64,000 nucleotides of DNA from the NCBI GenBank assembly GCA_025594325.1, contig JANHCV010000006.1, positions 1,674,001 to 1,738,000 of the forward strand. The letters run 5' to 3'. The notes under the pieces were generated by a model. The model was given only the letters and a program-made list of their open reading frames with translations, was not told the DNA's origin and made no database searches. Position 1 is the stretch's first letter. Each line of letters begins with the position of its first letter. Below are positions 1 through 64,000 of the stretch, one piece after another. The stretch comes from Blastocladiella emersonii ATCC 22665 (taxonomy: Eukaryota; Fungi; Blastocladiomycota). Made by a program: the position numbers and the translations under genes.

Positions 1-61
1 CCGTACGCTCACCGGGATAGCGGACTGACGTTGAGACTGACCCTCCCTCACAACCGTTCAG

Positions 62-482
62 GTACCACCGCAACGCCTTTATCCTGAGCCAGGCCGCGCA
101 CGCGTGGCACGCTGCTCTCTCCAACGACGTCGACGACTCGCCCGTGAAGCCGCTGCTCGACCTCTACTTCTCCTCGATCGACGAGCTCGGCAGCCGCACC
201 GACGCCGTCAGCGAGCTCGAGTACCGCGCGCGCCTGGTTGGGATCCTGCGCGAGCGGCTCCCCGCGCTCGCCGACCGCATCCCGGTCGACCAGTTCAAGG
301 CCGCGCTCGCGCCGCAGTCGCCCGCCGACACGGCGGCGCGCCGCCACTTCAAGCACGCGGCGTACCACGGCGTCACGGGCACGCCGCAGGTCCTCGTCAA
401 CGGCGTGCTCGACCCGCGCGCCGACGAGATCGAGTCGGTGAGCGCGTGGCGCGCGTACCTCGACGGGCTCGGCGGTCGGTAG
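62..482 (+). CDS. Thioredoxin-like/DsbA-fold protein, last exon only (5' part is outside the window)
   Basis: An intron ends at 61 (ctgac branch site, cag acceptor). The exon reads YHRNAFILSQAAHAW... and continues into ORF 144..482, which carries the DsbA-like GTPQVLVNG cis-Pro motif. Confidence 0.65.
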
Positions 483-640
483 TCGCTGAGAGTGATAAAT
501 ACGAGTCCCCGCGAGCAGAGGTTTTTGTGTGACTGCCCACTTGAGCGAACGTGAGGGTGAACGTGATCGGCCATCGCCGCGGTGCCGTCGGGGTCCAAAA
601 GCGCGGAAATGTCTCGCGGGCCGCGCCACGTGATGGGCGG

Positions 641-653
641 GAGACGCGTCGCG
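641..653 (+). promoter_or_regulatory. Recurrent intergenic motif GAGACGCGTCGCG (first of at least 5 exact copies)
   Basis: Exact copies at 641, 939 and 17210, and on the reverse strand at 35006 and 59641, all in non-coding upstream regions. Confidence 0.5.
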
Positions 654-1233
654 CTGCGATGCCGGCGCGCGCGCTCGGCCTCCATCGCCGCCGACAGTGG
701 CACCTGCGCGAGGTCAGGACGACGAAGCGCCGCGCATCCCCCACCGCGCCGCGCCTCACACACATAGCCCGTGCGTGCGTCCGTGCCCACTCCGAGCGAG
801 CACTGCACACGCGCCTCCGCCCGCCCCGCTCGCGACCCGCGCCACCGCAGCGACCGCGACCGAGTGCCTGCCAGGGGTGGTGGTGCTACGAGCTGTTGCG
901 TCGGCCTGCTGCTGCCGTGTCATTCCGCCGCGAGCGTAGAGACGCGTCGCGCCACATTTTGTTCCGAAGCGCACGCGTCTCGCCGCGCCGCGCCCTTTCC
1001 GACCCGACCCCCCGCGCACTCGACCCCCAGCTCGGGCACACATGAATCAATGAAACGCAACTCGAGGCAACCGCACGGCCGAGCGCGTTCCACCACTCTC
1101 CCGCGACCTCTGACTCGAGCCGTCCGTATCGCGCCGCCGTCGGCCCCCGCACGAGTTGCGATCCTCACGCCCTTCCCCGCGCGCCCGTCTAGTACTCCTG
1201 CCCACATACTCACGCACTGAGCCCGCCGACGCC

Positions 1234-4200
1234 ATGGACTCCATCACCGAGGCGCCCACCGCGCCGGGATCGCCTCCGTCCCTGCCACCCGCGGATCCCC
1301 CACCCGCCACCACGTCTGCCGACCCTCCGCTCGCCGACTCGTTCCACGGAGACCAGCTCTCCTCGTCCGCGCCCGCCGCCTCCTCATCCACACCCGCGGC
1401 TGACCACCCGTCTGCCGGGTCGCTGACGGGTACGGGCACCAGCACCCCGCCGCGGTCCTCGCGCGACTCGCACCCGTCGAGCCGCACGGGCGCCGGCCCG
1501 CTTGGCGCGTCCACCACCACCCACTCGCTCCCGACCGGCAGCGCGTCGCCGTCCAGCAGCATCGGGCGCGGGAGCGGGAGCGCCGGGCGCGCGCTATCCA
1601 CGTCGTCGTCGACGTCGTCGTCGACGTCGTCGAGCCACGAGGCCGGGGCCGCCGCCGCGACTTCGGGTCCCGCGAGCCACCACGCGTCGAGCTCACCGCG
1701 CGCAATACGCAGCGCGGCCGTGACCACGACCAACGGCGACGAGCCCGACGCGCCCAGCGCCGGCGCCGCGTCGGGCGGCGAAACCCCGATCCAGCCCGCA
1801 ACCTCGACGGGCAAAGTGTTTGCGCCCGTCAAGACGATGCGCAGCCGGCGCATCTCGGAGCCGAACCGGCCCAGCAGCACCGCGCGCAGCTCGACGGTCC
1901 AAGGTGGCGGCGGGAGCACGTTCGGGTCGCCGCCGCCGCTCACGCCCATCGCCAGCACGCTCGACCGCCGCAAACATATCCACGGGTCCAATACCTCGCA
2001 CACGGGCGGTTTCGGGATCCACATGCACTCGCCCAGCGTGCCGTCGGGTCTCTCGCGCGTCCTGTACGACGGCGACGACGCGGTGGCGGGAGGAGCGTCG
2101 GGGAAGGGCGCCGGGGTGCCCGACGGCGCAAGGACACCGCCTGAGCCTGCCGCACCGCAGCCGAAAGCGGCGGCACCGAGTCCGGCGCCTGCGCCATCCA
2201 CGACCACGACGACAACGCCGGGCGGCGTCCGCGTCCCGCTATCCTCGGGCTCCGAGTCGTCCGGGTCCAACCTCCCGCGGTCCGACTCGCCGCGCGACTT
2301 TGACGCGCTGTTCAAGTCGCGCGACCTGCTTCCCCAACCGGGTTCCGACACCTCCGGCGCCAAGGACGACGAGGACCCCGGCGAGCGGCCATCGACGCGC
2401 GTCATCACCAAGCTGCTGGCGCTGTCCAAGAAGGCGCGGCGGTCGCGCGCGGGCTCAAAGTCGTCGCTCGACCAGGGCAACGGCCAGGGCACGCCCAACA
2501 GCGACGAGTCGCGGTCCACGTCCAACACCATGAAGCGGCCGACGTCCGCGCCGACCAAGACGCGCCAGCGCCGCGCGTCGTCCATCATCTCGGGGATCAT
2601 GGCGCCGATCGCCGCGGGCGGCGGCATCGGCACCGCCGGCGGGAACGGCGAGGAGTCAAGCGGCCAGCTCAGCGGCGACGGCAACGTGACGCGGTCGCGG
2701 TCGCGCACCAGCAGCATCGTGTCGTCGGCGGACGACGCGGGGCGGCGCGGGTCGCGGTCGAACGCCTCCACGACGGCGACCGGGACCCTCGTCGGCCGCA
2801 TCACGCTCGACCGCGAGGCGTCTATCGGCATGACGCCCGAGCGCGCCGCCGAGGCCGAGGCGATCCGCGAGCTCCTGCGCATCCCCGAGGCCGACATGGG
2901 GTCCAACCCGGACCTGCACGGCCGCGACGGCGGCGGCGGCGCGTCTGGCGCGAATATCTCCGTCAACCAGATCAACGGCGTCGTCAGCAACCTGTTCGGC
3001 GCGCGCCGCGCGCTCGACGACCCCGCGCTACGCAGCCTCCGCAACGCCCGACGGCGCGCTATGGGGAACAACGGGCCGGGCGGCGCGGCCGGGTCCGGGT
3101 TCGACATGTCATCGCCAAGCGGGAACGCCGTGTACGCGCCGGGTCCGCCGAGCGCGACCGCTGCAGCGGGCTCGCCGGTCCGCAGCCCGCCCATGAGCGG
3201 TATCGGCGGCGAGTTCACCGACTCGATGGGCGGCGGCGGCGGCGGTGGCGGCGGCGTGGACTCGTTCTCGAGCTCGGCGCACGCGAGCGGCCCGCTGCCG
3301 TACGACGCGACCAGTCGGACCGGCCCGCTCCCGTCAGCGCTGACTGCGAGCAGCAGCGGGACGGGGTCGGGCAACTCGCACGGTGCGGCGACGGCCGCGT
3401 GGCACCACCTGCGCGGGACGCCGACGGAGGCGTCGACGCACTCGCTGCCGTCGCGCGCCGCCATGGCGAGTAACTGGATCAAGTCAAACGCGGACCTCAA
3501 GGGCCACGGGTCCGGCACCATCGCGGTTTCGGGGACCGGGCGCACGGGCGGGGCCAGCTCGCCCGGCGGCGCGGCCAGCGTCGAGTCGTCGGCGCTCGCC
3601 GGGTCCGGCGGGATCCCGCCGCGGTACGGGTCCGGCCCGCGCGAGCGCGCGCTCACGTCCGTCATCGCCAAGCTCAAGAGCGGCGCGGCGGCCGCCAAGG
3701 AGCGCGGGTCCGCGTCGTCGCTCGCGCGCCAGTCGTCGGCGGGCGGGTCCGGGTCGATTTCGTCCAAGTCGAACGGTACGCGTCCCGCCACTCTTGCAAC
3801 GCGGCGAGTGAGAGAAATCTCACACCCGCGCACTGTAGCCCCGTCGATCCAGCAACTCGCGCACCCGCGACTGCCGACATGCACGACCGAGCCCGTTTCC
3901 GCGGATACCGCGGGCGGCGACGGCCTAGTCCAGTCGCCGTCGCTGCTCGCGACGCTCATCGACCCAGCGCTGCGGCGCAAATCGTCGTCGGCGTCGGCGG
4001 GCACCGTGCCGATCCACGGTTCGGCCGCGCTGCTCAACGCGTCGAGCGCCATGAGCGGGTCCGCGTCGGGGCTCCCGAAACCGATCATGCCGCACGCGCA
4101 GGGGAGCGCCGGCGGCGGGAGCAGCGCGGGCGGCGACGAGCCGCTGGTGCCGTCGATCCCGTCGCTGTTCGGGATCGATAACCCGACCATCAAGCTGCAG

Positions 4201-7200
4201 AGCCCCGACTCGGAGGATCCGGGCCACGGACACGGGATGGGCGGCGGGAGCAGCGGGGCCATGGGCGGCGGGCACGCGGGCGGCGGCGTTGGTGGTAGTG
4301 GTGGGGCACACGGCGCGCTCGGGCATGGAGGCGGCGGCAAGGCGGGTCTGCCGACGCACCGGTCGCAGGCGGCGTCGACGTACACGCTGACTCTGCCGTC
4401 GCTGCTGACGAGCAACCCGTTCAAGGCGCTGCGACTGTCGCCGGACCTCGAGGAGCTCTACCACATCTACTACTACCACCAGAACAAGGCCATCTTCCAG
4501 TCGCTCACGTTCCAGGTGATTGCGCTGTACGTCATGTACCTCGGGTGGAACCTGTTCCAGTACGCGCAGTTCTCGATGCTCATGGTGTGGGGCCCCGCGC
4601 TCGGCCTGCTCGTGACGCTGCTGGCGGGCGCGTGGCTGCACTTTGGGCAGGACGAGAGCGACCTCGTCTTCGCCAACGTGATCGTCGGCGTGTCGCTCGG
4701 CAGCGTGCTGCTGTCCAACAACCTGCTGCGCGATACGTGCTTCTTCACGTCGCCGTACTGGGACAACGTGATGCACCTCAACCAGCCGCTGTTCTGCGGG
4801 TTCATCTACTGGATGCTGCGCGCGCCGCTGCAGCACCGGTGCGCGATCGGCTGGGGGTTCACGGTGCTGCAGATCACCATCGACGTGACGGGCAGCTGCC
4901 ACCCGGCGGTCCTCGGCGCCAGCGCCATCGTGTACGTGGTCGTCAACATCATCGGCATGTTCTTCGCCTTCTTCTCCGAGGTCGCCAACCGCAACGCCTT
5001 CCTGCGCACCCGCGAGGTGTACAAGCACCAGGGCAAGCTGCACCTCGCCAAGGAGCAGTCCGAGGCGCTCCTGCGCATGGTGCTCCCCGCGCGCGTCATC
5101 GAGGACCTCAAGCGCGGCGTCGAGGGCGCCGGCTACCTCAGCGGACGCAGCACGTTCCAGGAGCTGCACAACGTGACGATCCTGTTCGCGGATATCGTCG
5201 GGTTCACCGAGTTCTCGTCTCGCGTCAGCGCGACCAAGCTCGTGCTCGTGCTCAGCGACATGTTCGCCGAGATCGACAACGTGTGCGAGTCGCTCGGCCT
5301 CGAGAAGATCAAGACGATCGGCGACTGCTACCAGTGCTGCGGCGGGGTGCCCGAGCCGGTCGCCGACGACGCCGAGGCGGCCGTCTGGGCCGAGCGCATG
5401 TGCATGCTGGGCGTCGAGATCATCCAGGGCGTCGCCAAGACGGCGCGCCGCATCAAGTACCCGCTGCGCGTGCGCGTCGGCATCCACACGGGGTCCGTTA
5501 TGGCCGGGATCATGGGCATCCACAAGCTCAAGTACGACGTGTGGTCCAAGGACGTCGACATCGCCTCGCAGATGGAGCAGTCGGCCACCGCCGATATCCC
5601 ACACCTCTCGGCCCCGACCCACGCCCTGCTCGTCGGCAACGCGTGTGATAACGGCATGACGTTCGCCCCCGCGCCCGACGTCGTGTACGAGGACCCCGAG
5701 CCCATCAAGACCTTCAACCTCGCGCGATACGTCTTCTCCAAGGTCGTCGACGGTAACTTTGTCACCATCACCCACCCGATGCCCGAGGCGCCGCGGTCCG
5801 CGACGGTGGCCATCGCGTCGGCCAAGATCGGCGGCGGCGAGCCCGTGGCGAGCCCCAAGAGCAGCGTGCCCAAGCTGCCCGCTGCTGCTGCTCCTGAGCA
5901 GGCCAAGAGTGAGCCATCGGCGACGGCGGCTCCCGCGACGAGCGACGCTGCAGCACCCGCGACTTCGACGACAACCGACGGTGCTCCCGCAGCAGCTCCC
6001 GCCGACCCCGCTGCCGCGACCACGACCACGACGGCCACGACGACGGCGAGTCCCGCGCCCGCCCGTGCGTCGGCGCCCATCGTCCCGCCAATATCCACGT
6101 CGCCGGCGCCCGTCGTGTTCCCGATCCCCGGTCCGGGCGAGGACCCGGGCACCGAGCTGACACCGAGCAACAAGCCGATCGCGGCGTTCCTGTCGGTGGC
6201 GAACGCGGACGCGCTGCTGCTCGACGACGCGCGCGCGCTGCGCGAGTCGGTGCAGGCGCAGCGCAAGCTGTTCCTCGACTTTGAGCGGCAGCTGCACTGG
6301 TTCTTTGGCACGTTCCGCGACCGCAAGCTCGAGGAGGAGTACAAGAACGACTACATGGAGCACCACGGCATGGACCTCATGTACGCCATGGCGCTGATGG
6401 TGGTCGTTAAGGTCATGTTCATCGCGGTGGCCGTGTTGGTGCTGGACGTGCCGGGCGCCGGGTACGCGGGCGACGTGAGCGCGGCAGTCATCACGGCTGG
6501 CGTCGTGGGCGTGGCGTCGGTGCGGTACCGGCAGTGCGCGGCGACCGAGGTCAAGGCCAACGACAAGAACGTGTCGGGCCTGTGGATCGGGTCGGAGCGC
6601 GACCTCGGGTCGACCGACTCGCTGACCAAGTTCACGCGGTGGCACCAGTGGCGGCCCAACACGCTCAGCCTGGTTGCGCTCGTGCTGTCGTTTGTCGGCG
6701 ACATTGTGCGGGTCCAGTTTGCGCGCACCGTGTACCCGTCGTACCAGCACGCAAGCGTGCTGATGCTGCAGTTCTCGACCACGCTGTTCGTCGGCCTGCG
6801 CACGCGCCAGCTGTCGCTGCTCGCCTTCTCGTGGATCCCGCTGTACGCGGTGCTGTACTTCGTCGGGATTTCGGCGACGCAGGGCGTCGAGCCGGCCATC
6901 ACGTCCGACATCTCGCAGCCCGCGCTCATGTTCATCATCACGATGCTCATGGTGTACACGACCAACCACGCCATGGACCTGCAGTTCCGGCGCAACTTCC
7001 AGATGAAGCGGTTCCTCGAGGGCAAGCTCAACGAGATCCGCATCGTGCAGAAGGACACGGAGCGGCTGCTGCTCAACATCTTCCCCCTGGACGTGGCGCA
7101 GCGGCTGCGCGTCAACCCGACGCTGCGCATCGCCGACGGGCTCGAGGACGTGTCGGTCATCTTCGGGTACATATCCAACTTCGACTCGCTCGACCTCCCG

Positions 7201-7942
7201 CCGGCGCTCGCCCTCAAGCTGCTCAACGAGATCATCTGCGACATTGACGAGCTGTGCCTGCGGCACCACGTCGAGAAGATCAAGACGATCGGGACCAAGT
7301 ACCTGGCGCTGACGAAAGACGACGTGGCGGGGACGTCGGTCCCGCACGCGGTGCGCATGGCTGAGTTCGCGCTCAACCTGCGCCAGGTCATCTCGTCGTA
7401 CAACGACCAGTTCTTCTCGCACATGTACTGCAACAACTTCATGGTGCGCATCGGGATCAACTGCGGGCCCGTCGTCGCGGGCGTGATCGGGACGTCTAAG
7501 TACTCGTTTGGTGCGCTCTTTCCTCGCCGTGGAACACTGGTGGCCCAGACACTGACCCGAGAACGCATGAACAGACGTGTGGGGCGATGCCGTCAACGTG
7601 TCCTCGCGCATGGAGTCGAACGGCATGGACAACATGATCCACGTGTCGCAGTCGACGTACGACCACCTGCACCCGCAGTACGAGTTCCAGTCGCGCGGCC
7701 AGGTCGCCATCAAGGGCAAGGGCATGATGTCGACCTACTTTTTGCTCGGCCGCCGCAAGCACGCGCAACCGCAGCATTACGGCGGTGGGGGAAGCGGCGG
7801 ATCGGGCACGGTGCCACCACCCGCGACGATCCACAAGACCGTGTCGACGGGCGCCGACGACGGCGGACCTCCGCCAGAACCAGTTTTGGCGGGAGCGGCA
7901 GCAGCAAGGGGAAGCGAAGCGGTGGCCACGGCGACTACGTAG
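1234..7942 (+). CDS. Class III transmembrane adenylyl cyclase with M1-C1-M2-C2 architecture (12 TM) and a low-complexity N-terminus of about 1050 aa
   Basis: ATG at 1234 in gccATGG context. C1 motifs: VTILFADIVGF, EKIKTIGDCY, RVGIHTG, KYDVWSKDVDIASQME. C2 motifs: EKIKTIGTKY, RIGINCGPVVAGVIG, and FDVWGDAVNVSSRMES, which is assembled only after removing intron 7511..7574. Two blocks of about 6 hydrophobic segments. Probable in-frame intron at 3776..3838. Confidence 0.92.
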
Positions 7943-8476
7943 TTGGGCACGACAATAGAGAAATTTTGATCTCCCACGCGGCCGCGAGCGGGCGCGGGAC
8001 ACGCGAGACACGCACGCGTCGCGATATCATGTGAGACGTGGGTGACTCGATGCAGGGAGGTGGGTGACCATCCGGGCCGGGCGACTACCTGGCTGGATGG
8101 GCGATTAATTTAAGGGGACGCGTAACCACGTGGCTCAGCAGCAGCGTCCAGTGACGCGTGGAGACGCGCAGCGGGAGGCAACCGCGCCGCGGCGGCTGCA
8201 CGCTGTGCTGTGCGGACAGCGAGCGAGAGAAGGCGCGTCGCAGCGACCACCACCGCGCGCCGCGCCGCTGCCCTGCCCTGCCCCGCCTCGCCCCCGACGC
8301 GCCGTGATCAGCGCGTCCAGCACTTGGAGCTTGCTGCAACGAGCCCGCGCTGCTCCGACTCGACGCACTCGCATCCACGCAACGTAACAACGCACCACAC
8401 CACACGCGCGCGACTCGCACCTCCCGCGCTCGTGTCCCGCTCATCCATCACTCTCGACTCCACCCCACCACCAACC

Positions 8477-10068
8477 ATGGCCGACAACGACGCGTCGACG
8501 GCGGCGACGCAGGCGGCCGCGAGCGACCCGGACGCGGCCAACGTGGTGCCGGCGGCGCACAAGTCGCAGTTCATGCAGTTCATCAAGACGCTGGCGTCGT
8601 TCACGGGCGACCTGTCGCAGCTGACGTGTCCGGCGTTCCTGCTGTCGGGCGTGTCGCTGCTCGAGTACAGCGCGCACTGGGCCGACCACCCGGAGCTGTT
8701 CGCGGCGATTGCGACCCACGGCGACCCGGCCGAGCGCATGGTCGCGGTCGCGCGCTGGTTCATCTCGACGCTGTACGGGTCGTTCCACTCGCGGTGCAAG
8801 ACGGGCACCGAGAAGAAGCCCTTCAACCCGGTCCTCGGCGAGCTCTTCTACTGCCACTGGCCCGCCCAGGGCGCCAGCGAGACCGCCGCCGCGTACCCGC
8901 GCACCGCCATGATCTGCGAGCAGGTCTCGCACCACCCGCCCGTCGGCGCCTTCTACATCGACAACGACAACAAGAACATTTTCCTCAACGGCCACTGTAC
9001 GCGCTTTCTCGTTTGCGGGACGTGTCTCGCGCGCATCTCACTGACCCCCGCGCGTCCGACTCGCTCGTAGGCGGCCAGAAGACCAAGTTCAAGACGGCGA
9101 GCATCAAGGTCGAGCAGACGGGCCGCGCCGTGCTGACCGTGTACCCGCCGGGCACCACGTCGGCGACGCCGGGCGCCGTGCCCGACGAGTACTTCATCAC
9201 GCTGCCCGAGATGACCCTGCGCGGCCTGCTGACGGGGCAGCTGTTTGTCGAGCTGCAGGGCAAGTCGTCCATCACGTCGTCGTCGGGCTTCCAGGCCACC
9301 TTCGAGTACCTGCCCAAGCCGTGGTTCGGCGGCGAGTACCACTGCGTCAAGGGCACCATTGCGCGGCTCGACCTCGACGCGTTCGCCTCGTCGAGCTCGG
9401 GCGACTCGCCCAAGGCCGCCAAAAAGTCGGGGAGCAAGAAGAACAAGGAGGAAAAGGACAAGAAGAAGCTCGCGGCGCTCGTCGCCGCGGCCGCCGCGTC
9501 GACCACGGGCTCGGCGACCCCGCTGTACTCGATCCAGGGCAAGTGGACCACGCAGTGCACCGTGACGCGGTACGCCGACGACGAGACCGAGGTGCTGTTC
9601 GACGCCGACGACCACCCGATGGTCGCCCCGCACGTCAAGCCGCTCGACCAGCAGACCGACCTCGAGTCGCGCAAGCTGTGGGGCAAGGTCGCCGCCTCGC
9701 TGACCGCCGGCGACTACTCGGCCGCCACCGCGGGCAAGTCCGCCATCGAGGACGCCCAGCGCGCGCTCCGCAAGCAGCGCGCCGAGGCCGGCGACCAGTG
9801 GGCGCCACGCCATTTCGTGTTCGTCAGCGACGCCGCCGCCGACGCGTCGTCGTCGGGCTCGGGCTCGGGCGGGTCCGCGCCCGTGTCCCCCGATACCGCG
9901 TCCGTCCACAGCGCACGCTCCGGCGACCTCTCGGCCAGCCGCTCGTCGCTCCGCAGCCTCGGCGCCGCGGCCGCCGCCGGCGGGAACACTGAGAGTCTCA
10001 TGGACGACGGCCTGTGGACGTTCGTCGAGCTCGCGGCCGCGGCCAACGCGTCGACGGCGTCGAGCTGA
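8477..10068 (+). CDS. KES1: Oxysterol-binding protein, Kes1/Osh4 type
   Basis: Motifs GDLSQLTCPAFLL, KKPFNPVLGELF and the OSBP signature EQVSHHPP. Removing intron 8997..9070 joins NGHC to GQKTKF. ESRKLW..V and K..IEDAQR occur near the C-terminus. Confidence 0.9.
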
Positions 10069-10240
10069 GCGCGTGTCGAACGATGGCGACGCGTGTACGT
10101 GCGCGCTCGGGCGCGCGAGAGAGCAGGAGGAGCACCGGAGATGTCTGTCGTTGGTTGACTTGTCCTAGTCTAAGCGGTAATAAGAGATTCAAATCATTGT
10201 TCAAGAGCACGAGCGCGCGCGAGTGGAGAAAGGATATCAG

Positions 10241-11527
10241 TCAGACCTGGGCCAAGGGAACCGACCGGCTGGTTGCAGCGCCGCCGCTTCCGACCGACAT
10301 GGACTTGGTCATCGACACGGTGCCCACGACATTTACCGAGACGTTCGTGCTCGCCGACGCCGCGGTAGGCGGGTCGGACCCCGAACTCGTCGCCGACATG
10401 CCGTCGGTCGGGTTGCCCGCGGGCCCAACGAGGTGCGGCCGGCGCACGCCCACGAACAGCAGGTTGCCGAAGATGACCATCAGCGACATGCGCGAAAGCG
10501 CCGTGGCCATGCGCATCGTGACGAGCCCGAACGCCCACATCACGCGCAGCGTCACGTTCAGGATCGTGCACGTCATGGAGAACAGGAGCACGACCATCTT
10601 GGTCTTGTCGAACGCGACCGAGGCGGAAGCTTGTACGATCGACGTCCGGCGGCGCGGTTTCGCCTTGCCCGTCCGCGGCGAGCCTAGCACGCTGAAACGG
10701 CGCCGCGTGTTGAGTTTGTTGGTCGGATCGGGCTGGGCCGCTGGAGTTGTGGTGAGCAGCGGCGTCGGCGAGTTGGGCGTGAGCAGGGCCGACGACTGCC
10801 CGGCGGCCGATGCGCTGGACGGCGAGATGGTGGACCCGCTCGCGAGGGACCCGCCTGCGGTCGCCGTCGCGCTGCCGCTGCTCGAGGTGCGGACGACGGA
10901 CCCCGTGGCCGATGGCGTGTTCGTCAGCACCATGGTCTTGGCCTGGCCGTCCTTGATGGCCTCCATGCGGCGCACGTTCTCGAGCACGATCATCATGATG
11001 GTCACGTCGGACCACAGCATGAACCCGTCGGTGATGACCTCGAACGGCAGCCGCGTCATGAGCCAGACGTAGACGAGCGGGTGCTTGAAGAACGTGTACC
11101 CGCCCATGAGCGACTGGACGGCCATGGTCGCGATCATCGGGTACAGCGACGCGAGGAGCAGGCCGCACGCGACGCGCGGGCCGTACTTGCGGACCGCCGG
11201 GTACCGCTGGCTCAGGTTGCGCGCGACGGGGACCACGTTCATGAACCGCTCGGTCGAAAAGCCGAGGACGAGCCCGTACGCGGTGGTCACCACGGTGAAG
11301 GTGCCCAGCAGCTGGAACAGGTTCGACGCGAGCGCGCCCGCCGGCGACGTGTTGGGCGCCGTGAACGGGTCCACGACCTGCGTGTATAGGCTGTTGAGCG
11401 TGATGCCGACGGCGCACGTCCAGCTCGAGACCGGGTATTTTTCCCACAGCTTGAAGTGCGAGCGGAAGGTCACCAGCAGAATCGTCAAGGCCATGGTCCC
11501 GCCATCGAGGAAGTCTTCGAGTGCCAT
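10241..11527 (-). CDS. 7-TM GPCR-like membrane protein (intronless)
   Basis: Seven hydrophobic segments. STERF follows the third segment, at the DRY-like position. A long Ser/Thr/Ala- and Arg/Lys-rich loop lies between segments 5 and 6, and the C-tail is Ser/Thr-rich. The start is uncertain (ORF extends to 11602). Confidence 0.6.
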   Translation of the reverse strand: MALEDFLDGGTMALTILLVTFRSHFKLWEKYPVSSWTCAVGITLNSLYTQVVDPFTAPNTSPAGALASNLFQLLGTFTVVTTAYGLVLGFSTERFMNVVPVARNLSQRYPAVRKYGPRVACGLLLASLYPMIATMAVQSLMGGYTFFKHPLVYVWLMTRLPFEVITDGFMLWSDVTIMMIVLENVRRMEAIKDGQAKTMVLTNTPSATGSVVRTSSSGSATATAGGSLASGSTISPSSASAAGQSSALLTPNSPTPLLTTTPAAQPDPTNKLNTRRRFSVLGSPRTGKAKPRRRTSIVQASASVAFDKTKMVVLLFSMTCTILNVTLRVMWAFGLVTMRMATALSRMSLMVIFGNLLFVGVRRPHLVGPAGNPTDGMSATSSGSDPPTAASASTNVSVNVVGTVSMTKSMSVGSGGAATSRSVPLAQV

Positions 11528-11904
11528 GGTCGCTGTTTCCGTGGTCCGTTCGTATCGAGATCCGTAAATGAAGAGAGCGTAGCCTCGATTCCTGAGCCAC
11601 ATCGCCGCAGTTCACTCGCGCAGCGAATGCAGCTGGGACGGGCAGGCCTGTCCCCCGTGCTCAGCCTGATGACGATCTCCCAACCCTGTCAAGCAGGGAT
11701 TGGGAACAAGGTGTTTGCACCGCTCAAGCTGGTGATAGGGTGGGAGAGAAGGAGTCTGCGTCGGGGAGACACTTTTTCCGCCCCGCACGCGATGCTCACG
11801 GCCGCGTGACCGCGTTGCCACGCTGCATCACTCGAAACGTGGCGCTCGCCGGCCAACTCGCCTCGACGACTCTCGCGACGATCCCGTCACCTTGGACTGC
11901 CCGC

Positions 11905-12832
11905 ATGAGCGCAGATGGATCTTCCGCGTCGAGCTCCGACTTGGCGCACTCGGCGCCGCGCAGCGTGACGAGCTCGAGCCCGTGCGATGAGCCCGGCGAC
12001 GAGTCGGCCAACGTCACCGACAAGAACAGCCTCGTCGGCCGCGCCCAGCGGCTCTCCATGGACGCCGAGCAGCTGGAGCAGCGCGGCGACGTTGAGGGCG
12101 CTGCTGCCGCGTACGCGGCCGCTGCAGGTGCGCGCGCACGAGCGAGCGGGTGCGGGTGCAGGAGGTCGCGCATCTCACAGCTGTCGTCCTCGCCACGGTG
12201 TAGTCGCGTACCGCGAGGCGGCCGACAACTCGGACCACCCCGAGATCCAGCGCACGCTCGAGCTGCTGCAGAGCACCTTCAGCCGCAAGGCGCGCGAGCT
12301 CGCCCGGCGCGCCGCGAGCGCCGCCAACTCGCCGCAGCCTTCCCCGCCGCTCCAGGTCAAGACCGTCGCCGTGCCGCCCGCGGAACCGCCGCTCGCCGTC
12401 CAGTCCACGATCATGTCGGCGTCGGTATCCGCACGCCGCACCCACTCGCCCCGCGCCTCGTCTCCCCTCGCCGCCAGCGGTGGGCTCGCACGGTCGCGGT
12501 CCTCGCCGACCATGAGCCCCGAGTCGGTCCGCTCGCTCGCCGACAGCCGGCGCGTCTCGATCCCGACGGCGGGTGCCGCGTCGTTCGAGGTGCTCCCGCC
12601 GCGCGCCGTCGTCCCCGTCACGTCGCGACCCGCCTCGGAACGGCGAAGCTCGCTGTCCCGGTCCATCACGTTTGTCCCGCCCGAAGCACCACCGCTCGTC
12701 GTCGCGTCCGCACCGGCAGCGCCTGCGCCGTTCTGGGACGCGTTCGACGAGCGCGTGCGCCGGCTCGCGGCGGGCGAGGCCATCGCGCGGCCGGCGTATC
12801 CGATCCCGACGTGGTTTGCGCCCCGCACCTGA
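11905..12832 (+). CDS. MIT-domain protein resembling Atg38/NRBF2 (3' end uncertain)
   Basis: Removing intron 12128..12203 gives RAQRLSMDAEQLEQRGDVEGAAAAYAAAAVAYREAADNSDHPEIQRTLELL, a three-helix MIT-like pattern, followed by a Ser/Pro-rich linker. Confidence 0.5.
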
Positions 12833-12999
12833 GTCTTCACACGGAGAATACAATTTGCGCGCGGGTGTGCACTACTTGGAGCCAAGGCCGTGTCCAGCCG
12901 CGTTGCTCAGAGTCATCAAGCGCGGTTTCACTGCCGCTCGCCGTCCTCTCTCCCCCCGGCTCCCTTGACGATGGAGGCACACTACCCGCAGCCCATGCA

Positions 13000-14847
13000 A
13001 TGAACCGCCCCTACTCGATGCAATCCAGCGAGCGCTGCGTGTGGACCTCGCCGCCGTTCCCGCAGACGCTCGGCGGCCGGCTCGTCGGCGTCGGCGGCGA
13101 GAACTTCAAGGCCATGGAGCGCGCCTTCCCGGGCCTCCGCTTCCAGGTCTTTACCGACCGCGTGCTCAACGGCGCTGGGACCGCGAACGGCAACGGCTAT
13201 GGCGTCAATGGTAGACGAATGGGCCGCGGCAACAGTCCCGGTGACGAGAACGGCACGGGCAACGGGCGGCCCAAGTCGCCCGCCACCAGCGGTGGCGGCC
13301 CGTCGATTCTGCGCATCTACGCCAAGCCGGGCGTCCACCCCGACGTGCCCGCCCGCGCGCGCCTCGTCCTTGAGCAGGTCCTGAACCACGCGCAGCGCAC
13401 CTTCGACATCAAGCTGGTCCTGTGCATGGTGGTCCCGACCGACGCGTTCGCGCTGCAGTGGGAGTACGTTCCGGGCGGCGAGAACTATGTCGGCGTGCTC
13501 GACTCGCCGCCGCCCTACTACCGCGCGGTCCCGGCGCGCCCGGGCGCCCTGCCGCTCAACTGGATCCAGGCCTCGGGCGCTGACGTGTACCACACGCCCG
13601 CACTCGGGCCGCAGCCGGCGAAGCGCCCGAAGCCCAAGTTCGGCCACCGCCAGCAGATCGCGGTGCTGACGCGCGAGTTCCACGACGAGATTGTCACCAC
13701 GCTCGCCAAGCGGCGCGCCGAGGTCCTCGACTGGGCCGCCCCGCGCGCGCCCAAGGGCACCGCCCTCGGCGCCGTCCTCAAGCTCAAGGCCTCGCTCGGC
13801 AACCACGTCTTCGCGCGCTCGCTCATGTCGGGCCGCATCGCCGAGGCCGCGCCGCGCCCCGAGCTGTCCACCGCCGCCGCGGGCGCTGGTCCGGACGTGG
13901 CGTCGTACTCGTTCACGTTCGCCGACCTCGCCACGGCCCTGCGCAAGTCCGAGCTCAAGTCGTCGTTCAACCCGGCGCTCTCGCCGCAGACGGTCGTCAA
14001 CTTCACGTCGCTGCTCGAGTCGCCCGCGGCCGGGTTCGTGCGGCAGCCGGGGACCAAGTACAAGGTGCTCGTCAAGTTCACGCTGCCGTGGGATCTCGGC
14101 GTGCCTGTCGAGCAGTACCGCCCGCGCCGCCAGTACCGCGCCACGTTCCTGTGCGACCCGGCCGCGGCTGCGGCGGCCGGGAGCGCGGGCCCGTTCGTCG
14201 TCAAGAACTTCCGCGTCGACCCGACGCCGCTCAACAAGTACTCGATCGTGGTGCCGGGCAGTGACACGGGGTTCCGCCTGCGGCAGACGGTGCAGACGTG
14301 GGACGTGTCGACCGAGGACGGGTCGATCCACCCGGCCGCGACCGCGGTCGCGCGGCGGCTGCTCGCGTACCTCAACGAGACGGCCAACGTGCTCGTGCAC
14401 ATCATGAAGCACACGGTGCGGCCCGACTGCAGCGTGACGGTGCCGAGCCTGCCGGTCGACATCACGGGCCGGTGCCACAGCATCTCGGTGCGCACGCGCG
14501 TCGTCACGACGTACGCGCGCGGACCTGTCTCGGTGTCCGTCAGCCGCGCCACGGCCATCGTCGACACCCACCCGCTGTCGCCGACCCAGACGCTCGTCCG
14601 CATCCCGCACGTCGGCGCGCCCCCGCCGCGCGGCGAGTGCGCCGTCACCGGGTTCTACAGGCCGTGCCCGACCACGCTCCAGGTCACGGCGCGACGCGAC
14701 GACTACGCCGCGTTTCCGATCGACGCCATGCTGCCCGAAGGCCATGGCGACGCGGCCGAGCGCGCTATCAAGTCGTTCCTCGCGCTCATCGAGGTGCTCG
14801 TCTCGAACCTCCGCGGCAGCGGTGCCGCGACCGCAGCGGCCCGCTAG
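13000..14847 (+). CDS. Hypothetical protein with an N-terminal KH-like motif
   Basis: Long ORF with strong GC3 codon bias from ATG 13000. GRLVGVGGENFKAM resembles the KH GxxG loop. The rest is not recognised. Confidence 0.55.
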   Translation: MNRPYSMQSSERCVWTSPPFPQTLGGRLVGVGGENFKAMERAFPGLRFQVFTDRVLNGAGTANGNGYGVNGRRMGRGNSPGDENGTGNGRPKSPATSGGGPSILRIYAKPGVHPDVPARARLVLEQVLNHAQRTFDIKLVLCMVVPTDAFALQWEYVPGGENYVGVLDSPPPYYRAVPARPGALPLNWIQASGADVYHTPALGPQPAKRPKPKFGHRQQIAVLTREFHDEIVTTLAKRRAEVLDWAAPRAPKGTALGAVLKLKASLGNHVFARSLMSGRIAEAAPRPELSTAAAGAGPDVASYSFTFADLATALRKSELKSSFNPALSPQTVVNFTSLLESPAAGFVRQPGTKYKVLVKFTLPWDLGVPVEQYRPRRQYRATFLCDPAAAAAAGSAGPFVVKNFRVDPTPLNKYSIVVPGSDTGFRLRQTVQTWDVSTEDGSIHPAATAVARRLLAYLNETANVLVHIMKHTVRPDCSVTVPSLPVDITGRCHSISVRTRVVTTYARGPVSVSVSRATAIVDTHPLSPTQTLVRIPHVGAPPPRGECAVTGFYRPCPTTLQVTARRDDYAAFPIDAMLPEGHGDAAERAIKSFLALIEVLVSNLRGSGAATAAAR

Positions 14848-14951
14848 GCGGTGCTATCGATACCTCCTCTCCCCTCCCCCCTCATGTACAAAGTTTCCCC
14901 GAGTGTGCCCGTGTAAGCCGATAGCAGTTCAATCAATCGTTCTCATCATCA

Positions 14952-17022
14952 TCAAAAGTCGTTGTCGCTCCCCGTCTCGTCGTCCTGGTCGCCATCCGAC
15001 CCGCCGTCGTCGCCGTAATCGACGATCCCGCTGAGCACCGCGTCGTCGTCGTCGTCAATCACGACGCTCGCCCCACCGCCCGCCTTGCCGTACACGTCGT
15101 GCGCTCGGCGCTTCTGCTGCTGCCCCGCGGGCTGAGGTTGCCGCCCGCTCGGCAGATCGTCGTCAAAGTCCTGGTCCTCGTCGTCGTCCTCGAGATCGTC
15201 GTCGTCCTCCTCCTCGTCGCCGTCCTCGAGACTGAAGTCGCCCTCGTCCTCCTCGTCGCTGCCGCCCGGCCCGTCGCTGATCCCGTAACTGTCCATGTAC
15301 TGCTGCCGCGCCGCGCTCGCGTTGGCGGCGACGGGGCCGCCGGTGCGGCCGGCGGCGGCGGGCTGCGGCTTGCGCGACTTGGCGGCGCGCTACACGGCGT
15401 CGAAGGGTCAGAATCAGCGAGGCAACGGCTATGTGATCCCGCACGGCGTACCCCATAGTCCGAGATCTCCTCGTCCGAGTCGTCAAAGTCGAGGCGGTCC
15501 TCGATATCCATGGCCGCGTGGTCAAAGTCGCCCGACGGGCGGCGGCGACGCGACTTGCGGGTGCTGCCGCCGGCGCCAGCCTTGCCGCCGCCGCCGTGCA
15601 GCCGCGAGTTGCTGCCGAGCACGGCGTTGACGTCGAGCCCATTGTCGAGATCGTCGTCGTCGTCGTCCGGATTCAGGAAACTGTCCTCGTCCACATCCCC
15701 GTCATCGTCGTCGCTCTGGCTGTCGAGCCCGCCGTCGCCGCCGCGCAGCATCTTGAGCTCCTCCTCCTTGAGCCGCTCCTGCATCCGCTTGAGCGACATC
15801 TCGGCCTCCTACATCCGGTCCGACGTGAGTTGCCGTTTGCCACGATCCGCGGAGCGGACGTAACGCACCTCGGACTTGTCCACCTCTGCACGCACGCCGT
15901 CCTCGACGAGCTGCTCGAGGAACGCGACGTTGCGCAGGCTGCGGACGTACTTTGCGTAGACTCCCTTGAGCTCGGCCTCGACGCGCTCAAACTCGTCCAT
16001 GTACGCGGGCCGCACGCCCTGCATCGACTTGAGCCGCTTGGTGCGCCGGTCCACCTCGAACTTTTTCTTCTCGATCTTGGCCGTCAGCGCCGCCGCGTCG
16101 CTCGACATCCCCGCGACCACGCCCGCCAGGGTGTCCGACTCCTCGCGCACGCCGCGCAGCGCGGCCGACGCCGCGGCCTCGATCGACGGCAGGTCGATGG
16201 CACGGCCCAGGGCTTGCGAGCGGAGGTCCTACAGAGGTGCGGGTTGTCAGTTTCAGTACCGCCTTGGCGGTGGTGCAGATGAAAACGTACGCGGTGCTCC
16301 ATCTCCTGAGCGAGCAGCTCGTACAGGACGGCGCCGCGCTGGGTGATCTCAGACGCGAGCTCGCGCGCGGCGCGGATCGTGGTCGCCTTGGCCGCCATAT
16401 CGCCCGCCCCAACCATTCCGCCCGCGACGCCGAGCCCGCCGCCCTGCTTCTTGGCTGCCGCCCCGGCCGCCGCGGCGGCCGACGACTGCGACTGCCCGCC
16501 GCTGCCCGATGACGGGACGTGGAACGCGCCAACGGCGTGGACGAGCGTCGGGTCGTCCTCGGCGAGCGCCGCGTTGGCCTGCGTGAACAGGTCGGCAAGC
16601 TTGAGCAGCTCGCGCACCGCGGACCCGTCGGCCATGTACAGCTTGCGCGTGTTGAGCTTGAGCTGCGCGCGCGTCGCCAGGTGCTGCGCCACGGCCTTGA
16701 TGAAGGCCACGCGGTCGTCTTCGGTCGCGATCGACTTGAAGATGTCGGCGCTCGGGTCGTAGCTAGTGAGGTGAGGGGGTGAGTGGGTGAGTGGGAGGTT
16801 GGGCGGGCGGGAAGGGAGGAGGACGGACCTCTTGACCATCCACAGGAGCAGGTCGGCGACGAGCTCAAAGTTGGGCTGGCGGAACGCCTCGTACGACACG
16901 AGCTGCGGGTACCCGAGGACCCGCATCTGCTCGGTTAGCGCTGCATGGCGGGGCTGGCGTCAGTTTGGTGGTGGACTCCTTGCAATCTCGCAGAACCGAC
17001 CTCGGACTTCCCTGAATGCCAT
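14952..17022 (-). CDS. IFT38: Clusterin-associated protein 1 / intraflagellar transport protein 38 (multi-exon)
   Basis: Spliced N-terminus [48 protein letters not shown]. Also KLNTRKLYMADGSAVRELLKLA, LKSMQGVRPAYMDEFERVEAELK, and an acidic C-terminus. Confidence 0.92.
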
Positions 17023-17317
17023 GTTGACGGTTCAGATACTTGGAGACAGATGCATAGCTTTCGCGGATGGCGACTGAGGCAAGGAGGAGCCGTGTGGCGC
17101 CGATCTCGTTGCGTGGGCGGAACGCGTCGCGTTTCGGGGTCAGCTGGGATCATGTGCGCGAGGGAGACAGCGCGCGGAGACACATTTTTTGGAGGCACGC
17201 GTCGGATGCGAGACGCGTCGCGATGTGGCGCACGCGGACGCGTCCCTTCACCTCCTCGCGCTCGACCTCGCTACCTCTCCCTCAATCATCGACGCAGTCA
17301 TAGACCGGGATGCGACC

Positions 17318-20300
17318 ATGCCCGACCACCACCCACGCCCCGTAACGTACCCGACCGGCCAGCAGCTGCGCGGCGCGACCACGGCGCTGCCGTCGCACCA
17401 GATGCCGTACATGCAGCAGCGCAAGCTGGCGCCGGCGACGGCCTCCCCGCTCGCGCCGCACTTCATCACCCCCACGACCACCTCGACCAACGCGGCGGCG
17501 GCCGCCGCTGCCGCGGCTGCAGGAGCGCCGGCGCTCACGATCGCGATCCCCGGGTTCCCGCGCATGCGCGTGCTGCGGCAGGGCTGGCTGTACAAGCGCG
17601 GGCCCTTCTACCAGCCGTGGCGGATGCGGTGGTGCGTGATCGCGCAGCCCGAAGATGGAGCGGGTACTCCCGATCAGTCTGGCGCGCGCGGTCCGGTCCT
17701 CGTCATCTACACGCAGCGCGACCACGCCAACATCGCGCCGCCCAAGGGCCAGGTCCCGCTCGCGGTCCGCATGGAGATCGAGGTCCCGATGCAGCCCGTC
17801 AAGAAGAACCTGCTCGACCGCACCGCGCTGTACCCGTTTGTTCTCATCGTGCACGGGCGCAAGGTACACACCTCCATCTCTCCGCGTGACGCGATGATGG
17901 CTAACCCACGACCGCGACCTCGTAGCACGTCTTCGCCTCGCACCACCGCAAGGACCGCGAGGACTGGATCCACCTGATCCAGTCGCTGTCCGACTCGCCG
18001 ACGGCGCAGGGCCCCGCCGGGATCACGGTCGTCCACGAGCTCGACGACTGCTCGGTCCTCGAGTCGACGAGCGTCGTCGACCACTCGTCCGCGTACGGCA
18101 ACGACTCGGTCGTCTCGGCCACGGCCACCTCGGCCATGACCACCACGTCGACCACGGCCATCACCAGCAGCAGCACTATGCCGAGCTCGACGGTCATGAG
18201 TCTCGGGATCAGCCGCCTTGACGCCCTGGTACGGTTTCTCGCTCACGCATTTGGGAGACGTTCACTGACGTGTTGTATTCGGGTAGTCGATCTGCGGCAC
18301 CGAGATCCTGACCGACGCCGAGCTGTCCGAGATGGGCCGGTACGCAACGATCCCGCACCGCCTCGCTCGTCGAACCACACTGACCATGACGCGCGCTAGC
18401 CCCGAGCGCATCACGTCGCGCCCCGCGAGCCCTGTAGCCCAGTCGGCACCTCCCGCGACCATGACGCCCGCCGACCCGTGGAACGAGCTGTACCAGCGGC
18501 TGTGCGACCAGCCGTGCGCGACGCCGCAGGCGCAGATCCAAAAGGACCTTCAGATCTGCGACCTGCTGGGCCAGTTCCGCGAGGTCGCCCTGACGCTCGC
18601 GACGCAGGTCGTCGACGAGTACCACACGCGCCCGTCGACGGGCAACGGCGCGGCGCCGACCGAGTCGTGGGTGTTCGGCAACGTGGTCGTCGCCATGGCG
18701 GCCGACTACGCAGCGTGTGACCGCGGCGCGGTCCTCGCGGCGATGCGGCGCGCGACGCACGAGCTGCAGGGCGTGTCGGCGATCGCGTCGGTGGCGTCGG
18801 ACCTGCACACGCCGCTCATGTGCGTCGTCGACTACAAGGGGTTCCGGCTCGTGTGCAGCGCGGCGGTCCCGCTCAACGCGACCTCGACGCTGGTCCTCGA
18901 CCTGTCGACGGGCCGCGCCGACGTGTCGGCGCTCGAGAAGCTCAGCGAGGCGTTTGCGCCGCTGCGCCTGCGCGAGCACCCGGTGTCCGTGATGCCGGCC
19001 GCGGGGACGGGGCACGCGCCCACAACGGTGGCCGTGCGCGGCAGCGCGAGCGTGCACGTGCACTACGCGCGCGCGCACGACCACTACTACGCGACGCGGC
19101 TCGCGGACCTGTTCCCGGTCGACCAGAGCAAGCACGGCAAGCCCGTGGACGCGCGGCGCCGGCTGCGGCCCGAGTTTGTCGCCCAGTACAAGCACGCGCT
19201 GTCGTCGGACGCGTACGCGCCGGCCGCGCCCGGGTGGCGGTGCGCCGAGACGCACCCGGAGACGGCCGCGGGCGAGCGCGACGCCGTGTACGCGGCGCGG
19301 TTCCTGCGCGAGAACCATATCCCGGCGTTCGTCGCCCGGCTCGACGCGCTCGAGCTGATCCCCGCTGACAGCGTCGGGCTCGCGGCGTGCCTGCACGCGG
19401 CCGGGATCAATGTCCGGTACCTCGGCCTGATCGCGACGCGCACGCGGCTGCCGGCGGTCAAGGAGCTGTGTCTCGTCGAGATGGTCGGGCGCGCCGCCAA
19501 GGAGGTGTTTGGCGAGAAGCTGCGGTCGTCGGTGCTCCACTTCCGCCGCATCGGCGCGACCAAGATCGACCACGAGCTCGTGCGCATCGCGACCGAGTTC
19601 GTCAACCACGTCGTCACGGCCAACGAGAAGGTGTGGGAGGAGACGCTCAAGCCGGCCATCCAGCGCAAGTTCAGCTTCGTCATGAGCATCGACATCTTCC
19701 GCGCGCTCCAGCGGCCCGCCGTGTTCCTCAGCCTGCAGCATCACGTACGTCTTTCTCGTTCGCCGTCGTGACCTCAGCCCCTGACCTGTCGTACACGCAG
19801 TGCGCGCTGGACCTCGCCGACTCGGACCACTACGACTGGACCTCTCCTTCACCCGTGACGGAGCGCGACTTTTCCGGCTTCGCGCCCAAGTGCAAGACCC
19901 TGTCCCCCGCGACGCTCGGCGCGAAACACCTGACGACGCCCTCGGAACGCGCGACGTACGAGCTGGCGCGTCACCTCGCCCTGCGCGGCCCGCGCGCCAA
20001 GCTCGCGCCGTGCCCCGTCACCGCACGCCGCCTCCTCGCCGTCTCGCGGTGCGCGCTGTCGGGCGGGAAACCCGCCGACGCCGTGTCGTACGCCAACGCG
20101 GCGATGCAGGTCGCGCGCCGCCACTCGGGGCTCGCGGCGCGCGCGTGGCTCGCGCTCGCGGAGGCGACGCTGCGTCAGCGCAACGGCGGTGAGGACGAAG
20201 GTGTGAGCGGGGGTCACGCGCCGCCGCGCGGGCAGGACTCGAACGAGACGCTGGTCGGCGCGCCGGCACCCTCGGCGAAAGGCGGCAAGGGCCCGCAGCC

Positions 20301-21591
20301 GAGCAACAAGTCGGTCGCCGAGCTCGCAACCGCCGCCGCGTCGGCCATCGCGTGGCACTGGGGCCCGGACCACCCGCTGTCGATCGAGCTGCACAGCCGC
20401 ATGGCGCGCGCGTGGGCGACGGCGCCGCCGGCCCCTTCCACCAAATCCACCTCCGGGGCACCGCCCGCGACGCAAGCGCGGTCGCTCGACCACCACGCAC
20501 GCGCGCTTCGCGCGAGCGTGCGGAGCCTGGGCCGCACGCACCCCGTCACCGCGCGCCTGCAGCTCGCAGCGGCGCTGCAGCTCCTGACGGGCCCGGGCGC
20601 GTCGCGGCGCGTGCACGAGGCGCAGCGCATGGTCGCGGACGCGCTGGCTGCGCTCGGCGGGAACCACAACCCGGCGGCGACGTGGGCGAAAGAGCGCGCG
20701 CTCGCACACGTCCTGCTCGCCGAGTGCGCGGCCATCTCGGGCGATATGGCGTCGGCCCGCGCACACGCCGCGCAGGCGCGCGGGTTGAGGGAGAAGGAGT
20801 ACGGGTATAACCACGTTCTCACGGCCGACGCGTGCGCGCAGGTCGCGGCGCTCGCGGTCGCGGCGGCCGCGCTGTCGACGTCCCCCGAATCGGGTGCGGG
20901 CGCAGCGGCGACAGCGGCGGGGTCCGAGTCGTCCTCGCTCGCAGATGCGGCCGACGCACCGCCGCCCGTGGTCGCGGGCAACGACCTCGTCACGCCGCAG
21001 GCCAAGGCCGACGTCGCGGTCGCCCTCGAGGCGTACACACGCGTGTTCAAGTACCACAAGTGGCGCGCGGCCGCCGCCGCCAAGGCCGCGGCGCGCACGG
21101 GCAGCAGCGCCGCGATGCTCGCCACCTCGTCCGCCGTGTCGACGGCCACGGACGAGACGGCCGTCGCGCCAACCTCAACCTCCGAGCCCACCACGCCCAC
21201 GTTCGCGGGCGACGCCGACGAAGCCGCGACCGTCGCCCACGCCGAGCTGGCGGCAGCCGACGACCCGCTCGCGTACGTGCGTCACCGCGCCGTGGTGGCG
21301 CCGCCGGGCCCGCCGAACGCGGCGCTGCTGGCGCTGGCGCGCACGCTGGTCGCGCTCAAGCTGCGGGTGCTGCCGCCGCACCACCAGGGGCACGTGCGGA
21401 GTGCGCGGCAGAAGGTGGCGCGCAGTGGGGCAGCAGGGACGGGTGACGCGATGCGCGACGTGATGGCGCGGCTCGTCGGGCTCACGCCGGCCGTGTTTGT
21501 CGACGAGTGCCTGGTGCGCGCGGATGATGGGGACGGCGAGGCGGTCGAGGAGCTCGCGGTCGTGGTGCAGCTCGTGGACCGGTCTGGCTGA
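17318..21591 (+). CDS. PH domain + Clu domain + TPR-like helical repeat protein (multi-exon)
   Basis: PH motif RQGWLYKRGPFYQPWRMRWCVI...DREDWIHLIQ. Clu motifs PLMCVVDYKGFRLVC, RRRLRPEFV and LHAAGINVRYLG. TPR-like C-terminus with WHWGPDHPL and SLGRTHPVTA. Confidence 0.75.
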
Positions 21592-22069
21592 TGGATGTTC
21601 ATGCGATTCATACAGTTAACTTCGTTGATTGATCAAGCGCGAGTGCGAGAGACGGGTTGGTTTTCGCAGAGGAAAAAGAGGTGGTGTGTATGTAGTGGAG
21701 GCCGTATGTACACTCGCCCGTGGCCGAGGGGCGAGTAGGAGGGGGAGAGGTGAGGGATGGATATCGAGCAAGAGAGGAGAGGAGAGAGAACGAGAGAATA
21801 GACAGACGGGTTTCATTTGGTTGCTTGGGCGAGGCGGCCGGCGACGAGGATGGCGGGGGCCGCTCACGCGCGACGCGGGGCACGTCGTGGCGGGCGGTCC
21901 CTTCTTGGCGCGAGGTGGGCCATGGCGCACGACGCGAACCAGGGCGTGGTCGTCGACATGGCGAGGAAGGGGAGGAAGAGGGAGAACCAAACGGAAACGG
22001 GTCGGTCGACTGGTCGTCGGTCTTGGTGAGGTTTATCTGCTCGAGGATAGCGAGGTCGGTGTGCGGGGC

Positions 22070-22800
22070 TTAGAAACCGTGGACCTTGACCATGTCCTTG
22101 CGCGAGATGCCCTCCTCAATGAGGAAGGTGGAGACCTTGAGGCGCTGGTCGCCCTGGAGCTGGATGATCTCGCCGAGCTCCTCGTCCTGGACTAGGGTGC
22201 CATTGCAGGCAAAGTCCTTCTTGAACGCCTTGAGGAGCTTCTTCTGGTCAATCTCCTCGGGCAGGCCCTGGACGGTGGTCAGGGTCTTGCGGCCGTTGCG
22301 CTGCTGGATGCGGATGTCTGTTCGGAGCGGGGCGCGAGGAGAGTTAGTGTCCTGCATCGCTCGATCGGGTCATGCGCGCGCGTTGCTCGCACGACTGCTG
22401 CTGCCGTAGCCGACGCCCTCGGTGAAGTGCCGCGGATCGGCGCGAGGTCGACGGTCAGTGTAACTATGACAATAAGGAGCGTCATGGTTGCCCTGGGCCA
22501 GCGGGCACCCAAGACGGGTGTGATCCCAGAGGCGCAAGAGGTCGCGAGCGACCCCCAGGGAGCTTCGACTTTGGGTTACTTTTTCATCATCTGGTCGAGC
22601 GCAGCGCGCGGATCCGGGCGGCGGCGCAGCACGAGGGCGAGGGCGAAAGCAGCAGCGGCGGGCGAGCGAGCGAACAGTCGCGCACACGGCGGCGGCAGCC
22701 ACAGCGGACACGTACGGATATAGTTGGTGGCCTTGGTGGTCTCGTTGTCGCCCGTGTCAGCGAACGGGTCGAAAGCCTTGAGGTTCTGGATGTCGGACAT
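22070..22800 (-). CDS. SUI1: Translation initiation factor eIF1
   Basis: MSDIQNLKAFDPFAD...NYIH|IRIQQRNGRKTLTTVQG...FACNG...IQLQGDQR...VHGF, with a single 398-nt intron at 22318..22715. Confidence 0.97.
22447..22598 (-). ncRNA. Intronic C/D-box snoRNA, snR63/SNORD46-type guide for LSU rRNA
   Basis: C box ATGATGA at 22590-22584 and D box CTGA at 22458-22455, flanked by a TCGAC/GTCGA terminal stem. The guide GTCATAGTTAC just before box D is complementary to the conserved LSU rRNA sequence GUAACUAUGAC. Confidence 0.85.
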
Positions 22801-23389
22801 GCAAGCGGGGGAGGTGGGGGTTGCCGAGGAGTCAGGGGTGCGCTGCGGCGATACGTCTGGCGGTGCGGGTGCGGGAGAGAAGGGGGGCGGGCGGGTGCCA
22901 CACTTGATATGGGCGCGCCGAGGGGGGCCGGAGCGCGTCGCCGCCGCGGTCGTCACTCGCCCGCCGAGCATCACCTGACCGCACGCGGCCTGAGCGCCAC
23001 GTGAGCCGTTGCTGGGCGGCCCCCGGAGACGCGACGCTCGCGACGCGCCGTGTTTCACCTTGCTCTCAGGAGCTGGCCCTCCCGCGCACGCGATTTCGCG
23101 AACATGAAGTTAAATGAAGCAGCCATGGGAAGCCGGGCCCGTGGACGCGCCGGTCCAGACCGCGCGGCTCCATCACCACCCGACACGCTGACCTGCCTGC
23201 CGTGTCCTGCAGTGCATGGGCCCGCCACCACATGAAATGAGCCGTTGCGCGTTTTCGTTCGCCGCTCTCGCGTTCGCGTTCGCGTTGGGGGCGGCGCTCG
23301 CACCGTGAGCTGCTGGCCGGTCAAGAGGGCAGCGCTCCCCCGCGCCCAAGTGGAGGGACTGGTCCGATCGCCTCACCGCCGCCGCTGCC

Positions 23390-25817
23390 ATGTCAACGTT
23401 TCGCCAGGACCTGCTCACGCGCAACAAGAATGGGCTGAGCACCGTCTGGTCCGTCTATAACGCGCGCCGCCGACCGCTTTAGTCCGCTAACCACACGCGA
23501 ACCGCGTAGGCTTGCGGCCACGCTCGGGCCCAAGGCCCACTACCGCCGCCTGTCCAAGAAGGCCCTCGCGTCCGTCAATGTGCCCCAGGCCTGGTGCGTG
23601 CTCCGAGTCCCGCTCCAGCGGCGCCGGAATCTGACGCGATTCTGCGTAGCGCCATCATCGAGGCCCCGCCCGAGCCGCTCGCCCTGCGGCTGACGGCCAA
23701 CCTGCTCGTCGGCGTCACCCGCGTCTACGGCCACCAGTACACCATGCACTACAGTACGCCCGCACGCCGCCGTCGTCTCGATTGGCTTGCCACCGCTCAC
23801 GCAACCGCTTCCCGCAGACGACGTCAACCACCTCATCCAGACGCTGCGCTTCATCCTCGCGTCGCACCGCCGCGACGAGGAGTTTATCAACCTCCAGGAG
23901 GCGACTAACCGGTGCGCTCACTTCTCGCTTCCCACTCGTCCACCCGCACGCGCTAACGCCGACTTCCGACCCTAGACTCGAGTCCATCACGCTCGACGCG
24001 GCGCAGGACATCAACATCTTCGAGCTCAGCCTGCTCCCGCCTCTGCCGCCGTCCTCCTTCCCGACCCCGCCACTCCTCCCCGGCTCGCCGGCCGTCCCCG
24101 AAGCCGAGCGCCGCCGCGCCGCCCCCTCGCCCGCCATCCTGCCGCCGCTCCCCGGCTTCGTCACCACGCCCACGCTCGGCGCCGACACGCTGCTCCCCGA
24201 GGCCGCCCTGTACCCTCGCCTGCCGTCCACGGGCCCGCGCCCGACCCCGCCGTCCGCGACCCGGCCCATCTCCCCGTTCGCCCACTTCCCGCCCGAGACC
24301 GACGAGGAGCGCATGCTCGAGGCTGCCTACGCCGCCGCCATGGAGGGCGTGCCCGAGCTCGACCTGGGGCTCGGGCTGCCCCCGTTCCCCGAGTACGAGG
24401 ACCAGTTTGGCGCTCCCGTCGACGCTGGGACGGCTGCTGCTGCTGCGACGGGTGCGCTGCCGCCGCCGCTCGGCTACCCGCCACTGCAGCCCGAGGGCAC
24501 GGGCTTCGAGCTGCCCGAGACCCCCCTCGCTCCTGTCTCGCCGCCGCGCGACGTCTTCGCGCCGCCTGTCCCCGCCGCCGGCGCGCCTGCTACTCGCCCG
24601 TTCGAGGAGGTCGAGGAAGAACTGGAACCCGGGGAGGAGCCCCGCCGCGCGCGCAAACGCCGCCGCGTCGCGCCGCTCATCGACACAGTGCTGCAGATCC
24701 CGATCGAGTCGTACCAGCACCCGCCGACGGAAACCGCCGCGTCGCGCCGCGCCGAGGCCGCGCGCATCGCCCGCGGGTTCGCCGCGCTCGCGAAACGCCT
24801 GCTCGCCGAACCGCTCATCGAGGGCCTCCCGTCGCCGCTCCGCGAAATGTGCGCCGTCCACGGCGTCGCGGCCGTCGCGCCCCCGCGGCCCGAGCAGGAG
24901 TTCGAGTTCGAGATCGGCGAGTCGCCCGTCCTCGCACCCGCCGCGGAGCTGGCCGCCGAGGTCTACCCGCCACCCCCGCCGTTCGAGGAGTACGGGTACC
25001 CCGAGCTAGACGTCGAGGCCGAGGCCGGGGCCCCGCGCGTGCCCGCGTCCGTCGAGATCGAGCGGGTGCGCGCCGAAACCGAGGTGTTCGAGCCGGAGCT
25101 CGTGGCCGGCGAGTTTCCGCCGCTCGAAGTGAGCCCCGCCGCGCCCGCGGAGCGGTTCCCGTGGCACCTCGACGAGTACGGACTCGGGCCCGGGACCGAG
25201 CGCCGCGCGACGCCGTCCGTCACGGGCTTGACGCCGCGCGGGCGCGAGTTTGTCACGCCGACTGGGTACGCTCACGCTGACTGTAGAGATGCGCGGGTGG
25301 GAGCTGATCGTTGTCCGTGTTCGCTCGTTCGTAGCCGCATCTCCATCTCGCCGGCTGTCCCGCCGCCCATCTCGCCGCTTGAGCCCGGCGCGCCTGGGCT
25401 CATGTTCGGTACCCCCACTCCCGCATCATCCATCCCTCCCGACCCCACCTCTAATCGCCGAACTGTGTAGAGGACCTCACGCCCGTCCCGTCCGTTTCGT
25501 CGGCGGTCGAGGCCGAGCGGTACACGGCGGCGGCGGACCGCGAGTCCGAGCAGTTCTTCGTGTACGTCGAGACGCTCATGGACGCCGAGGGCGCCACGTC
25601 GCTCAGCTTTGACGAACTCGTCGAGCCCGCGGGCCGCACGCGCGCGGCCGCGGCGCAGGCGTTCTTCCACGTTCTCGGTACGCGCGGAGCGGGTTTCACG
25701 CTAGTTCGTGGATGATGGCTGACACCTGTTGCTCGAATGGTAGCGCTAACGTCGCGAGGGCGCACGCGGGTCCGCCAGGAGCAGCCGTACGGGCCCATCG
25801 AGGTCATGCTCGCCTGA
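23390..25817 (+). CDS. REC8: Kleisin cohesin subunit, Rec8 type (multi-exon)
   Basis: N-terminal domain GLSTVW|LAATLG...SVNVPQAC...LALRLTANLLVGVTRVYGHQ. C-terminal winged helix AAQAFFHVL...VRQEQPYGPIEV. Pro/Glu-rich middle region. Confidence 0.75.
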
Positions 25818-25888
25818 CGGGCGCCGCTCGCTCGCACATTTGCGCTCGTTGCTCAGTAAATAAGTAATCTACGTTTTAATCGCACATA

Positions 25889-26954
25889 CTAGTTGGCTCG
25901 CTTCGCGGACGTCGTCGTCGGTGGCGCGGGAGCGAACAAGTCGATGACGGGCAGCGACTTCTTGCTCTCGCGCGCTGGCCGGGGCGCGGCGTCGACCTCG
26001 TCCGCCTTGACGGGCTCCTCGGTGGTCGCGGCGACCGCCACCTCGCCCTCAATTTCGGCCTCCTCGGCGACGATATCGAGGAGCAGGTCGAGCGACGTGT
26101 CGCGGCGCATGAACACGATCTTGGGCACCTCGTTCTTGCGCAGCTTGAGCTTGGCGCGGAGCGCCGACTTGACCGTCTTGGCCATGGCCTCGAGCTCGCC
26201 CACCATATAGTCCTACACACGTCCGCGGCGGCGCGCGAGTCAGTTCCACGCTTTCCGCGGATCTCAGCCGCTCCGAGCGGGCGTACGTTGTCGAGCATCA
26301 GCATCGCGCCCACGTCCTCGTTCGGCACCCACCAAACCGTGACGGTGCCAGCGACCGTGACGTCAACGCGGTCGACGCGCCACGCCTGCTCGCCGTCGCC
26401 GCCCACGCCAAACGTCGGGTCGTACAGGATGTCGTGGATCGCGCGCGACACGCGCTGCGCCATGCGTTTGGACGGCGGCCGCGAGTCGTCGTACTGCTGC
26501 GACCGGTTGCGCGACGGGGCCGCCGGGTTGGTCATGTCCATCTCGGGCTACGGGCGGACGATGGTGTAACCGACGGGAGGAAAGGAGGAAGAAGAGCGCA
26601 ACGTACGAATGCAGCGAGCTCGTTGAACCGCTCGAGCTTCTCCTCGCGCTTGACCTGGCGCTTCGACTTGAAAAAGTAGTGGTGGTACTTGCCCGGCAGG
26701 CTGAACTCGTCGACGACGGAGCGCAGGTCCGGGTTCGCGTCCACGGCGGCCTGGACTGGATAGGGACATGTCTATGAGCTCAGCAGCGGTCCTCACGAAG
26801 GTATCAGAGTCGAGAAAAGCCTACCGTGCTTGGGCAACCGCATCCACCGCCGCTGGACCGCGACGAGGTAGGGTGCCGTTCCCGTCGCCGCAACGGCGCG
26901 CGGCGGAGACCGCGCGAGGGCGAGGACCATGTGTCGAGCGGTTGATTGCATCAT
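25889..26954 (-). CDS. Putative mitochondrial ribosome-binding factor A-like protein (multi-exon)
   Basis: The spliced N-terminus is Arg/Ala-rich and lacks acidic residues, like a mitochondrial presequence (MMQSTARHMVLALARSPPR...). RMAQRVSRAIHDIL...RVDVT...VWW...LRAKLKLRKNEVPKIVF matches the RbfA KH-II pattern. Confidence 0.55.
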
Positions 26955-29900
26955 GTTAGAGCTTCATTCAAGTGGGGGCTAGCGCAGTCGTGAGGGAAGC
27001 GAGGGCCGCTCGGCCGTTTCGGCTCACCGCCGAGCCTCGCGAGCGGCTACTGCGACTTTGCGTCGCTTCACGTGCTCGTCATCCCGCCCGATCACTCGGT
27101 CGATCACGCGAGGATCATGCAGTGGAAATCAAGCAAAATTGTGAGGTCGCTCAGTGACGGCGCTCTTGCTTACTGCCGGCGACGGTGAACGCATGAATGG
27201 CCACGCGAGGTTGCGCTGGCCGCCGTGGACGTTGAGATGGACTTTGACCTTCCGCTTCAGCTGTTCGGAGGAAACTGCGACGAGAAGTACAGGATGAGAT
27301 TCTTCGGGCAAGGCTGGAATCGTGTCTGTGAAGATTATGGTGATGAACGGGCGGGCGAAAGTAACGTGCCAAACATTGAAGCGAGTACGAAAGATGCTAT
27401 CCTGCCGCGCTCGGTGTTGCATGAAGTATCCCAGGTACCGAACGCGGTTCGGCGGCTCTCGCCAGCAGGTTCACACTGTCCGCTCACTCGACCAATCCTG
27501 AGAACGCCCGCGCGCGCGGAGAAACGTCGCACTTGCAAGGCAGAGACAACGGCACCACGATTTCCACGGTTGGACGCGGCATTCTTGCTCCTTGTCGCTC
27601 GCTATCCTGTGGCACTTTGACGTTTAAACACACTTCAACCAATTCACGACTGCCGACTCTCCTTGTTCACATTGCAGGGGACAGAGATGTCTCCGCTGGG
27701 ATCACGTTCTGCTTGAGAATTAGGCAGCACCAACAGTGCTGACCGTAGCAGGAGCGGCCGCGAACGAACAGAAGGCAGCGGGTTGGGGCTACAACCATCA
27801 ACGCGGGAAGCAAACCTTGGTCGCCTTGACGAAATGAGTCATCTGTTGTCCAGATAGCACGAGAGGGCTCATTCGCCCAGCAAGAGGAGCGGCCATCGCT
27901 AGTGCATCAACCATGTAAATTGGGTGCGGAAGCTCCTCGCTGTACACAATTGATGGTACGCGTCACGGTTGGCTTTTTTAAAACCTCCTGAAGCAGGCAA
28001 AGCGGGGATACTGGCGAACGTACGCTCTAACGGCGCGAGTTGGTCACTACCGTGACGCGTTGCGCCACACACGTGCCCAGTTACCAGGGAAGGCAGCACT
28101 TTGCCTGCCGCTACTTGAGCCATTCCGCGGGACGCATTTACTGCTGTTCTAGTTGTAAATGACATGGTGTCACGAGGTCAAGTGTTCGTCGTCCAAGTCA
28201 CATCAGACGGTACGGTTGGTTCGCTCTCATTCGATTTCGCTGCGATTAACCTGGTTTGACCTCCTCCTACTGCTGTAGTGGTTGCTACGCCAACCCCGCA
28301 ACTACCATCGGAGTATCGCGTATTGTTATTCTGGGTCATCGCTCTAGGGTGTATTGACTTGCTACTTTTACGCATTAGTAACTCGCGGTGTAATTATCGC
28401 GATTGCGACTGGAATCCCATTTCAATGCGTCGCTTTCATCGGTGTCCTTATCGCCACTGCTGTGGTTGTCTTTGTGCACAGTTTGTTGTTTAAGAAAATA
28501 TGCTTTCCATAGGACCACCCTTGTTCGCGTGGCCGGTGCGTTTGTGAACACCCCGGGCCGCATCACGAACCTGAGCTCGACGTCGACGGGGTCCCCACGC
28601 GTTGCTCTTGAGCCTTGAAGCGGAACGGTACCTTGCAGGGCGGGACCAGCGTCAGAGCTCCGATGGCGATACGGCGCAAGCGTGCGCGGATCCGTTAAGT
28701 GATGAGCGCTCCTTTATTATGGCGCAACGGCATTGGTGTGAATGAGCACCACAAGATACGTTGCGCAGTAGGCACCCGCGCGAGCTAAGCGTACGACAAT
28801 ATCCAAGGATAGAAACGGGTCGTGTTTCCATGGATCATGGAATTGTTGATCAGCGACGGCAGGAGAACAAGAACGAGTGATTTCAAAGGTGAATTTGACT
28901 TTCCTTGGCTAACTTGCTCATAGGAGGCCTGAACGAGTTCCGTTCGCGTCAGGAAGCAGTCGCTCGGGCAGTACCTGCCGTTCTCCGCGCCAGCTTCAAG
29001 TACCGTACATGCAGCACAGCAACGTCATGTCACTAAAAGTTGTTGAGAGATAGGGGAGTGTGCCTTTTCAACCCTTGCCAACGAGCACGAACTCTTGTTT
29101 ACGCATTGATGCATGCGTTACTTCACGTGCGAGTCTGTGTCTTAGCCGAATTCGCCCACACCAGTGATTGGTCATGGGTGACGCGAGCAGTATGTATTCG
29201 TCGTGACCTTCATCAATCGGATGCAAATGAAGGGGCGTCCACGCGGCCCGCGGAGCTGCTCCTGTCCGTTCCGGCTTGCCCTCCGCCTCCATCAGCGACT
29301 TCAGCATCATCCCCATGGAGCTAGCTATCGATAATCAACGAAACGCATCCATGGACCACGTACGCCACAATCTCACTTCTTCCTGCATCCTTGATGTTGA
29401 CTCATCTTTGTAGGACGAGGTTCAGTCTAGCAGGGCTTGACGTCCACACGCGTTTCTGGTAGCCGCAAGTCGCATACATCCTCTAAAGTTTCGGCTGCAC
29501 CTGCAAAACATGAAATTCGGACCGTTCCCTCTCTGCGACTGTCTCAAGAAGCCTTGGCGGGTGAGAGCGTGTCCGTTGTTTCACTCTTGTGCAGGTTGAC
29601 GAAATCAAGGTTGTGCTGGGGGCGGCGGCCGTGCCTGCTGTTGAGCCCCCGCCGCGCGCGGGAAATGTTGCTCTGGATCGCCCTAATCCCTCTTGTTTTC
29701 TTCTTTAAAGTGCTAGGAACTTACGGAATAATCGTCGGAAGTATGTCCGGGCTCCCTTGCGCAGCCGTTCCCTTCCTTGGCTTGCTTGTTGTCGTTGTGT
29801 GTCTCTGGATCTTGGGTCTGTTGATGTTGCCCAGGAAATGGAATTCAGCAACTTTTGTGCCCGAGTGGCCAGGTGCTCAGCACACGTCGTATGGATGGCA

Positions 29901-30153
29901 GCGAAAGCTTGCACCTGGCTGCGAGTGTCGGGGTGCGTGACGCGAGACGCGATGGTCACACCACGTGGCCCTGCGCCACATCATGATCCGTGCCATTCGC
30001 AGCTGCTCAGCGACACACAGTTTGACGTACTGCGAAAGCGTGTATGTATATAACGGACGACGACAAAATCAACACAAAGGGGATGGACCTGGTACACACA
30101 CGCGAGTGGAACAAAACTCTCTCTCTCTCGCTTCGCTCTCCACGAGCTCTCAC

Positions 30154-32424
30154 CTACAGCTCAAAGAACGAGCGCTGGGGCACCTCGCCGCTCTGGACGC
30201 GGGCAGTCGCCGCCTGCTCGTCACCCGCCACCGCAGCAACGGGCCCGGCGAGGTCGACCGACTGCATCGTCGGGTCGTCGAATGGGTGGCTGATGCTGCC
30301 AATACTCCCCGAGCCGGCCGACGCGGACGCGTTACCGCTCTCCATGACCGCGACCGCCTCCGCCGCGACACGGCGCTTGCGCGCGTGGAACGCGGCGGCC
30401 ATAGCGGCGCCGACGACGGCGACGCCGCCGACGAGCGAGCCCACGAACACGGCGGCGGGGACGCCCTGGGTCTCGACGGCGGACGCGTCCTGGTCCTTGA
30501 GCGACGAGGCGGCCGACTGCGAGTCGTCGAGGTTGGCGCCGCCGTCGGCGTTGCGGTTGCCGCCGAACAGGGCGCCGCCGCCGAGGATCGGCTTGCCCGA
30601 GGCGCGCGCGCGCGCGTCGGCGACGGCCACGTTGGCGCCGGCGCCGGTCGCAGCCTCGTCGCCGAGCGTCGCGTCGGGGCGCACGCCGCCGGCGCCGACC
30701 ACGGGGATCACGTCGTCGCGCGACGCCGACGGGTTGGGCGTCTGCGAGGGCGCGGCCGAGGGGATGGTCGAGACGACCGACGAAGAGGCGGCGGCACCGG
30801 GCGACGCGGTGGTCGACGAGGGCGCCGACGGGATCGGGACCATGGTGGGCGAGTTGGGGTCAAACGGCATGGGCGGCTCCGAGGTGGTGGTCGGCTTGAT
30901 GACGGGGACGGGCGCGTCGGTCGCGGTGAGCGTGGGCGAGGCGGCCGCCGACGACGAGGCCGTCGGGCGCACGATCACGGGGCCGTCGGTCGGCGTAGCG
31001 ACGGGCGGGACGGTGAGCGTCGTCGACAGGGTCACGGACGAGCCGGCGCCGGGCGCCTGGGTGGGCACGGGGACGGGGAGCGGGGGCTCGGACGAGGCCG
31101 TGGTGTGGATCGGGTCGGGGACCGTCAGCGTCGACTTGGTCGGGGGCACCGTGAGCGTGACGGAGCCCGTGGCGGTCGGGACCGGGAGCGGCGGCTCGCT
31201 CGTGGCGGACGTGGGGACAGGGACCGGGACCGACGAAGTGCCGGTGGCGGGCTCCGAGGGAACGGGGACCACGGGGACGACGACGGGCGGGACGACCGTC
31301 GAGGTGGCGGTGGGGACGGGAGCCGGGGCCGACGACGAGGTGGTGGTGACGACGGGCGGGAGGGGCGTCGGGACGACGGGGACGACGGGCGGCGGGATCG
31401 CCGTGGTGATGGAGGTGACGGTCGGGCGCGGCGGCTCGACCGAGGTCTCGGTGGGGATCGGAGCGACAACGGGCGGCGGGAGCGGGACCGCCGTGGGCGA
31501 CGGGATCAGCGAGGTAGTCGAGACGGTCTCAGTGGCCGTGAAGGTCGGGCGGATGATGGAGATGATAGGGTCGATGAGCGTCGGGAGGGGCAGGAAGACC
31601 GACGACGACGTGGACGTGATGGTCGACGACGTCGAGGTGGCGCGCGGCGGCTCAACGACGACGGGCGGCGTCTGCGTGGGCTCGGGGTCCACGGTCGAGC
31701 GGGTCGGGACGGGGACCGTGCGCGAGACGACCGAGGTGGTCGTCGAGGTCGAGGTAGCCGGGTCGGTGAAGACCGGGGGCGGCAGCGGCACGTCCGTGGC
31801 AACGGGCGGCGGCAGCGGGATGTCGGTCACGATCGGGATGACCGTCGCCGACGACGAGGACGAGGACGAAGCGGTGGTCGGGATGGGGCGCACGATAGTG
31901 GGCTCCGAGGCGGTCAGCGACGGCAGGGGCGTCAGCGTGACGATGGGAGCGGTGCGGGTCACGGTCGTCGAGGAGGCCGAAGCCGAGACAGTCGTCGTCG
32001 AGGTCGACGAACGGGTGCGGCGGGTCGACGGGCGCGGGACGATGGCGGTGCCCGTGGGCGCAGCCGAGCGCGTCGCCGAGCGGGTCGCGGTACCCGTGGG
32101 GCGGGAGCGCGTAGCCGAGCGGGTCGCCGAGGCCGTGGCGGTGAAGGTGAAGATCGGGCGACGGGTGGCCGACGAGGACGAGGCCTCCTCGGTCTCGGTG
32201 GCGGCGGCGCGCGACGTGGTCGAGGCGGAAGTGGTCGTCGACGACGACGAGGACGAAACCTTGCCGCGAATCAGCTCGAGGGCCGAGTCGAGAATGTCGT
32301 CGCCGACGTTGACGGCCTGCGGGGCGGGGGCCGGGGCGGCCGACGCGGTGAGGGCGAGGCACGCCACGATGGCGAGCGAGGCCAGCACCGACGTCTTGGA
32401 CGGGGTAGTGCGGGCGGCGGTCAT
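30154..32424 (-). CDS. Type I membrane mucin-like Ser/Thr/Pro-rich surface protein
   Basis: Signal peptide (SVLASLAIVACLALTASA), about 600 aa of S/T/P/V-rich ectodomain, one TM helix (VFVGSLVGGVAVVGAAMAAAF), a basic stop-transfer HARKRR, and a short tail ending SFFEL. Confidence 0.8.
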   Translation of the reverse strand: MTAARTTPSKTSVLASLAIVACLALTASAAPAPAPQAVNVGDDILDSALELIRGKVSSSSSSTTTSASTTSRAAATETEEASSSSATRRPIFTFTATASATRSATRSRPTGTATRSATRSAAPTGTAIVPRPSTRRTRSSTSTTTVSASASSTTVTRTAPIVTLTPLPSLTASEPTIVRPIPTTASSSSSSSATVIPIVTDIPLPPPVATDVPLPPPVFTDPATSTSTTTSVVSRTVPVPTRSTVDPEPTQTPPVVVEPPRATSTSSTITSTSSSVFLPLPTLIDPIISIIRPTFTATETVSTTSLIPSPTAVPLPPPVVAPIPTETSVEPPRPTVTSITTAIPPPVVPVVPTPLPPVVTTTSSSAPAPVPTATSTVVPPVVVPVVPVPSEPATGTSSVPVPVPTSATSEPPLPVPTATGSVTLTVPPTKSTLTVPDPIHTTASSEPPLPVPVPTQAPGAGSSVTLSTTLTVPPVATPTDGPVIVRPTASSSAAASPTLTATDAPVPVIKPTTTSEPPMPFDPNSPTMVPIPSAPSSTTASPGAAASSSVVSTIPSAAPSQTPNPSASRDDVIPVVGAGGVRPDATLGDEAATGAGANVAVADARARASGKPILGGGALFGGNRNADGGANLDDSQSAASSLKDQDASAVETQGVPAAVFVGSLVGGVAVVGAAMAAAFHARKRRVAAEAVAVMESGNASASAGSGSIGSISHPFDDPTMQSVDLAGPVAAVAGDEQAATARVQSGEVPQRSFFEL

Positions 32425-33766
32425 GGTTGTAGCAAGGCAGCCGTCTAGGGGGAAGGTCTATGGGTGCGGCGGGGAAGCGAGGGCCTTCACGGTCGAGCCA
32501 GCGTGATGATGGTGGCGGAAGCGAGCGGGGTGTGGTCTATGTGGCGATGCCTCGAGGCGACGGCGTGGGCGTTGCTCCTACTGCGGTGGCCGGGGCGTGA
32601 GCGTGGGGTGAGCGGAGGGCGACGTGGGCGAGCGGAAGAGCGGCAGCGACGTCGTCAACATGGGCCGAGCAGAGCAGCGCGGCCAACACCGCCACGGCCG
32701 ACGCCGACGCCACACAAGGTGCCTCACGAACGACTGGCCCGCTCGGCACCTCGGGGCGAAGGCCATGGTCACGGCGGCCTGCAAGCCACGCCCGCTGCAC
32801 TCGGGGCGAGCAGGACGTCGCATTGCTGGCCGCGCATCGGGGGTCGCTGTCGCTGTCGCCAGCAAGAATAGATGGGGCGGCGAGGTCAGCAACGAAACCT
32901 ACGCACGGGAAACGGCAGGTCGGGTCGCAGCGGGCGTCGAGGTGGTGGCGTCGCCGTGGTTCTATCTATGACACACTCTTCGTCTCCTGGAGCGATGGTC
33001 CAAGGGGATGGCCGCGCGCTGTTCTTGACGGGAGAGAGAGGGGCGCCGGCGGGCGGGCGGCGGGGGTCGTTGAGGTGTGGCGGCGGCTCACGGCGATCGC
33101 GGAACCGGGCCTCCTCTTCGGGCCGCTTCGTCGCCTTCGCTCGCTCGCATCCCCCGCTGCCGCTGATTTTCCTCCCGTGAAGTTGCAACGCAGCGTCCAA
33201 GCGAGTGGGTGCGGCCGCTTGCTGGCAAGCAAGTTCATTGGTCGATGGGGCCCGGGTCACTGCCCGCGCCGCGGGGCTCATCAAAATCCCATCACACGCA
33301 GCCATCATCGCTCGAGTCCCCTCGCTGCGCCTCCGCCACGGTCAGCGAGTGCTTGCCGGCTTGCTTGAACAACCTACGCGCGTAAGCGCAAGTATTTCAT
33401 CTGGCCGGGCAAGCTCGTCGTCGTCTGTTCGACGACTGACATCAGGGTCGCGTCGGCGGCCGCGGCGGAGCAGGAGTCGCTTCCGTTTGAGGGCCTCAGT
33501 GGTGCAGGATGCTTCCTGCAAGTCAAGCATGCGGCGCAGCGCGTCCGCTTCAGGTCGCGAACGCGTCTGATGGTGGACCTGATGCTCAACGATTCGGTCG
33601 ACGAGCTCTACTCCGATAGCACACTGGAGGAGACATTGCAGAGGGAACAAGGGGGAAACGTGTATTGGAGACGCGCAGAGACCCCGGATCCTTCGTGCGC
33701 GCGCAGCTTACACGCACCGCATCGCACAAAAAAAGACGGCCAGCAGTCACCACCGCGAGACACACC

Positions 33767-34234
33767 TTACTGCTGGGTCTTGGGGCGGCGGGGGCGGTCG
33801 CCACGGTCGCGACGGGGGCCGCGGAAGTTGGCGCCAACGACACCGCGCTTCTCGTTCTCGCCGTGGGCGGTGACGGTGACGGTGCGGATGTGCGTGAGCT
33901 TGAGGTCGAGGGCCGACAGCAGGGCGGCAGTCTCCTGGTCGACAACGAGCTCGTTCTGCTCGAGGGCCGACACCTCGGGGACGTAGTTGTCCTTGCGCTC
34001 GCGCTCCTCCTCCTGGAGCTTGAACGAGATGCCGCGGACGGGACCCTTCTGAATGCGCTTCATCAGGTGCGTGGTGAAGCCGGCAATCTTGTTGCGCAGG
34101 CGCTTCGACGAGATGGTGGCGACCTCGGCGGCGACCTTCTTGTTCGACTGGAAGTCGAGCGTCAGACGAGGGTAGTACTTCTCGATCATGACGCGCGAGG
34201 CCTTCTTGACGGTCTTAGTGCGAACGCGACCCAT
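33767..34234 (-). CDS. RPS17: 40S ribosomal protein S17 (eS17), intronless
   Basis: [33 protein letters not shown]...[48 protein letters not shown]. Confidence 0.98.
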
Positions 34235-35654
34235 TTTGTGTTCTAGCGGCGCAAGCGCGTGGAGGCGGTTAGCACAGCGCTCCGTTCCGCGAGTTCTCGA
34301 GAGCCGCCGTCACAGCGACGTCGTCCGAGCAGCACACCGGGAACGAGGAAAATGCGCGGATCTCAGCGGGAGCCACAATCTCACGACCAACCGACCGCCG
34401 TGAAGCCGATACGCAGAGTTCCACCACGGAAGCGGGACGGCACAACAGCACGCACGGCGCGAAAACCACAGGACCATAGTTTCGCCAGGGTGGCGAGACG
34501 CAGGTCATGCAGTCCGCGACGTCCGTGCCGTGCAGAGGCGAAATGGGCGGCCGTGCGTGTTTGGTAGCGGGCGGCACGGTGAGACCATCCGCGAGCAGCG
34601 GGCTCCAGCGGTGAAACGAGGGGTCCCCACCAGCTACCATCCGCACGGCGGGCGAGCATAACGCACACCCGGACGTGGAAGGGATCCAGTGCAGGGTCGT
34701 AGGTTCCCCCTGACGCTGGTGCGTGCGGTTGTCGGCGGCGGCGTAGGCGTAGGGTCGGTCGGTCGGTCGGCGCGGCGAGGTCGTGTGCTCCATCCATGCA
34801 TTTTCATCGGTCCGCGGTGCGCTCGCTCGGACGGCGCGCGGCGTCGCGGCGGCGAGCGGGCCAGCGGCGAGCAGTACATTTGTCGAATTCCAGGAAAATA
34901 ACGGGAAGAGACCGGACAGGGTTACGCCGAGCCTCCGTCACGTAACGCAACGAGACGGAGCGAAGTGGCGCATCGAACGCCACATTTGAGCCCCGTCACC
35001 TGACCCGCGACGCGTCTCCCCCCATGTCTCGCGCCCGGCACGCGTCGCGCCGCCCCGGCCGCGGCCCGCCCGTTCCACGCGGGCGGCCGTCCAAATGTTG
35101 GAGACGCGCGCGCGCGTGTCCCGCCGGTGCCCGTGTCCCGCCGGTGCCCGTGTCGACCACGTAAATGTCTCGCAGCCCGGCGGTGCGGCGCGCGCGCGCG
35201 TGCTGCTCGACCGGCTGGGCGCGCCCGCTCGCGCCGTGCCCCCAGTCCATAATCATCACGGACAGGCGTGCCCGGCCCCCGCGACTGCTTGCGTTCTGGC
35301 ATGAAGCTTTGTTTCGCGTGACCACTCGCACCCGACCACCTGCAACGACGATATCTACCCTCTCGCCGCCGCGCGGACCAACTCGACTCGACACACTCCG
35401 ACTGCGCCACCCCAAGTCGACGCGCCGCCGCCGCCGTCACGACTACACGTCGACCACCGCTCGAGATCCATATCCCCGCCGCCGCTTCCTCCCCCGCCTC
35501 GACCACTGGTCCCGCCCGGGCGACAGCGCTAGACGGACGGTAGACTCTATAGACGCCCTAGACGACGCACGCACGAGCTGGACTCGCGACGCGCACACTA
35601 CCCCCTCGCTCCCGCCTCCCCTCGACCGCGATACCTCCTCCCCCCGCCACCACC

Positions 35655-36981
35655 ATGTCTACACCAAGCAAGTTCCGACTCGAGCTGCCGCAGTCGCGAG
35701 TCGGGCGGACCCTGCTCGGCGTGTCGCTGCTGCAGGCCATCATCGTGATCGTGATCGAGGCCGTCGTGGCCAACATCGTGATCCCGAAGATCAACACCCA
35801 GGACCTCAACGACCCGAACCGAGGGCTGCCCGTGTACATGATGATCTTTGTCGGCACGCAGATCTGGAACATGTACCTGTCGTGGGACGCGGTACATTCG
35901 CGTTTCGAGACCGCCGCCGACACGACGCGGCCCTCGCTGACCGCGACCCACCCCTCGACACGGCCGTGTAGATTCTCAAGCAGAACACGATTCAGCTCAT
36001 CGCCTTTGTCATGTTCAACGCGTGCACGTTCGCGTACTCGATCTTCCAGTTCCGCCAGGTCAACCAGGCCGACGTCGCGGGCGGGCCGCTCCTCTACGCC
36101 GTGTCGGTCGTGCTCGGCGCCTTCACGCTCATCTTCGCGTACCTCGCGTACAAGCTGTACCTCGAGTTCGGCTGGAAGATCTACAAGAAGATTGGCGCCG
36201 ACCCGAACATGAAGAGTACGTACGGCGGTTCCGCGTCGCGGAATGAACGCTAACGCTCCGCACCGTAGACATGTTCCGGTACTACCAGGTGTTCCTGACG
36301 CTGCTCAAGGTCGACGTCTTCTTCTGGCTCGCCTTCTCGATCCAGTACCTCGTGCTCGTGCTCAAGCAGGAGGACGCCGAGTTCGTCCTGACCATTGTCT
36401 CGATCCCGTTCACGCTCATGATCCTCATCACCGCTGTCTACGGGGTATCAATCTCGCGCCCCGCCGCCGCCGCCTAAAGGCCCGACTCACGCGCACCTAC
36501 GTCTAGCTTCGCCGCGAGTCCAAGCCTGTGATGGCCTCGTTCGTCGCGGGCCTCGCGTTCGGCATCGCCTACTTTGTGTTCAAGATCGTGCGCATCTGGA
36601 CGCTCAACCGCGAGCGTCTCTACGGCACGCAGCTGTTCCTGACCTTCTTCGGTACGCCGTGCGACGGATCAGCCGTCGACTCTCAACTAACCGGCGTCAC
36701 GCATCGTAGCGGCCCTGTCCATCGTGATGCTGGTCATGACCTTTGCCAACTCGATCGTGTGCATGCTCAACTTTGGCAAGGGTCTTAAGAGCCACAGTAC
36801 GTTTCTCCGCCCGCCTGTCTCCGCCCGCCCGTTGTTCGGGCGGCGGGAGCTGTCACTCCTCGCAACGCGATCAGAAAACTCATCACGAACCGCGCGCGCT
36901 CCGCTCTCTCTAGTCACGACCGCGGCGCCAAGCGTATCACCCGCCAAGGTCGACAACCCCGTGCGCTCCACGCTGGTGTAG
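35655..36981 (+). CDS. Multi-pass membrane protein, UPF0658 (fungal Golgi membrane protein)-like, multi-exon
   Basis: Exon chain includes WDAV-KQNTIQLIAFVMFN, EFGWKIYKKIGADPNMK-MFRYYQVFLTLLKVDVFFWLAFSIQY and CMLNFGKGLK, a pattern typical of this fungal family. Confidence 0.7.
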
Positions 36982-37963
36982 GTCGCTTGCGTGGACCCGC
37001 ACTCGCTCGACGTCCCCCTTTTGCATGTTATTTCCCTCTCTGCTGCTTCGGTAAACCGTTTGCGATATCCCATGCCTCCTCCTCGAGCACTCGCTCAGTC
37101 ACCGACGACGCGACGCGCCACGACGTTGAGACACGATGGCGTGCGAGACACTGGTGGGGTCAGGTGCGAGTGGGTGGCCGAGCAGCTGCTGTTGGGGTTC
37201 CGTGGCAGCAGCGACGCGGCGGCCGGCTGAGGTGCTTGGGGTCCCGCCGCCGGCCCTCGCTCTCCCAACTCGCCCAGTGGCGCAGCCCCGTGGGGACTCG
37301 AAGTCGGCTTTCATGCGCAGCACTTGCTGCAAGAGGTGCACCCGAGGTCGCTCACGGCCGCGAGCGCTGTGTGGCAGCGCGGGTCGGGGCTGCGAGCGTT
37401 GGACTTGAGCGCGCGCGTCGGCGTGCGACTACGACGCGCCGCCGACCTAACCTTCGCTGCTCCTGCTTCGTCCTCCTCACATCAGAGCCTCGGTGGCGAG
37501 CGAGCGTGAGAAGATCCTGATGTCATGGGCGCGGCCGGCCGCGAATGAGGTCGATAACGGAGCTCCGGAACTTGCCGCATCCGCGGCGATGATGGCACGC
37601 CGCGGCCCACGGCCTACCGGATGCTATCGCAGCAGTGCGGCTTCTTTTCCGCGGAGTCCAGTGGATCCGCTCGTCTGACGTGCCTCGTCCCCCAAACCGA
37701 TCGCCTTTCACAGTCACGGTCGTTCGCCGCGTCTCCCCAACACGGCACGGTTCTTCGAGCGAGGCGACGCGCGCGAGGCTTGCGTCGTGCCCCGACCCGA
37801 TCATGGCCACCATCACTCGCTCCTGAGCCGGACTTGGGGACTTCCGAGAGCATCTCGCGCCGTGCTCGGCGTGGATATAAGGCGGGCCGGGCCCCGCGTC
37901 GCCCTCGCGCTCTGCCCTGATCCGCCGACCTCTCTTCCCTCTCTGCTGCAACGAATCACCACC

Positions 37964-38913
37964 ATGACCTCGACACTCAGCTCCATGGCGTCGGCGCTGC
38001 CCAACGACGCGTTCCGCGCGACGATGCCGCTGGCGTGGCTCGAGCCGATCCTCGCCGACTGGCGCGTGCCCGCGGCCGTGGCCGTCGTGTACGGAGCGAC
38101 GGTGGTGGCGCTGAACCCGACCAAGGCGCAGGCGGCGGCGAACCGCGGCAAGGGCAGCGGCCCGCTCATGACGGCGGCCGTGTTCCTGCACAACGTGGTG
38201 CTGTGCGCGTTCTCGGCGTGGGTGTTCGTGGGCGCCGCGCCCATCTTCGCGCGCAACCTGCTTGCCGACCCGAGCGTCGCGACGTGGTGCGACCGGTCCG
38301 GCGCGTACTGGACCGAGGCGCTCGGCTACTACACGTGGGTCTTCTACCTGTCCAAGTACTGGGAGATCCTCGACACGGTCATCATCCTCGCCAAGGGCAA
38401 GCAGTCGTCGCTGCTCCAGACCTACCACCACATTGGCGCCATCCTGTGCATGCACGTCAACTACTACACGGCCTCGACGCCCGTCGTCTTCTTTGTCATC
38501 TTCAACAGCTTCATCCACACGATCATGGTACGCTCCGTTCGCGCTTGTCTCGAATCGCGACCCGTTGCTCACTCTCGCGCCGCCCGCTCTCTCTATAGTA
38601 CCTGTACTACGCCCTGACCACGGCCGGCATCTCGCCGCCGGGCAAAAAGTACCTGACGCGCATGCAGATCTCGCAGTTTGTCGTCGGCATGTCCATGGCG
38701 CTGTCGTTCCTGGTCCTCGAGGCCGTGCACGGCGAGGGCAGCTGCCTCAAGAACCGCCAGTGGAACCGCTTCGCCATCCTCTTCAACGTCGCCTACCTCA
38801 TCCCGCTTACGTACCTGTTCGTCGACTTCATGTGGCGCACCTACGGCCGCAGCCGGCCTGCGGCCACCAAGCCCAAGGCGGACGGCGGCAAGGCGCACCT
38901 CAAGGAGGAGTGA
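37964..38913 (+). CDS. Very-long-chain fatty acid elongase (ELO/GNS1/SUR4 family)
   Basis: Motifs FYLSKYWEILDT, LQTYHH (histidine box), NSFIHTIM|YLYY and TRMQISQF. One intron at about 38528..38598. Confidence 0.93.
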
Positions 38914-40050
38914 GTGGGTGAGTGAGCGCGCAGGCGACGCGGGTGTGTGGATGTGCATAAAATATTCAAATTAGCTCATCCCTTACTGGTGGTTGTGAGC
39001 GACGCGAGAGTTCGGGTCGCGTCCTGACGCGCGTCAAAGCGGACACGGCAGGCAAAACCCAAGCCGGTCCCGCGCCGCGTGAACACGAGAAGCGAGCGAG
39101 AGTCCGCAAAAGAGGCAAGAAGCGGGTGTGGTGTGCCGTGCTGGTTGCTCGCGCGCGGAGCTGTGCGAGTCGCTGAAGTCCAGTACCGAACAGTTGGATG
39201 TGCGGTGCTGCGAGCGATTCGAGGCGTAACGGCGCGCGAGGACGACGAGGATGGGCCAGGGGCAGGCAGCGAAGCGTAGAGCCATCAGCCTCGGTGTCCG
39301 CGAACTCTGCCGTTCTCCTGCAAGCGTCAAACCGCGCGATACGGAAAGTCGCATAGCGCGATCAAGGAGTGCTTGCACCAGACAGTGAGACGCGCCGGTG
39401 CCTCACGAGTTCGGAGTTGCCCTCATGGACGCGCGAGCTCCGCGTGCCATTCGACATATGTCGATGAGCGGAACAAACGGTCGACGTGCGGCACCGCGAG
39501 GTACGAGAACCCTGTCGCGACAAGTCGGCAAGGTGGGGTGTGTGTGAAGGGGCGGGTGCACCGGGCCGCCATGGCCGTCGGAAGAGGCCTGATTTGCACG
39601 ACGGTCGCAGTCCGCGAACACGGCGAAGCTCACAAGCTGCTCCTCGGACACGATACGGCGTGATGTGCGAGCTCACACCGCAAGACCGGCGCCATAACCG
39701 CAGCTCAACAGGCGCTACGGGCATCGCCGGTCGTCGGGCTCGACCCCGCACGAGAGAGCGCGGGATCGAGGTTCTCTCGCTCACATGAGACGGTTTCATG
39801 AAGAAAGAGAATGCATTGAAGAGGGGTTCACGGACATGGTGAGGCGAGCGAGAGCGAGAGTCGCAGGGACTTGGGCGCCGGCGCCGAGGCGACCCCCAAC
39901 CTCAAGTGTGGCTGAACTCCGGTCAGCTGACGACTCGATTTTCACTCCGCCACGGCGGGCGCAGGCGGCCGCCAACGTTCGTGCCGGGCTGCAGCATGTC
40001 CTGCTCCCCCCTCGCAGTCTGAACGTAACGTCACTACGTTTCCCAGCACA

Positions 40051-41278
40051 ATGGTCCGCTGCTGCCGCCGCCGCCCCGACGCCGACGCCGCGCGCATGGT
40101 GACTGACGCCGAGCCCGCCGAATTTATTGCCATGTATCTGCACGACGACGACGACGACGCCACCACGACACCATGTATCGACACCCCGCCTACGCCCTGA
40201 TGGATGGATGCGCCTGACCACCCGGATGCATCGCTGTGCCCACCACTCCGCACTCGCTCGCTCGCCTCGAAAAAACGCTACGCACGCACGTACGCCGAAT
40301 CGCTGCCCTGCTTGCACCATGCGCGCCGAAAAACTGCGTCGTCGTCCACGCCGATCGTGACAACTTCGCGCCGTTTCGCAAAACCCGCAGTCGCCCACTC
40401 CCCTCGTTCAGGTCGGCCGCGTGGTCCTCATCAACTACGGTCCCGATGCCGGCAAGATCGCCACCATCGTCGACATCGTTGACCACAACCGCGTACATAT
40501 CTCGCCGCCCGCTCCCTTTACGCTGCCCGCTCGCCCGCCCGTCGCTCGCTCGTTTCCCCGCTCCTCCCCGGTCGCATCCTCGTGTGGTGCGGCCGAGTTG
40601 AGTTTTGAGCTCGTTTCTCGCTCGCTCGCCGTTCGAACGCCCGGAACCCTCTCGGACCTCTGCTCGCGCGAGAAATCGGCGGAACGGCCGTTTGCGCGGT
40701 CGATTTGCTGGGTTTTCCGCCGAAAACGCACGTCGGGCCGATTCTGGGTGTCCTGCGGTTCCCGGCGAACCTATGGTCTCGCCAGTGTACTCGCTGTGGC
40801 GCTCTGCAGCGTCCGCGAGACCGTGCTAGACGGCGAACGGCTGACTGTGGCGCAGTTTGCGCGACTCAATGTCCGACCGAGCGAACGAGAACGAGCGCGA
40901 ACGACATGGGCTAACGGGCAGCGTCCACCTTCTCTCGAGAACCGTCGACTAACGCATCGCATCGCTTCAATTCTACCATAGGCCCTCGTCGACGGCCCCA
41001 CCACCGACGTCCGCCGCCAGGTCCTGACCTTCAAGCGCCTGTCGCTCACCAAGATCGTCCTCGAGAAGATCCCCCGCGCCATCGGCACCGGCTCGCTCAA
41101 GAAGAAGCTCGAGGCCCAGGACCTCGCCGGCAAGTGGGCCGCCACCACCCGCGCCCAGAAGCTCGCCTCCCGCGAGCGCCGCACCAACCTCTCGGACTTC
41201 GAGCGCTTCAACGTGTACCTGCTCAAGAAGAAGCTCCGCGCCACCAAGAACAAGATCGCCAAGTCGGTCAAGGCCTAA
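40051..41278 (+). CDS. RPL14: 60S ribosomal protein L14 (eL14) with two long introns
   Basis: [28 protein letters not shown]|[13 protein letters not shown]...LSDFERFNV. Intron 2 is 40493..40981. The first exon is probably ATG only (40051-40053, intron to 40390); this start is inferred. Confidence 0.93.
40600..40910 (+). ncRNA. Candidate structured intronic RNA (class unresolved)
   Basis: Nested reverse-complement pairs: 40609-40628/40878-40896, 40628-40635/40834-40841, 40676-40684/40715-40723 and 40775-40782/40815-40822. Confidence 0.5.
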
Positions 41279-41714
41279 ATTGACTTGTTTGGTTTTGGTT
41301 GCTTGGAATCCCCCTACGGTGATGTGTGACGGGCGCCCCCCTGCCCTCGCGCCAGCGCTTGGATAATAAACTGGTTAACAAAAACACGTAGCCTAGCAGT
41401 TCGTCTTGTCTCGCCTGAACCTCGCTCAACCACGGAAATCGTTGCCCGATTACGGAGCTGTTGGTCGCTTGCGGTCGCGGCGCACGCGTCTCCCGTCGCG
41501 GCGGGCTTGAAATGAGAGACGCGTCGTGCGAGACGCGTGGATGCTGCACCGCGACTTGGCACGCTTCGCCAAAATACTACCGATCCCGCACAACCCGCAC
41601 AACCCGCACCACACCACCACCATGAACGCTCGATGACACTGATCGCAACGGATCCGCCGATTCTCCAACTGCCAATCTCCACCCGTTCTCCCAACCGTCC
41701 CGTCCGCCTACACC

Positions 41715-43579
41715 ATGCCCCCCGCCGTCAAGGCCAAGAAGGGCGCGAGCAAGAAGGGCGGCAAGAAGGCCAAGGCCGCCGAGGAGGCCGCGCGGCAAGC
41801 GGCCCTCGCTGAGGCGCGGCTCACTGCGCTCAAGACGCTCCGCACCACGTACATTGCCCAGGCCAAGCTGTTCCTCCGCGAGCCCATCCCCGTCGTCGTA
41901 TCGCGGCTCGACCGCGCCGTCATCGACAACGCCGACGTACCCGCCATCGCGCTGTCCAAGGCGCACCTCGCGCCGAGCGACCTGTGGGCGCTGTCCACGG
42001 GCTTTGCGGGCTACGCCGCGCTCACGCAGCTCTCATTCCTCATGGTGCCCATGGACGACAAGATGGTCGCGGTGCTGGTACGGCCGAGCTGCGCGGCGGC
42101 GGCTATAGCCACTGCGTTCTCATCGACGCGGGACTTGCGCGTGCGCGCGTGTGTAGTCGCAGTGGATTCGCGCGCATCCGACCATGGCCGTACTTTCCAT
42201 CATCGACTCGAAGCTGGGTCCCTCGTGCACGGCCATTCTCGCCGAGTGTCTCCCACACTCGGGCATCACCTCGCTCACGCTCGACTACAACCCCATCGGT
42301 TCGGGCTGGCCCGCGCTGCTCATGGCCCTCGTACCGCCCGCTGACACGGGCGCCATGGGATCGATTGCCCAGCTTCGTGGCGGTACCGTGTGCGAGCCGT
42401 GCAAGCACCAGCGAGAAGCAGCGGCCGCGGCCGCCGCGGCGCAGCTCGCTGCGGCAGAACCGGGTATCGCGTCGGCCGCGCCCGTTTCACCACGAGCACC
42501 GCTCACGACCAAGGCCGGCGCGACACCCGAGAGCTTGGCCGAGACTGCGCGGCTCAACGCGCCGCACTCGCGCCTGCAGCGGCTATCGGCCAAGTTCACG
42601 GACCTGGGCGCCGACGCGGGCGAGCCGCTCGCGGCCATGATCCGCTCGATCCAGTCCCTCAAGTGCGTACGCCCGCGACCATGATCCCTCCCCCGAACCT
42701 CACCATCCACCTCGTCTCATCGCATTTAGAGAGCTCGACATCAGCGGAAACCATCTGGGCGCGCGCGGCTTTTCGCTCCTCTGCGGCGCGCTACGCGCCA
42801 ACTCGACGCTCGAGTCGCTCAACGTCGCGGCCAACGCCATCCGGGTCCCGGCCGCGCCGACCGCGGCCGCGAGCAACCCGATCGGCGTAGCCTTCAACGT
42901 CGGTCGAGCCGCTGCTGCGCTGCAGGGCAAAGGCGGCAGCGTCCCGCCGACGCCGACCGGCGGCGCCTCGGCCACGATCGGGTTCCCCGCGTCGCTCCCA
43001 CCGCTGTCTGTCTCGATCCCCGAGGAGTCCGCGGACGGCGGCAGCAACAGCGATATCCCGCCTCCATCCACCACAACGGCGCCCCCTACGGGCCTCTCGT
43101 CGCTCTCCGCGCTGCGACGACTCACGCTGAACGGCACACCGACGACGGCCGTCCCGCCGACCCCGTCCCCGGCGGGCCCGAGCTCCGCGGCGTCGATCCT
43201 GACCATGGACCGCGACGCCGCGGCAAGGGACCTCGCGTGGGTCGCGCACGCCGCCGCGCACCTGTCGGCGGTGCTCTCAGCGACCGAGGGCACGGCGCTG
43301 CAGCTGCTCGACCTGCGCCACAACACGCTCGGCGACGACACGGCGACGGCGGTGCTCGAAGCGCTCAAGTCGCGCAAGACGTGGCTCACGTCGGGCGTCG
43401 CGGCGGGGAGCGGCGGAGCCGCACCGCCCGTCGTCGTCCACCTCAGCGAGCGCACGCGGCCCGCCATCTTCGCCAAGCTCGTCGAGGTGAACCGGTGGAT
43501 GGACGCGCTGATCAAGAAGCGGCGCGCCGCGGCGGCCAAGCGGAAGGGCAAGGGCGGGGCCAAGAAGAAGAAGGTGTGA
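41715..43579 (+). CDS. RNI-like leucine-rich-repeat protein with Lys-rich termini (multi-exon)
   Basis: LRR units ITSLTLDYNPIG, LQRLSAKFTDLG, LDISGNHLG, LESLNVAAN and LQLLDLRHNTLG. Termini are KAKKGASKKGGKK and KRKGKGGAKKKKV. Confidence 0.7.
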
Positions 43580-43950
43580 GCGGGTCGGTCGGACCGTGTA
43601 TACCAATGTAGACTTCACCGCTGCCATGGAAGTGTGTGTGTGTGCGAGGGTCGTGATCGGCGCTGTGATCTGGACACAAGGCGCGAGCACTCATGTCGGC
43701 GTGAGCTCCGCGTGCGATTCTGAAACCCGGCCCCGCTTTTTCAACCGTAGCTGCGAGGAAAACGCCCAGCGCCACCCTTGCGAGACAGCGTTTGAGATGG
43801 ACGTCACCACGTTGTTGTGGCACAGGAACAAACGCCCGTTAGGATCGCCCCCGCTGACGCCCGCGGACGACCTGGGCCTACAAAAGTCGGCGCGGTCCAT
43901 CGCCACTCCTCCCCTCTCCTGCCCAGCCCCTGATCCTCGCGCACCCCACC

Positions 43951-45834
43951 ATGACGGCTACCTTCCGCAAGGGCGCGATCCTGGCGCTGATCCTGGCGGT
44001 GACGGTCGTCGCCGCCATGGACGCCTCGTTTGAGGGCAACCTGGCGTACCAGTCGCCGTTCCTCAACCTGCCCGAGCTCGCCGTGCAGCCCGCCGAGCAC
44101 CACAAGCGCCACGTCCTCGCCAAGCGCGACACGCCCGACGTCGACGTCAAGTTCATCCACGGCGCCGCCTCGGGTGGTACGTTCATTCGCCCGCCGTGGT
44201 GGCGCAGTTCAGCAACTCACCCGATCAGCGCTCGCATCGTTTCTCCAGATCCCCTCGCCGACCGCGTCATCCTCTGGACCAAGGTGACGCCGTCGACGAC
44301 CAAGTTCCCCGTCAAGGTCAACTACGAGGTGTCGGCCGACCGCACCTTCGCCGCCGACTCGATCGTCAAGTCCGGCTCCGTGCTGACCACGGACGACGTC
44401 GACTGGACCGTCAAGGTCGACGTCGACGGCCTCAAGCCCCAGACCACCTACTTCTACCGCTTCTTCGCCGGCAACGCCATCTCGCGCGTCGGCCGCACCA
44501 AGACCCTCCCGACCCCCGATACCCCCGTCGACATGGTCCGCGTCGCCGCCATCTCGTGCAGCTCGATGCCCCACGGCTACTTCCACGCCCACGCCCGTAT
44601 TGCTGAGCGCGAGGATATCGATCTCGTGCTCGAGCTTGGTGGTACGTTGCGTCTCGCTCGTTTGGGAGCCATGTGATCCGACCACTGATGTCTCTTCCTC
44701 TCCACGCGTCTTCTCCTCGTCCTCTTGCGTAGACTACATCTACGAGCACCCCGAGTCCAAGCCCATCAAGTCCGGCAAGCTCGGCGGCGAGCGCGCGCCG
44801 CAGCCGTCGTACCAGACCTTCACGCTGTCCGACTACCGCACGCGCCACTCGCAGTACAAGCGCGACAAGGACACGCAGGCGCTGCACCTCGCGCACCCGA
44901 TGGCGTCGATCGCCGACGACCACGAGACAATCGACAACGCGAGCCGCGACGGCGCGCCCAAGCACGACCCCAAGACGCAGGGCGACTGGAAGGTGCGCAT
45001 GGCGGCGTCGACGCGCGCCTACTTCGAGTACATGCCGATCCGCAACGAGGTCGACAAGCAGCAGTACCGCATGTACCGCACGTTCCGGTTCGGCAACATG
45101 GCCGACATCATCTTCGCCGACTCGCGCTACGACGGCCGCGACCTGCAGGCCGTGGGCGACATCAACAAGCGCAAGATCATGAGCGACAAGCAGGAGGCCT
45201 GGTTCCACAACGAGCTCGTGTCGTCCAAGGCCAAGTACCGCGTCATCGCCAACCAGGTCATGTTCGCGCCCATCCCCCACAAGATCCTCGGTTACGAGAT
45301 CGAGATTACCAGCGATGCGTACGTGTTCTTGCGGTTTCGCGAGTGGGGGTGGACGAAAAACTGACTCGATCGCGGTCGGACAGCTGGGTCGGCTACCCCT
45401 ACAACCGCAACCGCCTCCTAAACCTCATGGCGACCAAGAAACTCAATGATTCTCTCATTTTGACGGGCGACCTCCATTCCAGCATCGCCAGCAACATCTA
45501 CAGCGATTCCCTGCCGTACAACAAGGAGTCTGGCGAGGGCGCGCTCATGACCGAGTTCGTCGGCCCGTCGGTCACCTCCGAGTCGTCCGTGTTTGACAAC
45601 AAGGTGCTCTCGGACATGGCTGGCCCCGTTCTCAAGCTCGTCAACAAGGGCGCGCAGTGGACCGACTTCTACCGCCACGGGTACATGGTGCTGCAGCTGA
45701 CCAACGAGTTTGCGCGGACGGAGTACTGGTACGTCCAGGACATCAAGAAGCTCGACGGCGGCCGCGAGATCCTTGGTGTCGTCCTCGAGTCCAAGCGCGG
45801 TTCCAACCGTATTACAAAGAAGTATTCCCCCTGA
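43951..45834 (+). CDS. phoD: Secreted alkaline phosphatase D (PhoD family), multi-exon
   Basis: Signal peptide, DPLADRVILWT, SCSSMPHGYF, LG|DYIYE, DDHETIDN, AYFEYMPIR, DSRYDGR, DSWVGYP and LTGDLHSS. Confidence 0.92.
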
Positions 45835-45849
45835 AAGAGGCCACCAACG

Positions 45850-45965
45850 GCGGTGGACGCCTGCAGCGCGTCGCTCGGCTCGGCGAGTCGTGGTTGCTGG
45901 ACTCGCGGTGGCCGCGAACGCCTGCAGCGCGTCGCGGCTCGGGCGAGTCGTAGTTGCTAGACCTG
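45850..45965. repeat. Imperfect tandem duplication of about 55-60 nt, each copy able to form a hairpin
   Basis: ACGCCTGCAGCGCGTCGC...GCGAGTCGT(G/A)GTTGCT starts at 45857 and again at 45918. Confidence 0.7.
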
Positions 45966-46197
45966 CCCCTAGATTCCATACACTACATGATTCTCCTCCA
46001 CTAGTATCTGTCCAGCGTGCGAGCGGCTTAATTTTCTCAAAGTGAGTCCAGATTGACCATGGTCGTGGCCACGGTCGTCAAATGCAGCGTGATCACGCCA
46101 AGTCGCGGCAACTGCCGCGGCCTTCTGATCTCCTTGTGAATATCTCACTCGCTCGATCTCGTAGCAATAGGGTCTCGTATAGTGTGAATTTATTGCG

Positions 46198-47283
46198 TCA
46201 GCGGTCTCGCCGCGGCGAGTAGTCGCGACGGCGGTCGTAGTCGTGGTCACGGTCACGGTCCCGACTCCGCTCCCGCGGCCGCTCCGACCGACCCGAGTCG
46301 TCGCGCTTCCTTGGGCTGCCGTCCTCGCGGTAGCGGTTGCGGCGGTCTCGGCCATAGTCGCGATCCCGATCGCGTTCACGCTCGCGCCCTCCATCATCCC
46401 GTCGCCGGCCGTAGCCATGATCACGGTCACGACTGGCCGACCGCTCGCGCTCGCGCTTGGAGCTGGACGATGAGGACGACTTGTGGTGCTTGCTGCTCTT
46501 CTTCTTGGCCTTCTTGTCGCGCTTGGCCTTGCGCTTGGCGCGCTCCTCGGCGCGGAGCTCGGCCTTGGCCTGCTTGAGGTACTGGTACATGGGGTCCTCG
46601 GGGTCGAGTCCTGGATCCGAGACCTCGCCGTCGTCGCCGTCCGACCCCTCGTCCACCGCCGCGGGTGCCGCCTCGTCTCGACGGTTACCGTACTTGCGCT
46701 CGAGCTCCGCGAGCGACTTGCCGTAGATCTCGGGGGCGGCGTTCCCTCCGAACCGGTCCTCGAAGAAGCGGCGGCGCGGTGCCTCGGGATCGTCCGGGTC
46801 GAGGTCGGGGCGGTTGTACTCCTTGACGTGGTCGACGCGCAGCACGCGGCCCAGCAGCTTGGCGCCGTTGAAGTTGTCGACGGTCAGGTCCGTCGACCGC
46901 TGGTCCTCGAACTTGAGGAACGCGAAGCCGCGCGACTTGCCCGTCTCCTTGTCGCGGACCAGGTTGATGTCGAGGATCTCGCCGAACCTAGATTCGGGGA
47001 GCGAGTGTGAGTCGTGGGTGCCGTGGAAAAGGGGACCGTCCAACGTACTGCGAGAAGACACACAGGATGTCGCCCTCGGTCAGGTCGAACGAGAGCCCGC
47101 CGACGTAGACGAGCGACGAGGCGCGGAACTCGTCGTGCCACGACCCGGCGTGGCCGGCGATCCCCGCCGCGAGCTCGGCCGCGTTGAGCTTCTCGATGGC
47201 GCGGATGTTGCTACCGCCGCGAGCTCATGTGAGTTTTCATGTCCGTGCTTCATTGCAGGATGTCTGTGGGATGCATACTTCAT
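46198..47283 (-). CDS. RBMX2: RES complex RRM protein Snu17/Ist3 (RBMX2)
   Basis: Spliced sequence MN|NIRAIEKLN...SWHDEFRASSLVYVGGLSFDLTEGDILCVFSQ|FGEILDINLVRDKETGKSRGFAFLKFEDQRSTDLTVDNFNG, followed by an RS/RD-rich tail. Confidence 0.92.
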
Positions 47284-47461
47284 GGCCTTGCGGGGTCGCG
47301 AGAGAGAGAAGCCGCGCCGCCGTCCTCGACACGGCAGCCAAGTTCGCACCGACGCGACGCTGCCGCTCGCGCTCCCCCCGCATCGCACCGCCCGTCCATG
47401 AAGCTCTCGTGAATGTGAATGTAACTCGTCGCAACCTTGCCCCTGCTCATCCATCATCGCC

Positions 47462-50400
47462 ATGGCCGCCACGTCCGAGCTGCGCGACTTTTCCTACGCG
47501 GTCTCGACGGACCTGGCGATCGCCGCGTCCGTGAAGATGTACGCGACGGCGGCGCCTGCCAGCTTCCGTGCGCGAGACCTGACGAGTGTGTGTCTCCGCA
47601 GCGACTCGCTCCAGGGCTTCTTTCCGCGCCCGACGCTCGCGCAGATCAAGGAGAACCCGTTCCGCGAGTTTGAGGCGGCCAAGTACGCGCGCCTTCTCCG
47701 CCGCACCGCTTTCTGCGAGCGCGATGCTGACGCGTTTGCCGTTAGCGAGCCGCACGACCTCTACGTGACCGTCGAGCTGCGCGCCGGGTCCAACTCGCTG
47801 TTCCTCCCGTCCAAGACCGGGTTCAGCGTCGTCGAGCACGCGCTGCAGCCCAACGCGTCGGTCAAGCTCAGCGAACCCGGAGTATGGCGGTACGCGCTCT
47901 GCCGGCTTTCTCGGACCTGGGTCATTATCTCACGCCTGCCTTCCGCGTAGCTGGTCCGAATGGGTCACCCTGCCGCGCCGCATCCGCGACCTGCCGCTCG
48001 ACGCCGAGCTCGTGTTCACCGTGTGGAACACGGTCGAGCCGCGCAAGCACGCGCCCGTCGGGCACTGCACGCTGCGGTTCTTTGACGCCAAGGGGTGCGG
48101 CCTGCCACAACGGGCGCCGAGTCCTCGAGCTTACGCCGCGTCGGGACCTGTGCGCGCGTGTGTAGTCTCCTCCAGCGCGGCTCGTTCCGGCTCCCGCTCA
48201 TCACGCAGTGGGATCCAGCGCCCGCGCCCGAGCCGGAAGCACTCGAGAACCTGGAAGCGGTACGACTTGCGCCCCCGCAAACGACGGAGACACTGATTGA
48301 CTGACTCGCCCGAACGCGAGGCAGATGTTCAAGCGGTTCGAGTGCGGCGACCTCGGCGAGGTCGAGTGGCTCGACAAGCTCGCGCTGGCGGAGCTCGAGT
48401 CGGCGCGCCAGGTCCGTCCCTCTCCCCTCGACTTCGGTCCCGACCTCGATGCTCACACGCGATCCCACCCCTCCTCGTAGGCGGAGCTCAAGCGGACGCG
48501 GCGGCTGTACCTGCACGTCGACCTGCCGCGGTTCGACTTCACGGTCGTGTACAACGAGATCCCGCTGTACCTCGCCTCCGACCCGCTCGGGCTCGCGTCG
48601 ACGGGCACGCTCAACGTGGCGACGCTCCCTGAGACCCCGACCACGCCCGCCCCCTCCACCATCCCCAACGCGTCCGGCGGGCTCGCGTCGTGGGCGATCC
48701 AGGACCCGGAGATTGGCCAGGAGAACCTGGTCGAGTCCAAGCACCGGACACTCGCGCGCAGCCACCGCACGGGGTTCGTGGACCGCAACCTCAAGCCCAA
48801 CTCCAAGATGCGCGACGAGCTCATGACCATCGTGTCGTACGCGCCGACGCAGCAGCTCACGGTCGCGGAAAAGGATCTCGTGTGGAACTATCGCTACTAC
48901 CTCTCCAAGGACAAGAATGTACGTTGCTCTCCGCGACGTGGTGTGGTTTGCGCGCTGACTGACGTGACGACGCGGCGTAGGCGCTGACCAAGTTCCTCAA
49001 GTCGGTGACGTGGACGGACGCGACCGAGTGCAAGCAGGCCGTGGAGCTGATGCAGGCGTGGGCGAGCCCCGACATTGACGACGCGCTCGAGCTGCTCGGG
49101 CCTGAGTTCGAGAACGGCGCGGTCCGCTCGTACGCCGTGTCGCAGCTCCAGCGCGCCGGCGACGAGGAGCTGTCCATGTACCTCCTCCAGCTCGTCCAGG
49201 CGCTCAAGTTCGACGGTACTTTGGGTGTTCTGGGACGCGTCGCTTCGTGGTCACTGATGCGGCCTACGCCTGTAGAGTCGGCAAGTCGCGCGGCGTCGGA
49301 GCCAGCAGCCGTCGTCAACCTCGCCGAGTTCCTCATCTCGCGCGCGGCGGCGAACCCGAACCTCGGCTCACTGCTGCACTGGTACCTCCTGTGCGAGACG
49401 TCGGGCAAGGCGCACGGCGCCATGTACAAGCGAATTCAGCAGACGTTTTCAGACCGGATCCTTGCGGTACGCTTCCCCCACACAACGCGCGACACGCCGC
49501 GAACACTGACTGACACCACGGCGACACGTGTAGCTGCCCGACGGGATCGCGCGGCAGGACGTACTGTTCCGGCAAGAGGATCTGGTGCGCAAGCTGACGG
49601 ACATTGCGAAAGAGATCCGCATGTCCAAGGAGACGCGTCTGCGCAAGGTGGAGCGTCTGCGGGAGCAGCTGAGCGACCCGCGGTACGGCCTGCTGTCGTT
49701 CCCTCCCCTCCCCTTGCCGCTCGACCCGGCGGTGCACGTCACGGGGATCGTGCCGGGGCGCGTCAAGATCTTCAACAGCGCGCTGATGCCGCTGCTGCTC
49801 GTGTTCCAGTGCACGGACGGGACCGAGTACCCGGTCATCTTCAAGGTCGGCGACGACCTGCGCCAGGACCAGCTGGTCATCCAGATCGTCAACCTCATGG
49901 ACAAGCTGCTGCAGAAGGAGAACCTCGACCTCAAGCTCACGCCCTACAAGGTGCTCGCCACGGGGCCCGACCAGGGGTTTGTGCAGTTCATCCCGTCCAT
50001 GTCGCTCGCCGCCATCCTCGCCGACTGCAACAACTCGCTCCAGGTGTTCTTGCGCAAGCATAACTCGGACGACTCGACGAGCTCGTCGTACGGGATCTCG
50101 GCCAACGCCATGGACACGTACGTCCGGAGCTGTGGTACGGTTTCGCGTCGCGTTCGCTCCTTGCACGCGCGTGGACTCACCCTTGGCGGTTTGTAGCCGG
50201 GTACTGCGTCATCACGTACCTCTTGGGCGTGGGCGACCGGCACCTCGACAACCTGCTGATGACGGGCAAGGGCAACCTGTTCCACATCGACTTCGGGTAC
50301 ATCTTGGGCCGCGACCCGAAGCCGTTCCCGCCGCCCATGAAGCTGTGCAAGGAGATGGTCGAGGCCATGGGCGGGGCGCAGTCGGTGCACTACCAGCGGT

Positions 50401-50672
50401 TCCAGAGCTACGCGTTTGTCGCCTACTCGACGCTGCGCAAGTCGGCCAACCTGATCCTCAACCTGTTGAATTTGATGGTCGACGCCAGCATCACGGATAT
50501 CGCCATGGAGCCCGACAAGGCCGTGGTCAAGGTCCAGGACAAGTTCCGACTCGATCTCGGGGATGAGGACGCGGCCGTCGTGTTCGCCGGCGTCGTCGCG
50601 GACTCGGTCAACGCGCTGTTCCCGCAGGTCATGGAGACGATCCATAAGTGGGCGCAGTACTGGCGGCGGTAG
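47462..50672 (+). CDS. VPS34: Class III phosphatidylinositol 3-kinase (multi-exon)
   Basis: C2 domain (LIT---W...LPIRDLP), helical domain ([30 protein letters not shown]), kinase motifs [21 protein letters not shown] and HIDFGYILG, and C-terminal HKWAQYWRR. Confidence 0.97.
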
Positions 50673-50752
50673 CGAGTCGTGAAAGTTCGTTTGTATATAT
50701 AATGGAGAGAGTCGTCTGCTGTATAGAAATGATATCGAAAAGAAAAGAAGAG

Positions 50753-52150
50753 CTACGCGTCGAGCGGCACCACCGCCGGATGCGTGATGACGAGGTACAC
50801 GTACTCGCCCGACGGATCGACGGCCGTCTTGGCGCCCTCAGCGCGCGGCGTGACATCGGGCGGCGTGCGCGTCAGGTCGACCCGCCCACGCACGAACAGC
50901 GGGCCGTCCACGACCATGGTGTGGAACTCGCCCAGCTCGCCGCACAGGTCGACGCCGTCCAGGTCCGCCGCCGGGTACAGCCAGTCGTCGAGCGCGGCGC
51001 GGTCCAGCGTGCGCCCGACGTGCGTGTGTGCGCGGGCCAGGGCGCGCGCGAGTTGGGCTGCGGTATCGTCGGCGCTGGGCTTGGCGGCGGCGACGGGTGG
51101 GGAAACGAGACGGCGACGCTGGCGCGGCGGCGGACCGCGGCCGGCCGACGGGCTCGCGGTCGACTCGGACGCCGCGTCGGACGAGGTAGCGGCAGCGGCG
51201 GGCGAGGGCGAGCGGAGGTCAGCGGCGGACCGTTTCTTGCGCAGCGGGAGGACGGCGGCGGCGGCGGAGCAGACGGGTGCAGCGGCAGTGGCCGTTGGGG
51301 ATGAGGAAGGCGAGAGCGACGACGAGGCGGCGCTGTCGGCCGCGTCCTCGATATCGGCCTCGGCGCCCGCAGCGAGTGTTGCCGGCGACGCTTCCACCTC
51401 GTCCTCATCAGCGGCGGATACTCCTGGTGCCGCCTCAGCCTCCGCCTCGTCAGCGCGGCCCCACGACTGCAGGAACCGGCGGACGTGGACACAGGTGAGG
51501 ACCGGGTGGATCCCCATGGCGCCGACGAGCAGATCCCACGCGAGCTCGCGGTCGATGTTCCACAGCGGGCACCAGAGGTGGACGCCGGCAGCCATGGCGG
51601 CGCGCGCCATGAACCCGGAGCACACGTCCATCATGTCGCCCGTGACCAAGATATCGACGTGCAGGCGCGCCATGGCGGCCGCGTAGCTCGCGGCGTAGTC
51701 GGGCCCGCGCACCTCGGCGAGCACGTGCGGCAGGCCCATGGCGTCGGCCTGCGCGGCGATCGCGGGGACCGGGTGCGAGAGGAAGTTGGGCGACGGCGGC
51801 GCGAAGGTCACGAGCGTCACGAGCTCGTAGGGGAGGTCGGCCGCGGGCCACGGGCCGGTCCGGGTCGGGATGGCGGCGACGGCGTCGCCGTCCCCCAAAT
51901 CGGCGGGGAGGCCGGCGCGCGCGCGGACGGCCGGGTCGCGCAGCGGGGCGAGGTCGAGTCCCGGCGGCGGGCAGCCGGGCGCGGTGGCAGCCTCGAGGCG
52001 CAGCGCCGACAGCAGCAGGTCCGGGCGGTGCAGCAGCAGGTGCAGCGTCAGCGTCGAGTCCTTGCCGCCCGTGAAGCACAGCGCGAGGCGCGGCTTGGTG
52101 CGCGGGGCGGACGCGGGGGCGTTCATTGTAGATGGGTTCATTGGCATCAC
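50753..52150 (-). CDS. Diphthamide-synthase-like (Dph6/DUF71) PP-loop adenine nucleotide alpha-hydrolase
   Basis: PP-loop FTGGKDS, LVTGD, CPLWNIDR, and GVDLCGELGEFHTMVVDGPLF, with an Ala/Ser-rich insertion. Confidence 0.8.
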   Translation of the reverse strand: MMPMNPSTMNAPASAPRTKPRLALCFTGGKDSTLTLHLLLHRPDLLLSALRLEAATAPGCPPPGLDLAPLRDPAVRARAGLPADLGDGDAVAAIPTRTGPWPAADLPYELVTLVTFAPPSPNFLSHPVPAIAAQADAMGLPHVLAEVRGPDYAASYAAAMARLHVDILVTGDMMDVCSGFMARAAMAAGVHLWCPLWNIDRELAWDLLVGAMGIHPVLTCVHVRRFLQSWGRADEAEAEAAPGVSAADEDEVEASPATLAAGAEADIEDAADSAASSSLSPSSSPTATAAAPVCSAAAAVLPLRKKRSAADLRSPSPAAAATSSDAASESTASPSAGRGPPPRQRRRLVSPPVAAAKPSADDTAAQLARALARAHTHVGRTLDRAALDDWLYPAADLDGVDLCGELGEFHTMVVDGPLFVRGRVDLTRTPPDVTPRAEGAKTAVDPSGEYVYLVITHPAVVPLDA

Positions 52151-52432
52151 TGGCGGGGGAGGAGCAGCAAGGGACGAGCAAATGCGGCCCGCTGATGAGC
52201 GGCAGACTGGACGTGGCGGCGGCGGAAGCGTGCGGCCCTGCAGCGCGGCACTGCGGCGCGGCGAAACCCGGCACGCGGGCTAAGCGCAAAACCGGGTCGC
52301 CGGCTGAAACGCTTTGGGGGAAACTCGGGTTCGCGCCACCACGTGCGCCCGTGGTTCGCGGTTTTCGCCCTCGGCTTCGCATGAGCAACGCGTCGCCGCT
52401 CTCGCTCTCTTGCAACGAAATCGCATGCGTCC

Positions 52433-53401
52433 ATGATGATCAACGCAGCCCAACGCATCGCCATGTCGACCCAGTCGGGTTCCGTGCGCCTGCCCGCGCT
52501 CGTCTCGGCCAAAGCGCTCGCCGACGCCCTCGGCGCGCACCCGCCGCCGTCGCGCGCCCTGCGCGTGCTCGACGCCTCGTGGCACATGCCCAACGCGAAC
52601 CGCGACGCGCTCGCCGAGTACCGCGCCGGACCGCGCATCCCGGGCGCGCGCTTCTTCGGTATCGACACCCACAAGGACCACGCCTCGCCGCTCCCGCACA
52701 TGCTGCCGCCCGCCGCCCAGTTCGCCGCCGCGTGCAAGCACCTCGCCGTCTTCCCCGAAACCCACGTCGTCGTCTACGACAACGCCGTGCCCGCGATCCG
52801 CAGCGCGTGCCGTGTCTGGTGGACGCTGCGCGCGCTCGGGTTCCCGCCCGCCCAGGTCTCGGTGCTCGACGGCGGGCTCGACGCGTGGGTCAAGGCTGGA
52901 CTGCCCGTCGATGCGACGCCGTGGACCGAAGCAAGCGAGGCTGACGCGGCGGCGCAGTTCGCGGGCGAGAGCGGTGCCACCTTCGAGCCCGTCCTGCAGC
53001 ACGACCTCGTCAAGGACATGAGCCAGATGCGCGCCCTGATCGCCTCCGACGCGGCGCGCATCGTCGACGCGCGGCCCGCTGGCCGGTTCGCGGGCACCGA
53101 CCCGGAGCCGCGCCCCGGCTTGCCCAGCGGCCACATGCCGACCGCCCACAGCGTCCCGTCCATGACTGTCGTCGACGAGCGCGGGTTCTTCAAGTCGCGC
53201 GACGAGCTGCGCAACTCTGTGTTTGCACGCGCCCTCGACGGCGCCAACGGGAAGCCTGTGGTTGCGACGTGCGGGTCGGGCGTCACCGCGTCCGTCCTCG
53301 CGTTCGCCCTCGAGCACGCCGGACTCGCGTCCAACGTGCCCGTCTACGACGGCAGCTGGACCGAGTGGGCGTCGTCGGGCGGCGATATTGTGCGCGACTA
53401 G
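52433..53401 (+). CDS. Tandem-rhodanese 3-mercaptopyruvate/thiosulfate sulfurtransferase (TUM1/MPST-like)
   Basis: Motifs VLDASWHMP, RIPGARFF, HMLP, VLDGGLDAW, DAR..GRF.G..PEPR, GHMP, active-site CGSGVTA and VYDGSWTEW. Confidence 0.93.
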   Translation: MMINAAQRIAMSTQSGSVRLPALVSAKALADALGAHPPPSRALRVLDASWHMPNANRDALAEYRAGPRIPGARFFGIDTHKDHASPLPHMLPPAAQFAAACKHLAVFPETHVVVYDNAVPAIRSACRVWWTLRALGFPPAQVSVLDGGLDAWVKAGLPVDATPWTEASEADAAAQFAGESGATFEPVLQHDLVKDMSQMRALIASDAARIVDARPAGRFAGTDPEPRPGLPSGHMPTAHSVPSMTVVDERGFFKSRDELRNSVFARALDGANGKPVVATCGSGVTASVLAFALEHAGLASNVPVYDGSWTEWASSGGDIVRD

Positions 53402-53445
53402 CGAGCGGTCAGAGTACACATATATATTTCTCGCTCAAACGTGCT

Positions 53446-54310
53446 TCATTTGCGCGATTTCTTGCTGCGCGCTTTCGTACTTGAGTGCAAAGCTCTGCGG
53501 CGGTGAATCAGCACGACAAGCTCCCTTGCGCGGGCTCCCATGGTGCTCACGGCTTCGTGCGCAGCCCAAGCTGCCACTCGCAGCTGCACCAACGCTACGT
53601 AGACGTCAATCATCTGCCCGACCGTCGCGGACGAGGCCCACGCAGACTGTGCACCCGCATCATCCGACTTTTCGTGCATGCGAGAAAGCTTGGCCTGCAG
53701 GCTCTCCACCTCCACCAACAACTTGGTTGCGCGCAGGCGAAGGGCAGAGCTGTTTTCCGCGAGTCGGTTGAACTCGGCTAGGACTCTTGGGCGGTCGCCC
53801 GCACTACAGCTGGCGAGCCTTCGACTTGTAGGGCCGCAATCTAATTCATATACAAGCTTGAGTTTCCAAATCGTATCTTGTACTTGTTTAGATGAGCTTT
53901 TAAGGTCGCAGTGAGCTCGGCGAACCGCTTCGTTGAGGTACTCGACCGCATCAAAGTCAAGGGTAGACACGTTGGCGTTCAGTTCGCCCGCGGAAAGGTA
54001 ATTGGAATCGAATGAGGTCGAAGTTGTGCCGGATTGTGCGAGTTCAAGTATCCTCATCACCCTGACTTGGGTTAAAAGTTGGGCGAGGTGTTCAGCGATG
54101 CGAGTGCGCCTTGGCATCCATGTCGATGTGGTGGGGAACATGCTCCAGGAAACACGGGATTACTTCGTTGATGTCGAGGTATTCTGAGGTTCTACCAGGG
54201 CGCGGAGAATAGTGCAAGTCCGCTGCGTCGTTGATGGCTGCGCTGATGAAAGTCTGAGTGCGAGGGTCGAGCTGCTCCGGTGCATTCAGATTGCTCGCCT
54301 GATATAACAT
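53446..54310 (-). other. Lower-GC orphan ORF region (231-aa ORF 53446..54141 plus an overlapping upstream ORF)
   Basis: The ORF is open for 231 aa despite visibly lower GC and weak GC3 bias, and has a coiled-coil-like stretch (LRLRATKLLVEVESLQAKLSRM). No family recognised. Confidence 0.3.
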
Positions 54311-54675
54311 GACCAAGGCTGTTCGTGTGCGGCTCCCGAGCCCCCAAAAAACTGCATTCGGACGACCGGATTGGTCGCTGTGGAAGTGGCGCAACGCGGT
54401 CACGCGCTCCTGGAGTGGCGCAGCCCTTCTCACTCACTTGCGACCCTCGGTCCGAACCGGGACGTTCTCGTTCGCTTGCCGCGACGCTATCCAGTCTGCG
54501 CTTTGCGCACTGGACAGGTCAGCAGGGGATTCTCGTCATGTCGTGCACCATTGGCTTCCGTGCATCCCTCCACGAGTTCGTGACGGTGAGCAGCGGCAAG
54601 CGAGCCTGTCAAGCAACAAATTTGATCGCGAGTCGAACACACATGTATTCCTCCTCGCCGGTTCCGCCCGCCCGC

Positions 54676-55708
54676 TTACTTGGTGCGCATGCGGTCCAGC
54701 GCCTCCTCCTTGCGCGCCGCGACCAGCGCGCGCTCTACACGTTTCGCGATCGTCAGCCAAGCCCACGTCACAGGGGAGTGCACCGCAGCGTACCGTCGTC
54801 GGCCGTCGCGTTGTACGCGATCGCGGCCTGGTTGAAGGGGTTCTCGGGACTCTTCTGCCACCGCTTCCAGAGCACGTCGTGGATCTACAGTCGTTCGCGG
54901 TGGCGGTGAGCACTTGTTGCCTGTGACGCGAATCCGCGAGCCGACGGACCTGGCTCAGGCGCAGGCCCGGGTTCTCCTTCTTGACCACCTCGGTCTCGCG
55001 CTCCTTGTACGCGAGCCACGCCGCTACACGATTCGCACCGTCAGTACACACCGCACGCCCACAACAAACCAGACCCAAGTAGTACCCTTGGCGCGACGCT
55101 CCGGGTGCCGGTCAATCTTATCCGACTCGCGGATCGCGCGGGACTGCGAGTTAGCCGCGGCGGACGGCGCGTCGATGGCGAGGTCGAGCAGCTCGAGGGC
55201 GGCGTCGAGGCCGGACGCCGAGAACTCGGGGGTCTCCTCGGGCTTGGCGAACTGGGCGACGGCCTCCTCGCGGCGCGCGGCGACCTTGGCGGCGCCCTTG
55301 AGCGGGGGCGGCGACGGCGCGGAGGCGGCGGATGGCGGCTTGACCTGCTCGCGCTTGCGCTGGTTGGACGCGACGGCGGCGCGATTCTTGGCGGCCTCGG
55401 CCTCCTCCTTGGCGAGCAGGGCGGCGGCCTCGGCCTTCTTCGCGAGCCGCTCGGCCTTCTTGCGCTCCTCGTCCTCGCGGCTGTCCTTCTTGGCGCCGCG
55501 CGACCACTCGGCCGCCTCCTTGGCCTCCTTCTGCGCGCGAACCTTGGCGTCCTTTTCGGCCTGCACTGACGCCTTCTTTTCCTTGGCCGCCGTGACTACG
55601 TCGTGGGGTGCGGATGTGTGAGGTGGAGTCGCGATCGGCCGCGCGCGCAGCAGCAGCAGCGGGTGTGTGAGTACCCTTGCTGTTCTCTCCCTTGAACTTC
55701 TTGGGCAT
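54676..55708 (-). CDS. CCDC124: Coiled-coil domain-containing protein 124 (Lso2/Oxs1 family), multi-exon
   Basis: MPKKFKGENSK|VTAAKEKKA..., ASGLDAALELL, IDRHPERRAK, LRLSQ, and WKRWQKSPENPFNQ. Confidence 0.88.
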
Positions 55709-55925
55709 CGTGTGGATCACGTCAATCGGTACTAAACATCAAGAGCGTGAGTGTGCATCAAGTTATTCCATCGCAGGGCAAAGCATACATGGCAGCGGTG
55801 GGGGTTGATGGAGGGGGAGAGCGCGGACGCGGCCGTCTCCTCAGCCGAACCGCGTCGAATCCGCGTCTATCGGCCGACCATCACTCGCGCCGTAAATAAT
55901 GAATGATATACCACTGTCTCCCAAA

Positions 55926-58900
55926 TCACTCGTCGCCATCGATATCGACATGCTCGTCCTCCTCATCATCCTCCGCATCCACGGCGGCGCGGTCATCGAC
56001 CTCCATCCCCTCCGCCTCCTCCGCCTCCTCGGCGAGCATCGCCGCCTCGGCCGCGATCACCGCCGACACCGCGGCCGCAGACTTGCGCGACGAGGTGCGC
56101 GCGGGCGCGCGGCGCGGCGGGGCCGACGCGATGCGGGACGCGGACTTGGGCGGGCGCCCGGGCCGGCGCTTGACGGGGGCCGGCGGCGGTGCAGGGACCT
56201 CCTCCTCCTTGACACCGTCAGCCTCAGCGTCGTCGTCGTCGAGATCGCTGATATCATCCGCATCGTCGGCCTCGCTGTCGCCCGCCGTCGTCACCTCGCG
56301 CCGGAGACTGCTGCTGGACCGGCCTGCGCCGCCGCCGCGTGCACCGGCGCGTGGACGCGCAGCGCCGCCGCGGGGCCGAGCGACGCGCGGGGACGCGGCG
56401 CCCTTGCTCTTCTTGGTGGTTGCCGCGGGCGGCGGCGTGTACGCCGCAACCACGTCGGGCCCGGGCCGGAGCGTGGCGGGGTCGACGCGCACGACGCCGA
56501 GCCCCGTGACGAACGCGAGCTTGCCCGCGCGCGCGAGCGGCGGGACGCGGACGGGGCGGCCGGCGACAGACGTCCAGGGCCCGGTCGCGGGGGTGCGCGC
56601 GGCGGGCGGGACGCGGCACGGCGGGCACGCGTAGGCTACACCGTCGGGGGTCGGGACCGGGTCGCAGTGCGGGTGGACGCGGCGGTTGCACGCGGAGCAC
56701 TGACGCACCCCGTCACCAGCGGGCGAGGTGGCGAGGCACACGGCGCAGTACTCGGCAGCGTCGATCTTGGCGTGGCACGGCGGGCAGAAGGACCCGACGT
56801 ACGTCTGCGCGTCGTCTCCCGCGACGTGCGCGAGCCCGCCGTCGACGCCGACGGCGTCGCACCCGGCACACGCCGCGCACAGCGGGCACGGCCACTTGCC
56901 CCGGGGCATGTCGGCGAGCGCGGGCTGCAGGCAGTACGTGTGCCAGCCGCGGTCGCACTGGTCGCACAGCAGCAGCTGGTCCTCGACGCCGGGCGACGCG
57001 CACACGGTGCACTGCTTGCACTCGGAGCAGTGCCACGGGTACGCCGAGACGCGGGCCAGCGTCGCGGGCGCCGTCACGTCCGCGCACCGCGCGTGGTACC
57101 GCCGCGTGCACGACGCACAGGTGAGTGGCGTCGCGAGAGCCGCGGGCGTCAGCGTCGTCGGCGACGTCGGCTCGGGTGCGGGCGTCGCCAGCGACAGCTT
57201 GCACTGCCCGCACACGGTCGGGTCGACGGGCACGACGATCACGTTGGCGGCGGCGGGGTCGACGACAGTGGCGGGCGACGCAGCACCGCCCGCGGGGGCA
57301 GCAGCACCGGCTGCCGCGCCAACGTTAGGCGACGTCTTCCCCGACCGCGATGCGCCCGCGACGACGGGCGACTTACCGCCGCCCGTCGACTTGCGCTTGG
57401 GCAGGTCCTCGGGCTTGAGCCCAATCTGGTTCTTGTGGTACTTGCACACCTCGCCCGCGTAGTTGACGAGGCGGCGGCACGGCTCGCCCGTGTACGAGAT
57501 GCCGGAGCAGTAGTTGGGGATCTTGGGCGGCGGCGGCTCCTTGGGCGGTTTGGGCGCGGGCGGGGGCGCGGGCTGCGCGGCGCGCGGCACCGCCGCCGGG
57601 TCTGCGGCCATGAGCAGCGGGTGGAACACGGCGCCCGCCGACCCGGCCGCGTACGCGGCGGCGGCCGCCGCGTAGTTGCCACCCATGGACGCGCCGCGCA
57701 AGTCGGCGTCGGTGCCCGACACGCCGTGCAGGACCGAGGTGACGGGGAGCGGCGGCGGGAGCGACGCGCGCGCGAGCGAGACGCCGGGAGAGCCCGTGCT
57801 GATGGTGTGCGTCGGCCGCGGGGCGCCGGGCGCGAGGAGCGCGGGCTGGAACCGGTGCGGGTACAGCGGGAGCGAGTGGCTCGCCTGGCCGTCCATGACG
57901 GCGAGCGGGTACGCGGCCGCGGCGGCGGGCGAGACACCCGCGACGGGCGTCCACTGGTCCTCTCCAGTCTCACCAGCGTCGCCTTGCGCGGCTGCTGCTT
58001 CGCGCGCAATGTCGGGGAAGTGGATTGCGGGCTCGACACGCGCCGCGGTCTCGGTGGCACCGGACCCCTTGCGGATCTGCACGTCGATACGCGTCGGCTG
58101 GGCGGCGGCGGGGACAAAGACGAGCCCCGTGTGCGGGTCGATGCGGGTGACGGCAGCCTGGGCGCGGCGCGTGTCGCGCAGCGTGCTGTTGAACTGGGCG
58201 GCCGACAGCGCGGCGTGGTACATCCACTCGGTGTCGCGGTCGGGTCCGGAGCCGAGCGGGACGAGGCCCTTGGACACGGCGAAATCGTTGAGCATCGGGA
58301 TCAGGCGCGCGGCGGCAGCGGCGGCGGTGCTCGAGGACGAGAGCGCGGCGGCGGCGGCCTGGTCGGCCTTGGTGCTGAGGACGAGGCGGCGGTGGCCCAT
58401 GCCGCCCTGGCGCAGCTCCTCGGTGTCGTCGGCGTCGTTGTCGCCGTTGGCGCCGGCGCCGTCGGGGTCCGAGTGGTACTCGCGGTCGCCGACGAAATAG
58501 TCGTCGCGGATGGCACGGCCGCGCTTGATGACCGTGTGGCCGAAGCGGCGGTACACGGTGCGCGCCGTCAGGATGGTGATGTTGCGCGACTTGAGGTGCG
58601 ACGACAGCAGGCCCTCGCCCGCCAGGTACTCGCGCTCGGCCTCGGTCGTCCACAGCCGCGTCAGCTCCGGGTGCTTCATGAACAGCGTGAAGCCGTCGCG
58701 CTGGCCCACGCACTTGGCCACGTCGGGCGCGAACATGTACCGGCGCGTCGGATGGCGCTCGGGCAGGATGAAGGTGGTGATCTTGAACTGGCGGTCTGCG
58801 GGTTGATGGGCGAGAGTCAGCTCGGTTCGCATCTGCAGTCACGGTTAGAGCAACGTACCGCCAGTGAGCACGCCGTCAGCCGTGATCCGCTCCTCGCCAA

Positions 58901-59456
58901 TGGGGTCGAGCTCGACCTCGGCCGCCTCCTCCTCCTCGACGGGCGGGTTGACCATGTGGGTGGCCGCAAGGCGCGCGCGGCGGCCCTTGGGCGGCGGGTG
59001 CTCGGCGTCGTAAACGATAGTCCCGTCGGGGTTGCGCGGACGGGGTGGGCGGCCGCGGCGCTTCTTCTTGGGCGGCGAGTCGGACCCGGGCGCGTCGCTG
59101 AGGTCCCCTCCGTCTCCCGAAGCGTTGCCCGCGGCAGCCGGCGAGGCGCCGGCAGGGTCGCCCTGGAGCGTGCTCTCGTCGCCCGCATCGTCGTCGGCCT
59201 CGGGGTCCGCGTCCGCGTCGGGATCGGCGTCGCCGTCGGCCTCGGACGGCTCGGTCACGCCCGACGCGGCACTGCGGCGGCGCGAGGGCCCGCGGGGCGG
59301 CGTCTGGGCGGCCGTGACATCGGCGGACCCGGCACGCGTGGCGCGGGGCGTGCGGCGCGAGGCCGTCGACGCCGAGGACCCGGGGCGGGCCAGGGGCGAG
59401 GCGGGGCCGTCGTCGCCGCCGACTGCGAGGGCAACGGACGCGGGTCGCTTGGGCAT
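55926..59456 (-). CDS. Chromatin remodelling subunit: Rsc7/Swp82 domain plus PHD-finger cluster
   Basis: Removing intron 58796..58858 gives DPIGEERITADGVLTG|DRQFKITTF...RDGFTLF...ARTVYRRFGHTVI..G..IRDDYF. The Cys/His cluster is CGQC...CASC..RYH..C...WHCSECKQCTVC...LLCDQCDRGWHTYCL...W.CPLC, followed by a further PHD. Confidence 0.82.
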
Positions 59457-60034
59457 CGCGCGCGTCGGTGCGAGGGATCGGTTGCAGGCAGTCGCGCTGC
59501 TGGTAGTAGGGCGCGATCCGCTCGCAGGGCGGGGTATGCGAGGGAAACGGCGGACCCGAACGGCGCCGCGCGAAGACGAAAAAAAGGGCGAGGGAGGGCT
59601 GAAACGGGCGCGCGCGTGGCGTCACCTGACGCGTGCCTCGCGCGACGCGTCTCGCGCGTTTTCGCGGCCACCACGCGTGATCCGGCCGCTGATCGTCGTC
59701 GGGTCTCCGTGGCCTCCCCCGTTGTCTCCGCGCGGATCGACGGAGGCCGAGCTGGGGCCCGCTCGGAGGCTCAGCGCGAGCACTCCCTCAACTCTCCTGC
59801 TTCGCCCCGACTTGGGGACGGAGTGCGCGGTGCGCCGAGCGATGACTCCACACTCGCCCCGGAACTCCTCGTCGGAGGTCAGGGTCGGGATGGAGCTCTA
59901 CGCACCATCATGCCCGAATCATACCGGCGTCATGGTCGCAGTATCGTTGACGACGATGGCCGCAATAAAACCCGGCCGTCGTCATATGCGACGTCTTGTT
60001 CCTCACTAGATCAACCTAGACATCAATATCCACC

Positions 60035-61492
60035 ATGAAGGCAGAGCTGGCGCGCACCCTCGCCGCGCTGTACTCGCATCACGCGACAGCGCCGGGCACC
60101 GAGCCGCCCGCGGCCCTGATCGCGGCGCTGATCCAGCTCGTCCGCGACGATGACCAGCCCACCGTCGAGAGCCCGATGTGCACGGCCAACGAGTACGGCA
60201 TGACTGCCTTCCACTTTGCCGTGCAGCGCGGGTGGACCGCCGTGGTCGAGGCCATGCTCGACAAGCTCGCCGCCGCCCCGGACCACCTCGCGCAGCTGTG
60301 TGCCCCCGCTGCGCGCGGTCTGTCGCCCATCATGCTCGCCGCGCTCGAGGGCAATGCGCCCATGCTCCAGCTACTTCTCGCGCGGACATGCACCCCGGCC
60401 GACGCGGGGGCGACCGTGAACCGCCCGCTCATGCTCAACGGGTGGACGGCGCTGCACTACGCGGCGGCCGCCGTCGACCACCCGGTCGCCACGGTCGCAG
60501 CGCTCGCCAAGCTGCCCGGCGTCAACCTCGGCGCGCGCACATGGCACTCGACGTCGCCGGGCGACATTGCGCGCGAGTGGGACCCGGCGCTGCTGCGGTC
60601 GTCGGGCGGGACCAGCGGGAGCAGCAAGCTCGGCGTCAGCCAGGGTTCGACGGGCAGCAGCAACGGAAGCGCCGCGTCGCCGTATGCGTCGCCGAGCGTG
60701 TCGCTGTCCATGTCGCTCTCGGCGTCGCAGGACCAATCCAACTGGCTCAGCGCCACGCTCACGTCGTCGGCGTTCCAGATCGACGCGGCGCTGCCCAAGT
60801 CGCCCCTGCTCGCGCGGATCCCCGCCATGCCCGCGGCTGCCGAGCCCATGTCCAGCACGTCCTCGCCGTCGTCGAGTGGTGCGTCGCGCCTCCTCCGCGT
60901 CGCGGCCGTCGCGAGCAACCTGCCGCGCCAGCACCCGTTCTGGGACGTGCTGCGGCGCCAGGACCCCGTCGACCTCAAGGCCGTGCTCGCGCTGCCGCCG
61001 TTCGCCGAGGCCATGGTCGGCAGCAGTAGTGGCGACCCGGCCACGGACCTGATCCTGTCCCCGCCGCCGCTGCTCGCGCAGCAGGGCAGCTCGGCCGACA
61101 TGAGCAGCACGGGAAGCGTCGCGGACCCGGCATCTGTCTCAGCTGCCCTCAACACATCAGCGTCGTCCAAGTCGAGCGGCGGGCGCAGCGGGAGCGCGTT
61201 CCAGTGGCTGCGCAAGCTGACGGTCAAGCGGCCGACGACGGCGGGCGACGCCGAGGCGCTCGCCGGCGACGCGTCGTCGTCGCTCCCGCCCAGCCCGTCC
61301 GCGTCGTACCCGCCGGGCCCGGGGCTCGCGGCGAGCTCGGGCGGCGGGATGCTGGGCCAGATCTACGGGTCCATGGACCCCGCGTCGTCGCCCACGGACC
61401 CGTACGAGCCCGTGCGCGCGGCGAATCTCCAGCGGCTGCGCGAGCTCGGGCTCGAGACGGCTGTCGTTAAACCGGCGGGCCCAGGGATGTGA
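60035..61492 (+). CDS. Ankyrin-repeat protein with a Ser-rich C-terminal half
   Basis: Ankyrin units YGMTAFHFAVQRGWTAVVEAML, GLSPIMLAALEGNAPMLQLLL and NGWTALHYAAA. Confidence 0.8.
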   Translation: MKAELARTLAALYSHHATAPGTEPPAALIAALIQLVRDDDQPTVESPMCTANEYGMTAFHFAVQRGWTAVVEAMLDKLAAAPDHLAQLCAPAARGLSPIMLAALEGNAPMLQLLLARTCTPADAGATVNRPLMLNGWTALHYAAAAVDHPVATVAALAKLPGVNLGARTWHSTSPGDIAREWDPALLRSSGGTSGSSKLGVSQGSTGSSNGSAASPYASPSVSLSMSLSASQDQSNWLSATLTSSAFQIDAALPKSPLLARIPAMPAAAEPMSSTSSPSSSGASRLLRVAAVASNLPRQHPFWDVLRRQDPVDLKAVLALPPFAEAMVGSSSGDPATDLILSPPPLLAQQGSSADMSSTGSVADPASVSAALNTSASSKSSGGRSGSAFQWLRKLTVKRPTTAGDAEALAGDASSSLPPSPSASYPPGPGLAASSGGGMLGQIYGSMDPASSPTDPYEPVRAANLQRLRELGLETAVVKPAGPGM

Positions 61493-61765
61493 TTTGGAGG
61501 GATAATAGATGTATTATACAGGCGTGTGAACCTAACGCAATGGATTAGCGGATATCCCACCTGAGCAGCAGGTGACCCGTTTCCGCGCGCCGCTTGCAGC
61601 CTTTGCGCGATCGTCGCTCAGCGCGGCCGACCCGTTCGCCGCGAGACCTCACCCACCTCCCAGCGACCCCCCGCACCACTACCCCCCGCCGCACTCTGTG
61701 CATCTCGCCCGGCGCACCTATACCTTGCCGGATCGCCGACTGACTGCGGGAGCCGAACTGAGAGA

Positions 61766-64000
61766 ATGACCCAGCGCTCCGACGGCAGCGCGGCCGCCGC
61801 GGGCTACCACCCGCCGGCCTACGACCTCGCGGACCTCTTTGGCGATGGTCCGTCTCTGTTCCAACCTTCCACGAAAGACTGCGTCTAACCATCTCGCCGA
61901 GTGTATAGCCGCGCGGTGCACCGCCAACTACTTCACGGCGACCGACCTCGAGGCGACGCACGGGCAGCACATGGCGTCGGGCGCGCGCGACGTACAGCTG
62001 CTGGTCGAGTCCAAGTACGTGCCGCTGCCGCGCGACCTGGTCAACGAGCTGGCCAAGCTCGAGTGCCGGTGCTTCATGGGCCTGCTGCCCGCGCTGCGCC
62101 GCGCCTGGGTCTCGGTCGACGGCCGCCTGTACCTGTGGGACTACGAGCGCAACGACTACCTGCTGATCAAGACCCTGCCGCACGTCATCACCGCCGTCGG
62201 CCTCGTCAAGCCCGCCAAGGACGTGTTCGTCGACGACATTAAGTACCTGCTCGTCGTCGCCACCGCCGGGCACGTCTACCTCGACTGCGTCAAGATCAAG
62301 AAGGCCGGCGGATCTAACGGGACCGCCGCGACGGGCTGCCCCGTCTTCACCGACGCCGGCATCTCGGTCGCCGCCGACGGCGCCTCGTTCCGCACCATCC
62401 ACGGGTCGCGTGACGGCCGCATCTTCATGGGCGGCATCGACGGCCACGTCTACGAGCTGCTGTACCAGGGCAGCTCCAGCGTGTGGTCGGCGCTGCCCAC
62501 GCTGCTCGGCGGGTCGGGCGGCCGCCGCAAGCTGCAGAAGGTGAACCACACCAAGCCGCTGCTCGCCAACTTCGCGCCCTCGTTCGCGTACCAGCTCGCG
62601 CAGCTCGTCAGCTCCACCATCAGCGAGGACCCGATCCGCGACATGGCCGTGCACGACGAGTACAGCCTGCTCTTCACGCTGCACGACAGTCAGAAGATCT
62701 ACGTGCGGTCCATGTCCTTCTCCGGCAAACACACGGCCGTCGCCGACAAGCTGCTCGAGCACGCCGCCTCGGTCTGCGTGCAGTCGCCGCTCACCGACCC
62801 CGCCCGCATGCGCATCGTGTCGCTACACCCCGTCGCCGCCGCCGAGTCGGCCCGCATCCACCTCGTCGCCGTCACCAACACGGCGCTCCGCCTCTACCTC
62901 TCGGTCGAGGTCGACCCCGCCGACAAGTCCCCCAAGCGCCTCGACCTGCAGTACGTCCGCCTCCCGCCCAACCGCGACATCCCGCAGTCGTTTGGCCAGG
63001 CCGCGCGCCACGCCATCTCCTCGCCCATGGCCGCCGGCGGCGTGCTCGGCGGCACCTCGGGGGCTGCGGCCGTGGGCAACGACCGCCAGCCCATCGCCGT
63101 GCGCGATTGGACCACCCCGCCCAACGTGCACATTGCGCACTACGCGCGCGGCCTGCTGCTCGCCGTGCACGCCGGCGCCGGCACCACCGACACGGTGCTC
63201 GCCGCGTCGACCGAGGCCGCGCTCCTCCCGCGCCAGGTCGCGCACCAGTCGGGCGGCGCCCGCACGTTCCCCGCCGAGCGCGCGCACCTGCTGCACCTCG
63301 ACGGCCGCACCCTCGACATGGCCGAGGTCGACCCGGCCACCGCGTCGGTCGTGACCGCCGAAACCCCGCGCGACGAGGATGAGGCGCCGCGCCACGTCCT
63401 GGTCCTCAGCGGCGAGGGCCTGCGGGTGCTCGCCAAGCACCGCCCGCTCGACGAGCTCGCGCACCTCGCGCGCGCCGACGCCCGCGACGTGAGCAAGTTC
63501 GCCGCCGTGTACGGCGCCAACACCACGTGCGCGTGGCTCCTCGCCATGGCGTGCGGGAACACCGGGTTCGTGCACCCGACGCTCCGGTCGGCCAACGGGG
63601 CCTCCTCGGCCGCCGCCGCGCCCACGGCGCCCTCGGCCAATGGGATGACCACCGGGAACAGCAGCGTGTTTGGCCCGACGCCCGCGGGCACCTCGCACGC
63701 GTTCGCCGCGACCGTCCGCCGCCTCTTCTTCCAGACGGGCGGCGCGCCCGTCCAGAAGCCCGCGCCCGCCGCGCAGTCGGACCTCGGCCGCACCCTCGCG
63801 CCCATGCAGACCGAGCCCTCGGCGTGCGCCCGCGGACTCGACCTGTACCTCCACCGCCTCTCTGCGCCCCTTACTAAGCGCACGGTCCTCACGCAGGGCG
63901 TGCACCGCCACTACGAGCTCGGGATCAAGGACGCCGACCTCGCGCGCGCCGAGGCCGAGCTCGCCCGGCTCCGTGCGTTCCTCGACGACTGGCCGCAGGC
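61766..64000 (+). CDS. NUP155: Nucleoporin Nup170/Nup155, 5' part (runs off the window)
   Basis: After a short first exon and intron: MGLLPALRRAWVSVDGRLYLWDY, VGLVKPAKDVF, GRIFMGG..G.VYEL.YQ, and KVNHT. Confidence 0.88.

What the first reader, a model, noticed from the sequence alone, without database searches (positions are those of the whole stretch)
1234..7942. Animal/Dictyostelium-type 12-TM adenylyl cyclase in a fungus-like genome
Seen in the sequence: 6 TM, C1, 6 TM, C2. C1 has both metal-binding aspartates (ADIVGF, GDCY). C2 has the ATP-specifying Lys (EKIKTIG) and Asp (FDVWG), plus the catalytic Asn and Arg (NVSSR); C2 itself lacks the metal aspartates, as expected for a pseudo-heterodimer. 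Established: Dikarya use the soluble Cyr1 LRR-PP2C-cyclase, while this architecture is that of mammalian AC1-9 and Dictyostelium ACA. Inference: an ancestral G-protein-regulated tmAC retained in a zoosporic fungus, with an extra disordered N-terminus of about 1000 aa that may be regulatory.
Basis: partly seen in the sequence, partly recalled or inferred. Interest (0 to 1): 0.75.

Follow-up and report, generated by a model that had tools for sequence, protein, structure and literature searches.

The report
Animal-type membrane adenylyl cyclase in Blastocladiella
This is a real, intact gene of the water fungus Blastocladiella emersonii for a 12-helix membrane adenylyl cyclase that shares its origin with the cAMP-making enzymes of animals; the reading is right, but cyclases of this kind had already been reported in chytrid-like fungi.

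Summary
The gene has two exons (1234-7510 and 7575-7942) and a 64-nt GT-AG intron. It encodes 2,214 aa: a disordered N-terminus of about 1,060 aa, then 6 TM, C1, a linker, 6 TM and C2.

C1 has both metal aspartates. C2 has the adenine-specifying Lys and Asp plus Asn, Arg and KGKG, so ATP is the predicted substrate. The intron splits the Asp codon, and sits at the same place and phase in B. britannica and Catenaria.

An AlphaFold model aligns over its whole length with cryo-EM structures of AC9, AC5 and AC8. In an ML tree, fungal C1 groups with holozoan C1 (100/95) and fungal C2 with holozoan C2 (100/100). An independent duplication in fungi is rejected (p-AU 2e-5). Orthologues occur in at least 8 blastoclad and about 15 chytrid species, and none appeared from non-flagellated fungi. 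No Cyr1-type gene was detected in this genome.

Novelty is low. Leonard et al. 2022 list such tandem-domain membrane cyclases in this genome, and Soanes & Talbot 2010 saw chytrid cyclase domains group with metazoan ones. G-protein regulation was not tested. The N-terminal extension is coding and carries conserved motif islands, three of them RRxS sites. The scan also flagged a second 12-TM cyclase elsewhere in this genome, probably the divergent paralogue I found on contig 15.

The parts
1234..7510 (+). Coding exon 1 (2,092 codons plus the first base of the Asp codon)
   Evidence: Open frame with the first ATG at 1234. GC3 is 0.83-0.98 in this frame. Orthologues are colinear.
1234..4419 (+). 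N-terminal extension of about 1,062 aa. It is low-complexity (63% Ser, Gly, Ala, Pro or Thr; 15% hydrophobic), with conserved short motifs including RRIS (about nt 1849), RRAS (about 2572) and RRKS (about 3976).
   Evidence: Composition. It is colinear with B. britannica (E 1e-22) and with an unannotated upstream ORF of Catenaria (E 4e-52). RRxS sites are listed.
4441..4965 (+). First hexahelical membrane domain (TM1-TM6)
   Evidence: AlphaFold helices 8-47, 49-75, 79-102, 116-134, 137-157 and 162 onward. Hydropathy peaks. A weak AC_N hit of 27.5 bits is below the 30.9 cut-off.
4966..5121 (+). Helical segment that continues TM6 towards C1 (the coiled-coil or transducer region of tmACs)
   Evidence: Model helix 162-219 runs on from TM6, followed by helix 224-234. 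This region aligns with the same region of AC8 in phmmer.
5158..5775 (+). Catalytic domain C1, with metal-binding Asp1320 (5191-5193) and Asp1364 (5323-5325). It lacks the catalytic Asn/Arg pair (DIASQ).
   Evidence: Pfam PF00211. Motif table. Coordinates. Model pLDDT is about 90.
5794..6216 (+). Disordered Ala/Pro/Thr-rich linker between C1 and TM7
   Evidence: Model residues 459-599 have pLDDT below 50. Sequence.
6322..6972 (+). Second hexahelical membrane domain (TM7-TM12)
   Evidence: Model helices 635-674, 679-715, 733-767, 773-791, 796-821 and 829 onward. Hydropathy. Its only paralogous match in the genome is the contig-15 cyclase.
6973..7113 (+). Helical segment that continues TM12 towards C2
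   Evidence: Model helix 829-887, followed by helix 890-898.
7132..7510 (+). Catalytic domain C2, first part. It has Lys2017 (7282-7284), which specifies adenine, and Tyr1979 and Thr2021 in place of the metal aspartates.
7511..7574 (+). Intron: 64 nt, GT..AG, phase 1, inside the Asp codon (G|AC)
   Evidence: Sequence. Frame and GC3 shift. An intron sits at the identical position and phase in B. britannica (59 nt) and Catenaria (about 74 nt). Orthologue proteins read KYSF-DVWGD or KFSF-DIWGD across the junction.
7575..7759 (+). Catalytic domain C2, second part: rest of the Asp codon, Asn (7595-7597), Arg (7607-7609) and the KGKG Lys (7712-7714)
   Evidence: Pfam profile positions 125-182..
7760..7942 (+). 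Short Gly/Pro-rich C-terminal tail and the TAG stop (7940-7942)

Best explanation
The region holds an intact two-exon gene of Blastocladiella emersonii. It encodes a 2,214-aa class III (IIIa-type) pseudo-heterodimeric membrane adenylyl cyclase that is orthologous to animal AC1-9.

Shown here. The chain runs: disordered N-terminus, 6 TM, helical connector, C1, disordered linker, 6 TM, helical connector, C2. C1 supplies the two metal-binding aspartates. C2 supplies the adenine-selecting Lys and Asp, the transition-state Asn and Arg, and the KGKG Lys. The complementary positions in each domain are degenerate, so one composite ATP site should form at the C1/C2 interface, beside a dead pseudo-site as in mammalian enzymes.

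Inferred. The enzyme makes cAMP from ATP at a membrane. The gene descends vertically from a tmAC of the last common ancestor of fungi and animals. It persists in flagellated (zoosporic) fungi, while other fungi rely on the unrelated-architecture Cyr1. In B. emersonii, where I detected no Cyr1-type gene, it is the best candidate for the particulate adenylate cyclase activity that rises during zoospore formation (Gomes et al. 1978, as cited in PMC9730499).

More speculative. Control acts through the N-terminal region of about 1,060 aa. Its short motifs are conserved across genera, and three of them are RRxS protein-kinase-A-type sites, which suggests feedback phosphorylation. Control by a G protein or through the membrane domains remains possible but has no evidence here.
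For: Gene structure. The intron position and phase are conserved in two other genera.

Domains: Pfam finds two PF00211 domains.

Solved relatives: AC8 2e-60, AC9 7e-59 and AC5 5e-57, with C1 matching C1, C2 matching C2, and TM6 plus connector also aligned.

Fold: the AlphaFold model has pLDDT 74 and pTM 0.64, with 6+6 helices. Foldseek gives E 1e-33 to 1e-32 against full-length AC9, AC5 and AC8, with TM 0.59-0.66 by query and 0.68-0.75 by target.

Catalytic residues: table. The genome's other cyclases carry YKVETIG (Glu, the guanylyl type), whereas this gene has EKIKTIG (Lys).

Phylogeny: in the careful ML tree, fungi C1 + Holozoa C1 has support 100/95, fungi C2 + Holozoa C2 has 100/100, and the other B. 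emersonii cyclases form a separate clade at 100/97. The same topology appears in the 116-row quick tree. The AU test rejects a single fungal C1+C2 clade (delta lnL 66, p 1.9e-5).

Distribution: Blastocladiella (2 species), Allomyces (3), Catenaria, Paraphysoderma, Sorochytrium, and about 15 chytrids including Spizellomyces and Batrachochytrium.

No Cyr1-type gene: no PP2C or LRR_8 match lies within 30 kb of any of the 22 PF00211 matches.

N-terminus: coding by GC3 and conserved in motif islands.
Against: There are no expression data. No RNA run was listed, so transcription, splicing and the 5' end rest on comparative evidence alone. Enzyme activity and substrate preference are predicted, not measured. 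The membrane helices of the model have moderate confidence (pLDDT about 75-85, with loops below 60), and the alignment behind it had only 50 sequences. The Pfam AC_N match is below its cut-off. The absence of Cyr1 rests on six-frame domain scans that score only the best candidates, and the PF08509 scan was uninformative. The link to the zoospore activity of 1978 is circumstantial, because a second divergent tmAC paralogue (contig 15) and other cyclases exist. RRxS sites are short and common in Arg/Ser-rich disordered sequence, so their conservation suggests phosphorylation but does not prove it.
Confidence: 0.85

Rival explanations
1. The architecture arose independently in fungi, by a separate duplication and fusion of a bacterial-like 6TM cyclase, or was acquired from bacteria. 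This is what the 'bacterial-like / Prok-like' placement in Leonard et al. 2022 might suggest.
For: Leonard et al. place the predicted B. emersonii ACs in a 'Prok/Prok-like cyclases' cluster. Bacterial single-domain cyclases are the next-best hits after eukaryotic tmACs, and C1 keeps the bacterial-looking EKIKTIG motif.
Against: Fungal C1 and C2 each group with the matching holozoan domain at 100/95 and 100/100. Forcing fungal C1+C2 together costs 66 lnL units (p-AU 1.9e-5). Full-length hits to animal tmACs score about 200-230 bits, against about 135 bits or less for bacteria. The TM6-connector region also aligns with AC8.
Confidence: 0.03
2. Zoosporic fungi acquired the gene by horizontal transfer from a holozoan, rather than inheriting it vertically.
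For: The distribution within fungi is patchy: it is found only in Blastocladiomycota and Chytridiomycota. Chytrid 'adenylate cyclase' has been listed among HGT candidates before, although with a bacterial donor and probably for a different gene (PMC5005798).
Against: In the C1 tree the fungal clade (100/99) is sister to all sampled Holozoa (97/93), not nested within them. In the C2 tree the fungi sit, with weak support (83/61), beside the two unicellular holozoans. Within fungi, chytrids and blastoclads separate as in the species tree. A later preprint found the chytrid cyclase candidate widespread across chytrids and did not accept it as HGT.
Confidence: 0.05
3. The enzyme is a guanylyl or dual-specificity cyclase, or a catalytically silent scaffold, rather than an adenylyl cyclase.
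For: B. emersonii has many guanylyl cyclases and strong cGMP signalling (PMC9730499). Specificity residues do not always predict substrate. Nothing was measured.
Against: C2 has Lys and Asp at the positions where the genome's own GCs have Glu (YKVETIG), with Cys at the second position (the MPRYCL motif in PMC9730499). All seven canonical catalytic residues are present and are conserved at 65-75% overall identity across genera.
Confidence: 0.05
4. The N-terminal region of about 1,060 aa is not part of the protein. On this view translation starts near TM1, as in the deposited Catenaria model of 1,121 aa, and the long upstream ORF is a by-product of 70% GC.
For: The Catenaria (P0001) and Polychytrium (1,076 aa) models lack an extension. 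High-GC DNA here yields chance ORFs of more than 1,100 aa on the antisense strand.
Against: GC3 of 0.83-0.98 in frame runs through the whole region. The B. britannica model has an extension of the same length with the same MDS start and colinear motif islands. The Catenaria locus has an in-frame upstream ORF of 973 codons that is homologous to it at E 4e-52, so the short Catenaria model is more likely truncated. Allomyces, Sorochytrium, Paraphysoderma and most chytrid orthologues are 1,540-1,950 aa long.
Confidence: 0.07

Closest known systems
Mammalian/metazoan membrane adenylyl cyclases AC1-AC9 (class IIIa; cryo-EM structures 6R3Q, 8BUZ, 8SL3)
   Same: The domain order is the same: 6TM, helical connector, C1, 6TM, helical connector, C2. 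The catalytic residues are divided in the same complementary way between C1 and C2, with Lys/Asp for ATP. The predicted fold matches over the whole chain. C1 and C2 are each orthologous to the animal domains in the tree.
   Different: It has an N-terminal disordered extension of about 1,060 aa, against tens to about 200 aa in animals. It branches outside all animal isoform groups, so it is not a 'type 6' or 'type 1' as automatic names say. C1 keeps EKIKTIG where most animal isoforms sampled have RIKILG. The position of the forskolin-contacting Ser of AC2 (my recollection of the structure literature) is Thr. Regulation by Gs, Gi, Ca/CaM or forskolin is unknown, and a Gs orthologue is not expected in fungi (PMC3971589).
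Predicted membrane ACs of B. emersonii, 'groups 6 and 7' (BeAC6-7) of Leonard et al. 2022, Genome Biol Evol 14:evac157
   Same: It is almost certainly one of these genes: same genome (21 contigs), tandem cyclase domains, multiple TM regions and predicted AC motifs.
   Different: The paper places them among 'bacterial-like' cyclases and does not call them orthologues of animal tmACs. My trees place both domains with holozoan tmACs. Which group number this gene carries could not be checked, because the supplement is not held.
Chytrid cyclases noted by Soanes & Talbot 2010 (PLoS One 5:e12725)
   Same: That study found that Batrachochytrium has no LRR-type (Cyr1) cyclase and that its cyclase domains group with metazoan and amoebozoan sequences. 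This is the same conclusion in outline. The Batrachochytrium orthologue is among my hits.
   Different: That was a domain-level tree of one chytrid. It gave no C1/C2 orthology, no 12-TM fold, no blastoclad data and no N-terminal region.
Fungal Cyr1/CyaA-type adenylyl cyclase (RA-LRR-PP2C-cyclase) of Dikarya and Mucoromycota
   Same: Both have a class III catalytic domain and produce cAMP in fungi.
   Different: Cyr1 has a single catalytic domain that homodimerises, no TM helices, and LRR and PP2C modules. None of these modules occurs in this protein or next to any cyclase domain of this genome.
Dictyostelium ACA (12-TM adenylyl cyclase)
   Same: By established knowledge it has the same 2 x (6TM + cyclase) layout and produces cAMP during development.
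   Different: Its relationship was not tested here, because no ACA sequence was available to the tools. ACA is activated through G-beta-gamma, CRAC and TORC2 rather than Gs (my own knowledge), which shows that this architecture does not by itself imply Gs control.

Membership tests
Class IIIa pseudo-heterodimeric membrane adenylyl cyclase (animal AC1-9 type) | Two class III cyclase homology domains (C1, C2) in one polypeptide | tested here: met
   PF00211 occurs twice in exon 1 (E 3e-66), and the exon-2 piece completes the second domain.
Class IIIa pseudo-heterodimeric membrane adenylyl cyclase (animal AC1-9 type) | Two hexahelical membrane domains in the order TM1-6, C1, TM7-12, C2 | tested here: met
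   The AlphaFold model has six helices before each catalytic domain. It aligns over the whole chain with AC9, AC5 and AC8 at TM 0.59-0.75. Simple hydropathy alone finds only 4-5 clear peaks per block.
Class IIIa pseudo-heterodimeric membrane adenylyl cyclase (animal AC1-9 type) | Helical connector (coiled coil / transducer element) running from TM6 and TM12 into C1 and C2 | tested here: met
   Model helices 162-219 and 829-887 are continuous with TM6 and TM12. phmmer aligns this stretch with AC8 residues 279-380. The Pfam AC_N match covering it scores 27.5 bits, below the 30.9 cut-off.
Class IIIa pseudo-heterodimeric membrane adenylyl cyclase (animal AC1-9 type) | Complementary active site: metal Asp pair only in C1; adenine Lys/Asp, Asn/Arg and the phosphate-binding Lys only in C2 | tested here: met
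   C1 has D1320 and D1364 and reads DIASQ where C2 has NVSSR. C2 has Y1979 and T2021 at the metal positions, plus K2017, the spliced Asp, Asn, Arg and KGKG.
Class IIIa pseudo-heterodimeric membrane adenylyl cyclase (animal AC1-9 type) | C1 and C2 each orthologous to the corresponding animal domain (one ancestral duplication) | tested here: met
   Careful ML tree: 100/95 for C1 and 100/100 for C2. AU test p 1.9e-5 against a fungal-only duplication.
Class IIIa pseudo-heterodimeric membrane adenylyl cyclase (animal AC1-9 type) | Measured conversion of ATP to cAMP; stimulation by G-alpha-s and (except AC9) forskolin | not testable with these tools
   This needs expression and an enzyme assay. G-alpha-s is reported as holozoan-only (PMC3971589). 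Three of about nine G-alpha genes here are closest to Gi/o/t.
Fungal Cyr1-type adenylyl cyclase | RA / LRR / PP2C modules N-terminal to a single cyclase domain; no TM helices | tested here: not met
   Pfam finds only PF00211 and a weak AC_N in the protein. It has twelve predicted TM helices.
Guanylyl cyclases (receptor, soluble or rhodopsin-fused) | Glu and Cys (or Ser/Thr) at the two base-specifying positions | tested here: not met
   This gene has Lys and Asp at those positions. The genome's other cyclase domains have Glu at the first position (YKVETIG) and form a separate clade.
Dictyostelium ACA-type 12-TM cyclase | Orthology with ACA | not tested
   No ACA sequence was returned by any search, so only the shared layout (established knowledge) can be stated.

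The most novel reading that the evidence does not exclude
The animal-type tmAC was the cAMP source of the flagellated ancestor of fungi and animals. In fungi it survives only where zoospores survive, and it was replaced by Cyr1 when the flagellum was lost. In blastoclads it is steered not by a Gs-like protein but by a lineage-specific N-terminal disordered region of about 1,000 aa. The conserved RRxS and other short motifs of this region would make it a kinase-gated (PKA-feedback) generator of the transient cAMP pulse at zoospore formation and germination.
Probability: 0.25. Interest if true: 0.5.

Novelty: already known. Interest (0 to 1): 0.3.

Why it matters
The result fixes the C1/C2 duplication-fusion that created membrane adenylyl cyclases to before the split of fungi and animals. 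It also shows that a genetically simpler, unicellular, Cyr1-free organism carries a single well-conserved orthologue. That could serve tmAC research, where the role of the two membrane domains is an open question, and zoospore biology, where cAMP controls sporulation and germination in Blastocladiella.

It also corrects three small points in public data. The 'bacterial-like' label for these genes is misleading. The isoform names 'type 1/5/6' given to fungal orthologues are not phylogenetically meaningful. The Catenaria gene model is probably missing about 970 N-terminal codons.

The core fact is not new. Membrane cyclases with tandem domains in this genome, and chytrid cyclases grouping with metazoan ones in the absence of Cyr1, are both already published. 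A 2022 review of tmAC evolution (PMC9552081) does not mention fungi at all, so the point seems to be under-appreciated rather than unknown.

Tried and rejected
- RNA evidence: the look-up of sequencing runs listed no RNA run. Splicing rests on comparative evidence.
- The joined (spliced) protein was never searched or folded. Exon 1 and exon 2 were analysed by reference separately. In the trees the B. emersonii C2 row is the exon-1 part only, and complete C2 domains come from orthologues.
- The 116-row careful tree did not finish in two 300-s runs. I report its quick version and a finished careful tree of 65 rows. Rows left out of the reduced set: three of the four Allomyces rows, most 'Unk' metagenomic rows including the long-branched P0017, several animal and bacterial rows, and the long-branched B. 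emersonii domains C6 and C11b.
- Classifying the genome's G-alpha genes through PDB searches is inefficient, because the top 60 rows fill up with Gi entries. Only three of about nine were done, all closest to Gi/o/t. No statement about the other six is possible.
- The PF08509 scan (Cyr1 G-alpha-binding domain) found nothing, but its controls rang nowhere, so it is uninformative.
- The TM blocks of this protein were searched against its own genome, to test a link with the 'cyclase-less tmAC anchor' families that earlier notes of the scan describe. TM1-6 matches nothing else, and TM7-12 matches only the contig-15 paralogue. No sequence-level link was found.
- Dictyostelium ACA and other non-opisthokont tmACs could not be obtained, so the 'Dictyostelium-type' part of the title is untested.
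- The supplement of Leonard et al. is not held, so the gene's published identifier and group number could not be confirmed.


Full report
**What is in the sequence**

The window has 63-75% GC in 500-base windows over its first 12 kb and carries a 2,292-codon ORF at 1156-8034. The first in-frame ATG is at 1234.

The frame reads through a low-complexity region of about 1,060 aa, which is 63% Ser, Gly, Ala, Pro or Thr. After that come hydrophobic segments and two cyclase domains.

After KYSF at 7498-7509 the homology stops. It resumes in another frame at 7577 with VWGDAVNVSSRMES. The 64 bases between them start with GT and end with AG, and have a CTGAC about 20 nt before the AG. Removing them rebuilds a GAC (Asp) codon from G7510 and AC7575-7576. 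Exon 2 ends at the TAG at 7940-7942. The predicted product is 2,214 aa.

Third-position GC is 0.83-0.98 in the exon-1 frame from about 1200 to 7500. It then jumps to the exon-2 frame. So the whole of exon 1, including the N-terminal region, behaves as coding sequence. The two antisense ORFs of more than 1,100 codons are most simply a by-product of the high GC content.

**The intron is real**

No RNA run was listed, so I used comparative evidence instead. The orthologous proteins read straight across the junction: KYSFDVWGD in Catenaria and KFSFDIWGD in Paraphysoderma.

Mapping the B. britannica and Catenaria proteins onto their own contigs shows an intron at exactly this position and phase, of 59 and about 74 nt. 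Those two genera also have an intron in C1, after KLVLVL, which B. emersonii lacks.

**Which organism, and what is already published**

An earlier follow-up note of this scan names the genome as Blastocladiella emersonii. This fits the 21 contigs of the assembly by Leonard et al. 2022 and the 75%-identical B. britannica orthologue.

That paper lists 17 genes with PF00211. [quoted passage not shown] It places them among "bacterial-like" sequences and links them to the membrane AC activity that rises during zoospore formation.

My six-frame scan finds 22 matches at 16 loci, so this gene is almost certainly among their 17. The supplement that would give its identifier is not held.

Soanes & Talbot 2010 had already reported two things. 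Batrachochytrium lacks the LRR-type cyclase of other fungi. [quoted passage not shown]

A 2022 review on tmAC evolution does not mention fungi, Dictyostelium or unicellular relatives.

**Identity**

Against solved structures, the best matches are full-length AC8 (2e-60), AC9 and AC5. C1 aligns to C1 and C2 to C2, and the TM6-connector stretch also aligns.

The word-based protein search finds these relatives, in order of score:
- Catenaria: 65% identity over the whole core.
- B. britannica: 75% identity.
- Allomyces (four proteins from three species), Paraphysoderma and Sorochytrium.
- The chytrids Nowakowskiella and Quaeritorhiza.
- The unicellular holozoans Chromosphaera and Pigoraptor.
- Animal AC9, AC1, AC2, AC3 and AC8.
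- Bacterial single-domain cyclases, well below all of these.

A search from the Nowakowskiella protein adds Spizellomyces, two Batrachochytrium species, two Geranomyces species, Polychytrium, Phlyctochytrium, Fimicolochytrium, Thoreauomyces, Borealophlyctis, Clydaea and Polyrhizophydium. No protein of a non-flagellated fungus scored above the animal hits. This is suggestive only, because the lists are capped.

**Topology and fold**

An AlphaFold model of the exon-1 core (1,030 aa, 50-row alignment) has pLDDT 74 and pTM 0.64. Its layout is as follows:
- Six helices, with the sixth running on as a long connector into C1.
- A disordered linker of about 140 aa.
- Six more helices, with the twelfth running on into C2.

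Foldseek aligns the whole chain with cryo-EM structures of AC9, AC5 and AC8. E-values are 1e-33 to 1e-32, TM is 0.59-0.66 by query and 0.68-0.75 by target. The 6+6 topology is therefore supported. A plain hydropathy scan alone would have left it uncertain.

**Catalytic residues and substrate**

- C1 has Asp1320 and Asp1364, the metal ligands, but reads DIASQ where a complete site needs Asn and Arg.
- C2 has Tyr and Thr at the metal positions. It has Lys2017, the spliced Asp, Asn, Arg and KGKG.

This is the division of labour seen in mammalian tmACs: one ATP site and one degenerate site. The other cyclase domains of the same genome carry YKVETIG, with Glu, at the Lys position. They form their own clade, consistent with their published assignment as guanylyl cyclases. 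ATP is therefore the predicted substrate, but nothing was measured.

**Ancestry**

I extracted all cyclase domains with an HMM and built trees. The quick tree of 116 rows and the finished careful tree of 65 rows (LG+C20+F+G4, 189 columns) agree:

| Clade | Support (UFBoot/SH-aLRT) |
|---|---|
| Fungal C1 + holozoan C1 | 100/95 |
| Fungal C2 + holozoan C2 | 100/100 |
| Fungal C1 alone | 100/99 |
| Fungal C2 alone | 100/99 |
| Holozoan C1 alone | 97/93 |
| Other B. emersonii cyclases (separate clade) | 100/97 |

Within the fungal C1 clade, the two chytrids group together (100/97) and the blastoclads group together (99/89); in C2 the one chytrid row is unresolved at the base. Forcing all fungal C1 and C2 domains into one clade, which would mean an independent duplication, costs 66 log-likelihood units (p-AU 1.9e-5).

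The simplest reading is a single duplication-fusion before the fungus-animal split, followed by vertical descent and then loss in the fungi that rely on Cyr1. The 'bacterial-like' label in the genome paper is thus too coarse for this gene. Dictyostelium ACA was not available, so nothing can be said about a date earlier than the opisthokont ancestor.

**No Cyr1 in this genome**

The five PP2C matches and 54 LRR_8 matches in the genome all lie more than 30 kb from any cyclase domain. The weakly matching cyclase on contig 1 is a GAF-PAS-cyclase. A scan for the Cyr1 G-alpha-binding domain was uninformative.

**The N-terminal region**

This region is not junk. B. britannica has an extension of the same length that also starts MDS and is colinear with it.

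The Catenaria protein in GenBank is only 1,121 aa. Its locus, however, has an in-frame upstream ORF of 973 codons that aligns with the B. emersonii region at E 4e-52.

Identity is concentrated in about a dozen islands of 8-25 residues. Examples are MRSRRISEPN, HSPSxPSGLSRVL, RVIxKLLALSK, RRASSI, GVVSNLFGxRRALDDPxLRSLRNARRR, RRKSSSASA and PSIPSLxG. They are separated by unalignable low-complexity sequence.

Three of the islands are RRxS sites. This is the pattern of a disordered regulatory region with short linear motifs. Feedback phosphorylation by PKA is a reasonable hypothesis, not a result.

**Regulation by G proteins**

This was not tested. The genome has about nine G-alpha genes. The three I classified are closest to Gi/o/t. 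Published work assigns Gs to Holozoa only. The C2 alpha-2 helix pattern LLNEIIxDxDEL is shared by fungal and animal C2 domains, but this only restates their common origin.

**Surroundings**

- Downstream lies an oxysterol-binding-protein gene (8626-10068).
- A second tmAC-like gene lies on contig 15. It is intron-rich and long-branched. Its TM7-12 block is 24% identical to this one, and its C2 piece falls inside the tmAC C2 clade. It is probably the other 12-TM cyclase that the scan flagged on another contig.
- The 'cyclase-less anchor' families that the scan also noted show no sequence similarity to this gene's membrane domains.

**Verdict**

The identification as an animal-type membrane adenylyl cyclase inherited from the common ancestor is supported. 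G-protein control and the Dictyostelium link are untested.

The finding is essentially already in the literature and in database annotations, so interest is modest. The additions made here are:
- Orthology shown domain by domain.
- The whole-chain fold match.
- The conserved intron.
- The conserved N-terminal motif region, together with the likely truncated Catenaria gene model.

Noticed in passing
L033:1082-4000 (Catenaria anguillulae contig MCFL01000087.1): The deposited Catenaria orthologue (1,121 aa) probably lacks about 970 N-terminal codons. An in-frame upstream ORF is homologous to the B. emersonii N-terminal region (E 4e-52) and shares the same motif islands.
   Followed up: yes
G000:C15:1789456-1792451 (L018): A second, divergent and intron-rich two-domain membrane cyclase. 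It has a weak AC_N hit. Its TM7-12 block is 24% identical to this gene's, and its C2 piece sits inside the tmAC C2 clade on a long branch. It is probably the other 'group 6/7' AC of Leonard et al., and the other 12-TM cyclase flagged by the scan.
   Followed up: partly
G000:C1:2435553-2438962 (L019): A GAF-PAS-cyclase gene (GAF E 2e-27) with a weakly matching cyclase domain split by an intron. It is a soluble sensor-type cyclase, not Cyr1-like.
   Followed up: partly
window 8626-10068 (+): The gene downstream of the cyclase encodes an oxysterol-binding-protein-family protein (PF01237, E 1e-22).
   Followed up: partly
It has no Pfam match at E <= 0.1. Whether it is functionally linked to the cyclase is unknown.
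   Followed up: partly
window 1047-4424 (-) and 3925-7725 (-): Antisense ORFs of 1,125 and 1,266 codons overlap the cyclase gene. With 70% GC, and GC3 peaking in the sense frame, they are probably chance ORFs. This is a warning for ORF-based annotation of this genome.
   Followed up: partly
L032:8027-8096 and L033:4850-4928: B. britannica and Catenaria share an intron in C1 (after KLVLVL) that is absent from B. emersonii, where the frame is continuous. This points to a lineage-specific intron loss.
   Followed up: partly
P0017 (metagenomic protein, 1,285 aa): An unnamed environmental two-domain cyclase groups with the fungal tmAC clade on long branches in both the C1 and C2 trees. It may come from an unsampled zoosporic fungal lineage.
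   Followed up: no
P0004/P0005/P0037 (EukProt transcriptome proteins, about 1,000 aa): These are two-domain eukaryotic cyclases whose two domains do not fall in the matching tmAC C1 and C2 clades: the first domain lies outside both, and the second sits beside the tmAC C1 clade at 85/84. They may be an independently duplicated lineage of unknown organism.
   Followed up: no
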